DNA of 64,000 nucleotides from Clostridia bacterium (GTDB taxonomy: Bacteria; Bacillota; Clostridia; UBA1381; UMGS1253): the NCBI GenBank assembly GCA_045590935.1, contig JAZNSA010000018.1, forward strand, positions 1,512 to 65,511, written 5' to 3'. The notes beneath the pieces are model-generated. The model searched no databases and was not told where the DNA came from. It worked only from the letters and a program-made list of their open reading frames with translations. Below are positions 1 to 64,000 of the stretch, one piece after another. Both the position numbers and the translations under genes were made by a program. How positions within the stretch are numbered: the first letter of the stretch is position 1; every line of letters starts with the position of its first letter.

Positions 1-501
1 ATGGAATTTAATTATTCTGCATCTCGATTGAACCGTTGGCAAAATCTTCCCGAGCGATGATACGCATATTATAAAAACGGCATACTCCGGCGGCTCCTCT
101 AAAACCTTTAGCATAGCATTTTGCGCCTCATTTGTAAGCGCATCGCCATCCTCAATAATATAAATCTTATATTTCGATTTAAAAGGCTTTGTATAAACAT
201 CCGAAATAACATTTCTTATTTCGCCTACGCCTATGCTTTTCTTATCAATCTGCGATAAGCTGTATTTTTTCAAATCCGGGTTATTAAAATTGGAAAGTTG
301 CCTGCAACTATCGCACTCACCGCACGGGCTCTTAAATTCGCTCTCACAAAGGAGAGAAGCGGCAAAATATTCCGCTGTTTCAACCTTTCCAAGCCCCGCA
401 TCTCCCTCAAAAATATACGAATGAGTTGCAAAGCCATTCTGAGCGCTCTCTGCTAATATGCGAGCAACCCTTTCGCCCTGCACAGGCAGATTTATCGCCA
501 T
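1..501 (-). CDS. holB: DNA polymerase III subunit delta-prime, N-terminal 167 codons (3' end beyond window edge)
   Basis: Not in the ORF track because it runs off the window. My translation from ATG at 499-501 gives MAINLPVQGERVARILAESAQNGFATHSYIFEGDAGLGKVETAEYFAASLLCESEFKSPCGECDSCRQL...IIEDGDALTNEAQNAMLKVLEEPPEYAVFIICVSSLGKILPTVQSRCRIIKFH. It shows a GxxGxGK loop, a Cys-rich zinc module and the SRC motif of clamp-loader delta-prime. The start overlaps the darA stop (TAATG). Confidence 0.7.
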   Translation of the reverse strand, partial: MAINLPVQGERVARILAESAQNGFATHSYIFEGDAGLGKVETAEYFAASLLCESEFKSPCGECDSCRQLSNFNNPDLKKYSLSQIDKKSIGVGEIRNVISDVYTKPFKSKYKIYIIEDGDALTNEAQNAMLKVLEEPPEYAVFIICVSSLGKILPTVQSRCRIIKFH

Positions 502-830
502 TATACTTTTTCAAACCTTTCAACGTCAACAACAAATATCGTTGCACCGCCAACCTCAACCTCAACAGGATAAGGAGTACAACCAGTGCCAAGACCCGAC
601 ATCGGAACAGGAGTACTAACTATTTGCTTTCTTGTTTCACTCTTTTTCTTTATAATCTCAATAACAGTAGACACGTTTTGTTCGCTTGTTCCTACAAGCA
701 AGGTCATATTACCCGATTTCAAAAATCCGCCCGTCGTAGCAAGCTTTGTAACAGAAAAACCTTGTTTATTAAGCTCTCCCATCACCTTATTTCCATCCTC
801 ATCGTGAACAATTGCAAGTATAAGTTTCAT
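501..830 (-). CDS. darA: PII-like cyclic-di-AMP receptor DarA (YaaQ family)
   Basis: 109 aa with full-length resemblance to B. subtilis YaaQ/DarA (KLATTGGFLKSGN, YPVEVEVGGATIFV). It sits in the usual position next to holB. Confidence 0.8.
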   Translation of the reverse strand: MKLILAIVHDEDGNKVMGELNKQGFSVTKLATTGGFLKSGNMTLLVGTSEQNVSTVIEIIKKKSETRKQIVSTPVPMSGLGTGCTPYPVEVEVGGATIFVVDVERFEKV

Positions 831-1020
831 AAAAAATTCCTCCTTTTCATTAGGCTTACGTCTCTATATTCTACAGTTAAAATTTTTTCAAAGCCATACG
901 ACAAATAAATAAAATTTCACTCTGCATACCTCATCCATATATATTATAACATAAAACTGCTAAAAATGCAAGCTTTTTTGTTCAAAATCACTCACAAAAA
1001 TACTCTCTTTAATTTCTTGT

Positions 1021-2043
1021 TTATTTTCCTATCTCCAAGCTTGCAACGGCATTGAGAGTCATATCCGAAATATTTTCCTTTATAAACTCATAATATCCGC
1101 TGCATCCAATCATTGCAGCATTATCCGTACAAAGAACAGCAGGCGGAACATAAAAACGTATATTCTTCTTTTCGCACCCGCTCCTAAAAGCCTCTCTGAG
1201 TGCGCTATTTGCCGCAACTCCACCCGCAAGCGCAACCTTATTTACACCAACCATCTCCGCCGCCCTGAGCGTATGCCCGCACAAAACCTCAACGACAGCC
1301 TCCTGAAAGCTTGCCGCAACATCTGCTTTATTATACTCCTCGCCATTCTGCTCCATTTTATGAATATAATTAATAACTGCCGTTTTAACTCCGCTGAAGC
1401 TAAAATCAAGCTCTTGTTGCATCTTAACTCTCGGAAAATGGATTGCCTCTTTATTGCCCTCCTTTGAAAGCTTGTCTATAAGAGGTCCGCCCGGGTATCC
1501 AAGCCCTAAAACTCGCGCGATTTTGTCATACGCCTCGCCTGCCGCATCATCGCACGTTCTTCCTAAAACTTCAAATTCCGTATAGTCTTTAACATAAACA
1601 ATATGACTATGACCGCCCGATGCAACAAGGCACACAAACGGAGGCTCAAGCTCCTTATCGGCAATAAAATTTGCCATTATATGCCCTCTTATATGATGCA
1701 CCCCTACAAGCGGCTTCTTTTTGGCAAAAGCAAGCGCCTTTGCGCACGATACGCCAACCAAAAGTGCCCCAACAAGCCCGGGACCGTACGTTACCGCTAT
1801 CGCATCAATATCGTCAAAGGTTACCCCTGCTTCGGTGAGCGCTTCGTCAACAACCCTGTCAACCGCTTCAATATGACATCTCGATGCAATTTCAGGAACA
1901 ACTCCCCCGTACCTCTTATGTATATCAATTTGAGAATTTATTACATTAGAAAGAACCTCTCGTCCGTTTTTAACAACGGCTGCCGCCGTTTCATCGCAAG
2001 AGCTTTCTATTGCAAGAATTTTTATATCCTTCAATTTGTTCAC
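1021..2043 (-). CDS. tsaD: tRNA N6-adenosine threonylcarbamoyltransferase TsaD
   Basis: 340 aa with [25 protein letters not shown] and HHIRGH metal site (Kae1/TsaD family). The GTG start overlaps the rimI stop. Confidence 0.95.
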
Positions 2044-2480
2044 CCTAATTTCTTCATCATCAACAGCGCATCCTCGCCATCATGATAATATCTTTTTCTA
2101 ATTCCAACTTCTTCAAATCCAAACCTTCTATAAAGCTTTTTCGCAGGCTCGTTTCCGACCCTTACCTCCAAAGTCATCTCACAAGCAGCTTTAGCTTGCG
2201 CCTCCTCTATCATCCTTCCAAGCAGGCTACTGCCTACGCCGCACTCTCTGAATTCGGGATGCACAGCTATATTTGTTATCTGCGCTTCGCCGCATACAAG
2301 CCAAAATCCCCCATAGGCTATCGCCTTTTTTTCTTTACTTCGGCAAACCAGATATACCGCTTTATCATTTTCAAGCTCATTTTTAAACGATGCCTCCGAC
2401 CAAGGCTTCGGGAAGCTTTTTTGTTCAACCTCTAAAACGTCTGCAATATCTTCCTCTGTCATACAAACTATATCAAACAT
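2040..2480 (-). CDS. rimI: ribosomal-protein-alanine N-acetyltransferase (GNAT)
   Basis: GNAT motif [20 protein letters not shown], adjacent to tsaD as in t6A operons. I prefer ATG at 2480 (AGGAG 8 nt upstream) over the track TTG at 2483. Confidence 0.8.
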
Positions 2481-2934
2481 CAAACTCGCTCCTGATTATA
2501 TCATTAGCCTTGATAAGAGCCTCATATATACGCTTCGCACAAATCCTATATATCCTCAAATCGCCTCCGTACGGGTCTTCAACATCGCCCTCCTCGCCTA
2601 TATATTCCAAAAGCGTAAAAGTTTTTTCCTCTGCCGCTCCGCCAAACAAATACAAAAGCATATCCTTGTGCGCATTTGTCATAGTCAAAATAACATCCGC
2701 CTCCGCAATTGTTCGTGCATCAACATTTTTTGCGCGGTGGTCGGTTATGTCAACATCATACTCCAAAAGCACCTTTATTGCATTGTCGTTTGCCAAGCAA
2801 CCGTCCTTTGCATTCATTCCGCCTGAATATATATTCAGCTCTCCTTCTTCAACATCCTCGGTAATTTTTTTAAACAACCCCTCCGCCATCGGCGAACGGC
2901 AAGTGTTTCCCGTACAAACAAATAAAATGTTCAT
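2473..2934 (-). CDS. low-molecular-weight protein phosphatase (YwlE-like arginine/tyrosine phosphatase family)
   Basis: N-terminal CX5R P-loop (VCTGNTCRSPMAEG) and C-terminal DPYGG; 153 aa. Confidence 0.8.
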   Translation of the reverse strand: MNILFVCTGNTCRSPMAEGLFKKITEDVEEGELNIYSGGMNAKDGCLANDNAIKVLLEYDVDITDHRAKNVDARTIAEADVILTMTNAHKDMLLYLFGGAAEEKTFTLLEYIGEEGDVEDPYGGDLRIYRICAKRIYEALIKANDIIRSEFDV

Positions 2935-4004
2935 TAATCTGTTACCTCATTTACTTTAATAATTTTATTTCCCGCTGATTTATACAATCTGTTTCTAACA
3001 GAATTTGAAAGCTCATCGCTAAAATTTATAAGTGCAAAAACGCAACTAACGCCTCTTTTATCAAACTCTCTTAAAGCCTTAAATAACCCTGCGGCATACT
3101 TTTTTGAATTATTTCCGCAATTTATATATTCATCATACTCAAAATCGGGCTTTGCCCCTTCAAAAATTCCGCAATCTAGAATTCCCAATCTTCCGTTTTT
3201 ATATTTTTCAATTATTTTTCCGAGCCTGTCAAAAGAAATATTCTTTCCGCATTCCACAACATAAACCTCTGCATCCGGTGAATAGTGAGTATATTTCATT
3301 CCGGGGCACTTCGGAACATCCGAATCATTAATTTTAACCTCAGGAAAAACAACCTCTCCTATTACCCCTTCAAGCATCTTTTTCGTTACTCCGCCCGGCC
3401 TTAATACAACAGGGATTTGAGCCGTACAATCTATAACGGTAGACTCAATTCCTACCGCACACTCTCCCCCGTCTGCAACCGCCTCAATTTTCCCGTCCAT
3501 ATCGCCTACAACGTGCGCCGCCAGGGTTGGCGACGGTTTTCCCGACGTATTTGCCGAGGGCGCCGCAACAGGAACGCCCGCCTCTTTTATTATAGCAAGG
3601 GCTATTTCATTATCAGGCATACGAATTGCAACCGTATCAAGCCCCGCACTTACCTCACTTGGAATAAGCTTCGATTTTTTCATAATAATGCTTATAGGCC
3701 CCGGCCAAAAATTATCCATAATCAATTTTGCCTTTGGCGGAATTTCCAAAACAAGCGCCTCAACGCTTTTCATATCCGCAACGTGAACAATAAGCGGATT
3801 GTCGGACGGCCTTCCCTTTGCGGCAAAAATTTTTTTAACGCATTTTCCGTCAAGTGCATTAGCGCCAAGCCCATATACCGTTTCCGTTGGAAATGCAACA
3901 AGTCCGCCGCATCTTAAAATTTCGCCCGCAACCTTAGCATTTTCTTCAAACAATTGCTTATTTTCAAAACTTAATAATCTCGTCAATTCACACATCTTCC
4001 TCAA
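2934..4004 (-). CDS. tsaC: L-threonylcarbamoyladenylate synthase (Sua5/YwlC type, two-domain)
   Basis: YrdC domain motifs FPTETVYGLGANAL, PGPISIIM and APSANTSGKPSPT, plus a C-terminal Sua5 domain; 356 aa. Confidence 0.9.
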   Translation of the reverse strand: MRKMCELTRLLSFENKQLFEENAKVAGEILRCGGLVAFPTETVYGLGANALDGKCVKKIFAAKGRPSDNPLIVHVADMKSVEALVLEIPPKAKLIMDNFWPGPISIIMKKSKLIPSEVSAGLDTVAIRMPDNEIALAIIKEAGVPVAAPSANTSGKPSPTLAAHVVGDMDGKIEAVADGGECAVGIESTVIDCTAQIPVVLRPGGVTKKMLEGVIGEVVFPEVKINDSDVPKCPGMKYTHYSPDAEVYVVECGKNISFDRLGKIIEKYKNGRLGILDCGIFEGAKPDFEYDEYINCGNNSKKYAAGLFKALREFDKRGVSCVFALINFSDELSNSVRNRLYKSAGNKIIKVNEVTD

Positions 4005-4025
4005 AGTTATAATATGTTGTTATAT

Positions 4026-4054
4026 ATTCTATCATAAGTTTGCATCTTTGACAA
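4026..4054 (-). promoter_or_regulatory. putative sigma-A promoter of the tsaC-ptp-rimI-tsaD operon
   Basis: Minus strand reads TTGTCA, a 17-nt spacer, then TGaTAGAAT (extended -10), about 20 nt upstream of the tsaC start. Confidence 0.4.
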
Positions 4055-4300
4055 TAGAAATTTTTAAAGATTTTTATTTTTTTTATTGTAGGTTTTTTTA
4101 CTTTTTTGTATTGGCTTGCAATAATAAAAAGCGTATAATGACTTTGAATTATTAATGAAACTCATAAAAAGGACGGCGTGCACATCTTTTCATTAAGAGA
4201 ATAAAAAAAACAAAAGGGTTAAAAGCGTTACCGCCGAAATTTTTGATAAATATGAAGGCACAGTTTATATCGACGAAATAAAAATAAACGATTAATTTTA

Positions 4301-4356
4301 AAAAAACTATAAAAGAAAATAGCGACAAGGATTTTTCAAAAAAGAAGCCTTATCGC
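4301..4356. terminator. bidirectional intrinsic terminator-like hairpin downstream of the oxidoreductase gene
   Basis: 13-bp stem aatagcgacaagg / ccttatcgctatt (1 mismatch), flanked by an A-run and a T-run. Confidence 0.55.
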
Positions 4357-4382
4357 TATTTTTATTGTTATTTTATAAAAAT

Positions 4383-5423
4383 TTAAAACTTGATATATTC
4401 GCCTTTTTTACTGCTCATATATGCCGCCTCAATAATCTTTTGCGACATTATCCCATCCTCTGCGCTAACAGGCACGTCTATCTCGCCCTTAACAGCTCTT
4501 CCAAAGGCATCAATCTCTTTTGTATACATATTGCCAAGCTCAAGGTTTATCTCCAAACGCTTAATTTCATCTCGGCTCTGTCCCGCATCGTTTCCCGAAG
4601 AATCGTCGCAAACCAAAACCTCAATTTCGCCGCCTTCAACCTGAGAAATTGTACCCTGCGCAAAAATGCTTCCTTTTGTTCCGTAAAACTCAATTTTGCA
4701 CTTTGTCGCCGCATCGGGAATGTTGAAATTCGCATCAACATACATATTTGCTCCGTTTTCAAGCCTTCCTATCAAACAACCGCCGTCCTCGACATCATAT
4801 TTAAAAATTTGATTGCCGACAAACCCCGCAACCTCTGTAACCTCAAGCCCCGTTATATAGCGGATAAGGTCAACGCAATGAACACCCATATCCATCATAG
4901 CACCGCCGCCTGAAAGCTTCATCTGCTGACGCCAGCAATTCTCCATTTCAGGATACCAACAAGTGAACTGCCCTCTTGCACTTACGATTTCGCCAATCTG
5001 CCCCGACTTTACAATTTCCCTCATCTTTTGGTGATATGTATGAAATCTCATCATAAACCCAACACCAAACTTAACCTGCTCATTTTTGCAAAACTCAGCA
5101 ATTTCTTCCGCTTCTGCGCTTGTTAGTCCAACAGGTTTTTCAATAAGAATATGTTTTTTTGCCTTTGCCGCACGAAAAGCCTGCTCCTTGTGGCAAAAAA
5201 CAGGAGATGCAATGTAAACCGCCTGAATTTCATCAATAGCCAAAAGGTCATCAATATTATCAAATGCATATTTTGCGCCGTATTTGTCCTTGCATCTTTC
5301 AGCCGCCTCAGGATTTGCATCCATAACCGCAACAAGCTCCGCATTTTCGCAAAGCATCATACCCGGAAGAGTTCTTCTGTCAGCAATTCCTCCGCAACCT
5401 ATTACACCCCATTTTATTTTCAT
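4383..5423 (-). CDS. Gfo/Idh/MocA family oxidoreductase
   Basis: N-terminal Rossmann motif WGVIGCGGIADRR and the EKP motif (ILIEKPVG); 346 aa; RBS AAGGAGGG. Confidence 0.85.
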   Translation of the reverse strand: MKIKWGVIGCGGIADRRTLPGMMLCENAELVAVMDANPEAAERCKDKYGAKYAFDNIDDLLAIDEIQAVYIASPVFCHKEQAFRAAKAKKHILIEKPVGLTSAEAEEIAEFCKNEQVKFGVGFMMRFHTYHQKMREIVKSGQIGEIVSARGQFTCWYPEMENCWRQQMKLSGGGAMMDMGVHCVDLIRYITGLEVTEVAGFVGNQIFKYDVEDGGCLIGRLENGANMYVDANFNIPDAATKCKIEFYGTKGSIFAQGTISQVEGGEIEVLVCDDSSGNDAGQSRDEIKRLEINLELGNMYTKEIDAFGRAVKGEIDVPVSAEDGIMSQKIIEAAYMSSKKGEYIKF

Positions 5424-5438
5424 AATAACACCCTCCTT

Positions 5439-5567
5439 TTATCTGCCTTCCTGCATCAAAAATCTGTTGATTTCCATCAAATCGTGGGCGTTATAGTTTT
5501 CTCCCACTGCCGCCCTTGGCACCTTTGTAGCGCCTGTGTTGTACCTAAAATCTGTTGCTTTTTCCAT
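5439..5567 (-). CDS. hypothetical 42-aa protein (below ORF-track cutoff)
   Basis: My translation is MEKATDFRYNTGATKVPRAAVGENYNAHDLMEINRFLMQEGR. GGAGGA lies 8 nt upstream of the ATG, and the stop is 15 nt before the oxidoreductase ATG. I recognise no family. Confidence 0.35.
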   Translation of the reverse strand: MEKATDFRYNTGATKVPRAAVGENYNAHDLMEINRFLMQEGR

Positions 5568-5616
5568 AATAAATTCCTCCTTAATATTCTGGTGTATATT
5601 TTTGAATAAATTCTTC

Positions 5617-5873
5617 TCAATAAATTTTTCTGATTTCGATGTTCTTAATCATAAGCTTCGTACAATATGCGGAAAAACCGATATGTCCGCCCTCAATCGG
5701 ATTTGGATCAATAAGCTCATCATTACATCATCTTTATAAAACTCTTTACTAAAAAGAATTCCACCCTTACTTTCAGACTCTTCTCCAATAAGCCTCCCAT
5801 CCTCAAAGTACCAATTTCCACTTTTTACGTCCCAATACTTCTGCCAATCCTCCGACGGAGAATATTTTAACAA
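5617..5873 (-). pseudogene. decayed DUF1080/3-keto-disaccharide-hydrolase-like (LamG jelly-roll) gene
   Basis: The track ORF 5649-5873 (..WDVKSGNWYFEDGRLIGE..GGILFSKEFYKDDV) breaks off. A shifted frame continues as ELIDPNPIEGGHIGFSAYCTKLMIKNIEIRKIY*, the typical C-terminus of this family. Combined length is only about 90 aa against roughly 180-200 expected, so there is a frameshift plus an internal loss. Confidence 0.45.
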
Positions 5874-5942
5874 AATCGGCGATTTGTCAACAATAACCTT
5901 TTACCTAAAAGACGTATTTCCTGCATCCCTTCACTCTCCTTT

Positions 5943-7223
5943 TCATTTTTTGAAAAAGCTTTTCCAAAGCGGACTTGCCGCAAAGCTGAATATCATTGCA
6001 CTAACTACTAAAATAATCCACAAAACTATAACCGTAGTCCAACCATAGTTTTCCGCCAAAACTCCAAAGCCTATATTTGCCGCAACTCCGCCAAACGATG
6101 CAACGGCGTTCAAAACTGCCGCAACGCTACCCGCTTTGTTGTACTTTGCAAAGCTTGAAGGAATTATAACATTTATAAATTGATGCCCCGCATACATCAT
6201 AGTTGTTACAATTGTCAAAAGCAAAATGATTATTGCTATATGTATCTTTCCGATAAGAAGCAAAAGAATCGTAAACGGCATTGCAAGCAAAAAACACATT
6301 CCGTATGTCAAAACGGGGCTTTTAATTCTTTTTGGATACAACCAGCTTGCAATAAATATACCCGCTAAATTAATAATCAACAAAACAGTCGTCAGCACGC
6401 TCACAAAGCTTGCCGAAACTCCATAAACATCTATAATCATTGTTGGAAGCCACGATTTTAATCCCATATCCAACGCCGTTCTGTTTAGCGACGGAACAAG
6501 CAAAACCAAAACTCCGCTCAATGCCAAAATCTTTCCGAAGCCCATCATTTTTTCTTTTTTGCCACCGTTTTCTCTCTTTTCGTTTAAAAACTTTTTTGTC
6601 GCTTCAATATTCATGTTCACAATTTCATTTAGCGGCTTTCTGTTTTTGTTTACAACAAACGCCCACATCGCAAGGCACATTGCAATTGCCGCCGAGGACA
6701 CCCAAAACAACATCTGCCAACCTGAAATTTTCAAAACAATTGCCGCAATCAAATAATTTGTAATCATTCCAACGCAATAGGAAAAAGAAATATAAATCAT
6801 TGCTTTTCGCCTATGCTCAGGCAATAAATACTCTGAAATAATTCTCAGAACCGCAGGCCATATTGCAAACTGAATAAGCCCACACAAGCTCCAAAGGATA
6901 AGCATTGTCCAAAAGCTTTTAGCCATAGCCATTCCCGCCAAAATTACAATCGTTCCGATTAATGTCATATAAATAAGCTTAACAGGGGAAACCTTGTCAA
7001 CTATTCCAACCCCCAACAGCTGCATTCCGCCGTAAAAGAGATAAAATCCCCCGTTTATAAACCCCGCAGCAGATTTGGAAAACATTCCCTCTCCTACAAT
7101 AACGGCAATAGATGCCGAATAAGCGCTTTTCGTCATTGAAATTACTGCATATATTATAAAGCTCGCTATAAACATAAAAAAGCTTGCTTTTTCTTCCTCT
7201 GTATACTTTGAAAACAATTTCAT
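5943..7223 (-). CDS. MFS transporter, substrate unknown
   Basis: 426 aa multi-pass hydrophobic protein with two halves separated by a basic loop (NEKRENGGKKEK). Confidence 0.85.
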   Translation of the reverse strand: MKLFSKYTEEEKASFFMFIASFIIYAVISMTKSAYSASIAVIVGEGMFSKSAAGFINGGFYLFYGGMQLLGVGIVDKVSPVKLIYMTLIGTIVILAGMAMAKSFWTMLILWSLCGLIQFAIWPAVLRIISEYLLPEHRRKAMIYISFSYCVGMITNYLIAAIVLKISGWQMLFWVSSAAIAMCLAMWAFVVNKNRKPLNEIVNMNIEATKKFLNEKRENGGKKEKMMGFGKILALSGVLVLLVPSLNRTALDMGLKSWLPTMIIDVYGVSASFVSVLTTVLLIINLAGIFIASWLYPKRIKSPVLTYGMCFLLAMPFTILLLLIGKIHIAIIILLLTIVTTMMYAGHQFINVIIPSSFAKYNKAGSVAAVLNAVASFGGVAANIGFGVLAENYGWTTVIVLWIILVVSAMIFSFAASPLWKSFFKK

Positions 7224-7243
7224 TATGTATACCTCTAATCCTT

Positions 7244-7420
7244 TTATTTCTCAGTATGATATAAAAATGGGTCCGCCCAAATCCAAGGAATTGTTTCCTT
7301 CGCCTTAACCTCATCCATCAAAAACTTAATATCATTCATCAAAAGGTCGCCTTTTCTGAATATAACATAATCCTCTTTGTTAGATTCAAATGCCGTTTCC
7401 TCGTCCATTCCAAGTTGCAT
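7244..7420 (-). CDS. hypothetical 58-aa protein (below ORF-track cutoff), doubtful
   Basis: My translation is MQLGMDEETAFESNKEDYVIFRKGDLLMNDIKFLMDEVKAKETIPWIWADPFLYHTEK. It fills the cysK-MFS gap, but the only SD-like GGAAGGG is about 15 nt from the ATG. Confidence 0.25.
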   Translation of the reverse strand: MQLGMDEETAFESNKEDYVIFRKGDLLMNDIKFLMDEVKAKETIPWIWADPFLYHTEK

Positions 7421-7441
7421 ATATATTTTTATATACCCTTC

Positions 7442-8371
7442 CTATTTACCACAAAAAAGCTCTGTCGACAAATACCTGTCGCCGGAATCAGGAAGCAAAA
7501 CAACAATGTTTTTTCCTTTGTTTTCCACTTTTGATGCAAGCTTAACAGCCGCCGCCAAAGCCGCTCCCGAAGAAATTCCAACTAAAAATCCCTCGCATCT
7601 TGCAACCTCACGACCATATTCAAACGCTTCCTCATCAGCTATTGCGATGATTTCGTCTATAATTTCAACGTCGAGCGTTTTTGGAACAAAGCCCGCTCCA
7701 ATTCCCTGAAGCTTGTGCGCTCCCGCACTTCCTCCCGACAAAACAGCCGAGCCCTTTGGCTCAACTCCAACAATTTTAACCTCGCTATTTTTGCTTTTTA
7801 AAAACTTGCCCGTTCCCGAAATTGTTCCGCCTGTTCCGATTCCTGCAACAAATATATCAACATTTCCCTCCATATCTTCCCATATTTCAGGACCTGTCGT
7901 TTCAAAATGAGTTTTCGGATTAACGGGATTTGTAAACTGACCTGCTATAAATCCGCCGTCCAATTTTTCAGCTAATTCCTCTGCCTTTTCAATTGCCCCG
8001 TTCATTCCCTTTGCGCCGTCCGTCAAAACAACCTCTGCGCCATACGCACTAACGAGATTTCTACGCTCCACGCTCATCGTTTCAGGCATAGTCAAAATCA
8101 ATTTGTACCCTTTTGAGGCACATATAGCCGCAAGTCCGATGCCTGTATTCCCGCTCGTCGGCTCAATTATAACCGCATTCTCCTTTAGACGCCCCTTTTT
8201 TTCTGCATCCTCAATTATCGCCTTCGCAATCCTGTCTTTAACAGAGCCTGCGGGATTAAGATATTCAAGCTTTGCAAAAAGGTTTGCCGCAAGGTTATAT
8301 TTTTTTTCAATTCCCGAAACTTTGACAAGCGGTGTTTTTCCGATAACTTCGTCAAAAGATTTATAAATCAT
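7442..8371 (-). CDS. cysK: cysteine synthase A (O-acetylserine sulfhydrylase)
   Basis: KLEYLNPAGSVKDR (PLP lysine), TSGNTGIGLA and GTGGTISG; 309 aa. Confidence 0.92.
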   Translation of the reverse strand: MIYKSFDEVIGKTPLVKVSGIEKKYNLAANLFAKLEYLNPAGSVKDRIAKAIIEDAEKKGRLKENAVIIEPTSGNTGIGLAAICASKGYKLILTMPETMSVERRNLVSAYGAEVVLTDGAKGMNGAIEKAEELAEKLDGGFIAGQFTNPVNPKTHFETTGPEIWEDMEGNVDIFVAGIGTGGTISGTGKFLKSKNSEVKIVGVEPKGSAVLSGGSAGAHKLQGIGAGFVPKTLDVEIIDEIIAIADEEAFEYGREVARCEGFLVGISSGAALAAAVKLASKVENKGKNIVVLLPDSGDRYLSTELFCGK

Positions 8372-8409
8372 ATATCTAATCTCCCTTTACTCTGCTCTTA
8401 TAAAAGCCA

Positions 8410-9462
8410 TTAAATCTTTTCGCCAAGGATTATAACCTGACCTTTCTCAACAGACTCAAAAGCAGCCTCCATAGTTTTTAAAACCCTCATCATTTCATCG
8501 TGCTTAACAATCTGCTCTTCTTTTCCGTCAATCGCTTTGCAAACATTTCTGTAAAAATCGTGAACATCAGATTTTGGAATTTCAAGCTCATAAGTATCCG
8601 TTGTTATTTCATCTCTCGGAGCCATAGTCTTTGTTAAGCCCGCCGCCATTTGAACAGGAATAACATCACTCTCGTGCCAAGCCTTGCACTTAACAACCTT
8701 GCACTTTTCTCTCCAATCTCTTATAATCGCACTGCCGTCCTTCGCCTGCATATAAAATCTCGGAAGCGCAATAAAGTTATACGTTCCAACCTCAATATAC
8801 GTCTGCACACCATCTTCAAACATAAGAATCAGCTTAAATTCATCGTCTACCTCAAAATTAGTAATGTGCGAAAATTGGCAATATACCTTTTCAATCTTCT
8901 GCTTAAAAATTTGAAGCATCTGGTCTATAAGATGAACACCCCAATCAAAAAGCATACCGCCGCCATACTCCTTTTTCCTTCTCCAATCGCTCGGAATACC
9001 TCTTGACCCGTGAATTCTTGATTCAATATTTAAAATCTTACCAATCTCACCGCTACTCGCAATCTGCTTCATTGCAAGAAAGTCAACATCCCATCTGCGG
9101 TTTTGATGCGTTGTAAAAAGCTTTCCCGCCTCATTTGCCGCATCAATCATATCCTGCAAATCCTTACTGTTTATTGCAACAGGCTTTTCACAAATAACAT
9201 TTTTTCCCGCTTTAAGCGCCTTAATAACTATTTCCTTATGCACGTCATTGGGCGTTGCAACCGTTACCAAGTCAATCCTTTCGTCCGCCAAAACAGCTTC
9301 AAGACTATCATAAGCAAAAATTCCGTTTTGCTTTGCCAGCTCTCTTCTTTCTTCCTTTGTATCATAGATACCCGCAAGATTAACAACGTCGCTTACCAAT
9401 GCATTTTTGCAATGCCAGCCACCCATTCCGCCATATCCTATTACACACAAATTCTTTTTCAT
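8410..9462 (-). CDS. Gfo/Idh/MocA family oxidoreductase
   Basis: VIGYGGMGGWH Rossmann motif and the CEKPVA motif; 350 aa. Confidence 0.85.
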   Translation of the reverse strand: MKKNLCVIGYGGMGGWHCKNALVSDVVNLAGIYDTKEERRELAKQNGIFAYDSLEAVLADERIDLVTVATPNDVHKEIVIKALKAGKNVICEKPVAINSKDLQDMIDAANEAGKLFTTHQNRRWDVDFLAMKQIASSGEIGKILNIESRIHGSRGIPSDWRRKKEYGGGMLFDWGVHLIDQMLQIFKQKIEKVYCQFSHITNFEVDDEFKLILMFEDGVQTYIEVGTYNFIALPRFYMQAKDGSAIIRDWREKCKVVKCKAWHESDVIPVQMAAGLTKTMAPRDEITTDTYELEIPKSDVHDFYRNVCKAIDGKEEQIVKHDEMMRVLKTMEAAFESVEKGQVIILGEKI

Positions 9463-9499
9463 ACTAAAACTCCTATAACAAATTCTTTTTCATACTAAA
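9448..9499 (-). repeat. 31-bp-period tandem duplication of the translation start region, creating uORF MKKNLL*
   Basis: caaattctttttcatactaaa occurs at 9448-9468 and 9479-9499. The upstream copy gives ATG AAA AAG AAT TTG TTA TAG (9493-9473), and its TAG lies inside the SD (TAGGAG) of the main gene. Confidence 0.8.
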
Positions 9500-9553
9500 C
9501 CCCCCATAAAAGTATTATTTAATGCATCAAAGGCACACTAAACATCTCATAAC

Positions 9554-9582
9554 ATTATACCATCATTGAGGATTAAAAGCAA
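9554..9582 (-). promoter_or_regulatory. putative sigma-A promoter for the oxidoreductase-cysK transcription unit
   Basis: Minus strand reads TTGCTT, a 17-nt spacer, then TGgTATAAT. Confidence 0.4.
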
Positions 9583-9889
9583 GACAATATCATATTTTTA
9601 TTCAGTCAAAAGCAATTTTTCTTAAAGATTTTTAAAAAACCCTTTGTTTTTTCAGATTTCTAAACTTTATCCACATTTGATTTTCGGCATAAAATACACA
9701 TATATTTAAAGTATACCACAACTTTTTTTGAAATTCAATTCGTTTAGGTTATTTTTTCTAAAACTATATACAGATTTTTGCTTTAACAATGAATTACTGC
9801 GGATTTTAATATATGCTCTTGATTTTATGTTCGAGTATGTGGTATTATTATTATATGAAATATTTATTTTTATGAGAGGTAATTTTTAT

Positions 9890-10597
9890 ATGCGTATTGA
9901 TAAATATCTTTCTTCTTCGGGAAAAGGCTCAAGAAAAGAGATAAAGCAGTTTCTAAAAGACGGAAAGGTCGCAGTTAATGATAAAATTATTAAAAATGCG
10001 GATTTCCAAGTAGATGAAAATAACGATAAAGTCCTTTTTTTCGGCGAAGAAATTATATATAAAAAGTTTATATATCTTATGCTAAACAAGCCGGCGGGCT
10101 ATATAAGTGCAACGGAGGACAAAATGCTTCCCGTTGTTTCATCGCTTGTCCCGAGCGAGCTTGCTCATTTTGAGGTCTTTTGTGCGGGAAGACTTGATAT
10201 TGATACAACAGGGCTTTTGCTTTTAACAAACGATGGGGCTTTTGCACATCACTTAATGTCGCCAAAGCATCACATCGAAAAAAAATATTATGCTCTCATA
10301 GATACGCCTGTAACGGAAATTGACATAGAAAAAATGAAAAACGGAATAACATTGGATGATGGTTATAAATGTATGGAAGCAAAGCTTGAAATTATATCAA
10401 CCAAAAATAACCAAAGCGAAATATACCTGACTATATGCGAGGGTAAATTTCATCAGGTCAAGCGTATGTTTGAGGCTGTTGGCAAAAAGGTTTTAAGCCT
10501 GAAAAGAGTATCAATAGGCGGTGTTTTGCTCGACGCCTCGTTAGAGGAGGGCGAAATGCGCGAGCTTACCGAAGAGGAGCTTTCGCTTCTTATGTAA
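9890..10597 (+). CDS. rsuA: 16S rRNA pseudouridine synthase, RsuA family
   Basis: S4 domain (MRIDKYLSSSGKGSRKEIKQFLKDGKVAVN) and catalytic GRLDIDTTGLLLLTNDG. The track ORF begins at 9728 in the AT-rich leader; ATG 9890 has GAGAGG upstream. Confidence 0.85.
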   Translation: MRIDKYLSSSGKGSRKEIKQFLKDGKVAVNDKIIKNADFQVDENNDKVLFFGEEIIYKKFIYLMLNKPAGYISATEDKMLPVVSSLVPSELAHFEVFCAGRLDIDTTGLLLLTNDGAFAHHLMSPKHHIEKKYYALIDTPVTEIDIEKMKNGITLDDGYKCMEAKLEIISTKNNQSEIYLTICEGKFHQVKRMFEAVGKKVLSLKRVSIGGVLLDASLEEGEMRELTEEELSLLM

Positions 10598-10685
10598 ACG
10601 ATGATTAAATCGCAATTAAAAAAGCCTCCTCATCCGTCAAACCTTATGGTTTTTCACCTTCCCCTCAAGGGAAAGGCTTGAGGCA
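10596..10685 (+). repeat. R-family mosaic repeat, partial copy R1
   Basis: It begins at the rsuA stop with gtaaacgatgattaaat, the same 15-mer as the inverted right end of R2. It then carries cctcatccgtcaaaccttatggttt and the palindrome ccttcccctcaagggaaagg, both shared with R3/R4. Confidence 0.7.
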
Positions 10686-10811
10686 TAATAATTTTATGTT
10701 ATTTCATCATAAAACCATAATTATTTTCATACGTGCCTAACATTTGAATTTGCTTTTTGTTCATCGGTAAACCTTTATTGAACCACACGACTATTGCGTG
10801 ATTTTCGTTAT

Positions 10812-10854
10812 ACAAAAAAGGGCGTAGCAAATGATTTTTCATTTTGCTGCACCC
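10812..10854 (-). terminator. intrinsic terminator of dpaA-dpaB
   Basis: On the minus strand, gggtgcagcaaa / tttgctacgccc form a stem followed by TTTTTTG, 30 nt after the dpaB stop. Confidence 0.6.
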
Positions 10855-10884
10855 TTTTATTTCACTATCAAATTGTCATTTTCC

Positions 10885-11463
10885 TCAAAAAACAATTGGC
10901 TGTAGCTGAGTATAATCAAGTGCACTTTTTGTTGCTTCCAAAACCAAATCAAAGTTGCAAACAAGCGATTTCGGTTTTTTTTGAGGGTCATCCTCCCCAA
11001 ACGGCACAAAGAACACATTTTTTGAATTAATAAGCGTCATAATATTTCTGCCACTTGCGCCAAGCCCGTCATTTGTTGCAAGTGCAATAAGAAGAGGTCT
11101 GTTATTTCTCAAATGCGCCTTTGCCGCCATTGTTACCGCCGTATCTGTTATTCCGTTCGCCAATTTTGCCATTGTGTTTCCTGTGCAAGGACAAATTATC
11201 AAAATATCAAGCAGTTTTTTTGGTCCTATCGGCTCAGCATCGCTTATTGTGTGTATAACTTTTTTCCCGCAGATTTGCTCCGCTTTTTCAACAAACTCCT
11301 CTGCTTTTCCAAATCTTGTATCCGTTGCCCACGCCGTCTCGCTCATTATTGGTACTATATCGCACCCTACCCCCTTTAATGCCTCAAGTTGCCTGAATGC
11401 CCCATTAAAGCTACAAAACGAGCCAGTTATTGCAAATCCGACTGTCTTATTAAAAAGCTCCAA
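10885..11463 (-). CDS. dpaB: dipicolinate synthase subunit B (SpoVFB)
   Basis: Flavoprotein-fold motifs ITGSFCS and PCTGNTMAKLANGITD. The TTG start abuts the dpaA stop, with GGGGGG 6 nt upstream. Confidence 0.9.
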   Translation of the reverse strand: MELFNKTVGFAITGSFCSFNGAFRQLEALKGVGCDIVPIMSETAWATDTRFGKAEEFVEKAEQICGKKVIHTISDAEPIGPKKLLDILIICPCTGNTMAKLANGITDTAVTMAAKAHLRNNRPLLIALATNDGLGASGRNIMTLINSKNVFFVPFGEDDPQKKPKSLVCNFDLVLEATKSALDYTQLQPIVF

Positions 11464-12348
11464 CTATATCCCCCCTAACATTTGCAATTTATCAGCTATT
11501 GACTCATATATAATCTCTCCCGATGCCTTTGGCGCAAATCTCCCTGGAAGCGACATAGCTATTATTGGCTTTATATTAAGCTTTTCTGCCACCTCTAAAT
11601 CAATTCCTCCCGGCTTTGATGCAAGCTCAATAACAACGCAATCTTCTCTTATTTCCATAAGCTCCTCATATCCTATAACAACGCTCGGCACAGTATTAAA
11701 AATAAAATCCGCCTCTCCCAAAGCCTTTTTCATTTCAATTATATCGTACGCCTCGCATCCAAAAAGACTTGCTTCCAAGCGTGCCGCTTCGCTCCTTGCC
11801 GCAATCGTAACCCTTGCCCCAAGGCCTTGCAGACCCCTTGCCAAAAATTTTGCTATTCTTCCAAATCCAACTATAACGCACCTGCTTTGCAAAAGCGAAG
11901 CAGCTGAATTTTGAATTGCAAGCATAATTGCACACTCCGCCGTTATTGCAGCATTTTTCATAACAAGCCTTTCGCTTTCAAAATAATCAAAAAATTTTAT
12001 ATTTCTCTTGCCTAAGTCTTCCTTTAGCTTCTTTGAAATATTTCCGCCTAAAACAATATGACTCTCATTTAATCTGTCTAAAACACTTTCCGCAGTAATT
12101 TTGTTTTCAATATTTTCCAAGCAAGGTGCATTAATAAATTTCTCATCCTTCAAAACGGGCAACGGCAAAACAATAAATTTACTTTCATCAATTGCATATT
12201 CAAGCTTGTCGCAAGCTTCAATTTTTGGATTTAAAAATTTTTTATCAATTCCGTAAACCCTCAGTGTAAGCCCATCATTTACTGCTTTTTCGGCAAGATA
12301 TACCATTCTCATATCTCCGCCAATTATTAAAATACTTTTATTTTCCAC
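11464..12348 (-). CDS. dpaA: dipicolinate synthase subunit A (SpoVFA)
   Basis: NAD-binding VGFGRIAKFLARGLQGLGARV; 294 aa; paired with dpaB. Confidence 0.9.
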   Translation of the reverse strand: MENKSILIIGGDMRMVYLAEKAVNDGLTLRVYGIDKKFLNPKIEACDKLEYAIDESKFIVLPLPVLKDEKFINAPCLENIENKITAESVLDRLNESHIVLGGNISKKLKEDLGKRNIKFFDYFESERLVMKNAAITAECAIMLAIQNSAASLLQSRCVIVGFGRIAKFLARGLQGLGARVTIAARSEAARLEASLFGCEAYDIIEMKKALGEADFIFNTVPSVVIGYEELMEIREDCVVIELASKPGGIDLEVAEKLNIKPIIAMSLPGRFAPKASGEIIYESIADKLQMLGGI

Positions 12349-12564
12349 TTTAACGCCACCCCATATTCTCTGTTTATAAACAACAAAATCTCATTTTCAT
12401 TGCATTATCATAATATGAAAATTGTTTTCTTTTGTGCATACGACATAAAAAAGATACAAAAAACATACAACCAATTTAAAATAAAGTCTTGCAAATTTTT
12501 GAATTTTGTATTATTATATATAGTGTGATTTTATGTACAAGTCTTTTTTGAAAGAAGGGATTAA

Positions 12565-13446
12565 ATGCAAAATAATACTCTGCTTCAAACTCTTGCGCAG
12601 AAAATGAATTCATTTAGTAAAGGTCAAAAGAAAATTGCCGAATTTATTTTAAATCAATATGATAAAGCGGCATATATTACTGCGGCAAAGCTTGGTACAA
12701 GCGTTGGGGTCAGTGAGTCAACGGTTGTGCGGTTTGCTGTTGGGCTTGGATTTGATGGCTACCCCGCCTTGCAAAGAGAGCTTAAGACTTTGGTTAAAAC
12801 TAAGCTGACAGCCGCTCAACGACTTGAGGTTACCTCTGACAGAATTGGCAAAAACGATATTTTAACAGCCGTTCTTGAATCGGATACGGAAAATATAAAA
12901 TCAACTCTTGAAGAAATTGACAAGGCGCAGTTTGAAAAAATAACAAAATCAATTATTTGTGCTAAAAATATATACGTTGTCGGAGTAAGAAGCTCCGCCG
13001 CACTCGCCTCGTTTCTTTCCTTTTATCTCAATCTCATCCGTGGCAATGTGCGTTTAGTTCAATCGGCAACGGCAAGTGAGCTTTTTGAGCAAATATTCAG
13101 GATTGAGGAGGGCGATGTTTTAATTGGAATAAGCTTTCCGAGATATTCTAAGCGTACGCTTAAAGCAATCAAATATGCAAAAAGTCAGGGTGCAACCGTT
13201 ATAGGAATAACAGATAGCAGCTCTGCCCCTGTTTCGATTGAATCGGATTATTGCTTAGTTGCAAAAAGCGAAATGGTATCTGTTGTTGATAGCCTTGTAG
13301 CCCCGCTAAGCGTTATAAATGCACTTCTTGTTTCTATATGTATAAGCAAGGAAAACGAGGTTTTGTCAGCTTTTAACAAGCTTGAAAATATCTGGGATGA
13401 ATATCAGGTATACGAAAAAGAGCACACGAAAGGAACATCTGAATAG
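12565..13446 (+). CDS. MurR/RpiR family transcriptional regulator
   Basis: N-terminal HTH_6 (AAKLGTSVGVSESTVVRFA) plus a SIS domain (VVGVRSSAALASFLSFYL). Confidence 0.85.
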   Translation: MQNNTLLQTLAQKMNSFSKGQKKIAEFILNQYDKAAYITAAKLGTSVGVSESTVVRFAVGLGFDGYPALQRELKTLVKTKLTAAQRLEVTSDRIGKNDILTAVLESDTENIKSTLEEIDKAQFEKITKSIICAKNIYVVGVRSSAALASFLSFYLNLIRGNVRLVQSATASELFEQIFRIEEGDVLIGISFPRYSKRTLKAIKYAKSQGATVIGITDSSSAPVSIESDYCLVAKSEMVSVVDSLVAPLSVINALLVSICISKENEVLSAFNKLENIWDEYQVYEKEHTKGTSE

Positions 13447-14669
13447 TGGAAAAAATTGCAGTAATAGGCGGCGGTGCCGCAGGTCTTATGGCGGTGGGCA
13501 GGCTCGCAGAGCGAGGTAAAAATGTTGTTTTAATTGAAAAAAATCCTATGCTCGGAAAGAAAATAAGAATAACGGGCAAGGGTAGGTGCAACGTAACAAA
13601 CGCTTGCGATATTGAAGATATTTTAAAAAATGTTCCCGTAAATGCAAATTTTTTATACAGTGCTTTATATACCTTCTCAAACGATAACCTTATTGAGCTT
13701 TTAAACAACCTCGGTGTTGAAACAAAGGTAGAGCGTGGCGGAAGAGTTTTTCCCGCAAGCGACAATGCAAAGGATATTGTTGAGGCATTAAAAAAATATG
13801 CATTAAAGTCAAACGTGCATCTTCTGAAAAAGGAAGTTTCAAGGCTTATTGTTGAGGACAGCATCGTTCGCGGGCTAGTGTATAGCAGTGGCGAAAAGCT
13901 TTATTGCGACAAGGTAATAGTCGCAACGGGTGGAAAATCGTATCCGCTGACAGGCTCAACGGGCGACGGCTATAAATTTGCAAAGCAAGCGGGGCACAAT
14001 ATCATCCCCACGAAGCCATCTCTTGTACCGCTTGAAATATATGAGCATTTATGCAAAGACTTGATGGGGCTTTCGCTTAAAAATATCAAACTTACGCTTT
14101 TGAATAGCAAAAACAAAGTTATTTATGAGGATTTCGGCGAAATGATTTTTACCCATTTCGGAGTAAGCGGTCCTGTTATTTTGTCAGCAAGCTCACATAT
14201 AAGAAATATTGAAAACGACAAATACTGTATTTGTATCGACTTAAAGCCTGCGCTTGATGAAGCTCAGCTTGATATGAGAATACTAAGGGATTTTGAAAAA
14301 TACTCAAGAAAGCAGTTTTTAAATGCACTTGACGACCTTTTACCAAAAAAACTCATTCCCGTAATAATAAATTTATCAAAAATTGAGCCTCACAAATCGG
14401 TAAATCAAATTTCAAAAGACGAAAGAAAGCGCCTTGTTTCACTTTTAAAGGAACTTCGTTTAAGCGTTAAAGGCTTCAGACCGATAGAGGAAGCAATTGT
14501 TACGTCAGGCGGCGTAGATGTTTTGCAAATTGACCCGTCTACAATGCAATCAAAGCTCGTTTCAGGGCTTTACTTTGCGGGAGAGGTTATAGATGTAGAT
14601 GCCTATACGGGCGGATTTAATCTTCAAATAGCTTTTTCTACAGGTTATCTTGCAGGAGATAATGCATAA
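13446..14669 (+). CDS. NAD(P)/FAD-dependent oxidoreductase, HI0933/BaiN-like flavoprotein
   Basis: VIGGGAAGLMA dinucleotide-binding motif; 407 aa of typical family length. The GTG start overlaps the rpiR stop. Confidence 0.85.
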   Translation: MEKIAVIGGGAAGLMAVGRLAERGKNVVLIEKNPMLGKKIRITGKGRCNVTNACDIEDILKNVPVNANFLYSALYTFSNDNLIELLNNLGVETKVERGGRVFPASDNAKDIVEALKKYALKSNVHLLKKEVSRLIVEDSIVRGLVYSSGEKLYCDKVIVATGGKSYPLTGSTGDGYKFAKQAGHNIIPTKPSLVPLEIYEHLCKDLMGLSLKNIKLTLLNSKNKVIYEDFGEMIFTHFGVSGPVILSASSHIRNIENDKYCICIDLKPALDEAQLDMRILRDFEKYSRKQFLNALDDLLPKKLIPVIINLSKIEPHKSVNQISKDERKRLVSLLKELRLSVKGFRPIEEAIVTSGGVDVLQIDPSTMQSKLVSGLYFAGEVIDVDAYTGGFNLQIAFSTGYLAGDNA

Positions 14670-14692
14670 TAAAAATTAAAGGATGTGATTTT

Positions 14693-15103
14693 ATGAACTT
14701 CGGAAGCAAGGATATTGCAACCGCAGCCATATCAATCTCTATGACATCTGACAGAGAGTCAGAAAAAAAATTAAAGCAGCAGTACCTTTCACTTGGCATA
14801 AAAGCTGCGGCGGCAGATTACGGCGGCGATTTTACTAATTCAATAACAAAAATAATTGAGCGTGCAGTTGTGTGCGCAAGGCGTGAGGGCGTTATTGACG
14901 ATTCCCATCTGGAGCAGGGTGCTGTTGCAGGTGCGGCGCACGAAGCTTTATCTCAAATCGCATCTAAGGCTATTGGTTTGTCAGTAGGCGGAAAAATCGG
15001 AATTGCCCGTTTCGACGACCATATAAGCGTTTCAATCTTTTTTACTGTTGGGCTTTTAAACCTTAATGAGGTTGCAATAGGTTTGGGGCACAGAGCAGTT
15101 TAA
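14693..15103 (+). CDS. HutP-family protein (putative RNA-binding antiterminator-like)
   Basis: 136 aa. The C-terminal half aligns by eye with B. subtilis HutP (..HEAL.., IAVS-like ISVSIFFTVG, terminal GLGH vs GVGINH). This assignment comes from memory of the family and was not searched. Confidence 0.5.
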   Translation: MNFGSKDIATAAISISMTSDRESEKKLKQQYLSLGIKAAAADYGGDFTNSITKIIERAVVCARREGVIDDSHLEQGAVAGAAHEALSQIASKAIGLSVGGKIGIARFDDHISVSIFFTVGLLNLNEVAIGLGHRAV

Positions 15104-15126
15104 TAAAAATTATAAGGGTGGTAAAT

Positions 15127-15804
15127 ATGATAAATATTGCTATTGACGGCCCTGCGGGCGCAGGAAAGAGCACAATTGCAAAAGAGCTTGCAAGGCGTCT
15201 TGGATATATATATATCGATACGGGTGCTATGTATAGAACGGTTGCGCTTTACGCAGTCAGAAACTCTATTGATTCAAAAAATTCAGACGGAGTTTTAGAA
15301 AAAGAATTAGAAAACATATCAGTCGACATAAGATATATAGATTCCGTTCAACAAATGTTTTTAAATGGTGAAAATGTTTCGGCTTATATCCGTACGCCCC
15401 AGGTAAGTGTTGCAGCATCAAACGTTGCAACGTGCAAATGCGTAAGAGATAAGCTTGTTTATCTTCAACGTGAGCTTGCAAAGAAGTCGAATGTTATAAT
15501 GGACGGTCGGGATATTGCAAGCAACGTCTTAAAGGATGCCCAAATCAAAATCTTTTTAACAGCAACCCCTGAAAAAAGAGCAAAAAGAAGATTTGACGAG
15601 CTTGTTGAAAAGGGAGAGAGCGTTAATTTTGAAGAGGTTTATAACGATATGCTGTACAGGGATAAAAACGATTCAACAAGAAAAGAAAGCCCTTTGGTAT
15701 GCGTTTCCGAAGCAAAGCTTATTGATACAAGCGATTTAACCTTAAAGCAATCAATAGACACTGTTTACGAATATATAAAGGAGAAGTTAGAATGTATAAA
15801 ATAG
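15127..15804 (+). CDS. cmk: cytidylate kinase
   Basis: IAIDGPAGAGKST P-loop and IDTGAMYR. ATG 15127 lies 5 nt after AAGGGTGG; the track GTG at 15118 lies inside the SD. Confidence 0.92.
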   Translation: MINIAIDGPAGAGKSTIAKELARRLGYIYIDTGAMYRTVALYAVRNSIDSKNSDGVLEKELENISVDIRYIDSVQQMFLNGENVSAYIRTPQVSVAASNVATCKCVRDKLVYLQRELAKKSNVIMDGRDIASNVLKDAQIKIFLTATPEKRAKRRFDELVEKGESVNFEEVYNDMLYRDKNDSTRKESPLVCVSEAKLIDTSDLTLKQSIDTVYEYIKEKLECIK

Positions 15805-16403
15805 CCGTAAAGATTTTAAAGGTTATTATGTGGCCTTTTTTCAGAGTTAAAACATATAACAAGGAAAGCTTCCCCAAAGAGGGTGAGGGGTGCATCGTTG
15901 CATTCAACCACACAAGCAATTTCGACCCCATTGCCGCAGCCTTTGCTGTTCCAAGAGAAATTAATTTCATGGCAAAAAAGGAGCTTTTTAAAAACAAAAT
16001 TTTTGCTTGGCTTATAAAAAGCTTAAACGCATTTCCAATCGACAGAGCAACATCCGATGTCAAGGCAATAAAAACGGCGCTTTCAATTCTTAAAAATGAT
16101 GAAGTTTTGCTGATGTTTCCTGAGGGAAGGCGTGTTAAAGAGGAAACGCAGACAGATGACGATGCAAAAAACGGCATTGCTCTTTTGGCTCATCGTACAA
16201 AAAAGCCCGTTGTTCCCGCTTTGATTGTTGGAAAATATAAAATTTTTTCAACTACCAAAATCGTATTTGGTGATCCTATTTACTTAGATGAGTACTATGG
16301 TCAGAAGTTAGATACCGACACAATGCACAAAATCAGCACACAAATTTTAAATAAAATTCGAAATTTATCTCCAAATGGAAAAAAAAGTCTTGCAAAATTA
16401 TAA
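15792..16403 (+). CDS. plsC: 1-acyl-sn-glycerol-3-phosphate acyltransferase
   Basis: HX4D motif (NHTSNFD) and FPEGRR; 203 aa. Confidence 0.85.
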   Translation: MYKIAVKILKVIMWPFFRVKTYNKESFPKEGEGCIVAFNHTSNFDPIAAAFAVPREINFMAKKELFKNKIFAWLIKSLNAFPIDRATSDVKAIKTALSILKNDEVLLMFPEGRRVKEETQTDDDAKNGIALLAHRTKKPVVPALIVGKYKIFSTTKIVFGDPIYLDEYYGQKLDTDTMHKISTQILNKIRNLSPNGKKSLAKL

Positions 16404-16441
16404 AAAATGTTGTAAAATAAAATTCGGTAGTGTAAATTGGG

Positions 16442-18427
16442 GTGATTACTTTGAGGGAAATCACAATTGTTAAAAGTGCAGGCTTTTGTTTTGGAGTTAA
16501 GCGAGCGGTTGATGAGGTATATAATTTGCTTGAAAAAAACGAAAAGATTGCAATTTTAGGCGAATTGATACACAATCGTCAGGTCAATGAGGATATATAT
16601 AATCACGGGGCGGTAATGATTGACAATGTTTCAAATTGCGGCGATGGTCGCAGTATAGTTATAAGGGCTCATGGCGTCGGCAGGTCTGTTATAGACGAGT
16701 GTGAAAGCCGAGGGCTTAAGGTTTACGATTTAACTTGTCCATACGTCAAGAAGATACATCAAATCGTTCAAGCCGAATCTGAAAACGGAAGATTTGTTAT
16801 TATAGTCGGGGACAAGGCTCATCCCGAGGTAATAGGCATATCAGGCTGGTGCGATAATAATTTTCAAATTATCAACTCAGTAGATGAGGCATTAGAAATT
16901 ACCGACGAGAATTTATGTATCGTTTCTCAAACGACAGGCAGCAGAGAGAATTTTGAAAAGATATGCTCTTTGCTCAAAAGCAAATTTCCAAACACACTTG
17001 TTTATGACACAATTTGTAAATCAACAAAAATTCGTCAAAACGAAGCAGAGGAAATTTCAAAGCAGTGTGATGCAATGTTTGTTATAGGCGGAAAGAAAAG
17101 CTCAAACACTATAAAGCTGTATAACATTTGTTTGAAAAATTGCAAAGACACATTTCATATCGAAAATTTTGAGGAAATTCCTCAGAATATAAATTTAAAA
17201 AACAAAAAAATAGGTATTACCGCCGGTGCATCAACGCCGTCAGGTATTATCGAGGAGGTAGCGAAAGCGATGGAAGAAATTAAAAACGGAGCAGAATTAA
17301 GCTTTGAGGAGGCAATGGAGCAGACTCTAAAAACTTTAAATACAGGAGATGTGGTAGAAGGTACCGTTGTTGACGTTAGACCTACTGAGGTTATCGTTGA
17401 CCTTGGTTTTAAGTCAGATGGAATTATTTCTGCGTCTGAATTAACAGACGACCCTGATTTAAAGCCTTCGGACATTGTTAAGGTTGGCGATGTCATTTCC
17501 GTATTTGTTGTAGGAGTAAACGACGGAGAGGGCAAAACAGTTCTTTCTAAGAAAAAGCTTGACTATATTGCAGGTCAGAAGAAGATTGAAGATGCTCTTG
17601 AAAATCAGGAAATATTAGAAGGAAAGGTAATCAGCGTTGTAAACGGCGGTATCATTGTTTTAATTGAGGGAACAAGAGTATTCGTTCCTGCAAGAAAGGT
17701 TTCCGACAGATACACAGAGGATTTGTCTGTATTCCTCAATCAGAACGTTCAGTTGAAGATAACTGAAATAAACTCAAGACGTAAAAGAGTTCTTGGTTCT
17801 ATCCGTGATGTGCTTGTTGAGCAGAAGAAAGCTCTTGCAGAAAAATTCTGGGCAGACTGCGAGGTTGGCAAAAAGTACACAGGTGTTGTTAAGTCAGTTA
17901 TGCCATTTGGTGTATTTGTTGATATCGGCGATGTTAAAGGTCTTTTGCATATCAGCGAGCTTAGCTGGAAGAGAATTAAGCATCCGTCAGAAGTTGTAAA
18001 CTCAGGTGATTCAATCGAAGTTTACGTTAAGGATATCGCAGAGGATACAAAGAAAATTTCTCTTGGCTTTAAAAAAGCTGAGGACAACCCTTGGGTTATC
18101 GCTCAGAGTAAATTCAACGTTGAGGACGTTGTAAAATGTAAGGTTGTTCGTTTTATGCCTTTCGGTGCATTTGTTGAGTTAATCCCCGGAGTTGACGGTT
18201 TAATTCATATTTCTCAGATTTCAAACAAGAGAATTAAAGAGCCTGCTGATGAGCTTACAATCGGTCAAGAAGTAGAAGCTAAAATTACAGAGCTTAACTG
18301 GGAAACAAAGAGAATCAGCCTAAGCATAAGAGCATTGATTGCTCCTGTAGCTGAGGATGCTATCGAAGAAGCTCCTGTAGCTGAAGATGCTATCGAAGAG
18401 ACTCCTGTAGCTGGAGATGCTGAATAA
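16442..18427 (+). CDS. ispH: bifunctional 4-hydroxy-3-methylbut-2-enyl diphosphate reductase / ribosomal protein S1 fusion
   Basis: An N-terminal IspH/LytB domain (about 280 aa; GFCFGVKRAV, VSQTT) is fused to four S1 repeats (GxVxxVxxFGxFV pattern). This fusion is known from clostridia. The exact start is uncertain (GTG 16442 or TTG 16451). Confidence 0.9.
   Translation: MITLREITIVKSAGFCFGVKRAVDEVYNLLEKNEKIAILGELIHNRQVNEDIYNHGAVMIDNVSNCGDGRSIVIRAHGVGRSVIDECESRGLKVYDLTCPYVKKIHQIVQAESENGRFVIIVGDKAHPEVIGISGWCDNNFQIINSVDEALEITDENLCIVSQTTGSRENFEKICSLLKSKFPNTLVYDTICKSTKIRQNEAEEISKQCDAMFVIGGKKSSNTIKLYNICLKNCKDTFHIENFEEIPQNINLKNKKIGITAGASTPSGIIEEVAKAMEEIKNGAELSFEEAMEQTLKTLNTGDVVEGTVVDVRPTEVIVDLGFKSDGIISASELTDDPDLKPSDIVKVGDVISVFVVGVNDGEGKTVLSKKKLDYIAGQKKIEDALENQEILEGKVISVVNGGIIVLIEGTRVFVPARKVSDRYTEDLSVFLNQNVQLKITEINSRRKRVLGSIRDVLVEQKKALAEKFWADCEVGKKYTGVVKSVMPFGVFVDIGDVKGLLHISELSWKRIKHPSEVVNSGDSIEVYVKDIAEDTKKISLGFKKAEDNPWVIAQSKFNVEDVVKCKVVRFMPFGAFVELIPGVDGLIHISQISNKRIKEPADELTIGQEVEAKITELNWETKRISLSIRALIAPVAEDAIEEAPVAEDAIEETPVAGDAE
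18341..18427 (+). repeat. 30-nt tandem repeat (2.9 units) encoding APVAEDAIEE at the C-terminus of IspH-S1
   Basis: gctcctgtagctgaRgatgctatcgaagaR occurs twice, followed by a truncated third unit that ends at the stop codon. Confidence 0.85.
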
Positions 18428-18440
18428 TTAACAATTTTAA

Positions 18441-18469
18441 AGGAGTTGCCAATCGGCAACTCCTTTTTT
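18441..18469 (+). terminator. intrinsic terminator of ispH-S1
   Basis: aggagttgcc-aatc-ggcaactcct (10-bp perfect stem) followed by TTTTT. Confidence 0.8.
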
Positions 18470-18480
18470 GATTTTATTTT

Positions 18481-18777
18481 TTACTCAGCTTTAATGTTTT
18501 CTATGCTGGCTTCCTTTTCTGCAATGCTTGCATTCACATTTTCAATTTCTTTGCATACATTTTCAACATCCTCATTGCTTACTTCGTTTCCTAAATAGGA
18601 CTCATAAACTAAGCCGCCAAGCTTTTGCTTCAATTCATTAACCGTTGTCTTTTCCGAACTTATCGCAAGCTTAATTTTTGCAATTTCATAAGTATCCTCG
18701 GATTTTTTAGCAACCTTTTTCGCAGCATTTGTAACCTTTCCTAAAAATTTGTCAAAGCTTTCCTTATTAATACTCAT
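18481..18777 (-). CDS. hypothetical coiled-coil protein (98 aa)
   Basis: MSINKESFDKFLGKVTNAAKKVAKK... is Lys/Glu rich. ATG 18777 has AAGGGGAAG upstream, whereas the track start at 18807 would overlap xerD. Confidence 0.5.
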   Translation of the reverse strand: MSINKESFDKFLGKVTNAAKKVAKKSEDTYEIAKIKLAISSEKTTVNELKQKLGGLVYESYLGNEVSNEDVENVCKEIENVNASIAEKEASIENIKAE

Positions 18778-18799
18778 AATTTCTTCCCCTTTCATTTTC

Positions 18800-19681
18800 C
18801 TATGCACGTGGATGTGCCTTTTGATAAACTTCTTTAATTTTATTTTTCATCAATTTCGAATACACCTGAGCAGATGAAATATCACTATGCCCAAGCATTT
18901 CCGAAACAGATTTTAAATCCGCACCATTTTCAAGCAAATGAGCCGCAAAGCTGTGTCTTAACGTATGAGGCGTTATATCAACTCTTATATTAGCCGCTTC
19001 CTTATAAAATTTTACAATTTTCCAAAAGCCTTGCCGTGTCATTCTTTCTCCGTTCACATTAACAAAAAGTGCCCTTTCACCAGCATCCTTTATCATAAGG
19101 CTCCTTGCTCTGTTCATATAATCGGCAAGTGCTCTTTGCGCAATGCTTCCAAGCGGAATAACCCTTTCTTTTCCGCTTCTGCAATGAACAAATCCCATAT
19201 CTAAATTCAAGTCTGTCATATCAAGATTAACAAGCTCGCTGACTCTTATTCCCGTTGCATATAAAATCTCAAGCATAGCTCTGTCTCTTATTCCTTTGAG
19301 ATCGTTTTTATTTGGCTGAGCCAAAAGCCTGTTAATTTCTTCCGCCGTTAGTATATTCGGAAGAGCTTTTTCGCTTTTCGGAACATCAATTCCCTCAGTT
19401 GGATTTTCCCGAACAATTCCCCGATTTGTCAAAAAATTAAAATATGCCCTGAGCGATGCAATAAAGCGAGATATAGTTGAACCCTTTTTTCCTTCTCTTT
19501 GAAGCTTCATAACATAAGTTAAAACAACCGTCTTATTCGCCCTTTTAATATCTTTTACATTCGTCTCCAAAAGATACTTTAAAAACTTGTCCACATCTCT
19601 GCAATATGACATAAGCGTTCCGGAAGAAAGCTTCTTTTCTGCACACAAATATGCCAAAAATTCTTCTTCGTATGTATTCAC
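18800..19681 (-). CDS. xerD: site-specific tyrosine recombinase XerD
   Basis: Catalytic regions ATGIRVSEL, HTLRHSFAAHLLENGADL and LGHSDISSAQVY. It lies next to spoIIM, as ripX/xerD does in Bacillus. Confidence 0.85.
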   Translation of the reverse strand: MNTYEEEFLAYLCAEKKLSSGTLMSYCRDVDKFLKYLLETNVKDIKRANKTVVLTYVMKLQREGKKGSTISRFIASLRAYFNFLTNRGIVRENPTEGIDVPKSEKALPNILTAEEINRLLAQPNKNDLKGIRDRAMLEILYATGIRVSELVNLDMTDLNLDMGFVHCRSGKERVIPLGSIAQRALADYMNRARSLMIKDAGERALFVNVNGERMTRQGFWKIVKFYKEAANIRVDITPHTLRHSFAAHLLENGADLKSVSEMLGHSDISSAQVYSKLMKNKIKEVYQKAHPRA

Positions 19682-19771
19682 AGTTAAACTATCCCCCCTC
19701 TCAAAAACACTCTCTATTATATCTATTCTATATCATTTTTTTCAATTTGTACAGTGTTTTTTTTATTTTTT

Positions 19772-20380
19772 TTAAACTTTTTTTAAACACCACAATATAA
19801 TGTGTGGCGAAACAAACCCCTCTACAAGGCAACCGCAAGCAAGCATAAAAACGGGGATTAGACAGATTGAATAATACGTTATAACAGAGCGTTTTCTTAA
19901 AAGCTTGTCAAAGCAATTTGAAATATATTTGCTCTGCTTCGCAGTTTCAACAGACAAAATAATAATTGCACAAATATATATAATTGTTTGAGGAACAATT
20001 CCGCCCGCAACAATTAAAATTCCAATCCGTCCGTATGCTGAAATTATTAAACAGCTCGTAAAGCCATAGGCAACCGCGCGAACAAAAACATATACAGGGC
20101 TTAAAAAGCTTCCTATCGAAAAGAGCGAAAAAACAAAAAAAATCGCACAAACCAACGCATTATTGCCAAGTGCATTTATAAATATTTTTTCTCTGCTTAC
20201 GGTTTTTATTTCAAAAAATATTTCATATAGCCTTTCATAAACAAATTCACTGCCTTTTAAATACAAAAACAAAAATCCACCAGCCGCAACACCTATAACG
20301 ACAAAGCATAAATTTATAAGCACCCTTTGTCTGTTGTTTCCAATATAGTTAATACCTCTTCTTCGCTTTAGTTTTTTCAT
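19772..20380 (-). CDS. spoIIM: stage II sporulation protein M-like membrane protein
   Basis: 202 aa with multiple TM segments, the size and neighbourhood (xerD) typical of SpoIIM. The family call is from memory. Confidence 0.65.
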   Translation of the reverse strand: MKKLKRRRGINYIGNNRQRVLINLCFVVIGVAAGGFLFLYLKGSEFVYERLYEIFFEIKTVSREKIFINALGNNALVCAIFFVFSLFSIGSFLSPVYVFVRAVAYGFTSCLIISAYGRIGILIVAGGIVPQTIIYICAIIILSVETAKQSKYISNCFDKLLRKRSVITYYSICLIPVFMLACGCLVEGFVSPHIILWCLKKV

Positions 20381-20492
20381 ATCCTTCCTCCCACACTTTT
20401 TTGCTTATTTATATGCCTTAAAATATGTAAATATGTCTAATTGAAATATTTGCGGCATATAATTTATAAAACTAAAAAAGAGGGTTGATACG

Positions 20493-21491
20493 ATGCCTTT
20501 TAACAAAAATTTTTTGAAAAAAACAGTTGCGTGTATATTTATATTCTTAATGTTTTTCTCTTCTATAGAAAACAAAAATTTCAAGCCCGCCTACAATCCA
20601 AAAACAGATTATATAAAATGGTTTGAATTTAATATAACCTCCGATGCACTGAAATACTGTGCAAAGCTTGATATAGACTCGCTAAACTCTGAAAAAAAGC
20701 TTAATTGGATTGATATTTTAGTGTGCCTCGCTTGCAAAAACGGCAACAATTTTAAAAATTTCAAGCCCTCCCAAGCCGACGAAATTGCAAAAAAGCTAAG
20801 GGACGGCGCATCGGCTTACGAGGCAAGCGGTAAATCTGAGCTTTTTAACTATTACTACGACGGATATTACGCCGTATTAAAAGGCTTTATAGGCTACTAT
20901 AAGACTAATGTATCAGGCGAATATCAATTGAAATACGGTGTTAAAGCCTTTTCCCCAATCGCTGAGGGCTATAGCTACTCTCACTACAGAGATTTCGGCG
21001 CAAGCAGAAGCTACGGCTATAAAAGAAGCCATTTGGGAAATGATTTGCTTGGAAGCGTTGGCACGCCTATTGCCGCAATTGAAAGCGGAATTATAGAAGC
21101 TATAGGCTGGAATATGTATGGCGGGTGGAGAATTGGCATACGCTCAACCGATTCAAACAGGTACTACTATTATGCCCATTTAAGAAAGGATAAGCCATAC
21201 GCCAAAGATTTCAAGGTTGGCGACCTTGTAACCGCAGGTGATATAATTGGATATCTTGGAATGACGGGCTATAGCAAAACCGAAAACACAAACAATATCA
21301 ATATCCCTCATCTTCACTTCGGCATCCAGCTTATTTTCGACGAAAGTCAAAAAGACGCCAATTCCCAGATATGGATTGACGTCTATGATATAATAGAATT
21401 TTTACGCCCGCACAGCGTTACTGTAGCCTCGGACGGAAAGGGAAATATTTTTAGAAAATATAATATTATTGACCCTATGCTTTTTGAATAA
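20493..21491 (+). CDS. M23 family metallopeptidase (LytM domain), secreted
   Basis: N-terminal hydrophobic segment, then HLGNDL ... HLHFGIQ zinc-ligand motifs. Confidence 0.8.
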   Translation: MPFNKNFLKKTVACIFIFLMFFSSIENKNFKPAYNPKTDYIKWFEFNITSDALKYCAKLDIDSLNSEKKLNWIDILVCLACKNGNNFKNFKPSQADEIAKKLRDGASAYEASGKSELFNYYYDGYYAVLKGFIGYYKTNVSGEYQLKYGVKAFSPIAEGYSYSHYRDFGASRSYGYKRSHLGNDLLGSVGTPIAAIESGIIEAIGWNMYGGWRIGIRSTDSNRYYYYAHLRKDKPYAKDFKVGDLVTAGDIIGYLGMTGYSKTENTNNINIPHLHFGIQLIFDESQKDANSQIWIDVYDIIEFLRPHSVTVASDGKGNIFRKYNIIDPMLFE

Positions 21492-21493
21492 AG

Positions 21494-22249
21494 CTAAATA
21501 ATTGTTGTTCCTATATTGTCTATTACCCAGGCAATAGCATCTTCGTCGCAGCTTGGCGCAATTATTTTTGCTATTTCCTTTAGCGGCTCTATCGCATTTG
21601 CTACAGCGATTGGAATATCCGCCGCCGCAAGCATAGTCATATCATTTTCATAATCACCCATACAAATTATTTTTCTATCCTTATATACAGTTTTAATATA
21701 ATTTATACAAGCCCCCTTGCCTGCTTCCTTCAAAGTCATTTCAACGCCAAAGGGCCAGCTTCTCTCAAACGAATATCGCAAAGAATATTTTTCAATCATT
21801 TCCGCTTTGAAATCCAGCGCATCTCTTTCCTCTAAAAATACAAAAACACACTTATATATATCTTCTTCAAACTTTGGAATATTTTTTAAATCAAAGCACT
21901 TCTCTACCTCATTTTCATAAAAAACAAAAAGCCCCGTCATTTTTTCTGCGTATTTTTCCGATACCGCATCAAAAATTTCTGCACACTTTTCATCCATAGG
22001 ATTTTTATATATTGCCTCATTTTTTTCAAAATCGAATACAACTGTACCATTCATACATATAATTGGTGCGTTAATTGCCATATCGTATTTTTTAAAAAAC
22101 TCGGCTTGCCTGCCCGTTGCAAAAGCAAACATTCCTCCGTTTTCTTGAAAATACTTTATTTTTTCAAGATTTTTCTTTGATATCTCACCCTTAGAATTAA
22201 TAGCAGTGCTATCCATATCAGAATAAATAATATATTTATCAAACTTCAT
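21494..22249 (-). CDS. Cof-type HAD-IIB family hydrolase
   Basis: MKFDKYIIYSDMDSTAI (DxDxT) and GDYENDMTML. ATG 22249 has AGGAGAG upstream; the track start is further upstream. Confidence 0.8.
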   Translation of the reverse strand: MKFDKYIIYSDMDSTAINSKGEISKKNLEKIKYFQENGGMFAFATGRQAEFFKKYDMAINAPIICMNGTVVFDFEKNEAIYKNPMDEKCAEIFDAVSEKYAEKMTGLFVFYENEVEKCFDLKNIPKFEEDIYKCVFVFLEERDALDFKAEMIEKYSLRYSFERSWPFGVEMTLKEAGKGACINYIKTVYKDRKIICMGDYENDMTMLAAADIPIAVANAIEPLKEIAKIIAPSCDEDAIAWVIDNIGTTII

Positions 22250-22289
22250 TTTTTCTCTCCTTGCGCTCTGCAATTACAAACAAACTCAT

Positions 22290-22328
22290 AAAAAGTCTGC
22301 AACAAAATAAATTTCATTGCAGACCTTT
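22290..22328 (-). terminator. intrinsic terminator after ftsZ
   Basis: On the minus strand, ggtctgcaa / ttgcagac form a stem followed by a T-run, 15 nt after the ftsZ stop. Confidence 0.55.
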
Positions 22329-22342
22329 TATATATATCAAGC

Positions 22343-23449
22343 TTAGAAATTTCTATTCTTCAAAAATGGCGGTATGTCAACATTATCTATATCAAAATCA
22401 ATCTGAGATTTAATATTGTCGCCCAAATCTGCCGTTACGTTATCTGTACGGATTCCGCCTGAAGAAATCTCGCTGAAAATCTTAGCTGACGGCATTGCAG
22501 AATCAAATCCCGTTGCAACAACAGTAACTCTTATCTCATCCTCTAAAGCTTCATCAATAACAACACCGAATATAATATCCGCATCCGTATCAACAAGCTC
22601 ATTTGCAATCTGCATAACTTGATTTGCTTCAAACATACTAAGCTTCTTGCCGCCTGTTATATTAACAAGTACATTTCTTGCCCCGTTAATAGATGTTTCA
22701 AGAAGCGGGCTCTCAATAGCACCCTTAACAGCTTCAGCAGCCTTGTTTTCACCCGTTGCAATTCCAACACCCATATGAGCAACGCCTGAATTTTGCATCG
22801 TTTTCTTAACATCTGCAAAGTCTGCATTTATGTATCCTGAACCAACTATCATATCAGATATACCCTGAACGCCCTGACGTAAAATATCGTCAGCCATCAA
22901 GAAGGTTGCTTCAATTGTTGTATCCTTTTGGATTATGTTTAACAAATTGTCGTTTGGAATTGTCATAATAGCATCAACATTTTCCTTAAGCGCTCTTATT
23001 CCTGCCTCCGCCTTTGCCATTCTCGGACGCCCCTCAAACGAGAACGGTTTTGTTACGATACCAATCGTTAAAATGCCCATTTTCTTTGCAATGCCTGCAA
23101 TAACTCCCGCAGCACCTGTTCCTGTTCCGCCGCCCATACCTGCTGTTATGAACACCATATCTGCGCCCTTAAGCATTGCTTCAATTTCGTCTGCGCTCTC
23201 CTGAGCAGCCTTTTCACCAATCTCAGGATTTGCTCCTGCTCCCAATCCCCTTGTTAGCTTTTCACCGATTTGCAAAGTAAAATCAGCTTTTGAAAGCTTT
23301 AAGACCTGAGCATCCGTATTTACAGAAATAAAGTCTACACATCTAACACCCGCATCAATCATTCTGTTTACTGCGTTGTTGCCGCCTCCACCAACACCAA
23401 CAACTTTAATCTTGGCAACCTTGCCTTCCTCGATATCAATATCAAACAC
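22343..23449 (-). CDS. ftsZ: cell division protein FtsZ
   Basis: [13 protein letters not shown] and the tubulin signature [13 protein letters not shown]; 368 aa; GTG start with AGGAGG 9 nt upstream. Confidence 0.97.
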
Positions 23450-23473
23450 TTTCTTTTTCCTCCTTTTGTATAG

Positions 23474-23863
23474 TTATCTAAATTTATTTTTTTCGTCGTT
23501 TAATACCTCTGTATATATTGTACCTCTTTTTTTGTATTTATTCAAGAGAAATCTTCTAAATATTGAAAATTTTTTTAAAATTCTTACTCCAAACAGTAAA
23601 ATTGGTGCTAAACTAAGCTCAATTCCTATTAATTTTCCAATATATACCATTGCCGCCGACACAAATCCGTTAAAAATCAGACCTGTAATAAAAATTTTCA
23701 TATTAAATCTTTTTCTGCTTATTGACACTATCGCACCAACAACGCAATCCATAGCCGCCAAAACAGCTACCGCCATATACAAGCTATACGCAGGCGGAAT
23801 ATTTATATCAACAAAAAGGGCAAGCAAAATTCCGACTGCAATCCCAACAACAGCTCCAATCAT
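23474..23863 (-). CDS. sbp: small basic protein Sbp (DUF1290)
   Basis: 129 aa membrane protein with a basic tail, in the position between the DUF881 gene and ftsZ seen in the Bacillus ylxW-ylxX-sbp arrangement. Confidence 0.7.
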   Translation of the reverse strand: MIGAVVGIAVGILLALFVDINIPPAYSLYMAVAVLAAMDCVVGAIVSISRKRFNMKIFITGLIFNGFVSAAMVYIGKLIGIELSLAPILLFGVRILKKFSIFRRFLLNKYKKRGTIYTEVLNDEKNKFR

Positions 23864-24603
23864 TAATTTGCACCCTCTTTCGTATCAGCTTGAGCAAAGT
23901 CAGCTTTGAAGGCTCCGTTATATCTTGGAATTTGAATTTCATCGTAGACAGCCATCTCCAAATTTATACCATAATTTGCAAACAAATCCGCAACTCCGCC
24001 CCTCATATTAATTGCCGCTTCAAGATTTTTTTTATCGCCTATTGCCAAAATTTCAAAAGGCGGGGCAGTTTTTACTTCATTAATAGTTATAACAGGTCCG
24101 ACGCACCTGATTGCCGTAGTTGAAATAATTCTTTGCCCATTTATGCTAATAGCCTCAGCCCCCGCTGCCGCAAGCTCCGTTGCAACAAGCCTTAAGTCGC
24201 TGTCGTGAATAATAAAGTCCTCAATCTCCCCTATTCCATCCTGCGTTGAATCGCTTAAAACGAGCCTTATTCCTTGCCCCTTTAAATTAACAAGTCCCGC
24301 TAAAATCTCCGCTCTCCTCAGTTGATTTATAAGAGTAGCCTCATAGTCTCCGTTTTTTTCCGCCGCACTCCTATACTCTTCAACATCGTTTTGGGCAACA
24401 CCCAGCTGAACTATAAGGTCTGCATTCTTCTCTTTAAGAGCCGCATTTTCTTCTCTTAGTACCAATTGCTCTCTCTCAGAGGTTAAGGATATATTTTTCA
24501 TATTTGTACTTACGCTTTTGCATTGCAAAACAACTGCAAAAGCAAGCACTGCGCTTAGCACCCCAATTGAAATCTGCGCCTTTATATACTCTTTCTTATT
24601 CAT
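23863..24603 (-). CDS. DUF881 domain-containing division-cluster protein (YlxW/YlxX-like)
   Basis: N-terminal TM segment, a coiled coil, then a DUF881-like C-terminal domain. Its position in the dcw cluster is conserved. Confidence 0.75.
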   Translation of the reverse strand: MNKKEYIKAQISIGVLSAVLAFAVVLQCKSVSTNMKNISLTSEREQLVLREENAALKEKNADLIVQLGVAQNDVEEYRSAAEKNGDYEATLINQLRRAEILAGLVNLKGQGIRLVLSDSTQDGIGEIEDFIIHDSDLRLVATELAAAGAEAISINGQRIISTTAIRCVGPVITINEVKTAPPFEILAIGDKKNLEAAINMRGGVADLFANYGINLEMAVYDEIQIPRYNGAFKADFAQADTKEGAN

Positions 24604-24655
24604 AATTCATCCCCATTACAGCATATAATTACTATATATCTGCTGCTTCGCTACC

Positions 24656-25633
24656 CTACTCATTATTTTCACTTGCCTCGCTACTTCCTGAATTGCCTTC
24701 GGATGCATCGTGGCTTGTTTCATCTTCTTCATCTGAATTCGCATCTTCTTCGCTTTCCCCTGAAGCATTTTCAGAGGCTTTATCTTCGCCATCTACCTTC
24801 TCTCCCTCAGAAGGCTTCTTCTCCTCATCTTCCTCTTTCGGCTTTTCTTTTCCAAAAATCCTATCAGGCTTCAAATATGCATTGTTTGAAATCCTAAGGT
24901 CTATCGTTCCCATTTCGTTCGGTGCATTATGAGATATTGCAGCCGCAAGCATCGATACCTTATGCTCTAAATTCGTCTTATCGCCAAAGAGAATATCATA
25001 TCTGTTATCATATATTCCCTTAACGCTTAAATGGTCCCCAACATCAATAAGCGTCATTTTATCTTTTATGCCCGCTTTTTCCAACTCAGATATATACAAT
25101 AATATTATATCAAATTTTTCGCTATAGTCAATGTTTATTTTTTCTCCAAGCTGAATTTTTTGTAAATTAACGCCTTTTAACTCAAAAAGATTTTCAGGCT
25201 TTGTTATTGCAATATCAACAACCTCGCCGCCATCATCAAAAACAACGTAGTCTTTTTCGCCTTTAACATAGCCGCTCGCCTTTGATTCTACTATCTTTAC
25301 AACAACCTTTCCGTATATACGTCGTGTAATTTCCGCACTCTTTACATACGGCAACGCCTCAACTCTTTTTTTCATAAGCTTTTTATCTATAGTAAAAAAA
25401 TTCATATCGCTGTTAATTCCAAGCGCTGCCTCAACATCTTCAACCCTCACAATGGAAGCTCCCTCAACCGCAACACTCTTAACATTAAAAACGGGCGTTA
25501 AAATAGATGCAAGTGTTATAAGAAAAAAAGCAAGAACAATAAGCAACATAAACGAAAAAATCTTAAACCGTTTTCTTTTTTTCATTTGACGTTGTGTATG
25601 CCGTTTTGCAATTTCTTTTGTTTGTTCACTCAT
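24656..25633 (-). CDS. ftsQ: cell division protein FtsQ/DivIB with acidic low-complexity C-terminal tail
   Basis: Basic N-terminus, a TM segment, a POTRA-like region (VKSVAVEGASIVRVEDVEAALGI), and a tail rich in E/D/S/G (24656-24900). Confidence 0.8.
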   Translation of the reverse strand: MSEQTKEIAKRHTQRQMKKRKRFKIFSFMLLIVLAFFLITLASILTPVFNVKSVAVEGASIVRVEDVEAALGINSDMNFFTIDKKLMKKRVEALPYVKSAEITRRIYGKVVVKIVESKASGYVKGEKDYVVFDDGGEVVDIAITKPENLFELKGVNLQKIQLGEKINIDYSEKFDIILLYISELEKAGIKDKMTLIDVGDHLSVKGIYDNRYDILFGDKTNLEHKVSMLAAAISHNAPNEMGTIDLRISNNAYLKPDRIFGKEKPKEEDEEKKPSEGEKVDGEDKASENASGESEEDANSDEEDETSHDASEGNSGSSEASENNE

Positions 25634-25636
25634 TTT

Positions 25637-26890
25637 TTAATCACCTCTCACTCGTTGTATGTTTCCCCCAAATCCTAATATAACTCCACACAAATTTTCA
25701 TATCCCCTGTCTATATAACATGGGCTTTCTATTATCGTTTCACCCTCTGCTCCAAGCGCCGCAATAACTACCGATGCTCCTCCTCTCAAGTCAAGCGCAT
25801 CAACTCTTGCTCCCCTCAAGCCTTCCACTCCGCTTATTATGCAGTTTTTTCCTGCTATTTTTATATTCGCTCCCATTTTTGCAAGCTCAGCAGTATGGTT
25901 AAATCTATTTTCAAAAATATTTTCCGTTAGTATGCTTACTCCGTCCGAAGTAGCCGCAAGCGCCGTCATAATAGGCAAGCAATCCGTTGGAAATCCCGGA
26001 TGCGGTCCCGTTTTTGCAACAACCGCTTTAAGCCTCGATACATAGCTCACCCTTATGCCGTTTTGCTCTCTGTCAATTAGCGCACCCATATCCGAAAGCA
26101 TTGCCATAATAGGCCCAATCTGATTTTCAAAGCTCCCTTTTAGTAAGATGCTTCCTTTAGACGAAAGTGCACACGCCATATATGTTACTGCGGCAATCCT
26201 GTCGCAATCTATTTCAAATTCTACGTCTTTAAGACTTTTTGTTCCTTCAATATGTATAATCGAGCTTCCCGCACCCGAAATTCTTGCTCCCGCCGAATTT
26301 AAAAATCTTTGTAAGCACACTATTTCAGGCTCTTTTGCCGCATTCACAATGGTCGTTTTTCCATTTGCAAAAACAGCCGCAAGCATTGCATTTTGCGTCG
26401 CCCCTACGCTTGGAATTGCAAACACCATATCGCATCCCGAAGCATTACCATATATTTCTAAATATTCGTCATTACAAGTAACGTCAAATCCAAGCTTTTC
26501 AAAAGCGTCAATATGAATGTCAATCGGTCTCGCTCCTAGCCTGCATCCTCCCGGCATCGCAAGCTTAAGGCATCCGAATCGCCCCGCCAGCGCTCCCGCA
26601 AAAATGATACTGCTGCGTAGCCTTCCCGTTAAATTTCCATCAATCGTTTTATTTTTTAGCGTTGTTGTATCAATCGTTAAAACATTTTCATTCCAACTGC
26701 AATCTCCGCCTAAAAATTCTATAATTTCAACTGCCGCCATTGTATCGGAAAGCTTCGGGCAATTTTTCAGCACGCACCTTCCGCCAACGAGAACGCTCGC
26801 TGAAATTATTGGCAACGCCGCATTCTTCGACCCCTGAACAACAATCTCACCGCCAAGCGGGCTTTTTCCTTCAATCTTAATATAATCCAA
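25637..26890 (-). CDS. murA: UDP-N-acetylglucosamine 1-carboxyvinyltransferase
   Basis: 417 aa with GSKNAALPI and the catalytic-Cys loop PGGCRLGARPIDIH. TTG start with GAGGAGG 8 nt upstream. Confidence 0.93.
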   Translation of the reverse strand: MDYIKIEGKSPLGGEIVVQGSKNAALPIISASVLVGGRCVLKNCPKLSDTMAAVEIIEFLGGDCSWNENVLTIDTTTLKNKTIDGNLTGRLRSSIIFAGALAGRFGCLKLAMPGGCRLGARPIDIHIDAFEKLGFDVTCNDEYLEIYGNASGCDMVFAIPSVGATQNAMLAAVFANGKTTIVNAAKEPEIVCLQRFLNSAGARISGAGSSIIHIEGTKSLKDVEFEIDCDRIAAVTYMACALSSKGSILLKGSFENQIGPIMAMLSDMGALIDREQNGIRVSYVSRLKAVVAKTGPHPGFPTDCLPIMTALAATSDGVSILTENIFENRFNHTAELAKMGANIKIAGKNCIISGVEGLRGARVDALDLRGGASVVIAALGAEGETIIESPCYIDRGYENLCGVILGFGGNIQRVRGD

Positions 26891-26949
26891 ATTTGCCGCC
26901 TCCTCATATTATGAAAATAATACATAATATGCCAAGGCGATACTTTGTG

Positions 26950-28071
26950 CTACTTTCGCTTTTTTATCGCATATTTCTCAGCAAGCTCATAAATCTGCTT
27001 TGCGGCATCGTACTTCGCCATGCCTTTTGCCCTTTCTTCAAGCATACTCTGTCTATCAGGCAAATAAATTATTTCTTCTATTTTTTTAATCAAGCCTTCA
27101 ATTGTTAATTCTCTTTCGCAAACGACAACCGCCGCTCCGTTTTTTTCAAGAAGCCTTGCATTTGTTTCCTGGTGATTATGCGCAACATTTGGCGATGGAA
27201 TTAATATGCTTGCCTTTCCAAGTGCCATTATTTCGCTTATAGATATTGCTCCCGCTCTGGATATTACAACATCCGCCGCCGCCATAGCCTCCGACATATT
27301 GTATATATAATCGGTTACTGTAATATTACTGTATTTTGCAAGGTCGATTCCTGCCTTTTCAAATTCACGAACAACCTCATCATAATTTCTCGTTCCTGTT
27401 CCAAATAAAACAGAAACCTTCTTTCCGTTTGCTATTACGCTTTTTATATACCCTATAACAGCTTCGTTTACTCTCGTTGCCCCAAGGCTTCCGCCAAACG
27501 CCAAAACAAACGGCGTATCTCCGATTGCAAGAGACTCTCTCGCTTTTTCTCTATCTGCTCCCGCAACCTCAACTCGGATAGGATTTCCCGTCAAGGCACA
27601 CTTTTCTTTGTTTTTTAAAAGGTCAATCGTTTTCTCGAAGCTAACCGCAACGCAAGATGCATTTTTCTCACACATCTTTACCGTAACGCCCGGATACACG
27701 TTTTGTTCATGTATGATAGACGGAATTTTCATAAGGTGCGCCGCAGACATAACGGGTCCACTTATATACCCTCCCGTACATACAACAACATCGGGCTTAA
27801 ACCTCTTAATTATTTTCTTACATTCAAATATTGCCGTCATCGCTTTATATGCAACCGCAATATTTTTAAGAGTTAATTTTCTTTTAAAGCCCTCAACCTC
27901 AATAAATTCAATAGGAAATCCTGCTTTTTTAACAAGGCTCTCCTCCATATTTCCCTTTCTTCCGATAAAAAGTATTTCATTTTGCGAATTCTGCTCCATT
28001 GCTGTTGTTGCAATCGCCAATGCAGGATTGATATGACCTGCCGTTCCTCCGCCTGCGAGCAAAATTTTCAT
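26950..28071 (-). CDS. murG: undecaprenyldiphospho-muramoylpentapeptide beta-N-acetylglucosaminyltransferase
   Basis: LAGGGTAGHINPALA; 373 aa; dcw context. Confidence 0.93.
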   Translation of the reverse strand: MKILLAGGGTAGHINPALAIATTAMEQNSQNEILFIGRKGNMEESLVKKAGFPIEFIEVEGFKRKLTLKNIAVAYKAMTAIFECKKIIKRFKPDVVVCTGGYISGPVMSAAHLMKIPSIIHEQNVYPGVTVKMCEKNASCVAVSFEKTIDLLKNKEKCALTGNPIRVEVAGADREKARESLAIGDTPFVLAFGGSLGATRVNEAVIGYIKSVIANGKKVSVLFGTGTRNYDEVVREFEKAGIDLAKYSNITVTDYIYNMSEAMAAADVVISRAGAISISEIMALGKASILIPSPNVAHNHQETNARLLEKNGAAVVVCERELTIEGLIKKIEEIIYLPDRQSMLEERAKGMAKYDAAKQIYELAEKYAIKKRK

Positions 28072-28099
28072 AATCCAACAAATCCTTTCCGCAAAAAAT

Positions 28100-29281
28100 T
28101 TATTTACTTCCCAATTTTTTACACTGCTTTGATATGTTTAAAACAATGCCCATAGATGCAAGCAAAATAACAAGCGACGTTCCTCCATAAGAGAAGAACG
28201 GCAACGCTACTCCCGTTACAGGAACGCTCGACGTTACAACCGCAATATTTAAAACAGCCTGAATCGCAATAAGAGTTGTTATCCCTGTTGCGAGCAGTGC
28301 TCCAAAATTATCGGGTGCAGTTTGAGCAATACGGTATCCTCTCCATATAAGCATCACAAATAAAACAATAACAACCATTGCTCCAACCAATCCTAATTCC
28401 TCGCACACTATTGAAAAAATAAAATCATTATGAGGCTCAGGAAGGTACAAAAGCTTTTGTCTGCTCATTCCAAGTCCCAAACCAAAAATCCCTCCTGACC
28501 CTATGGCATAAAGAGAGTTCGCAATCTGATACCCCGTATCCGAAATATCGGCAAACGGGTCAAGAAACGCAAAAATTCTTTCCATTCTATATGGCGCAGA
28601 AGCAATTAATCCAACAGCAGCTGCTATAGCCGCTAATATAAGCCATAATATATGAATCAACCTTGCTCCTCCAACAATAAGAAGCACCAAGCACGCACCC
28701 GCCAAAACAACAGTGCAGCTAAAATGAGGCTCTGCCAACAATACAAGTGCAAAAAACGCAATAGTTGCTATATATGGGAATATTAATGTCTTAAACTTCT
28801 TTATCTTTTTTTTCTGCTTTGACAAGCTCGCTGCAAAATATATGATAACTCCTATTTTAGCAATCTCTGAGGGTTGAAGCGAAAAGCTTCCGTAACCTAT
28901 CCATCTTCTGGCATCATTTATAACCCTTCCAAACCCGGGAATATAAACCGAAAAAAGAGCCAGTGCAGAAATAACCAAAATTCCAAAAGCAAATTTCTCA
29001 TATTTATGATAATCAATTCTTGCAACAAAAAACATAACCACTATTCCTATAAAAGCAAAAGCTCCTTGCCTTAATATATAGTGATATTCATTCCCTTGGT
29101 AAGCGAGAGCAGTTGGCGCACTTGCCGAAAAAACCATTATCATTCCAAACAAAACCAAAATAAATATAACCGCAACCAAAGTAGTGTCATATTTTCTTGG
29201 CACTTTTTTCTTGCTCGGCTCAGGCTTTTTATCATAATTACTGTCTCTTTGGCTTTTTCCTTTTTTTACTGCAGCATTCAT
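28100..29281 (-). CDS. ftsW: SEDS family peptidoglycan polymerase/lipid II flippase FtsW or SpoVE
   Basis: Multi-pass membrane protein with LPEPHNDFIFS and FSYGGTS motifs. Confidence 0.9.
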   Translation of the reverse strand: MNAAVKKGKSQRDSNYDKKPEPSKKKVPRKYDTTLVAVIFILVLFGMIMVFSASAPTALAYQGNEYHYILRQGAFAFIGIVVMFFVARIDYHKYEKFAFGILVISALALFSVYIPGFGRVINDARRWIGYGSFSLQPSEIAKIGVIIYFAASLSKQKKKIKKFKTLIFPYIATIAFFALVLLAEPHFSCTVVLAGACLVLLIVGGARLIHILWLILAAIAAAVGLIASAPYRMERIFAFLDPFADISDTGYQIANSLYAIGSGGIFGLGLGMSRQKLLYLPEPHNDFIFSIVCEELGLVGAMVVIVLFVMLIWRGYRIAQTAPDNFGALLATGITTLIAIQAVLNIAVVTSSVPVTGVALPFFSYGGTSLVILLASMGIVLNISKQCKKLGSK

Positions 29282-29304
29282 CTGCTATCCTCCCTAATAC
29301 TAGT

Positions 29305-30285
29305 TTAAATCAATACCATAGCTATTGCCACTGCACCGCAAACAATTGCCACTGCAGTAAACACCCCAACAATTTTAACCTCCGACCAACCACACATCTC
29401 GAAGTGATGATGTATCGGACTCATTTTAAAAATTCTCTTGCCCGTCTTTTTAAAATACGCAACCTGAATGATAACCGACAACGTTTCCAAAACATATACC
29501 AATCCAACAACGATTAGTATAATAGGCATCTTCATAACAATCGCCGCAGCAGCAACAAAGCCTCCAAAAAACAACGAGCCTGTATCGCCCATGAAAACCT
29601 TTGCAGGGTGGCAGTTAAACAACAAAAATCCTATGCATCCTCCAAATACCGCCGAGCAAACAATTGCTATATCGTAATATTTAAAGATTACTGCAATAAT
29701 CCCCAGCACTGCACTGCAAACCGCAGTTACAGACGTTGCCAAGCCGTCCAATCCATCTGTAAGATTTACGGCGTTTGAAAATCCTGTCATAACAAATACC
29801 GTTACCAAAATGGTAGCAACAGTACCAATATTTACCGTTCCGTTCATAAACGGAATAAAAATGTCAGGATTTATTACTCCGAATTTTACTCCTATATATG
29901 CAAAAGCCACAGACACCAAAATCTGCATTAAAAACTTCTGTTTTGCAGAAAGCCCAAGATTTCTTTTTAAAACAACTTTAATATAATCATCAATAAAGCC
30001 TATAATTCCAAAAGCAAGCATCGTAAACAAAACAAGCCCTGAACGGAAATTTAAAACCGTTGAAAACGCCGCAACAAGAATTGCAATAATAAAGGCAATT
30101 CCTCCCATAGTCGGCGTTCCGCTCTTTTTTTGATGCCACTTTGGTCCGTCCTCTCGAATACTCTGCCCAAACTTCAATTTATGCAGAAAAGGAATGAGCA
30201 TCGGCAGTATAGCTATGCACAACAAAAACGAAACTATTGGTGCAATAATCATAATATACTTAAATTCTACAAATTGAGTAAACAT
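29305..30285 (-). CDS. mraY: phospho-N-acetylmuramoyl-pentapeptide-transferase
   Basis: NAVNLTDGLDGLA, MGDTGSLFFGG and PIHHHFE. I prefer ATG 30285 (MFTQF...) over the track start at 30303. Confidence 0.93.
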   Translation of the reverse strand: MFTQFVEFKYIMIIAPIVSFLLCIAILPMLIPFLHKLKFGQSIREDGPKWHQKKSGTPTMGGIAFIIAILVAAFSTVLNFRSGLVLFTMLAFGIIGFIDDYIKVVLKRNLGLSAKQKFLMQILVSVAFAYIGVKFGVINPDIFIPFMNGTVNIGTVATILVTVFVMTGFSNAVNLTDGLDGLATSVTAVCSAVLGIIAVIFKYYDIAIVCSAVFGGCIGFLLFNCHPAKVFMGDTGSLFFGGFVAAAAIVMKMPIILIVVGLVYVLETLSVIIQVAYFKKTGKRIFKMSPIHHHFEMCGWSEVKIVGVFTAVAIVCGAVAIAMVLI

Positions 30286-30299
30286 TTTCAAATCACCCT

Positions 30300-31646
30300 T
30301 CAACCCTTCATGTTTTTTATTTGCTCTGTTATTTCTTCAAAGTGCATACCTCTCGATGCTTTAACCAAAACGCAGCTTTCGTCGCAAAGCTCATTTTCCA
30401 AACAGCTTAAAAGCTCCTCTTTTGTTTCAAACCACTGTCCTCTCTCGCCCGCTCCGTCTTTTATATGCCGTCCGAGCTCGCCTAAGCAAAGTACCTTGTC
30501 AATCAATTTGTTTTTTGCAAATTCTCCTACGCCCTCGTGTGCTTTTGGGGCAAAGCTCCCCATTTCAAGCATATCCCCCAAAACAGCAATCCTTTTTGAC
30601 GCCTTCATCTGCGACAAAACCGTAAGCGCCGCCTTCATCGAATCGGGGGAAGCATTGTAGCAATCGTTTATAATTTTTATGTTGCCTACGCTCTGAATTT
30701 CCATTCTCATAGCCGTCGGCACAAAGTTTTCAAGTCCTCTTATTGCCATCTTTGGCTCTATTCCAATAACAACTGCCGCGCTAAACGCCGCAAGTGCGTT
30801 ATATACATTATGAGTTCCTATGCAGTTTAAGCGGATTTTTTCTTCTTTTCCGTCAAAGCAAACCGCAAAGCTTAAAATATCGCCATCTTGCCTTATATCT
30901 CTCGCAACAAAGTGCGCCTCACAATTATTTACGGCAAATGCAACAATTTTTTTATCCGTATATTTATATGCCGTTTTTAAATACTCATCATCGCCGTTTA
31001 TTATTAAAACTCCGTCATCCTTAAGCCCATTGCAAACTTCAAGCTTAGCCTTTAATATTCCCTCTCTCGAGCCAAGATTTTCAATGTGCGACATACCTAC
31101 GTTTGTTATAATTGCAACATCGGGATTTGCAATCCTTGTCAGATAGTCTATTTCTCCGAAATGGTTCATTCCCATTTCCAAAACTGCCGCCTCGTGGCAA
31201 GCTTCTATGGAATTTAAAATCGTAAGCGGCAAGCCAATATCATTATTAAAATTCTTCTCCGTTTTTATTGCCTTAACTCCTGCGCTTATTGCCGCATACG
31301 TCATATCCCTCGTCGTTGTTTTTCCAACGCTTCCCGTTACCGCAACAACCTTTAGAGGATGCTTTTTTAAATAGTATCTCGCAATATCTCCAAGTGCTGA
31401 TTTTGTGTCTTTAACAAAGATTTTTTTATCAAAACAAACATCACTGCTCACAATCGCCGCCTCCGCTCCCGCTTCAGCCGCCGAAATAACATAATTATGT
31501 CCGTCATTGTTTTCACCCTTGATTGCAACAAACAAGCTTCCCTCCTTCGCTTGTCTGTTATCTATGCAGACCGACATAACGCATCCTTCATAAATATCCT
31601 TTGAGCCTACGCACGCCGCAATCTCCTTTAATGTCAGCTTTTCCAT
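30300..31646 (-). CDS. murF: UDP-N-acetylmuramoyl-tripeptide--D-alanyl-D-alanine ligase
   Basis: Mur ligase P-loop VTGSVGKTTT; 448 aa; located between murE and mraY. Confidence 0.9.
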   Translation of the reverse strand: MEKLTLKEIAACVGSKDIYEGCVMSVCIDNRQAKEGSLFVAIKGENNDGHNYVISAAEAGAEAAIVSSDVCFDKKIFVKDTKSALGDIARYYLKKHPLKVVAVTGSVGKTTTRDMTYAAISAGVKAIKTEKNFNNDIGLPLTILNSIEACHEAAVLEMGMNHFGEIDYLTRIANPDVAIITNVGMSHIENLGSREGILKAKLEVCNGLKDDGVLIINGDDEYLKTAYKYTDKKIVAFAVNNCEAHFVARDIRQDGDILSFAVCFDGKEEKIRLNCIGTHNVYNALAAFSAAVVIGIEPKMAIRGLENFVPTAMRMEIQSVGNIKIINDCYNASPDSMKAALTVLSQMKASKRIAVLGDMLEMGSFAPKAHEGVGEFAKNKLIDKVLCLGELGRHIKDGAGERGQWFETKEELLSCLENELCDESCVLVKASRGMHFEEITEQIKNMKG

Positions 31647-31663
31647 AAAGATTTGCTCCTCAA

Positions 31664-33133
31664 TTAATCATTATTCTTAGCATTATATTTGTTTTTTTCA
31701 CTGTTTAAAATATCTCTTACAACCTCTCGTTCATCGAAATGTATAACTCCGTCATTTAAAATCTGATACGTTTCGTGCCCTTTTCCCGCAAGAATTATTA
31801 TATCGTCCATTTTTGCATTGTCTATTGCCCATTTTATTGCATCTTTTCTGTTTTCTACTACAACATAGTCGCAATTTGTTTTTATAACTCCCGGCATTAT
31901 ATCCTCTATAATCGCCGACGGCTTCTCCGTTCTGGGGTTATCCGACGTTACAATAACAAAATCCGAAAGCCTTCCCGCAACCTCACCCATTTTAGGTCGT
32001 TTTGTTCTGTCTCTGTCGCCGCCGCAACCAAAAAGCGTAACGGCTCTGCCCCTCTTAAATTCATTTATGGTTGATATAATATTTTCCAATCCGTCGGGCG
32101 TATGAGCATAGTCAATTATTATTGAAAAATCTCGATTTGTTTCAACGAGCTCCGCTCTTCCTTTAACTCCCTTTGCCGTAGCAATTGCCGCTACTGCATC
32201 CTCTATACAAACGCCAAGCGAGATTGCCGCTCCGATTGCCGCAAGCGCATTGTATACGGAAAACTTCCCTGGTATACAAAGCGTTGTTTTATAAATATTT
32301 TTTTCATATTCCAAATCAAAAACTATGCCCTTTGCGGATATGCTTATATTTTTAGCATTCAAATCCGCCTTGTCGTTCTCTATTCCATAGCTGTAAACCT
32401 TGCAATCAGGCTTAAGCCTTTTTCCATACTCATCATCAATATTTATAACCGCATTTTTGCACATATCAAAAAGCTTGCTTTTAGCCGCAAAATAATTTTC
32501 CATCGTTTCGTGAAAATCAAGATGGTCCTGGGTTAAATTCGTAAATACCGCCGTTTCAAACTCGCATCCGCCAACACGCTTAAGCTCCAAAGCGTGGCTC
32601 GAAACCTCCATTACAACCCCATCTGCGCCTCTGCCTGCCATATAGTCAAAAAGCTCATAAAGCTCAAGCGACTCGGGCGTTGTTCTTTCTGCCTCAAACA
32701 CCTCATCGCCTATCATATTGTTGTTTGTTCCGATTAAGCCCATAACTTTGCCCGTAGCTTCATAAATCGTTTTAAACAAATTTGTTACCGTTGTTTTTCC
32801 GTTAGTACCCGTTACTCCGACAAGAGCCTTTTTTTTCATAGGATTATTAAAATATGCCTTAGCCATAAGCGCAAGAGCAAGCCTTGTATCGCTGACTATT
32901 ATAACATCTGCCTTCTCGCAGCAGACAGCTTCCATTGCAACAATTATTTTTGCACCCTTTTCCTCTGCCATTTTAGCGAATTTGTGTCCATCTGTTTTAT
33001 AGCCCTTGATACATACGAAAACATCGCCCTCTTCTACAACTCTTGAATCGTATGCAATTTTGTTTATCTCAGTATCCATACTTCCCGAAAATGATAATAT
33101 TTCAATTTCACTTAAAATATCACAAATTTTCAT
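31664..33133 (-). CDS. murE: UDP-N-acetylmuramoyl-L-alanyl-D-glutamate--2,6-diaminopimelate ligase
   Basis: VTGTNGKTT and the DNPR motif (TSDNPRTE); 489 aa. Confidence 0.92.
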   Translation of the reverse strand: MKICDILSEIEILSFSGSMDTEINKIAYDSRVVEEGDVFVCIKGYKTDGHKFAKMAEEKGAKIIVAMEAVCCEKADVIIVSDTRLALALMAKAYFNNPMKKKALVGVTGTNGKTTVTNLFKTIYEATGKVMGLIGTNNNMIGDEVFEAERTTPESLELYELFDYMAGRGADGVVMEVSSHALELKRVGGCEFETAVFTNLTQDHLDFHETMENYFAAKSKLFDMCKNAVINIDDEYGKRLKPDCKVYSYGIENDKADLNAKNISISAKGIVFDLEYEKNIYKTTLCIPGKFSVYNALAAIGAAISLGVCIEDAVAAIATAKGVKGRAELVETNRDFSIIIDYAHTPDGLENIISTINEFKRGRAVTLFGCGGDRDRTKRPKMGEVAGRLSDFVIVTSDNPRTEKPSAIIEDIMPGVIKTNCDYVVVENRKDAIKWAIDNAKMDDIIILAGKGHETYQILNDGVIHFDEREVVRDILNSEKNKYNAKNND

Positions 33134-33175
33134 AAGCTGTATTCATTCCTTTCATTTTGGCAAGCTTTTTAGTAA

Positions 33176-35365
33176 TTAATCTCCATCCATATACATAAAC
33201 TCAACTCTGACGGTTGTTGCAGGCTTAACCGATGCTCCCGCCGCAGGGTCTTGCCTATGCGCAGGCGAATTTGATGTATCATATATACTAGAGCCTAATA
33301 TTTCAATATTCAATCCGAGCGACTCAAGCTGTTTTTTTGCTTGTTGGGCGTTTAATCCCGTCAAATCAGGCACCGTAACGTTTTCAATTTCTGTGTCCTC
33401 CGTATACAAAATAACCGTTCCGCCCTCTTGCAGCATTCCACCCGGCGCAGGCATCTGTGCCTTAACAACCTCGCCTTCACCATATACCTTTACTGCATAT
33501 CCTTCATTTTTAATTTTTTCTTCTGCTTCTGCTACAGGCAGATTTCTAACGCCTATAACCTCTTTGCTTTTATATTCCTGTCCCGTAACAGTCTGCTTTT
33601 CAATATGCAAATAGCTAAGAGTTGCTTCCATTATATTTCTCGCAACGGGCGCAGAAATCTGACTTCCCTGATACAAGCCGCCCGTTGGCTCATCAATTGC
33701 CACAAGGCATATAATTTCAGGGTCGTCTGCGGGTGCAACACCCAAAAACGATGCTATATATTTTCCGTTATTACGAGGCGTTTTTTCGGATGTACCCGTT
33801 TTTCCACCAATCTTATACCCGTCTATTCTTGCCGTTTTTCCCGTTCCGTTTGAAACAACATTTTCAAGATAATCCCGCATTTTAGCAGACGTTTCCTTTG
33901 ATATGACCTGTCTGATAATTTCAGGCTCAAAGCTTTTTATAACGCTTCCGTTATCGTCTGTAAGCGCTTTAACAACGTGTGGCTTTATAAGATTTCCTCC
34001 ATTTACAACCGCCGAAACAGCCGTTGCCATTTGAAGTGGCGTTACAGAAAAGCCCTGACCGAAAGAGCTTGTTGCAAGCTCAACCTCATGCATATTCTCA
34101 TCTGTATAATATTGGCTCGTTCCTTCTCCAACAACGTCAAAGCCTGTTTTTTCAGTAAATCCGAAAGCTTTAAAATACTTGTAAAATCTTTCAACACCAA
34201 GTCTTGCTCCAACCTCCATAAAAACAGGGTTGCAAGAATTTGCCAAGCCGTCTTTAAAGTTTTCCGCACCGTGTCCCGCAGTTTTCCAGCAGTTTATTCT
34301 TATTCCCGCAACGCTGTGAAAGCCTTTGCAATAAAACGAATCATTAGCAGAAATAACGTCCTCTTCCAAAGCCATCGCCGCCGTCAATATTTTAAATACC
34401 GAGCCCGGCTCATAAGTATCACTGACAGCCTTGTTTCTCCACTGCTTATCTAAAATATCACGTTTTTTCTTTGCTCTTTCGTCCTCGTTTGGTATTCCCG
34501 CAAGAGCCTCCATATCCGCCTGAGAAATAATTTTAAAAGGCTCATTAAGGTCATATCCCGGTGAAACCGCCATAGCAAGAATTTCTCCTGTTTTCGGCGC
34601 CATAACAAGCGCAAAAGCCCCCTGGTCAGGCTTGTTTTCCAAAACTGCTTGCTCAAGGTACGTTTGAGCAAAACGCTGAATTGTTTCATCTATCGTTAAA
34701 ACAACATTAGCTCCGTCAACTGAATCATATTTTTCCTCGTGGCGAAAACCCATATCAACACCCGCCGCATTTCTGGCAGATATAATTCTTCCGCTGACAC
34801 CCGAAAGCTCATCTTGGAACGTTTTTTCTATTCCATATAATCCTTGGTCATCATCGCCCGTAAAACCGATAAGCTGCGACGCAAGATAGCCATCTGTATA
34901 ATACCGTTTCGTATCGTCCTCTAAAATTACACACTTGTAATATTTACTCTGCTCCGAATCTGCTTTAAGCGCACGAATTTGCTCTGCCACATCCGCATTA
35001 ACTCTCCTGGAAAGGCGTACATAAGCAACATCTTTTGTAATTTTGTCATATATTTCCTGATAGTCAAGCCCTAAAACAGACGATAGACCGCTCGCCGTAA
35101 CATTAGCATCCTCAACCGACGGCGGCTCAACTGCAACAGTATATGCCGATGCGCTAACCGCAAGCTCCTTCATATTTCTATCATATATTGTTCCTCTTTT
35201 AGGCATAATCATTTCATCACGGGTCTGCTGTGCCTCCGCTTTTTTCTTAAGCTCTCCGCCTCTTACTATTTGCCAATATCCAACTCTTACTATCAGCACT
35301 GCAAGCAAAGCACAAAAAATCATCATCATAAAAACTATTCTTGCCCTCATACTCTTTTTTGGCAT
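33176..35365 (-). CDS. class B penicillin-binding protein (PBP2B/SpoVD type) with C-terminal PASTA domains
   Basis: SxxK (GSVFK), SxN (SCN) and KTG (GKTGTSEK), with two PASTA-like repeats at the C-terminus; 729 aa. Confidence 0.9.
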   Translation of the reverse strand: MPKKSMRARIVFMMMIFCALLAVLIVRVGYWQIVRGGELKKKAEAQQTRDEMIMPKRGTIYDRNMKELAVSASAYTVAVEPPSVEDANVTASGLSSVLGLDYQEIYDKITKDVAYVRLSRRVNADVAEQIRALKADSEQSKYYKCVILEDDTKRYYTDGYLASQLIGFTGDDDQGLYGIEKTFQDELSGVSGRIISARNAAGVDMGFRHEEKYDSVDGANVVLTIDETIQRFAQTYLEQAVLENKPDQGAFALVMAPKTGEILAMAVSPGYDLNEPFKIISQADMEALAGIPNEDERAKKKRDILDKQWRNKAVSDTYEPGSVFKILTAAMALEEDVISANDSFYCKGFHSVAGIRINCWKTAGHGAENFKDGLANSCNPVFMEVGARLGVERFYKYFKAFGFTEKTGFDVVGEGTSQYYTDENMHEVELATSSFGQGFSVTPLQMATAVSAVVNGGNLIKPHVVKALTDDNGSVIKSFEPEIIRQVISKETSAKMRDYLENVVSNGTGKTARIDGYKIGGKTGTSEKTPRNNGKYIASFLGVAPADDPEIICLVAIDEPTGGLYQGSQISAPVARNIMEATLSYLHIEKQTVTGQEYKSKEVIGVRNLPVAEAEEKIKNEGYAVKVYGEGEVVKAQMPAPGGMLQEGGTVILYTEDTEIENVTVPDLTGLNAQQAKKQLESLGLNIEILGSSIYDTSNSPAHRQDPAAGASVKPATTVRVEFMYMDGD

Positions 35366-35506
35366 CTATTATTCCCCCAATATTCCCTTATTAGCCCATA
35401 TTTTCCAAGTATCCTAATAAGCACAAAAAGCAAGACCCACACTTTCCGGGATTTCTGCCCGAAGGTCTTACTTCTCGTATGTTATTATCCTTATAAATAT
35501 ATAATA

Positions 35507-35968
35507 TTACCAACGATTGATTATTCCTAAAACTTTCTGCACAGGCGTTGGTTTTTGTTCTTCGTTTACCCCCGCAATAACATCCTCTCTATGAAGGTCT
35601 ACATAAACGAACTGATGCGTTTCAGGTCTTTTCATATTGTAATCATTTATTGCAGTCTGCTCTATTTCGTTAAGGTCCAAGGTTGCCTCAGCTTCCATTT
35701 TATACTGCTTCGATTGAGCCCTCAAGTTAACAAGCTGCTGCTCCTTTTTTGCAATCTCAGAATTTCTTGCATATATCTCAACCTCACGTCCTATAACGCA
35801 AAAAGCAATTGCGCATATCACCAAAGCGTAAAACAAGACAACATTAAGATTAACTGCCCTTTTCTCCTGCTTTTGCTTCACCTCGGCAGTCTTCTTTGCA
35901 ACATCCTTGCTCTCCTGCTCATAATAATCATAATCGTACGCTAAATTCCCCGATACAACAGGTCGCAT
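35507..35968 (-). CDS. ftsL: cell division protein FtsL-like (septum formation initiator)
   Basis: 153 aa with a single TM segment (VVLFYALVICAIAFCVIG) followed by a coiled coil, located between rsmH and the pbp gene. Confidence 0.6.
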   Translation of the reverse strand: MRPVVSGNLAYDYDYYEQESKDVAKKTAEVKQKQEKRAVNLNVVLFYALVICAIAFCVIGREVEIYARNSEIAKKEQQLVNLRAQSKQYKMEAEATLDLNEIEQTAINDYNMKRPETHQFVYVDLHREDVIAGVNEEQKPTPVQKVLGIINRW

Positions 35969-36028
35969 ATTTTTATCCTCCGTTTCGTAATCTCAACACT
36001 TTATTGTATATTTATCTTATAAACATTT

Positions 36029-36961
36029 TTATTTCTTCTCAAAAATTCTAAGCTTCGCACTCTTTGACCTTGAATTTCTCAAAAGCTCCTGCTCGCTTGC
36101 AACTATTGGCTTTTTTGTTATAATCTTTCCTTTTGAAGTCTGATTACAAACGCAAACAGGAAACTCCTTCGGGCATACACAGCCCTTTGCCAGCTCCGCA
36201 AAAGTATCTTTAACAATTCTGTCCTCAAGCGAATGGAACGTTATAATCGCAAGCCTTCCTTTTTTATTCATTCTTAAAACAAAATCACAAATCGTTTTAC
36301 TTATAATTTCAAGCTCGCCGTTTACCTCAATTCGTATTGCCTGAAAGGTCCTCTTAGACGGATGCCCGCCCTCTGCTCTTGCCGCCGCAGGAATAGCCGC
36401 CTTTATAACCTCCGTCAGCTCAGCCGTCGTCTTTATCGGCGCATCGCTTCTGCGAGCGCAGATAAACTCCGCAATCCTCTTTGCCCAACGTTCTTCTCCG
36501 TACTTATATATAATGTCCGCAAGCTCATTTTGACTATATCCGTTAACAACATCAAATGCACTTTTTTCTCTTCTGCGGTCCATCCTCATATCGAGTGGCG
36601 CATCATGTATATAACTAAACCCCCGCTCTGCTTCGTCAAGCTGATACGACGAAACCCCCAAATCAATCAGCGCACCGTCTATTTTTTCAATACCATTCTC
36701 ATCTAAAATTTTTATAATCTCAGAAAAATTATTGTGCGCATATATTATTTTATCTCCAAAAGGCGCAAGCCTCTTCTTAGCGGCACAAATCGCTTCCTCG
36801 TCCTGGTCTATTCCAACCAAACGCCCTTCTCCAATCCTTTGCGCAATCTGCAAGCTATGCCCTGCACCGCCCAGCGTTGCATCAACATATATGCCGCCCT
36901 CTTTTATATTCAGGCCTTCTATACATTCATTAAGCATTACGGGAATATGCTCAAACTGCAT
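36029..36961 (-). CDS. rsmH: 16S rRNA (cytosine1402-N4)-methyltransferase
   Basis: DATLGGAGHS and IDLGVSSYQLD; 310 aa from ATG 36961. Confidence 0.93.
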   Translation of the reverse strand: MQFEHIPVMLNECIEGLNIKEGGIYVDATLGGAGHSLQIAQRIGEGRLVGIDQDEEAICAAKKRLAPFGDKIIYAHNNFSEIIKILDENGIEKIDGALIDLGVSSYQLDEAERGFSYIHDAPLDMRMDRRREKSAFDVVNGYSQNELADIIYKYGEERWAKRIAEFICARRSDAPIKTTAELTEVIKAAIPAAARAEGGHPSKRTFQAIRIEVNGELEIISKTICDFVLRMNKKGRLAIITFHSLEDRIVKDTFAELAKGCVCPKEFPVCVCNQTSKGKIITKKPIVASEQELLRNSRSKSAKLRIFEKK

Positions 36962-36997
36962 CAATTTTCACATCCTACAAAAAATTTTCTCCCGCTA

Positions 36998-37438
36998 CTA
37001 AAAGTCAAGCCCGATTTCATTCATAGTTTCAAGAATGTTTGAAAAGTCGAAGCTTTCTTCCTTTTCGTTCCACTTATCCAAATCCCAAATCTCAAATCTG
37101 TTTCTTACTCCCAGCACCTTGACGTTTTTAACAATCCCCGCATAGGCACGCTGCTTTTGAGGAATGTTAATTCTTCCAAGCTTATCCGTTTCGCACTCAG
37201 CAGTATTCGCCGTAAAATTTCTTACGAAATCCGCCGCCTTTTTGCTTGTTACGGTAGGAAGCTGCGCAAGCTTATCATAAATCTTTATCCATTCATTTTC
37301 GGGATACACAAACAGACATGCATCGGTTGTTCCTTTTGTTACATAAAACTTCTCGCCTTCGCTTCCATCACGAAACTTAGACGGCACACTAACTCTGCCC
37401 TTAGCATCAACTGTGTGGTCATATTCACCAATAAACAC
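36998..37438 (-). CDS. mraZ: transcriptional regulator MraZ
   Basis: Two SpoVT/AbrB-like repeats (DAKGRVSVP, DKLGRINIP). The GTG at 37438 gives MFIGEYDH with GGGAGG 8 nt upstream; the track start at 37447 sits on the SD. Confidence 0.9.
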   Translation of the reverse strand: MFIGEYDHTVDAKGRVSVPSKFRDGSEGEKFYVTKGTTDACLFVYPENEWIKIYDKLAQLPTVTSKKAADFVRNFTANTAECETDKLGRINIPQKQRAYAGIVKNVKVLGVRNRFEIWDLDKWNEKEESFDFSNILETMNEIGLDF

Positions 37439-37498
37439 GTCTATCACCTCCCGAAATTTTTTATTCTCTCATTTTAATACCAAATGTTAAAAATTTTT

Positions 37499-37570
37499 CC
37501 ACTTCTATACATTTTTTAACACTTCTTTCCCCTTTAGTGTAATTTTACACTATCTTTACAAATATATCAA
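37499..37570 (-). promoter_or_regulatory. putative P-mra promoter and candidate MraZ operator repeats
   Basis: Minus strand reads TTGATA (37570-37565), a 17-nt spacer, then TAAAAT (37547-37542). Two GAAGTGK words follow, 20 nt apart (37525-37519 and 37505-37499). The operator assignment is inference only. Confidence 0.35.
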
Positions 37571-37883
37571 GAGTTTTTTAAAAATTTTTTAAATTTTTTT
37601 TGGTTTTTTTTATAAAAACTATCAAATCAGTATTTTTTTTGGTTTTTTTGCATAATTTTGACCCCCTTTTTTTGAGCATATTTTCGCTCTTGATAAAATT
37701 TTCATTATATTGTATAATAAATGCATATAATAAATCACAGTTGAATAGCATTTATTTTTTGAATGCAAACTCAATATTTTTAATTTTTTTAAAAAATAAA
37801 ATATTATTAGAAAACAACATTTTAGAAAATAACATTGCGCAGATAAGATTTTTATCTCCGCTAAAAAAGAATTGAGGAATTTT

Positions 37884-39170
37884 ATGTTTGAAAACGAAAT
37901 AAAAAAAGAACGCGCAATTCTTTCAGGCGTTCATACTGGAAGCTTAGATATTTTATCCGATACAACCGATGAGTCTCTTGCCGAGCTTGAGGAACTTGCG
38001 AAAACCGCAGGGGTTGAAGTTGTTGCAACCTGCGTCCAGAACAGACCCTCGCCCGACAACGCAACATATATCGGTGAAGGCAAGCTTGAAGAGATAAGGC
38101 TTTGCGCCTCCTCTGCAGATGCTGATACAATAATTTTCGATGATGAATTATCTCCTATGCAGGTCAGAAATATTTCGGATGCTCTCAATATGAAGGTTAT
38201 CGACAGAACAATGCTCATTCTTGACATTTTTGCTTCAAGAGCAATAACAAAAGAGGGTAAAATCCAAGTTGAGCTTGCTCAGCTTAAATATATGCTTCCG
38301 AGATTGGTCGGAATGGGAACGGCACTTTCAAGGCTTGGCGGTGGAATTGGAACAAGAGGTCCGGGCGAAACAAAGCTTGAAACAGACAGACGTCATATAC
38401 GCAGACGAATAGAATATCTCTCAAATGAGCTTAAGGACATCTCTGCTCACAGAGAGCTTTTGCGTTCAAGGCGAAAGAAGGACGGCAAGCCCATTGTTGC
38501 CTTAGTAGGGTATACAAATGCGGGAAAATCTACCCTTTTAAACTATCTGACAGGCGCAAGCGTTTTGGCAGAAAACAAGCTTTTTGCAACTCTTGACCCA
38601 ACGCAGAGAAGCTTAGTTTTAGAAGATAGCCGACAAATCTTAATTGTTGATACTGTAGGGTTTATAAGAAAGCTTCCCCACCACCTTGTTAAGGCGTTTA
38701 AATCAACGCTTGAAGAAGCGGCTCTTGCCGATGTATTAATTCACGTTATCGACAGCTCCAACCCCGAATTTCAAAATCACATAATGGTTGTAAATTCGAT
38801 TTTAGCTGAGCTTGGTGCAAGTGGAAAACCAACAATTGCAGTTTTAAATAAAACAGACCTTTGCGAGGATGAAGCATTTCTCCCAAAATCGATAGATTCT
38901 GCGACAAAAACAGTTATGACAAGCATAACAAATAATATCGGAATGGATAAATTGATTGAGGCGATAAATGATACCGTACCCGGCAAAAAGCAGAAAACAA
39001 CCCTGCTTATTCCATATAGCGAAGGCGCAATAATAACCATGCTCCATAACGACCAGCTCGTTTTGGCAGAGGAATATACTAACGACGGAACAAAAATAAC
39101 AGCACTGATAGATGAAATTTGCTATACAAAGCTTAGAAATTACATTCTGAGGGGACAAGATTTATGTTAA
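37884..39170 (+). CDS. hflX: GTPase HflX
   Basis: GYTNAGKSTLLN, DTVGFI and NKTD; HflX N-terminal domain. ATG 37884 lies 5 nt after GAGGA. Confidence 0.9.
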   Translation: MFENEIKKERAILSGVHTGSLDILSDTTDESLAELEELAKTAGVEVVATCVQNRPSPDNATYIGEGKLEEIRLCASSADADTIIFDDELSPMQVRNISDALNMKVIDRTMLILDIFASRAITKEGKIQVELAQLKYMLPRLVGMGTALSRLGGGIGTRGPGETKLETDRRHIRRRIEYLSNELKDISAHRELLRSRRKKDGKPIVALVGYTNAGKSTLLNYLTGASVLAENKLFATLDPTQRSLVLEDSRQILIVDTVGFIRKLPHHLVKAFKSTLEEAALADVLIHVIDSSNPEFQNHIMVVNSILAELGASGKPTIAVLNKTDLCEDEAFLPKSIDSATKTVMTSITNNIGMDKLIEAINDTVPGKKQKTTLLIPYSEGAIITMLHNDQLVLAEEYTNDGTKITALIDEICYTKLRNYILRGQDLC

Positions 39171-39799
39171 AAGATTACAAAACAATAAGGCAGAGCGCAT
39201 CTGCCGAATTTATAGAGAAAAAAAGCAGGTTTATTGCTACGGTACGCCCCGTTTCAACAGAAGCAGAGGCGCTGAAGCTCATCGAGGATATGAAAGGAAG
39301 ATACAGCGATGCAAGCCACAACGTTTACGCCTATATAATAAGCGAAAACAATATCTGTCGCTACAGCGATGCAGGCGAACCTTCAGGAACAGCGGGCTTG
39401 CCCGTTTTAGACGTTTTAAGAAAGGAAAACTTAACCGACGTTGCAATCGTTGTAACCCGCTATTTCGGGGGGATTCTGCTTGGCGGTGGCGGACTTGTCC
39501 GCGCATATTCCGCAAGCGCAAAAAAGGGCATTGATGCGGGAATGATAATAACAAAAACGCTTTGCAACGTTATAAAAATCCAATCCGATTATACAACCTT
39601 TGGAAAGGTTCAATACGAAACTGTCGATATGGGCTATACAATCAAAGATATTGTATACGAAGCAGATGTTACAATTTATGTTTACTGCAAATCAGACCTT
39701 ACCAACTCTTATATAAAACGTATAAATGATATAACAAACGCAAGAGTTAAAATAGAAATTGCAGGCGAAGAATATTTAAGCATCGAGGACAAGGCTTAA
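39164..39799 (+). CDS. yigZ: YigZ/IMPACT family protein
   Basis: UPF0029 N-domain (SRFIATVRPVSTEAEA..HNVYAY..DAGEPSGTAG); 211 aa. Confidence 0.85.
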   Translation: MLKDYKTIRQSASAEFIEKKSRFIATVRPVSTEAEALKLIEDMKGRYSDASHNVYAYIISENNICRYSDAGEPSGTAGLPVLDVLRKENLTDVAIVVTRYFGGILLGGGGLVRAYSASAKKGIDAGMIITKTLCNVIKIQSDYTTFGKVQYETVDMGYTIKDIVYEADVTIYVYCKSDLTNSYIKRINDITNARVKIEIAGEEYLSIEDKA

Positions 39800-39829
39800 A
39801 GCAATACTTAAACCAAGGATGGTCATTTA

Positions 39830-41059
39830 ATGAAGCTAACAAAAAAACATACTTTAATTGCAGGTTTTACGGGGTACATAGTGCAGGCGCTCGTAAACAA
39901 CATTGCTCCCCTTTTATACGTTACATTTCAAAAGGAATTTGCAATAACTCTCGACAAAATCGGATATATCGCATCAATAAATTTTTCCGTACAAATTTTA
40001 GTTGATTTGATGTGTGCACGCTATGTAGACAAAATCGGCTACAGAAGGTGCATTTGTATTGCACTTATCTTAGCAAGCGTAGGCGTTGCAGGGCTTGGCA
40101 TTTTCCCATACATTTTCCCAAGCGCATACCTTGGAATAATTTTTTCAACTATTATAAGCGCAATCGGCGGCGGTGTATTAGAGGTTGTAATAAGTCCTAT
40201 TGTTGAGGCAATACCCGGCAATGCAAAAAGTGCCAAAATGAGTCTTCTTCATTCTTTTTACTGTTGGGGACAGGTTGGAGTAGTTGTTTTATCAACGCTA
40301 TTTTTTATATTTGCAGGAATTAATAATTGGAAATTCTTGTGCTTTCTTTGGACAATAATTCCGCTGACTAATTTTGTTTTATTTTTAAAAGTACCAATTT
40401 GGCATTTGGTCGAAGACGGGGTTTCAATGCCGTTTAAAGAGCTTATTTCAAAAAAGCTTTTTTGGTTATTCTTTGTACTTATGCTTTGTGCGGGTGCATC
40501 CGAGCTTGCAATGTCGCAATGGTCAAGTCTTTTTGCAGAGCTTGGCTTAAAGGTATCAAAGTCGGTTGGCGATATACTCGGAATGTGTTGCTTTGCAATT
40601 TTGATGGGCGTTTCTCGATTGTATTTCGGCTTTAACTCGCAAAAGCTAAAGCTTGAAAACGGCATTCTTTTAAGCAGCGTGCTATGCATAATTTCATATT
40701 TATTAACGGCTTTTTCGCCGTCGCCGCTTCTTTCTTTGATAGGATGCTCGCTATGCGGACTAAGCGTTGGATTGATGTGGCCCGGCACATATAGTCTTGC
40801 TGCAAAGGTTTTCCCAACGGGCGGAACAACAATGTTTGCAATTTTAGCGTTTGCAGGGGATATAGGTTGCTCAACAGGACCTACCCTTGTTGGAACAATT
40901 TCAACATTTATCCAAAATATCAACAAAAATATTTTTCCTTCTCTTATTCACGGAACAGATATAACCGAAATCGGACTTAAAATAGGTCTGTCTGTAATGT
41001 TTGTTTTTCCGCTTGCAATGCTTATATCGGTAGTATTGTTAAAACGAAAACACCGCTAG
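39830..41059 (+). CDS. MFS transporter, substrate unknown
   Basis: 409 aa multi-pass hydrophobic protein with the MFS two-half layout. Confidence 0.8.
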   Translation: MKLTKKHTLIAGFTGYIVQALVNNIAPLLYVTFQKEFAITLDKIGYIASINFSVQILVDLMCARYVDKIGYRRCICIALILASVGVAGLGIFPYIFPSAYLGIIFSTIISAIGGGVLEVVISPIVEAIPGNAKSAKMSLLHSFYCWGQVGVVVLSTLFFIFAGINNWKFLCFLWTIIPLTNFVLFLKVPIWHLVEDGVSMPFKELISKKLFWLFFVLMLCAGASELAMSQWSSLFAELGLKVSKSVGDILGMCCFAILMGVSRLYFGFNSQKLKLENGILLSSVLCIISYLLTAFSPSPLLSLIGCSLCGLSVGLMWPGTYSLAAKVFPTGGTTMFAILAFAGDIGCSTGPTLVGTISTFIQNINKNIFPSLIHGTDITEIGLKIGLSVMFVFPLAMLISVVLLKRKHR

Positions 41060-41202
41060 GTTATCGTTGAATTTGTTTGGCAAGCCGTTGCCCATTTTTA
41101 TTGATTTCATAATCGTAATAAGATTCCATTTTTACTGTTTCGCCATTAACAGTAATTTTGCTTCCTTCTTCTGCAACAATTAAAATGTTAACTTGTCAAT
41201 AA

Positions 41203-41298
41203 TGAAATCCGTCTTTTATCCGCCGTAGGCGATTTCATATGCGTAGCAGATTTCATCCACCGCAGGTGGATTTCTTCCGTCTGTTAAGACGGATTTAC
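41203..41298 (-). repeat. D-family structured repeat, copy D1 (downstream of ssrA terminator)
   Basis: Read on the minus strand, it is bounded by AAATCCGTCT ... AGACGGATTT inverted repeats. It shares runs of 18, 10 and 21 identical nt with D2 at 57752-57850. Confidence 0.75.
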
Positions 41299-41301
41299 AT
41301 G

Positions 41302-41330
41302 AAAAAAGAACTTTTGTCGGTAGACAAAAG
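41302..41330 (-). terminator. intrinsic terminator of ssrA
   Basis: Minus strand reads cttttgtc-tacc-gacaaaag followed by TTCTTTTTT, 12 nt after the tmRNA CCA end. Confidence 0.75.
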
Positions 41331-41342
41331 CTCTGTTTTTCA

Positions 41343-41691
41343 TGGTGGAGGCGAGGAGAGTCGAACTCCTGTCCGAAAACATATCCGCATAGGCGTCTCC
41401 GGGTGCAGTTTGTGGTCAAAATTCCCTTCGTTATAAGTCCGCAAACAAACTTATAACGTCAGTAGCTTCATTAGTCATGTTCGGCGCAAAGCTTAACCGA
41501 ATCACGTTCACTGCAAAATGACGCCCTGTCCCGAGCTGCAGTCTTCTCAGGCAGAACGGCCGCCGTTAATTAGGCAGCGTAAGCTAAATCTTTATTAGCG
41601 TTTATATTTAAAAAATTGAGCTTTTAAAGTGGCGCCCAACCACTACCCGCTTCCCACGGTTCAACGTCCCCGTCGAAACCGGTACGCCCCC
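41343..41691 (-). ncRNA. ssrA: transfer-messenger RNA (tmRNA, SsrA), 349 nt
   Basis: The 5' end GGGGGCGTACCGGTTTCGACGGGG pairs with the 3' end CGCCTCCACCA (G3:U pair). The T-arm is GGAGTTCGACTCTCC. The internal reading frame GCT AAT AAA GAT TTA GCT TAC GCT GCC TAA gives predicted tag ANKDLAYAA. It lies immediately downstream of smpB. Confidence 0.9.
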
Positions 41692-41831
41692 ATATATATT
41701 GTAAATAAATTCATTTGCAATAATTAGTATACCACATTTTTTCAATTTGTCAACAGGAAACATATTGAAGTGTGTGTATAATATTTATATATTCTTTCAG
41801 CATTATTTTAATACTGCTCAATCAAATATTT

Positions 41832-42299
41832 TTATTTATTCCTTTCCCTCAGCGCCCTCTCTATATCACGCTTCGCATCTCTTCTTGCTGCATCCTCTCT
41901 CTTATCGTAAAGCTTTTTACCTTTGCATACCGCAAGCTCAACCTTAACCTTGGAATTTTTAAGATACATACTCAAAGGCACAAGCGAATACCCCATCTGC
42001 GCCGTTATGCCAATCAATTTTCTTATTTCATTTTTATGCAAAAGAAGCTTCCTTACTCTAAGCGGGTCTTTATTAAAAATATTCCCCTTTTCATAGGGAC
42101 TTATATGCATCCCATGCACAAATATTTCTTCCGTTTTGCTGACACTTGCATAAGAATCCTTTAAATTAACGCTTCCCTGACGAACAGATTTAACCTCTGT
42201 TCCAAAAAGCTCTATTCCCGCCTCATAAACGTCCTCAATAAAATAATCATGTCGTGCTTTTTTGTTTTGAGCAATTATTTTTTTAGCATCGTTTGCCAT
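41832..42299 (-). CDS. smpB: SsrA-binding protein SmpB
   Basis: [11 protein letters not shown] and GTEVKSVR; 155 aa with a basic C-terminal tail. Confidence 0.95.
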
Positions 42300-42584
42300 A
42301 GCTATCTATGCTCCCTTCATTTTCTGCTTGTAAATATTTTATCACATAATTACTATATTTTCAAGAGTTTTTGTCATTTTGAACAAAGCTACATTTTAAT
42401 TTTATACAAAAGGAAAAATTTTAAACATATTTGTAAAAAAATACTTTGTTTTTTTCTTAAAATAGTGTATAATAAATTAGAATTATAATAAAGTGATACA
42501 ATGGTAAAGTTTTTCTATAATTTAAATTTATAATATAACAAACTCAAGCTTGAAAGACAAGTTTGAATCGAAAGGAGTTTAATT

Positions 42585-44360
42585 ATGACAACAAACAAAG
42601 CAGTTTTAACTTGGCTTGACGAAATGAAAGCTATGTGCAAGCCTGAAAACGTAATTTGGATTACAGGTTGCGAAAACCAGCTTGAAGAACTAAGAGCTGA
42701 GGCTGTTGCATCGGGGGAAATCTTGAAGCTTAACCAGGATAAGCTTCCCGGCTGTTATTATCACAGAACAGCAGAAAATGACGTTGCTCGTGTTGAGGAC
42801 AGAACATTTATCTGTACTCCTACTGAGGAAGAAGCAGGTCCAATTAACAATTGGATGGACCCTGCTGAAATGTATGCAAAATTAAAGAAATTGTACTCAG
42901 GTGCAATGGCAGGAAGAACGATGTATGTTATTCCTTATTCTAAGGGTCCTATTGGCTCTCCGTTTTCTAAAATCGGTGTTGAGCTTACAGACAGCATCTA
43001 TGTTGTTTTAAACATGGCTATTATGACAAGAATTGGCGATAAGGTTATGGAAGCTTTGGGCGACAGCGACGATTTTGTTAAGTGCTTGCATGCTAAGAAA
43101 GATGTAAATCCTGAGGACAGATATATTGTTCAGTTCCCACAGGATAAAACAATTTGGTCTATCAACTCTGCTTACGGCGGTAACGTTTTGCTTGGCAAAA
43201 AATGTTTCGCACTAAGAATTGCTTCTTACCTTGGTAAGAAGGAAGGTTGGATGGCTGAGCATATGCTTATTTTGGGTCTTGAAAATCCTCAGGGCGAAGT
43301 TAAGTATATTTGCGCCGCTTTCCCATCAGCTTGCGGAAAAACAAATCTTGCAATGCTTATTCCTCCTGCATATTTAAAGGAAAAGGGCTACAAGGTTTGG
43401 ACAGTAGGCGATGATATTGCTTGGTTAAGAATTGGTCCTGACGGCAGATTATATGCCATCAACCCTGAAGCAGGCTTTTTCGGCGTTGCTCCTGGAACAA
43501 GCGAGAAAACAAACTTTAATGCTCTTGCTGCAACAAAGAAAAATACAATCTTTACAAACGTTGCTATTAATAATGAAGACAATACAGTTTGGTGGGAAGG
43601 TTTGGATAAGAATCCTCCTGTTGATGCAACAGAGTGGAAGGGTGCAAAGGTTAACGGAAAAGAATTTACTGCCAAAGGCGGTAAGCTTGCTCATCCTAAC
43701 TCAAGATTTACAGCTCCTGCAATCAACTGCCCATGTATTTCAAAAGAATTTGAAAATCTTCAGGGTGTTCCTGTTGAAGCTATCGTATTCGGTGGCAGAA
43801 GAGCAAAAACTGCTCCATTGGTATACCAGGCAAGAGATTGGCAGCACGGCGTATTCGTTGGTGCAACAATGGCATCTGAAACAACTGCAGCTGCTGCAGG
43901 TGCAGTAGGCGTCGTTCGTCGCGACCCAATGGCTATGAAGCCATTCGTTGGCTACAATATGGCTGACTATTTTGCACATTGGCTTGATATGGGTAAGAAG
44001 ATTGACCCTGAAAAAGCACCTAAGATTTTCCATGTAAACTGGTTCAGACAGGACGAAGAAGGCAACTTTATGTGGCCCGGATTTGGCGACAATATGCGCG
44101 TTCTTCTTTGGATTTTGGACAGATGTGCAGGTAAAGCTGATGCAGTTGAAAGCCCAATAGGATATTTGCCTGAGGTTAAGGACATCGATATTACAGACCT
44201 TGATATGAACTTAGACGTATTAAAAGAGCTTTTGACAGTGGACAAAGAGGTTTGGTTAGAGGATGTTGCAAACCAGAAAGAGTACTTCGCTCAGTTTGGT
44301 GATAGGCTTCCACAGGCTATCAAAGACGAGCTTAACAAGCTTGAAAGCAACTTGAAATAA
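42585..44360 (+). CDS. pckG: phosphoenolpyruvate carboxykinase (GTP)
   Basis: 591 aa with the kinase-1a motif AAFPSACGKTNLAML of GTP-dependent PEPCK. Confidence 0.92.
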   Translation: MTTNKAVLTWLDEMKAMCKPENVIWITGCENQLEELRAEAVASGEILKLNQDKLPGCYYHRTAENDVARVEDRTFICTPTEEEAGPINNWMDPAEMYAKLKKLYSGAMAGRTMYVIPYSKGPIGSPFSKIGVELTDSIYVVLNMAIMTRIGDKVMEALGDSDDFVKCLHAKKDVNPEDRYIVQFPQDKTIWSINSAYGGNVLLGKKCFALRIASYLGKKEGWMAEHMLILGLENPQGEVKYICAAFPSACGKTNLAMLIPPAYLKEKGYKVWTVGDDIAWLRIGPDGRLYAINPEAGFFGVAPGTSEKTNFNALAATKKNTIFTNVAINNEDNTVWWEGLDKNPPVDATEWKGAKVNGKEFTAKGGKLAHPNSRFTAPAINCPCISKEFENLQGVPVEAIVFGGRRAKTAPLVYQARDWQHGVFVGATMASETTAAAAGAVGVVRRDPMAMKPFVGYNMADYFAHWLDMGKKIDPEKAPKIFHVNWFRQDEEGNFMWPGFGDNMRVLLWILDRCAGKADAVESPIGYLPEVKDIDITDLDMNLDVLKELLTVDKEVWLEDVANQKEYFAQFGDRLPQAIKDELNKLESNLK

Positions 44361-44388
44361 TAAAAATCATACAAACATAAATATTAAA

Positions 44389-44431
44389 AAAACCGAAGCA
44401 GTTGATAAAACTCAAATTGCTTCGGTTTTTA
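44389..44431 (+). terminator. intrinsic terminator of pckG
   Basis: aaccgaagca / tgcttcggtt form a stem followed by TTTTT. Confidence 0.7.
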
Positions 44432-44460
44432 TTATTATTAAAATAGCAAGCTTTTTGCTC

Positions 44461-44633
44461 TACTCAAGTAAACACTGATTAAATAGCAAATTTCAAAAAC
44501 AGTCCTCCCCCCACGCTACCGCGTGCTAAACTGGCTTAACTGCAAGATTTTTTTGCTCCCTTGCCTAAAGGGAGCTGTCAGCGAAGCCGACTGAGGGATT
44601 GTAAAAATAACAATTAATCATCGTTTACTCAAG
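44461..44633 (+). repeat. R-family mosaic repeat, copy R2, bounded by imperfect about 20-bp inverted termini (MITE-like)
   Basis: The left end is tactcaagtaaacactgattaa and the right end is ttaatcatcgtttactcaag. The interior has hairpins cacgc-tacc-gcgtg and gctccc...gggagc, and the gctgtcagcgaagccgactga segment is homologous to R4. Confidence 0.7.
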
Positions 44634-44652
44634 CCAAAAGCCGTCTTCTTAC

Positions 44653-45918
44653 TTATTTACTTAACAATTTAATCAATTCAAAAAATTTCGGAAAGGAAAT
44701 ATCAACCATATTTGGCTCGTCTATTGAACTGTCTCCGTCAGCCGCAAGCGCAAGAATTGCCATACTCATTGCAATTCTATGGTCGCCATGCGAGCAAAAA
44801 TTCGCTCCCTTAACCGTTGATGCACAGCAAATAGTTATTCTATCTTCCGTTTTCTTTACATAAGCGCCTGCCTTTTCAAGCTCCTCTGCGATACTGTCTA
44901 TTCTGTTCGACTCCTTAACCTTAAGCTGAGATGCATCTTCTATAACAGTTTCACCTGATGCATACGCCGCCGCAACTGCAATAACAGGAAGCTCATCAAT
45001 CAATCTTGGAATAATACTTCCGCTAATTTTTATGCCCTTTAACGACGACGAGCGAACCCTTATATCACAAACAGGCTCGGATGCAAAATATTTGGTATTA
45101 ATAATTGATATATTTGCTCCCATATCAACAAGTACATCAATTATTCCGCTCCTCGTATGATTTATTCCAACGTTTTTGATTGTAATATCCGAATTTTTTG
45201 TTATGCACGCTCCAACTATAAAAAATGCCGCCGAAGAAATGTCCCCAGGAATATCAATACTGACTCCATTAAGTCTTTCACACGGATGAATCAAAATTTC
45301 ATTTCCTATTCGATTTATTGGCGCACCCATATATTTTAACATTAATTCCGTATGATTTCTGCACGGAATCGGCTCACGTATCGTGCTCGCATCGTCTGAA
45401 AACAGCGATGCCAATACAATCGCAGATTTAAGCTGCGCCGAGGCTTCAGGCAATGTATAATTTATACCATTAAGCTTAGCTCCGAAAATTTTAATCGGAC
45501 ACGCCTCTCCATCTATCTTTGCACCCATCATTCCAAGAGCTTGTTTAATATGTCCCATAGGGCGATTTCTTATTGAGTTATCGCAATCTATAACAGATGT
45601 AAACCTTTGTGCTGCCAAAATTCCCGCAAGCAATCTTAGGGTTGTTCCCGAATTGCCAACGTCTAAAACCTCAGTAGGGGGCAATAACCCACGCATGCCA
45701 TTTCCGTGTACGCAAACGTCATTTCCTTTTATTTGCACTTTTACACCCAGCTTTTCAAAGCACGAAACAGCCAACAAGCAATCCGCTCCGCTTAAAAAGC
45801 CGCTTATTGTTGTTTTTCCATTTGCCAGCGCACCAAGCATAATCGCTCTGTGAGAAATTGACCTGTCGCCGTCAACAGTAAATTCGCCATTAAGCGAATT
45901 TACACTATTTATTTTCAT
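44653..45918 (-). CDS. aroA: 3-phosphoshikimate 1-carboxyvinyltransferase (EPSP synthase)
   Basis: 421 aa with LDVGNSGTTLRLLAGILA. Confidence 0.93.
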   Translation of the reverse strand: MKINSVNSLNGEFTVDGDRSISHRAIMLGALANGKTTISGFLSGADCLLAVSCFEKLGVKVQIKGNDVCVHGNGMRGLLPPTEVLDVGNSGTTLRLLAGILAAQRFTSVIDCDNSIRNRPMGHIKQALGMMGAKIDGEACPIKIFGAKLNGINYTLPEASAQLKSAIVLASLFSDDASTIREPIPCRNHTELMLKYMGAPINRIGNEILIHPCERLNGVSIDIPGDISSAAFFIVGACITKNSDITIKNVGINHTRSGIIDVLVDMGANISIINTKYFASEPVCDIRVRSSSLKGIKISGSIIPRLIDELPVIAVAAAYASGETVIEDASQLKVKESNRIDSIAEELEKAGAYVKKTEDRITICCASTVKGANFCSHGDHRIAMSMAILALAADGDSSIDEPNMVDISFPKFFELIKLLSK

Positions 45919-45940
45919 CTAACCAATCCCTTGTGAAAAA

Positions 45941-46954
45941 TTATAAATCAAGCTTTAAGTCGCCATTTTTTATCCATCCAAGCTTTCTGAAACACTCCGA
46001 AATTGCAAGAGTTATAACAGCAGGAAGAACAAAGCAAACCAAAGCAAGTCCAATCCATCCAAACGTATCAAGCCCTCCGGACATAACGCCTATAGGACCA
46101 ACAAGACCGCAAGTTCCCATTCCTGATGCAACAGGAACAGAATTTGTCATTTTAAACACACAGGTTGCAATAGGACCTGTTATTGCCGATGTAATTACAG
46201 GCGGAAACCATAAAACAGGCTTTTTTGACAAATTACCCATTTGAAGCATTGACGTTCCCACGCCTTGCGCAACAAGACCTCCGACGCCGTTCTCACGGAA
46301 GCTCATAACTGCAAAGCCAATCATATGCGCACAGCAGCCCGCTGTTGCCGCACCGCCCGCAAGCCCAACAAGACCGATTGAAGCGCATATTGCCGCAGAG
46401 CTTATAGGAAGAGTTAGTGCAATACCGATTGAAACAGAAACCAAAATTCCCATTACAAACGGATGGTATGTTGTACATTCAACAATAAATTTTCCAAATG
46501 CAACAACCACCGTTGTTATCGGCGCACCTAACCATAGAATAACCGCTGTTCCTACCGCAATTGTTACAGTAGGCGTTATTATTATATCCAATTTAGTTGT
46601 TTTTGAAACAAGCTTTCCCGCCTCGCAAGAAAGAAGCGTAGCAACGTATACTAAAAACGGACCGCCCGCACCAATTGATGTAGCGCCGAATCCAACTGCA
46701 CACAAAGAAAACAAAACCAAATTTGGTGCTTTAAGCGCAGCTCCTATTGCAACAGCCATTGCGCATCCCTGCGCACCAATTCCAAATGTTTTCATTTTAA
46801 GGAAAAATTCTACCTTAGTATAATCATAAATTGTTCCAAAAATTGTTGCGATAAGCAAAGATGCAAACAAACCCATAGCCATCGCTCCGAAGGCATCAAC
46901 AAAATACACCTTTGGCGATAAAGTTATGTTCCTTTCCTTGAAAAAACCTGCCAT
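45941..46954 (-). CDS. PTS EIIC-like membrane protein (PfoR/COG3641-type)
   Basis: MAGFFKERNITLSPKVYFVDAFGAMAMGLFASLLIATIFG followed by multi-pass Gly/Ala-rich TM segments. The family call is from memory. ATG 46954 has GAGGAAG upstream. Confidence 0.6.
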   Translation of the reverse strand: MAGFFKERNITLSPKVYFVDAFGAMAMGLFASLLIATIFGTIYDYTKVEFFLKMKTFGIGAQGCAMAVAIGAALKAPNLVLFSLCAVGFGATSIGAGGPFLVYVATLLSCEAGKLVSKTTKLDIIITPTVTIAVGTAVILWLGAPITTVVVAFGKFIVECTTYHPFVMGILVSVSIGIALTLPISSAAICASIGLVGLAGGAATAGCCAHMIGFAVMSFRENGVGGLVAQGVGTSMLQMGNLSKKPVLWFPPVITSAITGPIATCVFKMTNSVPVASGMGTCGLVGPIGVMSGGLDTFGWIGLALVCFVLPAVITLAISECFRKLGWIKNGDLKLDL

Positions 46955-47029
46955 TAAAAACACTTCCTCGTTATGTAATAGAATATATACAATTATTTTG
47001 TATATTGACATCTATTATATAACAAAACC

Positions 47030-47083
47030 TTTAAAAAAACAATTAGCAAAGTGCGACAAAAAACATTTGAAAGCACTTTGCTA
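47030..47083 (-). terminator. intrinsic terminator after recO
   Basis: 11-bp stem tagcaaagtgc / gcactttgcta, followed on the minus strand by a T-rich run. Confidence 0.55.
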
Positions 47084-47120
47084 TTAGTTTAAATTGTTTA
47101 TAATCGGCTTTCAATAATTA

Positions 47121-47894
47121 TTATTGGCAAACCGAGTTAAAATATTCAAGACTTTTAAAGCTCTTTTCGCTTATATGAACAAGCATCTTATCCGCAAGCT
47201 TTGAAAGAATTAAAATATTACTCCTATCAAGAGCGAAACTATATATTTTTGAAGCATCATATAAGAGTATGTACCTCAACGCAAGCACTACGGAATTTGG
47301 AATTTTAGTCAGCCCCTCGCCACACTTTTCGCAAAGCAATCCGCCCTTTTCCGCCGAAAAGTGGCAAACATTTTCACTTTGGCACGAAACGCAACACGAT
47401 GCCTCAATTTCATAACCAATCATAGACAAAAATTTTATTTCATAAACCGCCTTCATTAAAAACAAATCTCTGTCCTTTGAAGATAGGATATGCATTGTAT
47501 TTAAAAGAAAGCTCAGCACTTCCTTCTCAGGTGATGCCTCAGGCAAAAAATATGACGTTATATCACATAAAAAAGAGGCTAAGGAAAGCTTTTCGAGCGA
47601 TGTTGTTATATTATAGAAGCTGTTTATAAGCGTTGCACCCCGCAAAGTATACATACTTTTTCCCGCACACAGGCTAAATTCACTATAGCAAAAAAGAGAG
47701 GCCGCTTGCCCTTGATGGCTTTTATATTTTCTTGCACCCTTCGCAATTGCAGTAACAACCCCGAGTTTTTCCGTAAAAACAGTTAAAATTCTATCCGCCT
47801 CACCATAATTTCTTTGCCGCAAAACAAATCCTTTGGTAATAATCGTATCCAATATTTTCACCAATTTTCCAAATATATTTTCATTTTTTCTCAA
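47121..47894 (-). CDS. recO: DNA repair protein RecO
   Basis: N-terminal OB-fold region GFVLRQRNYGEADRILTVFT and the zinc motif CVSCQS...CEKC. The exact start is uncertain (TTG 47894 overlaps the yqzL-like ORF). Confidence 0.9.
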   Translation of the reverse strand: MRKNENIFGKLVKILDTIITKGFVLRQRNYGEADRILTVFTEKLGVVTAIAKGARKYKSHQGQAASLFCYSEFSLCAGKSMYTLRGATLINSFYNITTSLEKLSLASFLCDITSYFLPEASPEKEVLSFLLNTMHILSSKDRDLFLMKAVYEIKFLSMIGYEIEASCCVSCQSENVCHFSAEKGGLLCEKCGEGLTKIPNSVVLALRYILLYDASKIYSFALDRSNILILSKLADKMLVHISEKSFKSLEYFNSVCQ

Positions 47895-48036
47895 CTACGC
47901 AAAGCAAAGATTGAAAACCATCCTCTGTTTCGCTGTTGCTTAAAAAAACCGAAAAATCCGTTTCCTCTTTTAGCACCAAATAATCGTACACGCTACCGCT
48001 TTTTAAAAACCTTTGCCACATAAACTGCTCAAACAT
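47881..48036 (-). CDS. YqzL-like small protein (51 aa; below ORF-track cutoff)
   Basis: My translation is MFEQFMWQRFLKSGSVYDYLVLKEETDFSVFLSNSETEDGFQSLLCVVEKK, with GGAGGG 7 nt upstream. It sits between era and recO exactly where yqzL lies in Bacillus, and the W..F..tG....YL..KE pattern fits that family (from memory). Confidence 0.55.
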   Translation of the reverse strand: MFEQFMWQRFLKSGSVYDYLVLKEETDFSVFLSNSETEDGFQSLLCVVEKK

Positions 48037-48110
48037 TTTAATTCCCTCCATAAAACCTTTGATAGTTTTATGATTTGCGAATTCAAAAGCTAATATACTG
48101 TAACAATTTT

Positions 48111-49007
48111 CTAGTTGTCGCTATAGCCAAAATTTTTCATAAGATAATTGTTGTTTCTCCAATCTGTTTTAACTCTTACAAAAAGCTCCAAATAAACCTT
48201 TTTTCCGAGCATTTTTTCAATATCCGTTCTTGCAAGCGAGCCAACACGTTTTAATACTGCGCCGCCCTTGCCGATTACAATTCCCTTATGCGACTGCTTT
48301 TCGCAATAAATACTTGCAAGGATTTCCGTTATTTGTTTTTTTTCTTTCATTTTTTCAATTTCAATGGCAATTCCGTGCGGAACTTCTTTATCAAGTATCC
48401 AAAGAAGCTTTTCTCTTATTATTTCAGCCGCAATCTGTTTTTCAGGCTGGTCTGTTATCATATCATCAGGGAAAAAGGCGGGTCCGGGTTGCAAATAGTG
48501 CCTTATTTCAAAAATCAAATTATCTATTCCATCATTTTTCTTTGCGCTTATCGGAATAATTGCCTCGAAATTATGAAGCCCCGAAAAATCCGCAATCAAG
48601 GGAAGAATTGTTTCCTTTTTAACAAGGTCAACCTTGTTTATAACTAAAATTGCAGGAACGCCAAGCGCTTTCAGGTTTGCCGCTATTTCACGCTCCGTTT
48701 CCGTTGGCAAAAGAGTTGCATCAACAACAAACAAAACAACATCCATCTCTTTCATCGACTCGTTTGCAACCTTAACCATATACTCGCTAAGCTTCGTTCT
48801 CGGCTTATGTATGCCCGGGGTATCGTTAAAAATAATCTGACAATCGTCCGCATTATAAATTGCTAAAATTTTATTTCTCGTCGTTTGAGGTTTATCCGAA
48901 ATTATTGCAATTTTTTCGCCTACAATCGCATTTAAAAGCGTTGATTTTCCAACATTAGGCCTGCCTATTATAGACACAAAGCCCGATTTGAACTCATTAT
49001 TCATCAT
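48111..49007 (-). CDS. era: GTPase Era
   Basis: GRPNVGKSTLLN, DTPG and NKVD, plus a C-terminal KH domain; 298 aa. Confidence 0.95.
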   Translation of the reverse strand: MMNNEFKSGFVSIIGRPNVGKSTLLNAIVGEKIAIISDKPQTTRNKILAIYNADDCQIIFNDTPGIHKPRTKLSEYMVKVANESMKEMDVVLFVVDATLLPTETEREIAANLKALGVPAILVINKVDLVKKETILPLIADFSGLHNFEAIIPISAKKNDGIDNLIFEIRHYLQPGPAFFPDDMITDQPEKQIAAEIIREKLLWILDKEVPHGIAIEIEKMKEKKQITEILASIYCEKQSHKGIVIGKGGAVLKRVGSLARTDIEKMLGKKVYLELFVRVKTDWRNNNYLMKNFGYSDN

Positions 49008-49014
49008 ATTTCTC

Positions 49015-49497
49015 CTATCTTGTAAGACCTATTTGCTTTAGCGCAAGCTCTTCCTTTTCTCTCATAACAAGGCGCGATTCTTCGCTGTCCTCGTGGTCGT
49101 ATCCCAAAAGATGAAGCATAGAATGGGCACACAAAAAACCGATTTCCCGCTCAATGCTATGCCCAAACTCAACAGACTGCTCCTTTGCCCTCTCTAAGCT
49201 TATTACAATATCGCCCAAAAGAAGCCCCTCTTCTAAATCCTCATCACCACTTATGATATTATGCTCCTCATCAAATTCGAGCATCGGAAACGACAATACA
49301 TCTGTAGCGCTGTCCTTTTGTCTGAATTCGTAATTAAGAGCGTGAATATTCTCATTATCCGTTATAACAACAGAAATCTCGCAATCAAGCTCAAATTTTT
49401 CACACTTCAAGACAGCCCCTGCAACATCGGTCAATATTTTTTCATATTCTTTAGTGAATGGGATTTTATCCTGCTCATTCTCTATATAAATTTCCAT
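49015..49497 (-). CDS. ybeY: rRNA maturation RNase YbeY
   Basis: Zinc motif HSMLHLLGYDHE. The start at MEIYIENEQ (49497) is preferred because the track start overlaps phoH. Confidence 0.9.
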   Translation of the reverse strand: MEIYIENEQDKIPFTKEYEKILTDVAGAVLKCEKFELDCEISVVITDNENIHALNYEFRQKDSATDVLSFPMLEFDEEHNIISGDEDLEEGLLLGDIVISLERAKEQSVEFGHSIEREIGFLCAHSMLHLLGYDHEDSEESRLVMREKEELALKQIGLTR

Positions 49498-49498
49498 A

Positions 49499-50518
49499 TT
49501 AAAAATTCCTCTTTTTAAAATCTTTTTTCTCGTTTTCTGCCTTAAAAACTTCTCTTTCTCTCTCCGCCTTTTCATAAGCCTTTATTATTTTTTGAACAAG
49601 CGGATGGCGAACAACATCCTTCTCCGTCAAGAAGCAAAAATCAAGCCCCTCAATATTTTTTAAGATTTTAGCCGCCTCTTTTAATCCTGATTTTTTCCCG
49701 TCGGGAAGGTCTACCTGAGTTATATCGCCCGTAACAACAGCCTTTGAGCCAAAGCCTATTCTCGTTAAAAACATTTTCATCTGCTCAGGCGTTGTATTTT
49801 GCGCCTCGTCTAAAATAATAAATGCATCGTCAAGCGTTCTGCCTCTCATATATGCAAGCGGGGCAACCTCAATCATACCCTTATCAAGATATTTAGAATA
49901 CGAATCAGCACCAAGCATATCATACATTGCATCGTATAGCGGTCTTAAATAAGGGTCAACCTTCATCTGCAAATCCCCGGGCAAAAAGCCAAGCTTCTCT
50001 CCCGCTTCAACAGCAGGCCTTGTAAGAATAATTCGGTTTACCTCTTTATTTCTGAAAGCAGTAACCGCCGCCGCAACCGCAAGATATGTTTTTCCCGTTC
50101 CCGCAGGGCCAATTCCAAACGTTACGGTATTTTTATTTATTGCCTCTATATATTTTTTTTGCCCTATAGTTTTATTTTTTATTGGCTTTCCCTTTGCGCT
50201 TATGCATACAACATCTGCTCCCAAATTCGATAGTGTCCCCTCAAGCCCGTCTTCAACCATCGAAATAGTATAGCCAATGTTTTGCTCATTTAACGCCTCG
50301 CCCTTATCCAAAAGCGCACAAAGCTGCAAAATCACCTTAAATGCATTTTCACACGCATCGTCCTCGCCAAGTATTTTTAATTCACAACCTCGATTCAATA
50401 TCTGAACATCAAAGCTTTTTTCAATAATTTTTATATTTGAATCAAAGCTTCCAAACAATGCACATATATCAACCGAGCAGTCCAAAGTGAAAATTTTTTC
50501 TGCCATGTACAATTTCAC
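49499..50518 (-). CDS. phoH: PhoH family ATPase
   Basis: GPAGTGKTYLA Walker A and ILDEAQN. The start is uncertain (GTG 50518 or ATG 50506). Confidence 0.9.
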   Translation of the reverse strand: MKLYMAEKIFTLDCSVDICALFGSFDSNIKIIEKSFDVQILNRGCELKILGEDDACENAFKVILQLCALLDKGEALNEQNIGYTISMVEDGLEGTLSNLGADVVCISAKGKPIKNKTIGQKKYIEAINKNTVTFGIGPAGTGKTYLAVAAAVTAFRNKEVNRIILTRPAVEAGEKLGFLPGDLQMKVDPYLRPLYDAMYDMLGADSYSKYLDKGMIEVAPLAYMRGRTLDDAFIILDEAQNTTPEQMKMFLTRIGFGSKAVVTGDITQVDLPDGKKSGLKEAAKILKNIEGLDFCFLTEKDVVRHPLVQKIIKAYEKAEREREVFKAENEKKDFKKRNF

Positions 50519-50595
50519 ATCCGTTCAAACAATAAATACATTTATTATTATATAATATTTTTCAAAAAGTATCAAGTCTTTTTTTAATATTAGCG

Positions 50596-51816
50596 CTAAT
50601 TGTTTTCCAATTTTTTCCCATCTTCATAAATCGGATTTAAAACCGGAACTTCTTTTCCAATTTGCTCTGTAAATTCCATAGTTAGCGTAACGGTATATGT
50701 ATCATCCTCGTTTTTTATATAGCTGACCTTTCTCGCTTCCTCCCTGCTTTCTTCCAAAAGCTTTTCCTTTATTTTTGAATATAGCTCTTCCTCGGCATAT
50801 TTTAGCATTTCTTCTTCTGAAAGAGTTTTCTTTTCAGGGGCAGTTTGTTTAAAGGTTTCCCTCTTTAAAGAAATTCCAATATCACGACCTAATACACTCA
50901 AATTCTCCTCGCTTTTTTCTTCAACAAAGCTTTCAAATTTATGATTTTTTTTGAAAAACATATTTATATCAAACCCAAAAACAGTAAGTGTTGTATATGT
51001 TTTTTTGTTTCCTGTTTCAACAAGGGGTGAAATTTCAAGTCTAAAATTATCTTCTTCCGTGTACCATGTTCTTGCAAAAACTTCGCCTGATGCTCTTGTA
51101 TAACGAGGCTCAATATATTCGCTTGTAACAACTGAGCTTATCAAAAGCTGCCCCGCTAAAACGCTATCACCCTCCTTAACCTTTGCCGTTCCTGACGTTG
51201 CAACAACCGAGCTTATAACTCCGTCCTTTTCGGCTATAATATCGTGCGGGACACTATAGTCGGTTACGACAGGCGCTTTTCTTAGCTGAGATGTACTCAC
51301 TATTGCCTTTGTTCCCTTTATATCAACCCATACCCAGCTAAGCTCCGATTCCTTTAGCAAAACATTATTTTTAAAAGCAAGCTGGTCTATCTTATTTTTC
51401 GGCGCACCAATATATATGCCCTCCTCCTTTAACGTTTGCATAAAATGATTTTTATCTGTATAGGTTAGTCCAACAACCTCTATCTTCCATATAAATTGCG
51501 ACATTATTATCACAAACGCCGCACAAATTCCAATTCCCCAAAAGAAAAGCTTTCTCTTTTTATGTTTTTTTACAACTCTCCATAAGCCAACTTTTTTTAC
51601 TATCGATACCCTCACGTCTGTTTTTTTTGCAATTTGCCTTATTTTTTTAAAATCATCTTTACTCATACATAGGCAAACAGTATTTTCGTCAATCTTTTGA
51701 ATGTCCCAAACGGCAATTAACCTCGTCGTACAAATATTTATAAACCTCTCGCAAAAATCGCCGCAAACCTTTATCTTGACATAGCCTGCAAAATACCTTA
51801 TAAGCCTTAAAAGCAT
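50596..51816 (-). CDS. yqfD: sporulation protein YqfD
   Basis: About 406 aa from ATG 51816 (GGGAGGA 5 nt upstream), with one central TM segment. It sits in the yqfC-yqfD-phoH order conserved in spore formers. Confidence 0.8.
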   Translation of the reverse strand: MLLRLIRYFAGYVKIKVCGDFCERFINICTTRLIAVWDIQKIDENTVCLCMSKDDFKKIRQIAKKTDVRVSIVKKVGLWRVVKKHKKRKLFFWGIGICAAFVIIMSQFIWKIEVVGLTYTDKNHFMQTLKEEGIYIGAPKNKIDQLAFKNNVLLKESELSWVWVDIKGTKAIVSTSQLRKAPVVTDYSVPHDIIAEKDGVISSVVATSGTAKVKEGDSVLAGQLLISSVVTSEYIEPRYTRASGEVFARTWYTEEDNFRLEISPLVETGNKKTYTTLTVFGFDINMFFKKNHKFESFVEEKSEENLSVLGRDIGISLKRETFKQTAPEKKTLSEEEMLKYAEEELYSKIKEKLLEESREEARKVSYIKNEDDTYTVTLTMEFTEQIGKEVPVLNPIYEDGKKLENN

Positions 51817-51832
51817 AAATATCCTCCCGAAA

Positions 51833-52117
51833 TCAACTAAATTCAACAGATGAAATTTTTCCGCAAACAGTTATCTCCTCTGCTGCAATCTGCGTTATAG
51901 ATAAATCTGCCCCGCTTATGGCAACGGGCATTTTCGTAGTATTTAACTTTATGTGTGTTTCGCTATATGAAACAATCCCTCTGTAATTTTCAATATAAAT
52001 TTCTTCATTTCCCAACATTATAAATCTGGGTGTATTAAAAATTATGTCCTTTGGCATATCAAAAGCGCCTGTTAATCGCTCTAACGGTGCCTTCGCATTA
52101 TTTTTCTTCTTTGCCAT
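51833..52117 (-). CDS. yqfC: sporulation protein YqfC
   Basis: 94 aa from MAKKKNNAKAP... The sequence ..DMPKDIIFNTPRFIMLGNEEIYIENYRGIVSYSE.. aligns with B. subtilis YqfC (DLPRITMIG..VYIENHRGLL.FS). Confidence 0.75.
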   Translation of the reverse strand: MAKKKNNAKAPLERLTGAFDMPKDIIFNTPRFIMLGNEEIYIENYRGIVSYSETHIKLNTTKMPVAISGADLSITQIAAEEITVCGKISSVEFS

Positions 52118-52220
52118 AATTGTTAAACCATCCCTTTTCTTTTTTGTAATACTACTATTATTCAAATTCGTGATTAATTATGTTTTTTTATCATATACTT
52201 TAGCGAGGTGATTTCAAAAA

Positions 52221-53156
52221 ATGAATTTCAAAAAAATCATTATGTGTGTATTTTTTATTGCCATAATGACATATATGATTTTGTTTCCCGAAAAAGCTGT
52301 TTTTGCATCAAAACATTCACTGCTTTTGTGCTACGAAGCAATTTTACCCTCTCTTTTCGTATTTTTAATATGCTCATCATTTTTAACCAAAATAGGCTTT
52401 GCAAACATTTTAGAAAAGCCGTTTTCAAAAATTATGAGCCCTCTGTTTGGTATAAGCGGCAAGGGGGCTCTTCCTATGATTTTAGGCTACATAAGCGGCT
52501 ACCCCATAGGCTCAGTATGCATTTGCGAAATGTATAAGGCGGGCGATTTAAAAAAGCGTGAGGCAGAAAAAATGCTTGGCTTTTGTAACAATGCAGGACC
52601 ATTATTTATAATAGGAAGCATAGGTCTTACTCTTCTCGGCAACAAGCATATAGGATATATTCTTTATGGGTTTCATATTCTTTCTTCTGTTATCGTCGGA
52701 ATTTTATTTAGATTTTTTGTTAAAACTAATACTGCAGATAAATACGATTGTAATACAAGCATTTTTGGTATAAGACTTTCAAACGCCGTAACAGAAAGCA
52801 TTTCCTCATCAATTTCTTCTATATTAACGATTTGCGCCTATACTGTTTTATTTTCGGTTATCATCTCTATGTCATTTGATTTTTTTCCCGCCTCAAAGGA
52901 AAGCCTTATACTTAGAGGCATTGTAGAAATAACAAACGGAATTTCAAAAATTTGCGATACTGATGTTTTTTTTGATGGCGTACAATCAAAACTTCCCATC
53001 ATATCATTTATCTTAGGCTTTGGCGGGTTTTGCGTTCATTTGCAAGTAATAAGCATCGTAAAAAAAGCAGGCCTTAAAACAGACCTCTATTTCGTTGGAA
53101 AAATTATTCAGGCTTCACTTTCGTCCTTGTTTGTATTGACATATATTAGTATGTAG
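52221..53156 (+). CDS. ylbJ: sporulation integral membrane protein YlbJ (nucleoside-recognition domain)
   Basis: 311 aa multi-pass protein with GISGKGALPMILGYISGYPIG and FCNNAGPLFIIG, typical of YlbJ. Confidence 0.75.
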   Translation: MNFKKIIMCVFFIAIMTYMILFPEKAVFASKHSLLLCYEAILPSLFVFLICSSFLTKIGFANILEKPFSKIMSPLFGISGKGALPMILGYISGYPIGSVCICEMYKAGDLKKREAEKMLGFCNNAGPLFIIGSIGLTLLGNKHIGYILYGFHILSSVIVGILFRFFVKTNTADKYDCNTSIFGIRLSNAVTESISSSISSILTICAYTVLFSVIISMSFDFFPASKESLILRGIVEITNGISKICDTDVFFDGVQSKLPIISFILGFGGFCVHLQVISIVKKAGLKTDLYFVGKIIQASLSSLFVLTYISM

Positions 53157-53165
53157 TGATATAAT
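53136..53165 (+). promoter_or_regulatory. near-consensus sigma-A promoter driving G element copy 1
   Basis: TTGACA (53136-53141), an 18-nt spacer, then TATAAT (53160-53165). It overlaps the last codons of ylbJ. Confidence 0.5.
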
Positions 53166-53324
53166 GGATTCATACGATGTATGAACTCAACTAATCTTGC
53201 CCATTCGGGCAAGTGAAGTTATCTTCGATAGTGAAGTTTAACAAGTTAAGTGAAGTTTCGCCTTACGGCGAAGTGGCAAACTTAACTTCACTTTGAACTG
53301 TGGTTCAAAACTTCACCAAAAAGG
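53166..53324 (+). repeat. G-family structured element copy G1 (candidate structured RNA)
   Basis: 151/159 nt identical to 55671-55829 by manual alignment. It has hairpins ttcatac-gat-gtatgaa, ttgccc-attc-gggcaa, ttcgcc-ttac-ggcgaa and tttgaac-tgtg-gttcaaa. It carries three GTGAAGTT words (53213, 53231, 53250) and two AACTTCAC words (53284, 53309). Confidence 0.8.
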
Positions 53325-53452
53325 CTTCTCCTTGAGGAGAGGCTCCGACGAAGGCGGTGGTGAGGTGTAGGATACGAAGTATCCGTTAATTTCTTCCACC
53401 TCATCCGTCAAACCTTACGGTTTTGCCACCTTCCCCTCGAGGGGAAGGCTTG
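53323..53452 (+). repeat. R-family mosaic repeat, copy R3
   Basis: Four serial hairpins: ggcttctcc-ttga-ggagaggct; ggtgaggtg...cacctcatc enclosing ggatac-gaa-gtatcc; aaacc-ttac-ggttt; and ccttcccc-tcga-ggggaagg. Confidence 0.75.
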
Positions 53453-53457
53453 AACAA

Positions 53458-53540
53458 GTGGTATCTAAGTCGTGGTACTTTTATATAATATTATAAAAAT
53501 TAGCTTTATAAAATAAGCTAAAAAGAAAGGATGATTAATT
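53458..53540 (+). promoter_or_regulatory. P module copy 1: duplicated promoter/5' UTR upstream of the lipoprotein gene
   Basis: About 90 percent identical to the reverse complement of 62664-62745. It contains GTGGTA direct repeats, the 12-bp palindrome TATAATATTATA (53484-53495) and the SD AAAGGA. Confidence 0.6.
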
Positions 53541-54350
53541 TTGAAAAAATTGTTTTTAATATTTATTAGTGTTCTTATTTGCTTTAGCTTTGCCTCCTGC
53601 AATAAAAGCGATGCTACGCCAAACAAGACATCTGCCGTTTCAATCGAACAGCCCGAAATCGGTAAGGATAAAAAGGAAGCAACAATCTATATCGGAAGAA
53701 GCAATACTTTTTCTCCCTACAAGGTTTCATACGAGGAAACCTTAACACCTGAGCTTCTTTTAGAAAAAATTGAAGAGCTTACAGGTTGGGATTTAACTCT
53801 TTTTGAAAATGTTATTTCGGAAAAAAACGAAATGTATGTTAATTTTTCAAAGCAGAGCTCTGTCTATAGCGGTGATGCAAAAAATGCAAAAGGTGAGTTT
53901 GCAATTGAAAAAAAAGACGATTTGATTTCCACTATTTTAGATAGCGTTTGCAAAACTCTTCAAAGCAACTTCGCAGACCCCGCTCTTGGTGAGTCGGACA
54001 AGCCTGATATAACATACAGCTGCGAGGGTGAGCCTATAGACGTTGGCGGCAGTATAGTTCTAACAGATATTGCGTATTCGTCAAAGGCTGTCGAAAAATA
54101 TAACGATGCTCAATTTACTGAATTTTTAACAAATCAATTGTCGAATTATTATGAATCAACCCAAACATCTTACGAAAAGGTTCGGGAAGTATATGAAAAT
54201 GGCAGTCTCATTTATGTATATGCGGCTATTAATAATCAAACCAAGGAGCAACATGCTCTCTATGGCGTAACGAGTGATATGCTGAAATTATACGAATTTG
54301 ACGGCGAAAATATGGAGCTTCTTTTAGATTTCAGCCAATATATAGACTAA
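53541..54350 (+). CDS. lipoprotein, function unknown
   Basis: TTG start; signal peptide MKKLFLIFISVLICFSFASC with a lipobox (FASC); 269 aa, acidic. I recognise no domain. Confidence 0.75.
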   Translation: MKKLFLIFISVLICFSFASCNKSDATPNKTSAVSIEQPEIGKDKKEATIYIGRSNTFSPYKVSYEETLTPELLLEKIEELTGWDLTLFENVISEKNEMYVNFSKQSSVYSGDAKNAKGEFAIEKKDDLISTILDSVCKTLQSNFADPALGESDKPDITYSCEGEPIDVGGSIVLTDIAYSSKAVEKYNDAQFTEFLTNQLSNYYESTQTSYEKVREVYENGSLIYVYAAINNQTKEQHALYGVTSDMLKLYEFDGENMELLLDFSQYID

Positions 54351-54395
54351 AAAAAAATGCAAAGGCAATCACATCAAACTGCCTTTGCATTTTTT
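54350..54395. terminator. bidirectional intrinsic terminator between convergent genes
   Basis: tgcaaaggca / tgcctttgca form a 10-bp stem flanked by an A-run and a T-run. Confidence 0.7.
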
Positions 54396-54399
54396 AAAA

Positions 54400-55491
54400 T
54401 TATAAATTGTTTTTTTCAAAAATCGTTTCTTTTCCGTCTAAAAAAGCATGAACAACCTCTCCGTCTGCATGCATATAATCATAATTAGTTTTAACAACAA
54501 CCTTATACCTATCCTGTTTTAAGCTTATTATTCCAAATCGTCCGTCCGCCTCAGCTATAAACAAGCTATCTCCTATGTAAATTATTTCTTCATACAAAAA
54601 CGGTGCCAAAATATTTTCGTCCTTATTTATAATTCCGTATGCCTCAGAATTGCCGCAAGGAATTGAGCAAATCAAATATCCATCCTCGAAACGATTCAAC
54701 GTTTTATACTCAATTGAAATTACTTCCTCCCCGCTTATATCAATATATCCAAACTTTTCTCCTATGCTGACCATCGCCAATCCGTCTTCAAAATCTTGCG
54801 CCCAATCGTACATAAGCGGCATAATAAAAAATCCATAATCCGTTATATAGCTGTATTTAGAATCAATTCTCACAGGGCAAAGTCCGTCAGAAAAAGTGCC
54901 CGCTCTCTCGTATATCATAGGAGTCATCTTTTCTCCACTCGGCGATATAAACCCATACTTTCCATTTATGCAAACCTTTGCAATTCCGTTTGAAAACGGA
55001 GTAGCAATATCGTATTTAAAGTCTATAACCGTTTTCCCCTCGTAATTTATATATCCATATTTGTTATTTTTGCAAACGGCAGCCAAACCCTCGCTAAATT
55101 CAAACGCATCATCATATTCAGCAGGAATTGAAATTCTTCCAAATCTATTTATATACCCATATTTGTCATCAACTTCAACAAGAGCCAAACCCTCTGAAAA
55201 GCCCGAAATATATTTATACGCCGATGTTTTTGAATTAAAAGCCTCCGCTCCTATTCTGTTGATAAAAAACGAGCGTCCCTTCCTGTTCACCAAAGCATAT
55301 CCTTCGGAAAAATCCTCTGCATAGTCATATACACATCCAATTTTCACTTTGCCATAAGCATCTGCAAACCCATATTTTTTATATCCGTTAACCTCTTGCG
55401 TAACAACCTTTAGCGAAATTGGGCTTTCTGCAAAAACAGGCTTAATAAAAAAAGCAAGAAACAAAATCAAAGGCAGTAAAATTTTTTTCAC
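54400..55491 (-). CDS. WG (KWG) repeat-containing secreted protein
   Basis: The GTG at 55491 gives signal peptide MKKILLPLILFLAFFIKPVFA, with GGGGG 8 nt upstream. About nine repeats of the pattern YGxIxxxGxxxIxxxYDxAxxFSEGLAxV follow. The track start at 55521 is an ATT codon. Confidence 0.75.
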   Translation of the reverse strand: MKKILLPLILFLAFFIKPVFAESPISLKVVTQEVNGYKKYGFADAYGKVKIGCVYDYAEDFSEGYALVNRKGRSFFINRIGAEAFNSKTSAYKYISGFSEGLALVEVDDKYGYINRFGRISIPAEYDDAFEFSEGLAAVCKNNKYGYINYEGKTVIDFKYDIATPFSNGIAKVCINGKYGFISPSGEKMTPMIYERAGTFSDGLCPVRIDSKYSYITDYGFFIMPLMYDWAQDFEDGLAMVSIGEKFGYIDISGEEVISIEYKTLNRFEDGYLICSIPCGNSEAYGIINKDENILAPFLYEEIIYIGDSLFIAEADGRFGIISLKQDRYKVVVKTNYDYMHADGEVVHAFLDGKETIFEKNNL

Positions 55492-55641
55492 ATAACTTAC
55501 CCCCCAGCTTAACAAATTCAATTCTTTATATATCTTTTAATAAATTCTCTTTCACACAATTTAAGTTTATTACTAAAAATTCATTTTGTCAATATAATTT
55601 TATAAAATATATGCCGCAAAGCGTGCAACCTCCCTTTTATA

Positions 55642-55670
55642 TTGACAAAAATATATCGTGATGGTATAAT
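55642..55670 (+). promoter_or_regulatory. consensus sigma-A promoter driving G element copy 2 and ispDF
   Basis: TTGACA (55642-55647), a 17-nt spacer ending in TGG, then TATAAT (55665-55670). Confidence 0.55.
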
Positions 55671-55829
55671 GAGTTCATACGATGTATGAACTAAACTAAG
55701 TTTGCCCATTCGGGCAAGTGAAGTTATCTTCGATAGTGAAGTTTAGCAAGTTAAGTGAAGTTTCGCCTTACGGCGAAGTGGCAAACTTAACTTCACTTTG
55801 AGCTTTGGTTCAAAACTTCACCAAAAAGG
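55671..55829 (+). repeat. G-family structured element copy G2 (candidate 5' leader of ispD-ispF)
   Basis: See G1. It runs without an obvious terminator into the ispD ATG at 55903. Confidence 0.8.
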
Positions 55830-55902
55830 TGGCATCAAACCATTCACTAATTATATAATTTATTTATAGGTCAAGTAAATATTTAATAGGCGGTGTTAAA
55901 GC

Positions 55903-56616
55903 ATGAAAAAATGCGGAGCTATTATCGTTGCCGCAGGTGTCGGCAGACGTATGAACTCAAACAAAAACAAGGTTTTTCTGCCTTTGAAGAACGTTCCTTT
56001 GCTTGCAAAAACACTTACGGCTTTTCAAAATTGTAATAAAATAGGCGGAATTGTTGTTGTAACAAGAGACTGCGATTTTGATGAAGTTTTAAAAATAAAA
56101 GCAGATTATAATATAAGCAAGCTTATTAAAGTAACAATGGGCGGCAATGAAAGGCAAGAGTCTGTTCTAAACGGGTTGGAGGCTCTTGGCAACGATTTTG
56201 ATTTCGTTGCCATACACGACGGCGCAAGGTGTCTTGTAAGCGAAACAGATATTTTAAGCTGCATAGCAGATGCAGAAAAGTATGGTGCGGCGGCTCTCGG
56301 TGTACCAGCTAAGGACAGCATAAAAAAAATTGATGAGCTCGGCTTTATAGAGTGCGATATAGACCGAAAAACAGCCATCAATATACAAACTCCGCAAGTT
56401 TTTAAATACGACGAAATTTTATCTGCACACAAGCAGGCAAGAGAGCAAAGCCTGACGGTTACTGACGATACTGCACTCTACTCTTTCTTTGGAAAAAAGG
56501 TTTTCGTAACAATCGGAAGCTACGAAAATATTAAAATAACAACAAGAGAAGATATTGACCTTGCGCAGCTTATTTTAAACAGGGGGGAAACCGCGAAAGG
56601 AGCTGAAAACAAATGA
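55903..56616 (+). CDS. ispD: 2-C-methyl-D-erythritol 4-phosphate cytidylyltransferase
   Basis: AIIVAAGVGRRM, VAIHDGARC and QTPQVF; 237 aa. Confidence 0.92.
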   Translation: MKKCGAIIVAAGVGRRMNSNKNKVFLPLKNVPLLAKTLTAFQNCNKIGGIVVVTRDCDFDEVLKIKADYNISKLIKVTMGGNERQESVLNGLEALGNDFDFVAIHDGARCLVSETDILSCIADAEKYGAAALGVPAKDSIKKIDELGFIECDIDRKTAINIQTPQVFKYDEILSAHKQAREQSLTVTDDTALYSFFGKKVFVTIGSYENIKITTREDIDLAQLILNRGETAKGAENK

Positions 56617-57086
56617 GGATAGGACATGGATATGATGTACACAGGCTTGAGGAGGGTAGAAATCTAATTCTTTGCGGCATAGACGTTCCGTATAGCAAAG
56701 GGCTCTTGGGTCATTCCGATGCAGATGTTGCAACCCACGCACTTATGGATGCAATTTTGGGTGCGGCGGCTCTTGGCGATATAGGTCTTCTCTTTCCCGA
56801 TAACGACAACAAATATAAGGATATATACAGTATTCTCCTTCTTAAAGAAGTTGTAGAAAAAATAAAATCAATTGGCTATACCGTTTCAAATGCGGATATA
56901 ACAATTATAGCCCAAGAACCAAAGCTTAGAAATTTTATAGAGCAAATGCGTAAAAGCATTTCAAAAGCGTGCGAAACGGATATAGACAATATCAATATCA
57001 AGGCAACAACAACCGAAAAATTAGGCTTTGAAGGGGAAGGTCTTGCTATCAGCGCACACGCTGTTGTTTTAATTGAGAAGTATTAA
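56613..57086 (+). CDS. ispF: 2-C-methyl-D-erythritol 2,4-cyclodiphosphate synthase
   Basis: RIGHGYDVHRL, GHSDADVATHA and DITIIAQEPK; 157 aa. It overlaps the ispD stop. Confidence 0.95.
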   Translation: MRIGHGYDVHRLEEGRNLILCGIDVPYSKGLLGHSDADVATHALMDAILGAAALGDIGLLFPDNDNKYKDIYSILLLKEVVEKIKSIGYTVSNADITIIAQEPKLRNFIEQMRKSISKACETDIDNINIKATTTEKLGFEGEGLAISAHAVVLIEKY

Positions 57087-57141
57087 TTTGATAAGCTTGA
57101 ATAAAAATTTTAAATTTTTTTTGCATTTTTCAAAAAAACAC

Positions 57142-57170
57142 TTGACAAATAATAAATATATGTGTATAAT
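57142..57170 (+). promoter_or_regulatory. perfect consensus sigma-A promoter of the micro-ORF operon
   Basis: TTGACA (57142-57147), a 17-nt spacer, then TATAAT (57165-57170). Confidence 0.55.
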
Positions 57171-57213
57171 GTATGTGTATAGACGTTATAATATAGTTTT
57201 TGTGGAGGTGAAA

Positions 57214-57324
57214 ATGATGAAAAAGTATGAATGTCCCGATTTGGAAGTTGTTACATTTGAAGAAGAAATTATGTCAGACCTTGTTTTTAGTATTATAGGT
57301 AACGAAGATGGTGGCGAGTATTAA
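57214..57324 (+). CDS. acidic micro-protein A (36 aa), paralogue of B; candidate precursor peptide or small regulator
   Basis: MMKKYECPDLEVVTFEEEIMSDLVFSIIGNEDGGEY, with SD GGAGGTG 5 nt upstream. It is hidden inside the spurious 83-aa track ORF 57073-57324. Confidence 0.55.
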   Translation: MMKKYECPDLEVVTFEEEIMSDLVFSIIGNEDGGEY

Positions 57325-57369
57325 TTTCTTAATTTTTTTCTGTAATCATTTTTAGGAGGATAGATAGTT

Positions 57370-57477
57370 ATGAAGACATACGAGAGTCCGGTTGTAGATA
57401 TAATTTCTTTTGAAGAAGAAATTATGTCAAACGTTGTTACAAGCATCCCCGGCATAGAAGATGGTGGAGATTTCTGA
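57370..57477 (+). CDS. acidic micro-protein B (35 aa), paralogue of A
   Basis: MKTYESPVVDIISFEEEIMSNVVTSIPGIEDGGDF, with SD AGGAGG 9 nt upstream. 20/35 residues are identical to A, and a 21-nt block is identical at the DNA level. Confidence 0.55.
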   Translation: MKTYESPVVDIISFEEEIMSNVVTSIPGIEDGGDF

Positions 57478-57553
57478 TAAATCTTTGCTTTCTTGTGTTG
57501 ATGTTGGCGTAACTTGTAGTTGTGTTTTTTACAATTTGGTTAATACGTAAAAA

Positions 57554-57592
57554 GTGGATGTTCTTTGAAAGAGCATTAACATCCGCTTTTTT
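57554..57592 (+). terminator. intrinsic terminator of the micro-ORF operon
   Basis: gtggatgtt / aacatccgc form a stem (one G-U pair) followed by TTTTTT. Confidence 0.6.
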
Positions 57593-57635
57593 GTTGTATA
57601 AAAATATAGTTTTGTTTTGTATCTAAAAAATATAT

Positions 57636-57712
57636 GTGCCCGTAGCTCAGCTGGATAGAGTAACAGACTCCGACTCTGTAGGTCGTGCGTTCGAATCGCA
57701 TCGGGCATACCA
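57636..57712 (+). tRNA. tRNA-Arg (anticodon CCG), CCA encoded
   Basis: Manual cloverleaf: acceptor GTGCCCG/CGGGCAT, D-arm GCTC-AGCTGGATA-GAGT, anticodon arm ACAGA-CTCCGAC-TCTGT, T-arm GTGCG-TTCGAAT-CGCAT, discriminator A plus CCA; 77 nt. Confidence 0.9.
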
Positions 57713-57717
57713 GAAAA

Positions 57718-57747
57718 AAGCACCTTGCTTATGCAAGATGCTTTTTT
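57718..57747 (+). terminator. intrinsic terminator after tRNA-Arg
   Basis: aagcaccttgc-ttat-gcaagatgctt (1 mismatch) followed by TTTTT. Confidence 0.65.
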
Positions 57748-57751
57748 GGGC

Positions 57752-57850
57752 TAAATCCGTCTGCGGCGAAATAAATCCATCTATGGTGGATGAAATCTGC
57801 TAACGCTGACGAAATCGCCTGCGGCGGATAAAAGACGGATTTAATTTCAT
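57752..57850 (+). repeat. D-family structured repeat, copy D2 (downstream of tRNA-Arg terminator)
   Basis: TAAATCCGTCT ... AGACGGATTT inverted termini. It is homologous to the reverse complement of 41203-41298. Extra GATTTC words continue to about 57905. Confidence 0.75.
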
Positions 57851-57932
57851 CAAAACGAAAGCTTGGATTTCACCGTGAGAGTATCGAACGATTTCATTGA
57901 AATTAAGTGTCATCTGAACAGTTCGCATCTTT

Positions 57933-57974
57933 CAAAAAATCGACAAGTTTTCAAAAAGCCTTGTCGATTTTTAC
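57933..57974. terminator. bidirectional terminator-like hairpin at the end of the truncated TIM-barrel gene
   Basis: atcgacaag / cttgtcgat form a stem flanked by an A-run and a T-run. Confidence 0.55.
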
Positions 57975-58299
57975 TTTTTCTATTTCTTTTTCGCTCTTCA
58001 CTAACAAATCCTGTCGATTATATCAATGAGTTTTTTACTTTACTATTATTGCAAGATATATCAACTATGCTAAACGGATTAAACAGCAAATGAAAGGACC
58101 ATAGCTCAACTCCATACTCATCAGCGTATTTTCTCAAACTCTTATAATCCATATCAAGGCACCTATCATAAGACACCGACACTTCAATTGCATCTATTCC
58201 CACCTTCGCGCAATCTTTAAATAGCTTCGGACTTACCTCAGGTCCAACCTTGTCATAAAAAAGCTTCCCGCCCGCTAGAGACAATCCGTTTTTATGCAT
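57951..58299 (-). pseudogene. truncated sugar phosphate isomerase/epimerase (xylose isomerase-like TIM barrel) remnant
   Basis: The 93-aa ORF (..AKVGIDAIEVSV..YADEYGVELWSFHL..) stops early. A shifted frame adds ..DLLVKSEKEIEKVKIDKAF* and then the terminator. Family members normally have 250 aa or more. Confidence 0.5.
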
Positions 58300-58316
58300 T
58301 TTTTCTCACATCTATA

Positions 58317-58817
58317 CTATCTGTTTTCATTTTGAATTTCAGACAAAACAACTGCCGTATAAACAAAATTAGCCAGCCCACACACCGTACTCTTTATAAG
58401 CCTGAGCTCGGGGCTGTCAGGTTTTTCATCATGAATAGGCTCTCCGCCAAATGTAACCTGCAATGCATTTTCAAGTTCATCGCAAAACATATCATACGCT
58501 ATATGCATTCTGTTTTTCTTTAACACCATATTTATCCCCGCGTGTATCCTTGTTATGGGAAAAAACTTTTTCAAAATGCATATAACATATAGAAAAGCAA
58601 GATTTTCTCTATTATATTTCTTATTTACAGGCGGGCTGATAATCTTCATCTTTACATAATTGTTTATCATCGAAGACGTTATAATCTTTTCATCCCCATA
58701 AAAAGGAATAACGTAATCCTCCAAAACGCTGACAAGCTGGTCTTTATATATATCTATTGTCGGCATTGTTTCATATCTTGGGCAACGATAGCTCAAGAAA
58801 GTTTCGTAAGACATCAT
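58317..58817 (-). CDS. DUF1836 domain-containing protein
   Basis: ..ITSSMINNYVKMKIISPPVNKKYNRENLAFLYVICILKKFF.. matches the DUF1836 core pattern as I remember it. The start is uncertain (ATG 58817 or TTG 58832). Confidence 0.65.
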   Translation of the reverse strand: MMSYETFLSYRCPRYETMPTIDIYKDQLVSVLEDYVIPFYGDEKIITSSMINNYVKMKIISPPVNKKYNRENLAFLYVICILKKFFPITRIHAGINMVLKKNRMHIAYDMFCDELENALQVTFGGEPIHDEKPDSPELRLIKSTVCGLANFVYTAVVLSEIQNENR

Positions 58818-58964
58818 ACTACCCCATTTCAAAAATTATATTACCTAAAGTATAACACGAGAACGCGCAAATGTCAAGGCATCTTGCCTGTTTTAAGCCG
58901 TTTTGTGTGTATAAGTCGTATAAATAATACTTTTATTATTTTTTTATTTTAGTCGTTTTACCAA

Positions 58965-58993
58965 TTTACACGCCGCTTTGCTTATGATATAAT
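58965..58993 (+). promoter_or_regulatory. putative sigma-A promoter of pnuC
   Basis: TTTACA, a 17-nt spacer ending in TGA, then TATAAT (extended -10). Confidence 0.45.
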
Positions 58994-59101
58994 TAATACA
59001 TACTTGCCACCGGGTAAGGAAATGCTTACGCATTCGTTTGCACATCGTTAGGTCTTAGAAGATGTGCAGTCGGGTGCTTATTTTTTTGGAGGAATTTATT
59101 T

Positions 59102-59788
59102 ATGAGAAAAAAACTTGATTACTTTTCAAAGGTTGAAAAGCTTTTATGGCTTTTTTCCGTCTTATTTATACTTATTTCATTTTTATTGTTTGACAGAGAG
59201 AACCTCCTGACTTTTTTTGCATCACTTCTCGGCGTAACATCTCTTATATTCAATGCAAAGGGCAACCCCTTCGGTCAATTTCTTATGGTTATATTCAGCG
59301 TTATGTATGGCATTATTTCTTTTAGCTTTCGCTATTACGGTGAAATGATAACATATCTTGGTATGACTGCACCTATGGCAGTTTTTGCACTTATTTCGTG
59401 GCTTAAAAACCCATATAAAGGAAACAGAGCAGAGGTTGAAATCAATAAAATAAGCCGAAAAGAAACCGTTTTTATGTACCTTCTGACTGCAATTGTAACT
59501 TTTATTTTTTACTATATATTAAAATTTTTCAACACTTCAAATATAATTCCAAGCACACTTTCGGTAACAACAAGCTTTATCGCCGTTTATCTGACATTCA
59601 GGCGAAGCCCGTATTTTGCAGTAGCATACGCCTCAAACGATATTGTTTTAATAATTTTATGGGTATTAGCTGCATCTGAAAATATTTCATATTTATCCGT
59701 TGTAATTTGCTTTATAGTTTTCTTGGTAAACGATTTGTATGGATTTTTCAACTGGTTAAAAATGCAAAATCGACAAATGCAAAGGTGA
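59102..59788 (+). CDS. pnuC: nicotinamide riboside transporter PnuC family
   Basis: 228 aa membrane protein with the GNPFGQFLM, WLKNPYKG and FFNWLKM motifs typical of PnuC. SD GGAGGA. Confidence 0.85.
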   Translation: MRKKLDYFSKVEKLLWLFSVLFILISFLLFDRENLLTFFASLLGVTSLIFNAKGNPFGQFLMVIFSVMYGIISFSFRYYGEMITYLGMTAPMAVFALISWLKNPYKGNRAEVEINKISRKETVFMYLLTAIVTFIFYYILKFFNTSNIIPSTLSVTTSFIAVYLTFRRSPYFAVAYASNDIVLIILWVLAASENISYLSVVICFIVFLVNDLYGFFNWLKMQNRQMQR

Positions 59789-59811
59789 TAAGCTCGCCTT
59801 TGCATTTTTTT
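59777..59811 (+). terminator. intrinsic terminator of pnuC (stem includes the stop codon)
   Basis: atgcaaaggtg / cgcctttgcat form a stem followed by TTTTTTT. Confidence 0.65.
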
Positions 59812-59834
59812 ATATATCAAACATTTTAACAAAT

Positions 59835-60782
59835 TTATTCTTCATCTTTTTTAAAATTAATCATATCTTTAATAATATATTGAGGTCTGTTTTTCGTTTC
59901 ATCATATATCCTTGCAATATATTCCGACATAACCCAAAGCGAAAGAAGAATAACGCCGCTAAAAAACGTTAAAGCAACCATAAGCGACGTCCATCCCGGA
60001 GAAAGCTCATTTAGGGAAAACGCATAAGAAATCAACGCATATAACAAAATTACAAACGAAATTCCAATCGAAACAAACCCAACAAATCCAACAAGCTTTA
60101 ACGGCTTTGTTGAAAATCCGATTATTCCGTCGAGTGCCAGCTTAATCATCTTTTTAAGCGGGTACTTTGTATTTCCTGCAAATCTCTCTTTTCTTTCGTA
60201 CTCGAATGGGATTTGCTTATAACCAACCCAACTAAATAAGCCTCTTAAAAATTTATTATGCTCGGGAAGCGAATTAATAGTATCAACAACGCTTCGGTCT
60301 ACCAATCTGAAATCGCCCGTATCGCTTGGGATTTCTACGTCGGAAAGTGCATTTAATGTCTTATAAAACATCTTAGCCGTCAAAAGCTTAAGCTTAGCCT
60401 CACCCTCACGAGTTTTTCGTTTCCCATATATAACGTCGTTGCCTTGCTTCCACAAAAAAAGCATCCTTTCAATAAGCTCAGGCGGGTCTTGCATATCGGC
60501 ATCTATTATAACCACCGCATCGCCCGACACATATTTAAGCCCCGCTGTAACAGCCGCCTGATGCCCAAAATTTCTCGAAAAATTTATAACCTTAACGCAT
60601 TCATCGCACGAAGCAATTTCAGCAAGGATTTTTCCTGTATTATCCCTGCTTCCGTCATTTATAAATATAATTTCATAGCTATATCCCGCAAGAGACTCCA
60701 AAACATTTTTTATGCGAAAATAGCACTCATTAGCAACCTCTTGCTCACAATACATTGGTATAACAACCGAAACCTTAGTCAT
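59835..60782 (-). CDS. family 2 glycosyltransferase, polyprenol-phosphate sugar transferase type (GtrB/ArnC-like)
   Basis: VSVVIPMYCEQE, INDGSRDNT and the DxD motif DADMQDPPE, with two C-terminal TM helices. ATG 60782 has GAGGGA 9 nt upstream. Confidence 0.85.
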   Translation of the reverse strand: MTKVSVVIPMYCEQEVANECYFRIKNVLESLAGYSYEIIFINDGSRDNTGKILAEIASCDECVKVINFSRNFGHQAAVTAGLKYVSGDAVVIIDADMQDPPELIERMLFLWKQGNDVIYGKRKTREGEAKLKLLTAKMFYKTLNALSDVEIPSDTGDFRLVDRSVVDTINSLPEHNKFLRGLFSWVGYKQIPFEYERKERFAGNTKYPLKKMIKLALDGIIGFSTKPLKLVGFVGFVSIGISFVILLYALISYAFSLNELSPGWTSLMVALTFFSGVILLSLWVMSEYIARIYDETKNRPQYIIKDMINFKKDEE

Positions 60783-61077
60783 TTTTATCAATCCCTCTTA
60801 TAAATGGTCTGCTCATAAAGATTTCACCCTTACAAGCAGACCCTTTAATGTTTATTCTTTTATTTTGTAAAAACTGTTGCTCTGACGTCAATTAATTCTC
60901 CGAAAATTCCATATATTTCGTTTCTTATTTTAACTGTACGCAAAACATAGATAATGCTCATTAAGACAGAAATAATTTTTTTAATTTTAGATTTTTTTAT
61001 ATAACACCTACAATTATATTATAGTAAAATTTAGCTTCAAAGTCAATAGTAGTTTTAATTAAAGATGCGTTTTTTTC

Positions 61078-61121
61078 AATAAAAACAGGTGTTATAAAGC
61101 TTATTTCATCTTTATAACACC
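61078..61121 (-). terminator. intrinsic terminator of the 5-FCL gene (stop codon in loop)
   Basis: 12-bp perfect stem ggtgttataaag / ctttataacacc, followed on the minus strand by a T-rich run. Confidence 0.6.
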
Positions 61122-61676
61122 CTCCTCTGATACAATTGCATCCATAGCTACGTCATACGGCAAAATTTCAAACTCATCAAGAATTTGAAAATCGTAGCAC
61201 ACCCCAAGCTTATATGCCGTTGTATCCTTCAAAAACCTATCGTAATATCCTTTTCCAAAGCCAATTCTTCCCCCGACTCTGCTAAAACAAATCCCCGGAA
61301 CTAAAACTAAATCAACCTCACCAAATTCACATTTTTTCTCACCCGACGGCTCAAAAATTCCATAAGCACCCTTTTTTAACACTTCCCCTATATACGCAAG
61401 CGAAACAGTATTTGTTTTCTCGTCGGTTATCGGCGCGGCAACCTTTTTATTTTGCTCTTTGCATTTTGAAATAACCTCTTTTAAGTCAACCTCGCCGAAT
61501 GCCGCCATATATACGCATACAACATTTGCATTTTTAAATTCAGGCAATTCAAAAATATTCATAGAAATTTTATGACTGCTTAATCTCCGCAGGGCTTCGG
61601 GGTACGCCTTTCGTTTTTCTTTCATATCCTTTCGGATACTCTCTTTCGTATTTTCCGTTTTCTCCAAATTTAACAC
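61101..61676 (-). CDS. 5-formyltetrahydrofolate cyclo-ligase
   Basis: ..VLVPGICFSRVGGRIGFGKGYYDRFL.. is the family signature; about 190 aa. The start is uncertain (GTG 61676 or TTG 61667). Confidence 0.85.
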   Translation of the reverse strand: MLNLEKTENTKESIRKDMKEKRKAYPEALRRLSSHKISMNIFELPEFKNANVVCVYMAAFGEVDLKEVISKCKEQNKKVAAPITDEKTNTVSLAYIGEVLKKGAYGIFEPSGEKKCEFGEVDLVLVPGICFSRVGGRIGFGKGYYDRFLKDTTAYKLGVCYDFQILDEFEILPYDVAMDAIVSEEGVIKMK

Positions 61677-61694
61677 TCCGATATCAACTAAAAC

Positions 61695-62663
61695 TTACTT
61701 TTGGATTTCTTCCCACATTTTGACTATTTCTCCTGCTTCATAGCTTAAAAACAGCTCAATATCTTTGTCAAAGACTGCCTCTAAATCTTCAAAAACATTT
61801 TTTGCCAATTCTTTGTCAACAACAACTTTGTCAAGCTTGTGTGTGTTTTTATTAATATACCCACGCACACCCATTGCTTCGCCGCTCAAAACGTCTATCA
61901 ATGCATAAATTTTATAATCACCTTCATCGGCAATGTAGCTCAAGGCATCAGCGCCGTTGTCATCAAAAATGCTTTCATACGTTTTTCCTTCTGAAACAAC
62001 CTTTTCTCCGTTTTCAACAACAATTGTTTTATCTGCGCCTGACATTTCCGTACAGTTATATGACTGATTTAAAATATTCATTTCAACCTTGCTAAAAGTA
62101 ATTTTGTTTACCTCATCTGCCCCCAACGCAATCTTAATATTCCCCTTGCTAAAAGCAACAGAAAAATCTGCGGACGCACTTATAATAAATTCATTGGTCT
62201 TTCTCATTTCAGCGTTATATGCCTTAACAAAATCATCATCGCTTAAAATTACTGCCTTTGCCTCATCATCCCACGCAACATCAACTCCAAACGACTCAGC
62301 AATTGCCCTTGCAGGCACCATCGTTCTCGAATTGATAATCTTTGCCGCAACATCAAGCGCCACAGTATTTTCATTTGCAAAAAACTGCATTTCTCCTATT
62401 GTCATCCTTATTTTGACATCGCCTCTCGTTGCAGTTACGGTTTTAGTTGTATCGTCCCATTCTACCTCTGCGCCCATAGCCTCAAAAATTGCTCTCAACG
62501 GCACAAGCGTTCTTCCATTTTCAATGACAGGGGCAGAATCAAATAAAACTGCTTTACCATCAAGGAAAATTTTTATTTCTTTGCTCTCGCTTGCATACGC
62601 ACCAACCTGAACGCAAAGCAAAACTGCCAAAACAATCATAAATACTTTTAAAAACTTTTTCAT
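61695..62663 (-). CDS. secreted protein with copper amine oxidase N-terminal (stalk-like) repeats
   Basis: Signal peptide MKKFLKVFMIVLAVLLCVQVGAYA, then two repeats GRTLVPLRAIFEAMGAEVEWDD and SRTMVPARAIAESFGVDVAWDD. Confidence 0.7.
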   Translation of the reverse strand: MKKFLKVFMIVLAVLLCVQVGAYASESKEIKIFLDGKAVLFDSAPVIENGRTLVPLRAIFEAMGAEVEWDDTTKTVTATRGDVKIRMTIGEMQFFANENTVALDVAAKIINSRTMVPARAIAESFGVDVAWDDEAKAVILSDDDFVKAYNAEMRKTNEFIISASADFSVAFSKGNIKIALGADEVNKITFSKVEMNILNQSYNCTEMSGADKTIVVENGEKVVSEGKTYESIFDDNGADALSYIADEGDYKIYALIDVLSGEAMGVRGYINKNTHKLDKVVVDKELAKNVFEDLEAVFDKDIELFLSYEAGEIVKMWEEIQK

Positions 62664-62745
62664 AAATCTAATCCTTTCTTTGTAGCTTATTTTATAAAGC
62701 TAATTTTTATAATATTATATCAAAGTAACACGATTTAGATACCAC
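62664..62745 (-). promoter_or_regulatory. P module copy 2: duplicated promoter/5' UTR upstream of the stalk-repeat protein gene
   Basis: Its reverse complement is about 90 percent identical to 53458-53540, including the palindrome TATAATATTATA and the SD AAAGGA. Confidence 0.6.
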
Positions 62746-62750
62746 TCTCC

Positions 62751-62886
62751 AAAGGCTTCCCCTTGAGTGGAAGCTGTCAACGATAGTTGACTGATGAGGT
62801 GTAGAATACGAAGTATTCGTCAAATCATTTTCACCTCATCCGTCAGGCAAGCGGTCCCCCTTCCCCTCAAGGGGAAGGCTTTTTTC
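62751..62886 (+). repeat. R-family mosaic repeat, copy R4
   Basis: It has the same hairpin series as R3: gatgaggtg...cacctcatc enclosing gaatac-gaa-gtattc, then ccttcccc-tcaa-ggggaagg followed here by CTTTTTT. It also carries the gtcaac-gata-gttgac hairpin shared with R2. Confidence 0.75.
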
Positions 62887-63317
62887 TTTCAACATTTTAC
62901 GACCTTTCTACTATGATTTTGTCAAGTTAGGAGAACAGTGAATAATAAGAACCATCACGAAATATAACGAAATCAAAGATTTCTATATTTCGGAGAACCT
63001 TGTTGTGCAAAGCACAATAGGACCTACTATTTTTTCACTGATTTTTCTGTATCACTTTTCCTTAGAACCCGCGAGAATACTAGATTTTCTCGCATCCGAT
63101 AGTATATGTAAATATTATAAATCGGCAAACTAATCTTTGAAAACTGCTAGACTTGACACGAGTAAATTTCATCCTTATCAAAGTCCATATTCACTTTTTA
63201 AAAATTCCCTTTCAGCTCATCGTTCTCTTCTGTGTTAATTGTTTTTTTATAAACTGTTCTTTTAAATGCCTTCTGATAATATGAAAGAAAAAGTTTTTGT
63301 AATTTACCAATAATCTT

Positions 63318-64000
63318 TTATTTCGATTTTCTATTTTTATGTAATTCCGTCTTCAATGCATAAGCTTTTGCAGGAAAGAAGAAGAAATCCAAAAACTTTA
63401 CTTTTTTTGCAATCACTGCCGCTAACACCGAAAATGCTAATCCACAAACAGTTCCCAAAAGAACATGAATCCACCACTGGGCTATATTCATACGAAGCAA
63501 GATTATTCTTATTCCAGCAGTAAATATGGTGTGTAATAAGTATATTTGAAAAGAATACTTATTTACAAAATCGAGAAAACGAGCAACAGGTTTACAGCAT
63601 TGGAGCAAAGAAATAAACATAATGCTTGAATATATTCCGAACAGTATCATTATTTCCTTTATGAATGGAGCTTCTATTTTGTTTAGAAAAACAAGCACAA
63701 CACCTGTTACTATATGCATTGATACAATTAAACATTTAGACCGATTTGAGGGATTTGTGATGCCTTTAAAATTCACAAATGTGCCGATTCCAAAGGCAAG
63801 CGCTGAATAAAACACCACATCCAAGCTTCCAAGAGGAATACCAAAAAGAGGAGCTATATAGCCTATTAAAACAACAATAAGCGTAATTTGCCAATTTTTT
63901 ATCATTCCTGAAAAAGCCGTCCAAATACAAAACAAAAAGAATAGCGCATACAAAAACCAATATTGGGCAACAGGGGTTTTCCATATATAAAGAATGTCTG
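63318..64000 (-). CDS. acyltransferase family 3 membrane protein, C-terminal part (5' end beyond window)
   Basis: The frame stays open upstream of the track start to the window edge (..DILYIWKTPVAQYWFLYALFFLF..). It is multi-pass hydrophobic with QIYLLHTIF near the C-terminus. Confidence 0.7.
   Translation of the reverse strand, partial: DILYIWKTPVAQYWFLYALFFLFCIWTAFSGMIKNWQITLIVVLIGYIAPLFGIPLGSLDVVFYSALAFGIGTFVNFKGITNPSNRSKCLIVSMHIVTGVVLVFLNKIEAPFIKEIMILFGIYSSIMFISLLQCCKPVARFLDFVNKYSFQIYLLHTIFTAGIRIILLRMNIAQWWIHVLLGTVCGLAFSVLAAVIAKKVKFLDFFFFPAKAYALKTELHKNRKSK

Follow-up and report, generated by a model that had tools for sequence, protein, structure and literature searches.

Two hairpin-and-word elements of a Clostridia genome, one of them ahead of ispD–ispF, belong, as short versions, to a multi-copy family of structured-RNA repeats that includes Gut-1

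The closest described relative of the elements reported here is Gut-1 (Rfam RF01706), a motif of three hairpins, each followed by the word GUGAAAU, whose stems covary and which was known only from human gut metagenomes (PMC2864571). It was judged to be a likely non-coding RNA, not a cis-regulatory one, and was present in no sequenced organism (PMC2864571). We found no literature on Gut-1 later than this 2010 description, and the motif has been an orphan since then, without host or function. In the present study, we analyzed a 64-kb stretch of DNA from a spore-forming Clostridia bacterium (64,000 nucleotides of contig JAZNSA010000018.1; hereafter, the window), which is low in GC (38%) and contains two related elements, designated G1 and G2. 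Like Gut-1, these elements have three consecutive hairpins, each followed by a word, show compensatory changes in their stems, and belong to gut-associated bacteria. They differ from it in that their word is GUGAAGUU, whereas that of the Rfam motif is GUGAAAU; in that the Rfam model spans 77 nt, whereas the full unit spans ~125–180 nt plus a 5′ hairpin, P0; and in that this larger unit adds an alternative pairing between two segments, X and X′, and a 3′ array of complementary words (anti-words). Rfam Gut-1 is only the 5′ half of the larger unit. The larger unit itself, its assignment to lineages within the Clostridia, the rule that it is positioned after genes, and a switch whose two alternative helices both covary are new here, and they give Gut-1 a strand, ends, a switch, and words as testable handles.

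G2 occupies positions 55671–55829 of the window and G1 positions 53166–53324, both on the + strand, so that each part of G1 is found at its G2 coordinate minus 2505. As the preliminary description had claimed from a manual alignment, the two 159-nt copies are identical at 151 of 159 nt without gaps; the differences fall at element positions 2, 3, 23, 30, 31, 76, 132, and 135. The similarity breaks off sharply 3′ of the tail of G2, CAAAAAGG, and on the 5′ side the common sequence comprises the promoter hexamers and a few adjacent bases, with diverged spacers. These promoters are TTGACA-17-TATAAT for G2 (55642–55670, + strand) and TTGACA-18-TATAAT for G1 (53136–53165, + strand); both are TG-extended and of the sigma-70 type, and the reported consensus matches proved to be perfect (12/12) in both cases. 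The G1 promoter overlaps the 3′ end of the open reading frame (ORF) at 52221–53156. Perfect TTGACA-N16–18-TATAAT sites occurred three times in the 64-kb window, compared with 0.04 expected from shuffles, and two of the three stand before G1 and G2. Both elements are probably strongly transcribed. The word GTGAAGTT occurred 10 times in the window, compared with 2.1 expected, and every occurrence was inside G1 or G2, with three forward and two reverse words per copy, the same count of direct and complementary words as first reported.

Read from its 5′ end, G2 consists of the P0 hairpin (55672–55692), segment X (TAAGTTTGCCC, 55697–55707), hairpin H1 (55702–55717), three forward words (55718–25, 55736–43, and 55755–62) with hairpins H2 and H3 in between, hairpin H4 (55762–55777), segment X′ (GGCAAACTTA, 55780–55789), and two reverse words (55789–96 and 55814–21) separated by hairpin H5. 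The fold of G2 had a z score of −5.9 relative to shuffled sequences. In G1, segment X reads TAATCTTGCCC, and its two changes weaken the X:X′ pairing. Substitutions in the stems keep the pairing, as had been noted: A-U is exchanged for G-U at positions 76 and 132, and C-G for U-G at position 31, at the base of the ttgccc stem. The transcription start is predicted ~7 nt past the −10 hexamer, that is, within the 5′ arm of the 9-bp P0 hairpin, so that the RNA would carry perhaps just the inner 4–5 bp of P0. This agrees with the position of three of the eight substitutions between G1 and G2, which lie in or directly past the outer part of P0.

A permissive scan with the Rfam models gave Gut-1 scores of 42.8 bits for G2 (55693–55766) and 42.3 bits for G1, each with an E value of ~2e-6, which fall short of the gathering threshold of 50 bits. 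In cmscan, each copy aligned to Gut-1 model positions 1–77, with its words reading GUGAAGU. Homologues with the same architecture scored 52 and 51 bits (L152), 48.2 bits (L219), and 46.2 bits (L198), so the G type straddles the threshold, and because the L152 members lie above it, G is a word variant of Gut-1. We also built a covariance model, R1, from 28 sequences that all came from other genomes and none from the window. It matched G2 at 55694–55796 with 112.8 bits (E = 2.6e-26) and G1 at 53189–53291 with 110.6 bits, in both cases over the full model. The earlier statement that the element matches no known RNA therefore had to be dropped: G1 and G2 score 42–43 bits with the Rfam model and 111–113 bits with R1 and are a variant of Gut-1. 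Their identity and architecture, as short versions of a structured-RNA repeat that gut and rumen Clostridia carry in multiple copies, are close to certain. The original Gut-1 alignment of Weinberg already holds the complete plan, unannotated, in its flanks, with the word GUGAUAU followed by four AUAUCAC anti-words, and its copies stand after a stop codon and a hairpin or after a tRNA.

To define the family, one genome per species was scanned for three GTGAAGTT words, which yielded at least 119 loci. True hairpin-word arrays were present in at least 84 of the 119 loci listed, nearly all of them in metagenome-assembled genomes (MAGs) of Clostridia. The carriers are gut, cecum, and rumen MAGs that include Oscillospiraceae, Acutalibacteraceae, Christensenellaceae, “Ca. 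Scatosoma,” and Faecousia. Several MAG contigs had more than one copy, and the copies per genome apparently number tens, not hundreds. A lineage-specific pattern scan of metagenomes returned four short contigs only.

Among the matches listed, 39 composite elements could be oriented on their asymmetric center, and all followed one plan. The unit opens with P0, a long, variable, lineage-specific hairpin, followed by AAC. Next comes X (UAAGUUUGCCC), which together with a loop and GGGCAA forms hairpin H1, and then three GUGAAGUU words, with two small hairpins between them whose sequence drifts while their pairing is kept. Hairpin H4 and X′ (GGGCAAACUUA) follow, and the unit closes with two to four AACUUCAC anti-words with hairpins between them, commonly followed by an intrinsic terminator. 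Three words and four anti-words were found in 25 of the 39 elements, so that full-length members carry one 8-bp word three times forward and four times in reverse within ~170 bp; G1 and G2, with two anti-words and no terminator, are short versions. The number of modules varies, and the 3′ halves are mosaic between copies within one genome. Across the 39 elements, 42 different hairpins were counted in the intervals separating words and 65 in those separating anti-words. The constant unit of the array is 8 nt long, and the variable units are hairpins of 9–20 nt. A CRISPR array has constant repeats of 23–50 nt, variable non-palindromic spacers of ~30 nt, and cas genes; this candidate was rejected because the constant unit here is just 8 nt, the variable units are hairpins, and no genes recur in the neighborhood.

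Words and anti-words change together in pairs, which define the subfamilies GUGAAGUU/AACUUCAC, GGUGAAAUC/GAUUUCACC, AUGAAAUC/GAUUUCAU, and GUGAUAU/AUAUCAC, and X repeats, in its 5′ portion, the last letters of the local word. The anti-words, which were absent from the search pattern, comprised 96 perfect 8-mers and 11 with a single mismatch; the word variants were too few for their spectrum to serve as a test of G-U tolerance. The identity of the word GUGAAGU with part of 16S rRNA helix h44 was considered and fails for the other word subfamilies. Similarity to k-turns or the C-box, to integron attC sites, and to the GAAA tetraloop receptor was dropped after inspection by eye, as was a non-canonical pairing of word to word around each hairpin.

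Covariation across homologues established that the hairpins proposed in the preliminary description are real. In an alignment of 31 sequences, H2–H4 contained 11 pairs that had changed on both sides, in 74 cells, and none of 500 shuffles equaled this; the covariation score was 0.337, compared with 0.03–0.07 (maximum, 0.074) when the pairing partners were slid. In the 5′ half of the element, G-U pairs numbered 13 and A-C pairs 3. In the anti-word hairpins, the non-canonical pairs included 32 G·A/A·G and 5 U·C/C·U, and 12 of the 65 distinct anti-word hairpins had a tandem GA/AG mismatch with covarying pairs on either side. Because pyrimidine mismatches would be expected on the opposite strand, the excess of G-U and G·A indicates that the words-first strand, which is the + strand in the window, is the selected one. 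Judged from these comparisons, the family is a structured element of the transcribed strand, selected in its + orientation as a single strand, in agreement with the earlier reading.

Segment X has two possible partners, the 3′ arm of H1 and, over 10–11 bp, X′, and the two helices are mutually exclusive. Both H1 and X:X′ covary at the same two columns of X, with U-A changed to G-C in four rows and U-A to C-G in three; there were 23 distinct variants, and none of the 500 shuffles reached the observed counts. The other single changes in X:X′ were mostly to G-U. Mutually exclusive pairing, which had been proposed from the pentamer periodicity of the words, is thus present in the form of X with the H1 arm or with X′, and the idea of alternative pentamer registers is not needed. 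In the minimum free energy (MFE) folds, the words are paired with the anti-words and H1 is kept, with z scores of −9 to −10 in family members. Forcing the X:X′ helix costs ~9 kcal/mol in G2 and L219 and ~19 kcal/mol in G1 (−26.1 compared with an MFE of −45.3 kcal/mol), in which the higher cost goes with the two mismatches in X.

We analyzed the genomic setting of the family. Of the nearest upstream ORFs (≥150 aa), 23 shared the strand of the element and 7 did not, and they usually ended 0–65 nt before X; the commonest setting of all was between convergent genes. Some copies follow tRNA clusters, and in one case a 6S RNA gene is found 60 nt downstream of the element. Twenty-five same-strand genes located upstream of elements were scanned and are unrelated housekeeping genes. 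At several loci, the upstream ORF reads through P0 and stops at a UAA in X, and in one arrangement the order RlmD-like gene, element, 23S-IVP gene is kept between genomes whose RlmD-like proteins are 39–46% identical. All-against-all clustering of the ORFs at the 84 loci revealed no protein family dedicated to the elements: the clusters were generic ABC ATPases, BspA leucine-rich repeat (LRR) proteins, and, at one orthologous locus, the 23S-IVP four-helix-bundle gene. No transposase or RAYT-like gene was seen within ~4 kb of the 84 loci. A clear promoter abuts P0 in the window copies and L212 only, with at most a weak −10-like motif at L247 and L248; the promoter was rejected as a family feature, given that none is visible by P0 outside AT-rich lineages. 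The phage and plasmid collections contained no match to the element. A few copies occur in IMG/VR contigs; on viral contigs, threefold occurrences of GTGAART were mostly tandem-repeat noise, and those that are real among the matches listed are L010, L037, L038, and L073. By these results, the family is tied neither to ispD nor to another class of genes, and its members usually lie just past a same-strand gene, in the place of a 3′ UTR, or past a stable-RNA gene.

Two further members bring the number in the 64-kb window to four. A Gut-1-type member with the words AGAAAU/AUGAAAU lies at 41202–41300 on the − strand, directly past the tmRNA gene and its terminator. It scored 57.9 bits with Rfam Gut-1, above the threshold of 50, and 31.8 bits (E = 8e-6) with R1; its X is AAATCCGTCT, its H1 arm AGACGGA, and its X′ AGACGGATTT. 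The fourth member, with GAAAU words, lies at 57754–57900 on the + strand, directly past a tRNA-Arg(CCG) gene (57636–57712) and a terminator. Its anti-words are AAUUUCAU/GAUUUCAC/GAUUUCAU, its X is AAAUCCGUCU, and its X′ is AGACGGAUUU; R1 matched it at 57769–57850 with 25.8 bits (E = 2.5e-4). The 3′ extension of G1 (53325–53470, + strand) is a separate, palindromic, GC-rich repeat outside the G core. A search with nhmmer found copies of it at 62751–62881 (on both strands), at 10625–10682, and at L181, and it also aligns with L198. Nothing in Rfam matched 53325–53470 significantly, the sole match being whalefall-1 with 16.1 bits (E = 1.2).

The preliminary description regarded G2 as the leader of ispD–ispF, and we examined this proposal at the level of both the locus and the family. 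The two genes (ispD, 55903–56616; ispF, 56613–57086; together 55903–57086, + strand) were confirmed by Pfam matches to IspD (2.2e-57) and YgbB (9e-67). A cis-regulatory leader dedicated to them, that is, a riboswitch or attenuator sensing a signal of the MEP pathway, would fit the position of G2 between a perfect promoter and ispD, with no terminator before the gene, and the covarying, mutually exclusive helices in G2. As had been stated, the + strand carries no terminator-like site from G2 to the start codon of ispD (55829–55903); the same interval also contains no pairing to the ispD ribosome-binding site and hence no platform, by termination or by sequestration of the Shine–Dalgarno sequence, through which such a leader would act. 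Among the matches listed, 10 homologues had a same-strand gene within 120 nt downstream, and the product was IspD only in the copy of the window itself. In the three closest IspD relatives with recoverable loci (70, 67, and 59% identity), the element was absent upstream of ispD in every case: in one, ispD is preceded by a simple promoter, TTGACA-17-TATAAT, with a short leader, and in the other two ispD begins 26 or 2 nt past the preceding gene. The sister copy G1 heads an unrelated lipoprotein-like ORF, and most family members sit downstream, not upstream, of genes. The reading as an MEP-pathway leader is already refuted at the family level, and we consider it extremely improbable that G2 is nevertheless a dedicated leader of this kind. 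Homologues were expected to distinguish a leader, with significant covariation and a conserved ispD association, from a plain DNA repeat, with neither and with copies in both orientations; we found the covariation, on one strand, and no association with ispD.

The explanation that we put forward, and that we regard as about evenly balanced between right and wrong, is that the Gut-1 family is a generic RNA module that pairs with itself and acts in cis on its transcript, that G1 and G2 are two of its copies, and that G2 came to be the ispDF leader by chance of location. The first structures to fold as the RNA is made would be H1 and the small hairpins; X′ could next take the place of the H1 arm in the pairing with X and so enclose the words; and the anti-words would pair last with the words, giving a rod of 8–9-bp helices with side hairpins, which in G2 is predicted to be ~9 kcal/mol better than the X:X′ fold. 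The module may thereby form a very stable block that affects the processing or decay of whichever transcript carries it, and it would sense no MEP-pathway metabolite. A role in processing or stability is suggested by the position of the elements and by analogy with the REP/BIME and BOX repeats, and this cis-acting role is the weak part of the proposal. As G2 has its own perfect promoter, ispDF would owe both a strong promoter and a structured 5′ UTR to the place where this copy lies and not to design. This would explain the unusually strong promoter and long structured leader of ispDF here, and a false “MEP-pathway riboswitch” call in genome annotation is avoided. There are, however, points that speak against a self-pairing module. 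Identical words make the pairing register ambiguous, which is odd for an RNA with one fold and would better suit a trans-acting factor; the co-variation of words and anti-words is also expected from one double-stranded DNA site present in two orientations; the perfect promoters that precede G1 and G2 point to an RNA product of their own and not to a passive module; and G1 and G2, which lack a terminator and have just two anti-words, cannot adopt the full-length fold. As an unlikely reading, we also consider that Gut-1 and the other hairpin-word arrays form a class of their own among bacterial non-coding RNAs, whose dedicated function would build on multivalent, self-complementary “stickers” (words and anti-words) and a conserved two-state X/H1/X′ switch. 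If this were true, they could work as a co-transcriptional timer or form intermolecular word:anti-word assemblies or scaffolds, and would rank beside the other large orphan RNAs of Firmicutes.

Some of these objections point toward other explanations. G1 and G2 could be genes for trans-acting small RNAs (sRNAs), the repeated single-stranded words, exposed between hairpins, being multivalent sites that titrate an oligomeric RNA-binding protein or another RNA or serve as its scaffold, in the way of CsrB/RsmZ or CrcZ, and the anti-words and the X/X′ switch masking and unmasking them. We regard this as the main alternative, possible although not what we would expect. Two of the three perfect promoters of the window drive G1 and G2, and these promoters differ in their spacers but retain their hexamers, the RNA body being still 95% identical. 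Moreover, the words are near-invariant while the hairpins drift, which is the pattern of a linker read by a factor and would also account for the register ambiguity; many full-length members have their own terminator; and the 2010 description took Gut-1 for a likely non-coding RNA without a cis-regulatory role (PMC2864571). Nevertheless, no protein family recurs beside the 84 loci, most members have no recognizable promoter and are placed for co-transcription with the upstream gene, and the occurrence of a word together with its exact complement in the same molecule favors self-pairing.

The dispersal of the family raises a further alternative, which we think improbable: a selfish, non-autonomous mobile DNA repeat of the REP/BIME or MITE type, whose hairpins and constant adjoining words would be recognized by a transposase on single-stranded DNA and whose transcription and folding as RNA would be by-products. 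The copies are multi-copy and modular, with varying module numbers and mosaic 3′ halves; their flanking genes are unrelated; presence upstream of ispD varies among relatives; the upstream ORFs that cross P0 and end at a TAA in X have the appearance of insertions; another clearly palindromic repeat co-occurs with the family; and the copies are strand-specific and structure-conserved, as REPs are. However, neither a transposase nor a RAYT-like gene in any of the 84 neighborhoods nor a target-site duplication was seen, and the position between the RlmD-like and 23S-IVP genes has been kept at 39–46% protein identity. Furthermore, the hairpins inside one element differ in sequence, which is not so in REP copies; tandem G·A hairpins and UUCG-type loops are typical of RNA; and perfect promoters have been kept before both window copies. 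An array of protein sites in duplex DNA, such as the arm-type sites of an integrase, iterons, or transposon ends, in which word and anti-word are one site in two orientations, would suit the three forward and four reverse 8-bp words within ~170 bp, the few copies in IMG/VR contigs, and the members next to genes for tRNA and tmRNA, both frequent targets of integration. It leaves unexplained the compensatory changes of the hairpin spacers and the strand-specific G-U and G·A pairs, and there is no integrase beside the tmRNA-adjacent copy of the window, no recurrent recombinase near the elements, and no match in the phage and plasmid collections. The forward and reverse arrays are never split, unlike attL and attR, and we consider this reading hardly credible; on the same grounds (no integrase nearby, arrays never split, and hairpins covarying on one strand), the specific candidate of an integrase arm site or attP, which the tmRNA and tRNA neighbors had prompted, was rejected.

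We compared the family with known systems. The sRNAs derived from 3′ UTRs, such as DapZ and CpxQ, are single-copy and tied to one gene. The family resembles them in that the element lies right past a stop codon and has its own terminator and, for G1, in a promoter located in the terminal part of the upstream ORF, but it is dispersed and its upstream genes are unrelated. The REP/BIME repeats of Enterobacteria and the BOX repeats of Streptococcus pneumoniae are modular, multi-copy, intergenic repeats that lie mostly directly downstream of genes, and their transcripts form stable stem-loops that can stabilize or destabilize the host mRNA. The family shares with them its multi-copy intergenic occurrence with unrelated flanks, its position after genes, and its modular build with a variable number of modules. 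In contrast, REP and BOX copies share their hairpin sequence, whereas here the 8-nt words are constant and every hairpin is different; no RAYT-type transposase was seen in ~4 kb around the 84 loci; copies apparently number in the tens here, not the hundreds; and the logic of word and anti-word and of X and X′ has no counterpart there. Finally, the protein-sponge sRNAs CsrB/RsmZ and CrcZ present a short repeated motif on a series of hairpins and have strong promoters, and G1 and G2 are similar in both the display of motif repeats by hairpins and the strength of their promoters. In CsrB, however, the motif is a GGA in the hairpin loops, whereas here it is the linker between the hairpins, and the Gut-1-family RNA also carries the perfect complement of its own motif.

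Downstream of G2, the 159-nt element (window 55671-55829) that forms the leader of ispD-ispF, a second TATAAT was found at 55854-55859, 25 nt beyond its 3' end. In alignment, this hexamer coincides with the -10 of the plain ispD promoter carried by a relative with a 70%-identical IspD (L240, 1397-1425). The comparison suggests that G2 was inserted with its own promoter either within an older promoter of ispD or 5' of it, and that the -35 of this older promoter is now lost. In five loci from other genomes (L149, L152, L183, L214, and L234), long upstream ORFs cross the P0 hairpin, with which the element begins, and stop at the UAA within the following segment X (AAC-UAA-GUUUGCC). The stop codon of these ORFs is supplied by the element, a pattern that would be expected from insertion at the 3' end of a gene.

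Three of these loci (L149, L152 at 497-1047, and L183) represent one conserved locus, in which the element is flanked by the genes for an RlmD-like methyltransferase and a 23S rRNA-intervening-sequence protein, a four-helix-bundle protein of 117 aa. Here, the last anti-word is followed, after 10-20 nt, by the ribosome-binding site of the 117-aa protein gene. In a low-GC Clostridia MAG (L212, 3654-4071), a promoter-bearing element of the G1/G2 type lies 60 nt 5' of a gene for 6S RNA (58.1 bits in Rfam); given this arrangement, the two may be made as a single precursor.

The GC-rich hairpins that follow G1, the other 159-nt copy, constitute a separate palindromic repeat (53325-53470), for which Rfam gave no significant match. 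Its ends take the form AAGCCTTCCCCTTGAGGGGAAGG ... CCTTCCCCTCAAGGGGAAGGCTT, enclosing a GGTGAGGTG/CACCTCATCC stem, and further copies occur at 62751-62881 and 10625-10682, as well as in L181 and L198. This repeat may be a MITE-like element. L198 also carries, at 700-830 and 3800-3930, arrays of three copies of another word, AUGAAUU, each between hairpins. These arrays are joined head to tail with GUGAAGU arrays, and after the fused arrays come the palindromic repeat and a further shared motif, YAUUCGGUMARAGACCUC. Intergenic repeats in these genomes are therefore mosaics.

Of the perfect consensus promoters in the window, the third (57142-57170, + strand) precedes two small paralogous ORFs of ~35 aa each, read by eye as MMKKYECPDLEVVTFEEEIMSDLVFSIIGNEDGGEY and MKTYESPVVDIISFEEEIMSNVVTSIPGIEDGGDF, which may encode secreted or modified peptides; promoter and ORFs together fall within 57142-57480.

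A fourth hairpin-word element (57754-57900, + strand), directly 3' of tRNA-Arg(CCG) and its terminator, contains three anti-words (AAUUUCAU, GAUUUCAC, and GAUUUCAU) and a tandem-G.A hairpin. A canonical Gut-1 RNA (41202-41300, - strand, 57.9 bits) lies ~40 nt past the gene for tmRNA (41343-41691) and the terminator of that gene, with smpB (41832-42299) alongside. No clear anti-word array was found in this copy, and it shares the X/H1/X' logic (AAAUCCGUCU / AGACGGA / AGACGGAUUU). The tRNA-Arg-adjacent element is a paralogue of this tmRNA-adjacent Gut-1 copy.

Follow-up and report, generated by a model that had tools for sequence, protein, structure and literature searches.

The stretch of DNA analysed here (64,000 nt from a Clostridia bacterium; hereafter the window) carries, 3' of ispD (PF01128) and ispF (PF02542), a compact unit of two micro-ORFs, A and B, followed by a hairpin, a tRNA-Arg(CCG) gene and a second hairpin. 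Its features are as follows:

57100-57141, plus strand: AT-rich, UP-element-like tract 5' of the -35 box, read from the sequence
57142-57170, plus strand: sigma-70-type promoter TTGACA-17-TATAAT, 12/12 match (-35 TTGACA, 57142-57147; -10 TATAAT, 57165-57170; spacing 17 nt)
57205-57211, plus strand: Shine-Dalgarno sequence GGAGGTG of ORF A, 5 nt from the ATG at 57217 and only 2 nt from the ATG at 57214
57217-57324, plus strand: peptide A, MKKYECPDLEVVTFEEEIMSDLVFSIIGNEDGGEY, 35 aa (36 aa from the start at 57214)
57354-57359, plus strand: Shine-Dalgarno sequence AGGAGG of ORF B, read from the sequence
57370-57477, plus strand: peptide B, MKTYESPVVDIISFEEEIMSNVVTSIPGIEDGGDF, 35 aa
57549-57592, plus strand: conserved terminator-like hairpin consisting of an A-run, the stem GTGGATGTT/AACATCCGC and T6
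57593-57635, plus strand: short AT-rich spacer with ATAT at its 3' end, lacking a convincing promoter
57636-57712, plus strand: tRNA-Arg(CCG) with encoded CCA (ARAGORN; Rfam RF00005, 62 bits)
57714-57747, plus strand: second terminator hairpin, closing the whole unit (inner stem 57724-57737)

An earlier note on this DNA had placed the unit between ispF and a tRNA-Arg, which the Pfam assignment of ispF (PF02542) and the position of tRNA-Arg(CCG) at 57636-57712 bear out, and had described a perfect consensus promoter, which is indeed present as the 12/12 site at 57142-57170. This is the sole perfect promoter site in the 1.8 kb scanned; sites matching at 9/12 occur with the frequency seen in shuffled sequence, that is, at background. 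The related loci L002, L010, L027 and L023 have TTGACAA and the -10 box with little or no variation, the pattern across loci being TTGACAA-17-(TGTG)TATAAT (alignment A5), and the same alignment has a comparable A/T-rich tract 5' of the promoter in four related loci. In L027 both peptide genes are preceded by their own 12/12 promoter, and the promoter therefore belongs to the peptides.

For ORF A we favour the second ATG, at 57217 (MKKYE…), over the one at 57214, because of the family alignment and the Shine-Dalgarno spacing, which makes A and B 35 aa each. The NCBI gene caller annotated peptide A as a 54-aa product from an upstream ATG (P0001); peptide B is P0002 among the profile-search matches. 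The sequence features claimed for the two ORFs are all confirmed: each has a strong Shine-Dalgarno sequence (GGAGGTG at 57205-57211, AGGAGG at 57354-57359), 20/35 residues are identical between A and B, the identical DNA blocks of 21 and 11 nt are seen at the codon level, and both peptides are acidic (pI ~4.05 each) and contain no Arg or His. Their computed masses are 4030 Da (A) and 3849 Da (B). The terminal aromatic residue is present in A and B but does not stand as a family rule, given that other members end in L, V, I or T or carry a short extension. Gene conversion between the two genes, which had been offered as one explanation of the identical blocks, is not needed and was rejected, since the same codon is used at 12/20 shared residues versus the 9.9 expected from the codon usage of the window, and pS between A and B is 0.75. 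The 21-nt identical block taken alone has P ~0.008, but that block was picked post hoc.

The micro-peptide family

A profile built from A and B matched 20 proteins at E<1e-3 among 1.84 billion representative proteins, nearly all of them 32-49 aa long and with the same ends; two more profile searches, of a 5.8-billion-protein set, gave 33 matches at E<=0.01 and 39 at E<=1. The resulting family has about 30 related peptides, 32-43 aa in length, and follows the pattern MKKYExPxVEVVxFEEEIM, a variable middle of 5-17 residues, and SGIEDGG[DE]Φ. The reading frame is intact despite the length differences of 5-17 residues, and every copy is preceded by a strong Shine-Dalgarno sequence. When ten family ORFs were compared from DNA, the differences were distributed over the three codon positions as 504/420/854, an excess at the third, with pN at 0.21-0.39 and pS at 0.5-0.94, synonymous sites being saturated. 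Judged by this substitution pattern, A and B are real paralogous peptide genes under purifying selection, as had been proposed from the two copies. The search for homologues that keep the frame, suggested at the time as a way of refuting the ORFs, found them in at least five lineages with the frame retained across indels, and the refutation fails because of the coding signature under purifying selection.

No database model covers these peptides. Pfam, NCBIfam and PHROGs gave no match for A and B (nor did PHROGs for two relatives), 30 members scanned singly against Pfam and NCBIfam had no credible match, and a profile search of PDB sequences was empty. Rfam found the tRNA alone in the unit and no RNA family for the peptide region. 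A phage or plasmid origin was rejected, since neither tblastn of a family-consensus peptide against collections of phages and plasmids nor a scan of viral contigs with a degenerate pattern gave a match. A degenerate DNA pattern had ten matches in JGI metagenomes, two of them a divergent variant (FEDGGDL…) and the others due to chance, and a pattern scan of genome contigs, with patterns too specific to A and B, recovered a distant relative only. A literature search on the N-terminal hexapeptides found no paper; a study of a small mRNA that mentions tRNA-Arg (PMC5711450) proved irrelevant, its tRNA being a blot control only. The sequences thus far assembled very probably represent an undescribed micro-protein family, real and conserved, encoded in a promoter-peptide-hairpin-tRNA-Arg(CCG) module. 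It is a small-protein family that annotation has missed or mis-called and that is absent from Pfam, NCBIfam and PHROGs, it occurs in sporulating gut Clostridia, and its architecture is clean and testable.

The AlphaFold2 model of peptide B, computed from a 23-sequence alignment, is extended and without secondary structure (pLDDT 68.6, pTM 0.18), because of which we consider the peptide probably disordered on its own.

Hairpins, tRNA-Arg and the related loci

The unit recurs in several genomic settings, which differ in the number of peptide genes and in what lies upstream:

Window: 2 peptide genes; upstream neighbour ispF
L002 (GCA_045636325.1): 1 peptide gene; upstream a 165-aa gene without family, with MazG beyond; DnaJ on the far side
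L010/L013 and the sister loci L042-L046: 2 peptide genes; upstream neighbour a trpR-like repressor
L027/L028: 2 peptide genes; upstream neighbour a trpR-like repressor
L023: 3 peptide genes; upstream neighbour a Cu_amine_oxidN1 protein

The window, L002, L010/L013/L042, L027 and L023 have a conserved promoter, hairpin and tRNA in common, and the outer flanks differ; even close relatives differ 3' of the tRNA, with a transposase in L010 and FeoAB in L013 and L042. We read the locus as a conserved transcription module in which a consensus sigma-A promoter precedes the micro-peptide genes (one to three, in tandem), followed by the hairpin, tRNA-Arg(CCG) and a closing terminator. The hairpin with its T-run at 57549-57592, already recognised as a terminator closing the peptide genes, is orthologous in five lineages (GCGGAT…ATCCGC), with a consensus of 15 pairs of which 3 carry compensatory changes, and a terminator scan flags it in L002 and L027. 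The arms of the second terminator (57714-57728 and 57733-57747) are 93% complementary, and an equivalent hairpin lies 3' of the tRNA in L002, L010, L013 and L027.

A tRNA-Arg(CCG) gene follows the peptide genes in 15/15 loci with enough downstream sequence, in five lineages, a count for which the 5' tRNA motif was scored and in which five contigs break 23-27 nt into the tRNA. The unit had been called a stand-alone operon, a description that overlooks this linkage, tRNA-Arg(CCG) lying 3' of the hairpin in every related locus. The spacer between T-run and tRNA measures 18-45 nt across lineages and 18-19 nt in L002 and L027, where no promoter was detected between the two; in the window the sole promoter-like site before the tRNA is a 9/12 match at 57576-57605, which is of background frequency. 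The unit is thus probably a peptide-tRNA operon, because the order of hairpin and tRNA is fixed, no convincing promoter stands between them and the outer flanks differ. From this arrangement, the tRNA would be made by read-through of the hairpin and processing by RNase P. CGG is the rarest Arg codon in the window (11/499), so that a low level of read-through would be enough for this tRNA.

The N-terminal motif and its counterparts

The N-terminal Y-E-x-P-x-[LV] of A and B had been likened to the leader motif read by RRE domains, and this likeness is upheld: it fits the [Y/W]xxPx[L/V/I/F/A] pattern found in the leaders of lasso and LPP precursors. No residues of the peptide family are better conserved than this Y and P, Y4 being invariant among 23 members, P7 present in at least 90% and V, L or I found at +5, two residues after the Pro, in most. 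The pattern is the motif bound by the discrete RREs of lasso pathways, and the linear polyphosphorylated peptides (LPPs), likewise RiPPs of Bacillota, form a second family that uses it (PMC13381572, 2026); in LPP clusters the precursors, encoded by one to three genes, are conserved at the N-terminus and variable at the C-terminus, and Tyr-16 and Pro-13 of LppA are needed for RRE binding (PMC13381572). We reconstructed two leaders from the primer table of that paper, those of PbaA (a paeninodin-like lasso peptide; MKKEWLKPELEVLDVNQTM) and of LppA (leader/core MEENTKREQKLYARPMVLSQQPVRFET|AQSW…). In hhalign, the family profile aligned with the PbaA leader over 14 columns at P=0.004, in a single pairwise test and a short match that pairs Y with W and P with P and brings the LEVΦ segment into register; against the LppA leader the result was not significant (P=0.27). 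The conserved N-terminal block is 19 residues long and ends in Met like the PbaA leader, and cleavage after M19, if it takes place, would give the spacing Y-16/P-13/Φ-11, the same as in LppA. By these comparisons the resemblance to the lasso/LPP leader motif is real and specific, and membership fails in both families.

With the PbaA lasso leader, the peptide family shares a 19-residue N-terminal segment, the MKK start, [W/Y]xxPxLEVΦ and the final Met. The penultimate residue of the block is Ile in the peptide family and Thr in lasso leaders, although lasso leaders with a penultimate Ile have been reported (PMC10368454); the conserved I18-M19, which is followed by S, A, T, G or L, fits this Ile variant only if cleavage occurs after M19. 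The differences beyond the leader are larger. The GIEDGG C-terminal motif is conserved in the peptide family and absent from lasso cores. A lasso core begins with a small residue, and formation of its macrolactam follows a ring-size rule that places an Asp or Glu at position 7-9, whereas the peptide family has no fixed acidic position: with numbering from the residue after M19, A and B have the conserved Glu of (G)IED at position 11, the shortest members (such as AGTIISGIE) alone have it at position 9, and in longer peptides it falls at 12-19. A lasso core was rejected on this ground. Lasso precursors also adjoin B1/B2/C genes, in contrast to the peptide family, for which neither B genes (RRE and peptidase) nor C genes (AS-like cyclase) were found in the window, L002, L010, L013, L027, L023 or L042.

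LppA and the peptide family are alike in belonging to Bacillota, in having one to three small precursor genes per locus and in the N-terminal YxxPxV. The remainder of the LPP leader (LxHQxIxFETxxS) is unmatched: compared with the LppA consensus YxxPxVLxHQxIxFETxxS, only YxxPxV is common, the F-E pair lies 3 residues nearer to the Tyr and there is no HQ. The C-terminus is conserved in the peptide family and hypervariable in LPP precursors, and a Pfam survey of the window and the related loci found no SpI-like peptidase, discrete RRE, HprK-like kinase, NTP-transferase or MsbA-like exporter nearby. YxxP is also carried by scaffold peptides on whose C-terminus chemistry is performed, such as FzmZ of fosfazinomycin (PMC13622209, preprint). 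Like the FzmZ/PEARL scaffolds, the members of the peptide family are ribosomal products of very small size that have YxxP near the N-terminus; in the scaffolds this motif engages an RRE and the C-terminal end is important for function, and the same is predicted for the peptide family. FzmZ adjoins an AS-like enzyme and has a fixed C-terminal VR, whereas here the last residue is variable and no enzyme is linked. A PCAT double-glycine leader was likewise rejected, with only 1-7 residues following GG and no ABC transporter near; several members have no GG (GIEDAEV, GIEEDEV).

Possible roles of the peptides

The earlier claim that the window encodes no maturase, protease or exporter agrees with a Pfam analysis of 61 candidate ORFs, in which 61/61 were housekeeping proteins or had no family. 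Neither an RRE, a peptidase, a kinase, a cyclase, a radical SAM enzyme nor an exporter was found in the window, which extends 57 kb upstream and 6 kb downstream of the unit, and the CxxxCxxC motif is absent from all of its candidate ORFs. In the related loci, whose neighbours were judged by precomputed Pfam annotation, there are no maturation genes within ±10 kb in L002, in ~10 kb upstream plus 5 kb downstream in L042, or in the shorter flanks of L013, L027 and L023. That none of the five lineages has a biosynthetic neighbour makes a classical RiPP cluster less likely.

The explanation that we prefer, at a probability of roughly 0.35, is that the peptides are precursors or scaffolds on which an RRE-containing enzyme, the product of a distant gene of the same genome, works in trans. 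Co-transcription with the tRNA, docking on the RRE and processing in trans are steps that we infer. The peptides would be abundantly expressed, intrinsically disordered, acidic and of ~4 kDa; their N-terminal half, MKKYExPxΦEΦΦxFxxEIM, would be a docking sequence of the [Y/W]xxPxΦ type bound by RREs, and their C-terminal half, ending in SGIEDGG[DE]Φ, the part acted upon, and it is this division that leads to the reading as precursor or scaffold. The tRNA, apparently having no promoter of its own, would be released by RNase P from the peptide transcript, the hairpin being read through in part, and this processing would also leave the peptide mRNA with a protective 3' hairpin. The fit of Y4 and P7 to the RRE-binding motif and the PbaA match speak for precursors, as do the one to three tandem genes per locus, as in LPP clusters, and the extended, unstructured model, which is what would be expected of a docking peptide.

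Further evidence comes from distant relatives that combine the same N-terminus with another C-terminus and are encoded 17-30 bp 3' of genes for large secreted proteins, with no tRNA near:

L001, L004-L009: relatives ending in …FDTEDVILTSIVDTEVDGDF, with giant Cys-rich repeat proteins, a lipoprotein and a convergent second peptide
L014: relative ending in …GIEDGGEDPV, with a 1478-aa repeat protein and then a 199-aa protein
L018, L039, L047: relatives of the form MKKFEMPEVQVVTFEE…F, with LamG/FIVAR proteins

That the N-terminal module is constant and the C-terminal part exchangeable argues for a logic of leader plus cargo, and the existence of relatives without tRNA shows that the peptide has a role independent of the tRNA. 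Against processing in trans stand the lack of a maturation gene near any member, a family-wide separation from the maturase being unusual for RiPPs, and the conserved C-terminal end with a variable middle, which differs from a hypervariable core. For secondary metabolism, a housekeeping promoter of perfect consensus and a place in a tRNA operon are likewise atypical, and of the two leader comparisons the one with LppA was not significant and the one with PbaA was short and gave a single pairwise P. The peptides may form a new class of RRE-dependent precursors that have housekeeping-like expression from a tRNA operon and are matured by unlinked enzymes. If YxxP is an RRE-type leader, precursor or scaffold peptides would have been split from their maturases family-wide and wired into a tRNA operon, and precursors so separated are invisible to neighbourhood-based RiPP mining.

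Nearly as likely, though itself doubtful, is that A and B act without modification, as acidic mini-proteins that serve as disordered ligands, regulators or mimics. Their partner would be a housekeeping protein, bound by way of the N-terminal strand motif and of an acidic tail with a C-terminal hydrophobic residue, and the peptides would be expressed constitutively together with a component of translation. The absence of a biosynthetic neighbour in every lineage, which counts against precursors, is here what one would expect; so are the consensus sigma-A promoter in its housekeeping context, the predicted disorder, and the conservation of both peptide ends, as in a binding peptide with two sites. 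However, we identified no partner, the YxxP fit of the two most conserved residues would have to be a coincidence, and the distant relatives keep the N-terminus and swap the C-terminal part, which is more like leader plus cargo. Were the peptides to act unmodified, they would constitute a highly expressed acidic regulator.

The fixed order of micro-ORF, hairpin and tRNA without a promoter in between, and the rarity of CGG among the Arg codons of the window, could also point to cis-acting leader ORFs whose translation, through attenuation or arrest of the ribosome, controls how far the hairpin is read through and thus how much tRNA-Arg(CCG) is made, the peptide products having no function in trans. 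We regard this as improbable. There are 0 CGG codons in ten family ORFs, the few Arg codons being AGA or CGT and none occurring in A and B, which led us to reject attenuation through CGG codons; between stop codon and hairpin there are anywhere from ~14 to 70 nt, depending on the locus, and one fold of the window's spacer contained no obvious alternative antiterminator pairing. Conservation of the amino-acid sequence over the whole length and tandem paralogs are not expected of attenuator leaders, and relatives with the same N-terminus exist without any tRNA.

Aminoacyl-tRNA-dependent extension of peptides is carried out by PEARL enzymes. By analogy, a transferase that depends on Arg-tRNA (PEARL-like or ATE/Bpt-like) could use the peptides as acceptors or scaffolds, with the co-transcribed tRNA-Arg(CCG) as supplied co-substrate, an arrangement with which the linkage of this tRNA, invariant in five lineages, the scaffold-like YxxP N-terminus and the conserved acidic C-terminus are consistent. 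We hold it to be very improbable, since no such enzyme is nearby, the tRNA looks like an ordinary CGG decoder (62 bits to RF00005, encoded CCA) and the C-terminal residue is variable; if true, it would make the unit a peptide-plus-tRNA biosynthetic operon without described precedent. Finally, A and B might have arisen by chance in AT-rich spacer DNA, or belong to an RNA element mistaken for coding sequence, for which their very short length and the lack of a Pfam, NCBIfam or PHROGs model speak, but on the sequence evidence this is effectively refuted by homologues from five or more lineages whose frame survives indels and by the coding substitution pattern, with a strong Shine-Dalgarno sequence on every copy, and the RNA element was rejected since Rfam finds the tRNA only. 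The remaining probability goes to mechanisms not yet conceived.

The order of peptide genes, hairpin and tRNA would be a new example of an mRNA and a tRNA on one transcript in Bacillota. In Escherichia coli, tpr (b1229), which encodes a small protamine-like protein, is part of the tyrT transcript (PMC3141248). Both units combine a very small protein and tRNA under one strong promoter and on one transcript, the latter as inferred here; in tyrT the ORF lies 3' of the tRNAs and encodes a basic peptide, whereas here acidic peptides are encoded 5' of the tRNA with a hairpin between. The module is also a simple system in which to study terminator read-through and mRNA 3' ends defined by RNase P.

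The 3' side of the tRNA-Arg(CCG) gene

The 3' side of tRNA-Arg(CCG), the tRNA gene that follows the acidic micro-peptide genes, looks like a hot spot of rearrangement or insertion. Metagenome contigs break repeatedly 23-27 nt inside this tRNA gene, as seen at the ends of five loci that carry relatives of the peptides (L003, L011, L012, L023 and L043), and two close relatives differ beyond it, L010 carrying an rve transposase (10316-10834) where L013 has FeoAB (1451-3714).

Just past the tRNA terminator, window positions 57740-57900 are densely packed with GAAATC/GATTTC-type motifs, which occur about eight times, on either strand. This array is bordered by the inverted repeat TAAATCCGTCT / AGACGGATTTA and gives matches to the Rfam family 'Gut-1' in both orientations, all of them sub-threshold (scores near 21 bits, where the gathering cutoff is 50). 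Locus L027 has an analogous array after its own tRNA, composed of short hairpins with TTATATT spacing. Between the window array and a DUF1836 gene lies a 93-aa ORF (58021-58299) that has no Pfam match and may be a gene remnant.

Duplication and divergence of the peptide genes

The promoter and peptide gene of L027 have been duplicated together, as one block, because each of its two tandem peptide genes is preceded by its own perfect (12/12) TTGACA-17-TATAAT promoter, at 1402-1430 and 1631-1659.

Distant relatives of the peptides, found in L004-L009, L014, L018, L039 and L047, have in common the N-terminus MKK[YF]ExPxΦEΦΦxF, and their genes lie 17-30 bp 3' of genes for large secreted proteins, which either belong to no Pfam family or contain LamG domains. 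In L004-L009, a tyrosine recombinase adjoins and a second, convergent peptide copy is present.

Examples of distant-relative loci (coordinates of each locus)
L014, 882-6196
L039, 3712-5710

A divergent 48-aa variant (…DQFEDGGDLGEGKDVLDV), present in L049, L035 and L038, is marginally supported as a homologue of the family by sequence similarity (E ~7e-3). In L049 (2419-7317), it is followed by three consecutive lipoprotein genes without a Pfam family.

Other genes in the window

A tmRNA gene adjoins smpB (41343-41691 and 41835-42299); the encoded tag is ANKDLAYAA, and the pair is ordinary housekeeping content. At 16442-18424, one ORF of 661 aa encodes both an IspH/LytB domain and four S1 RNA-binding domains.
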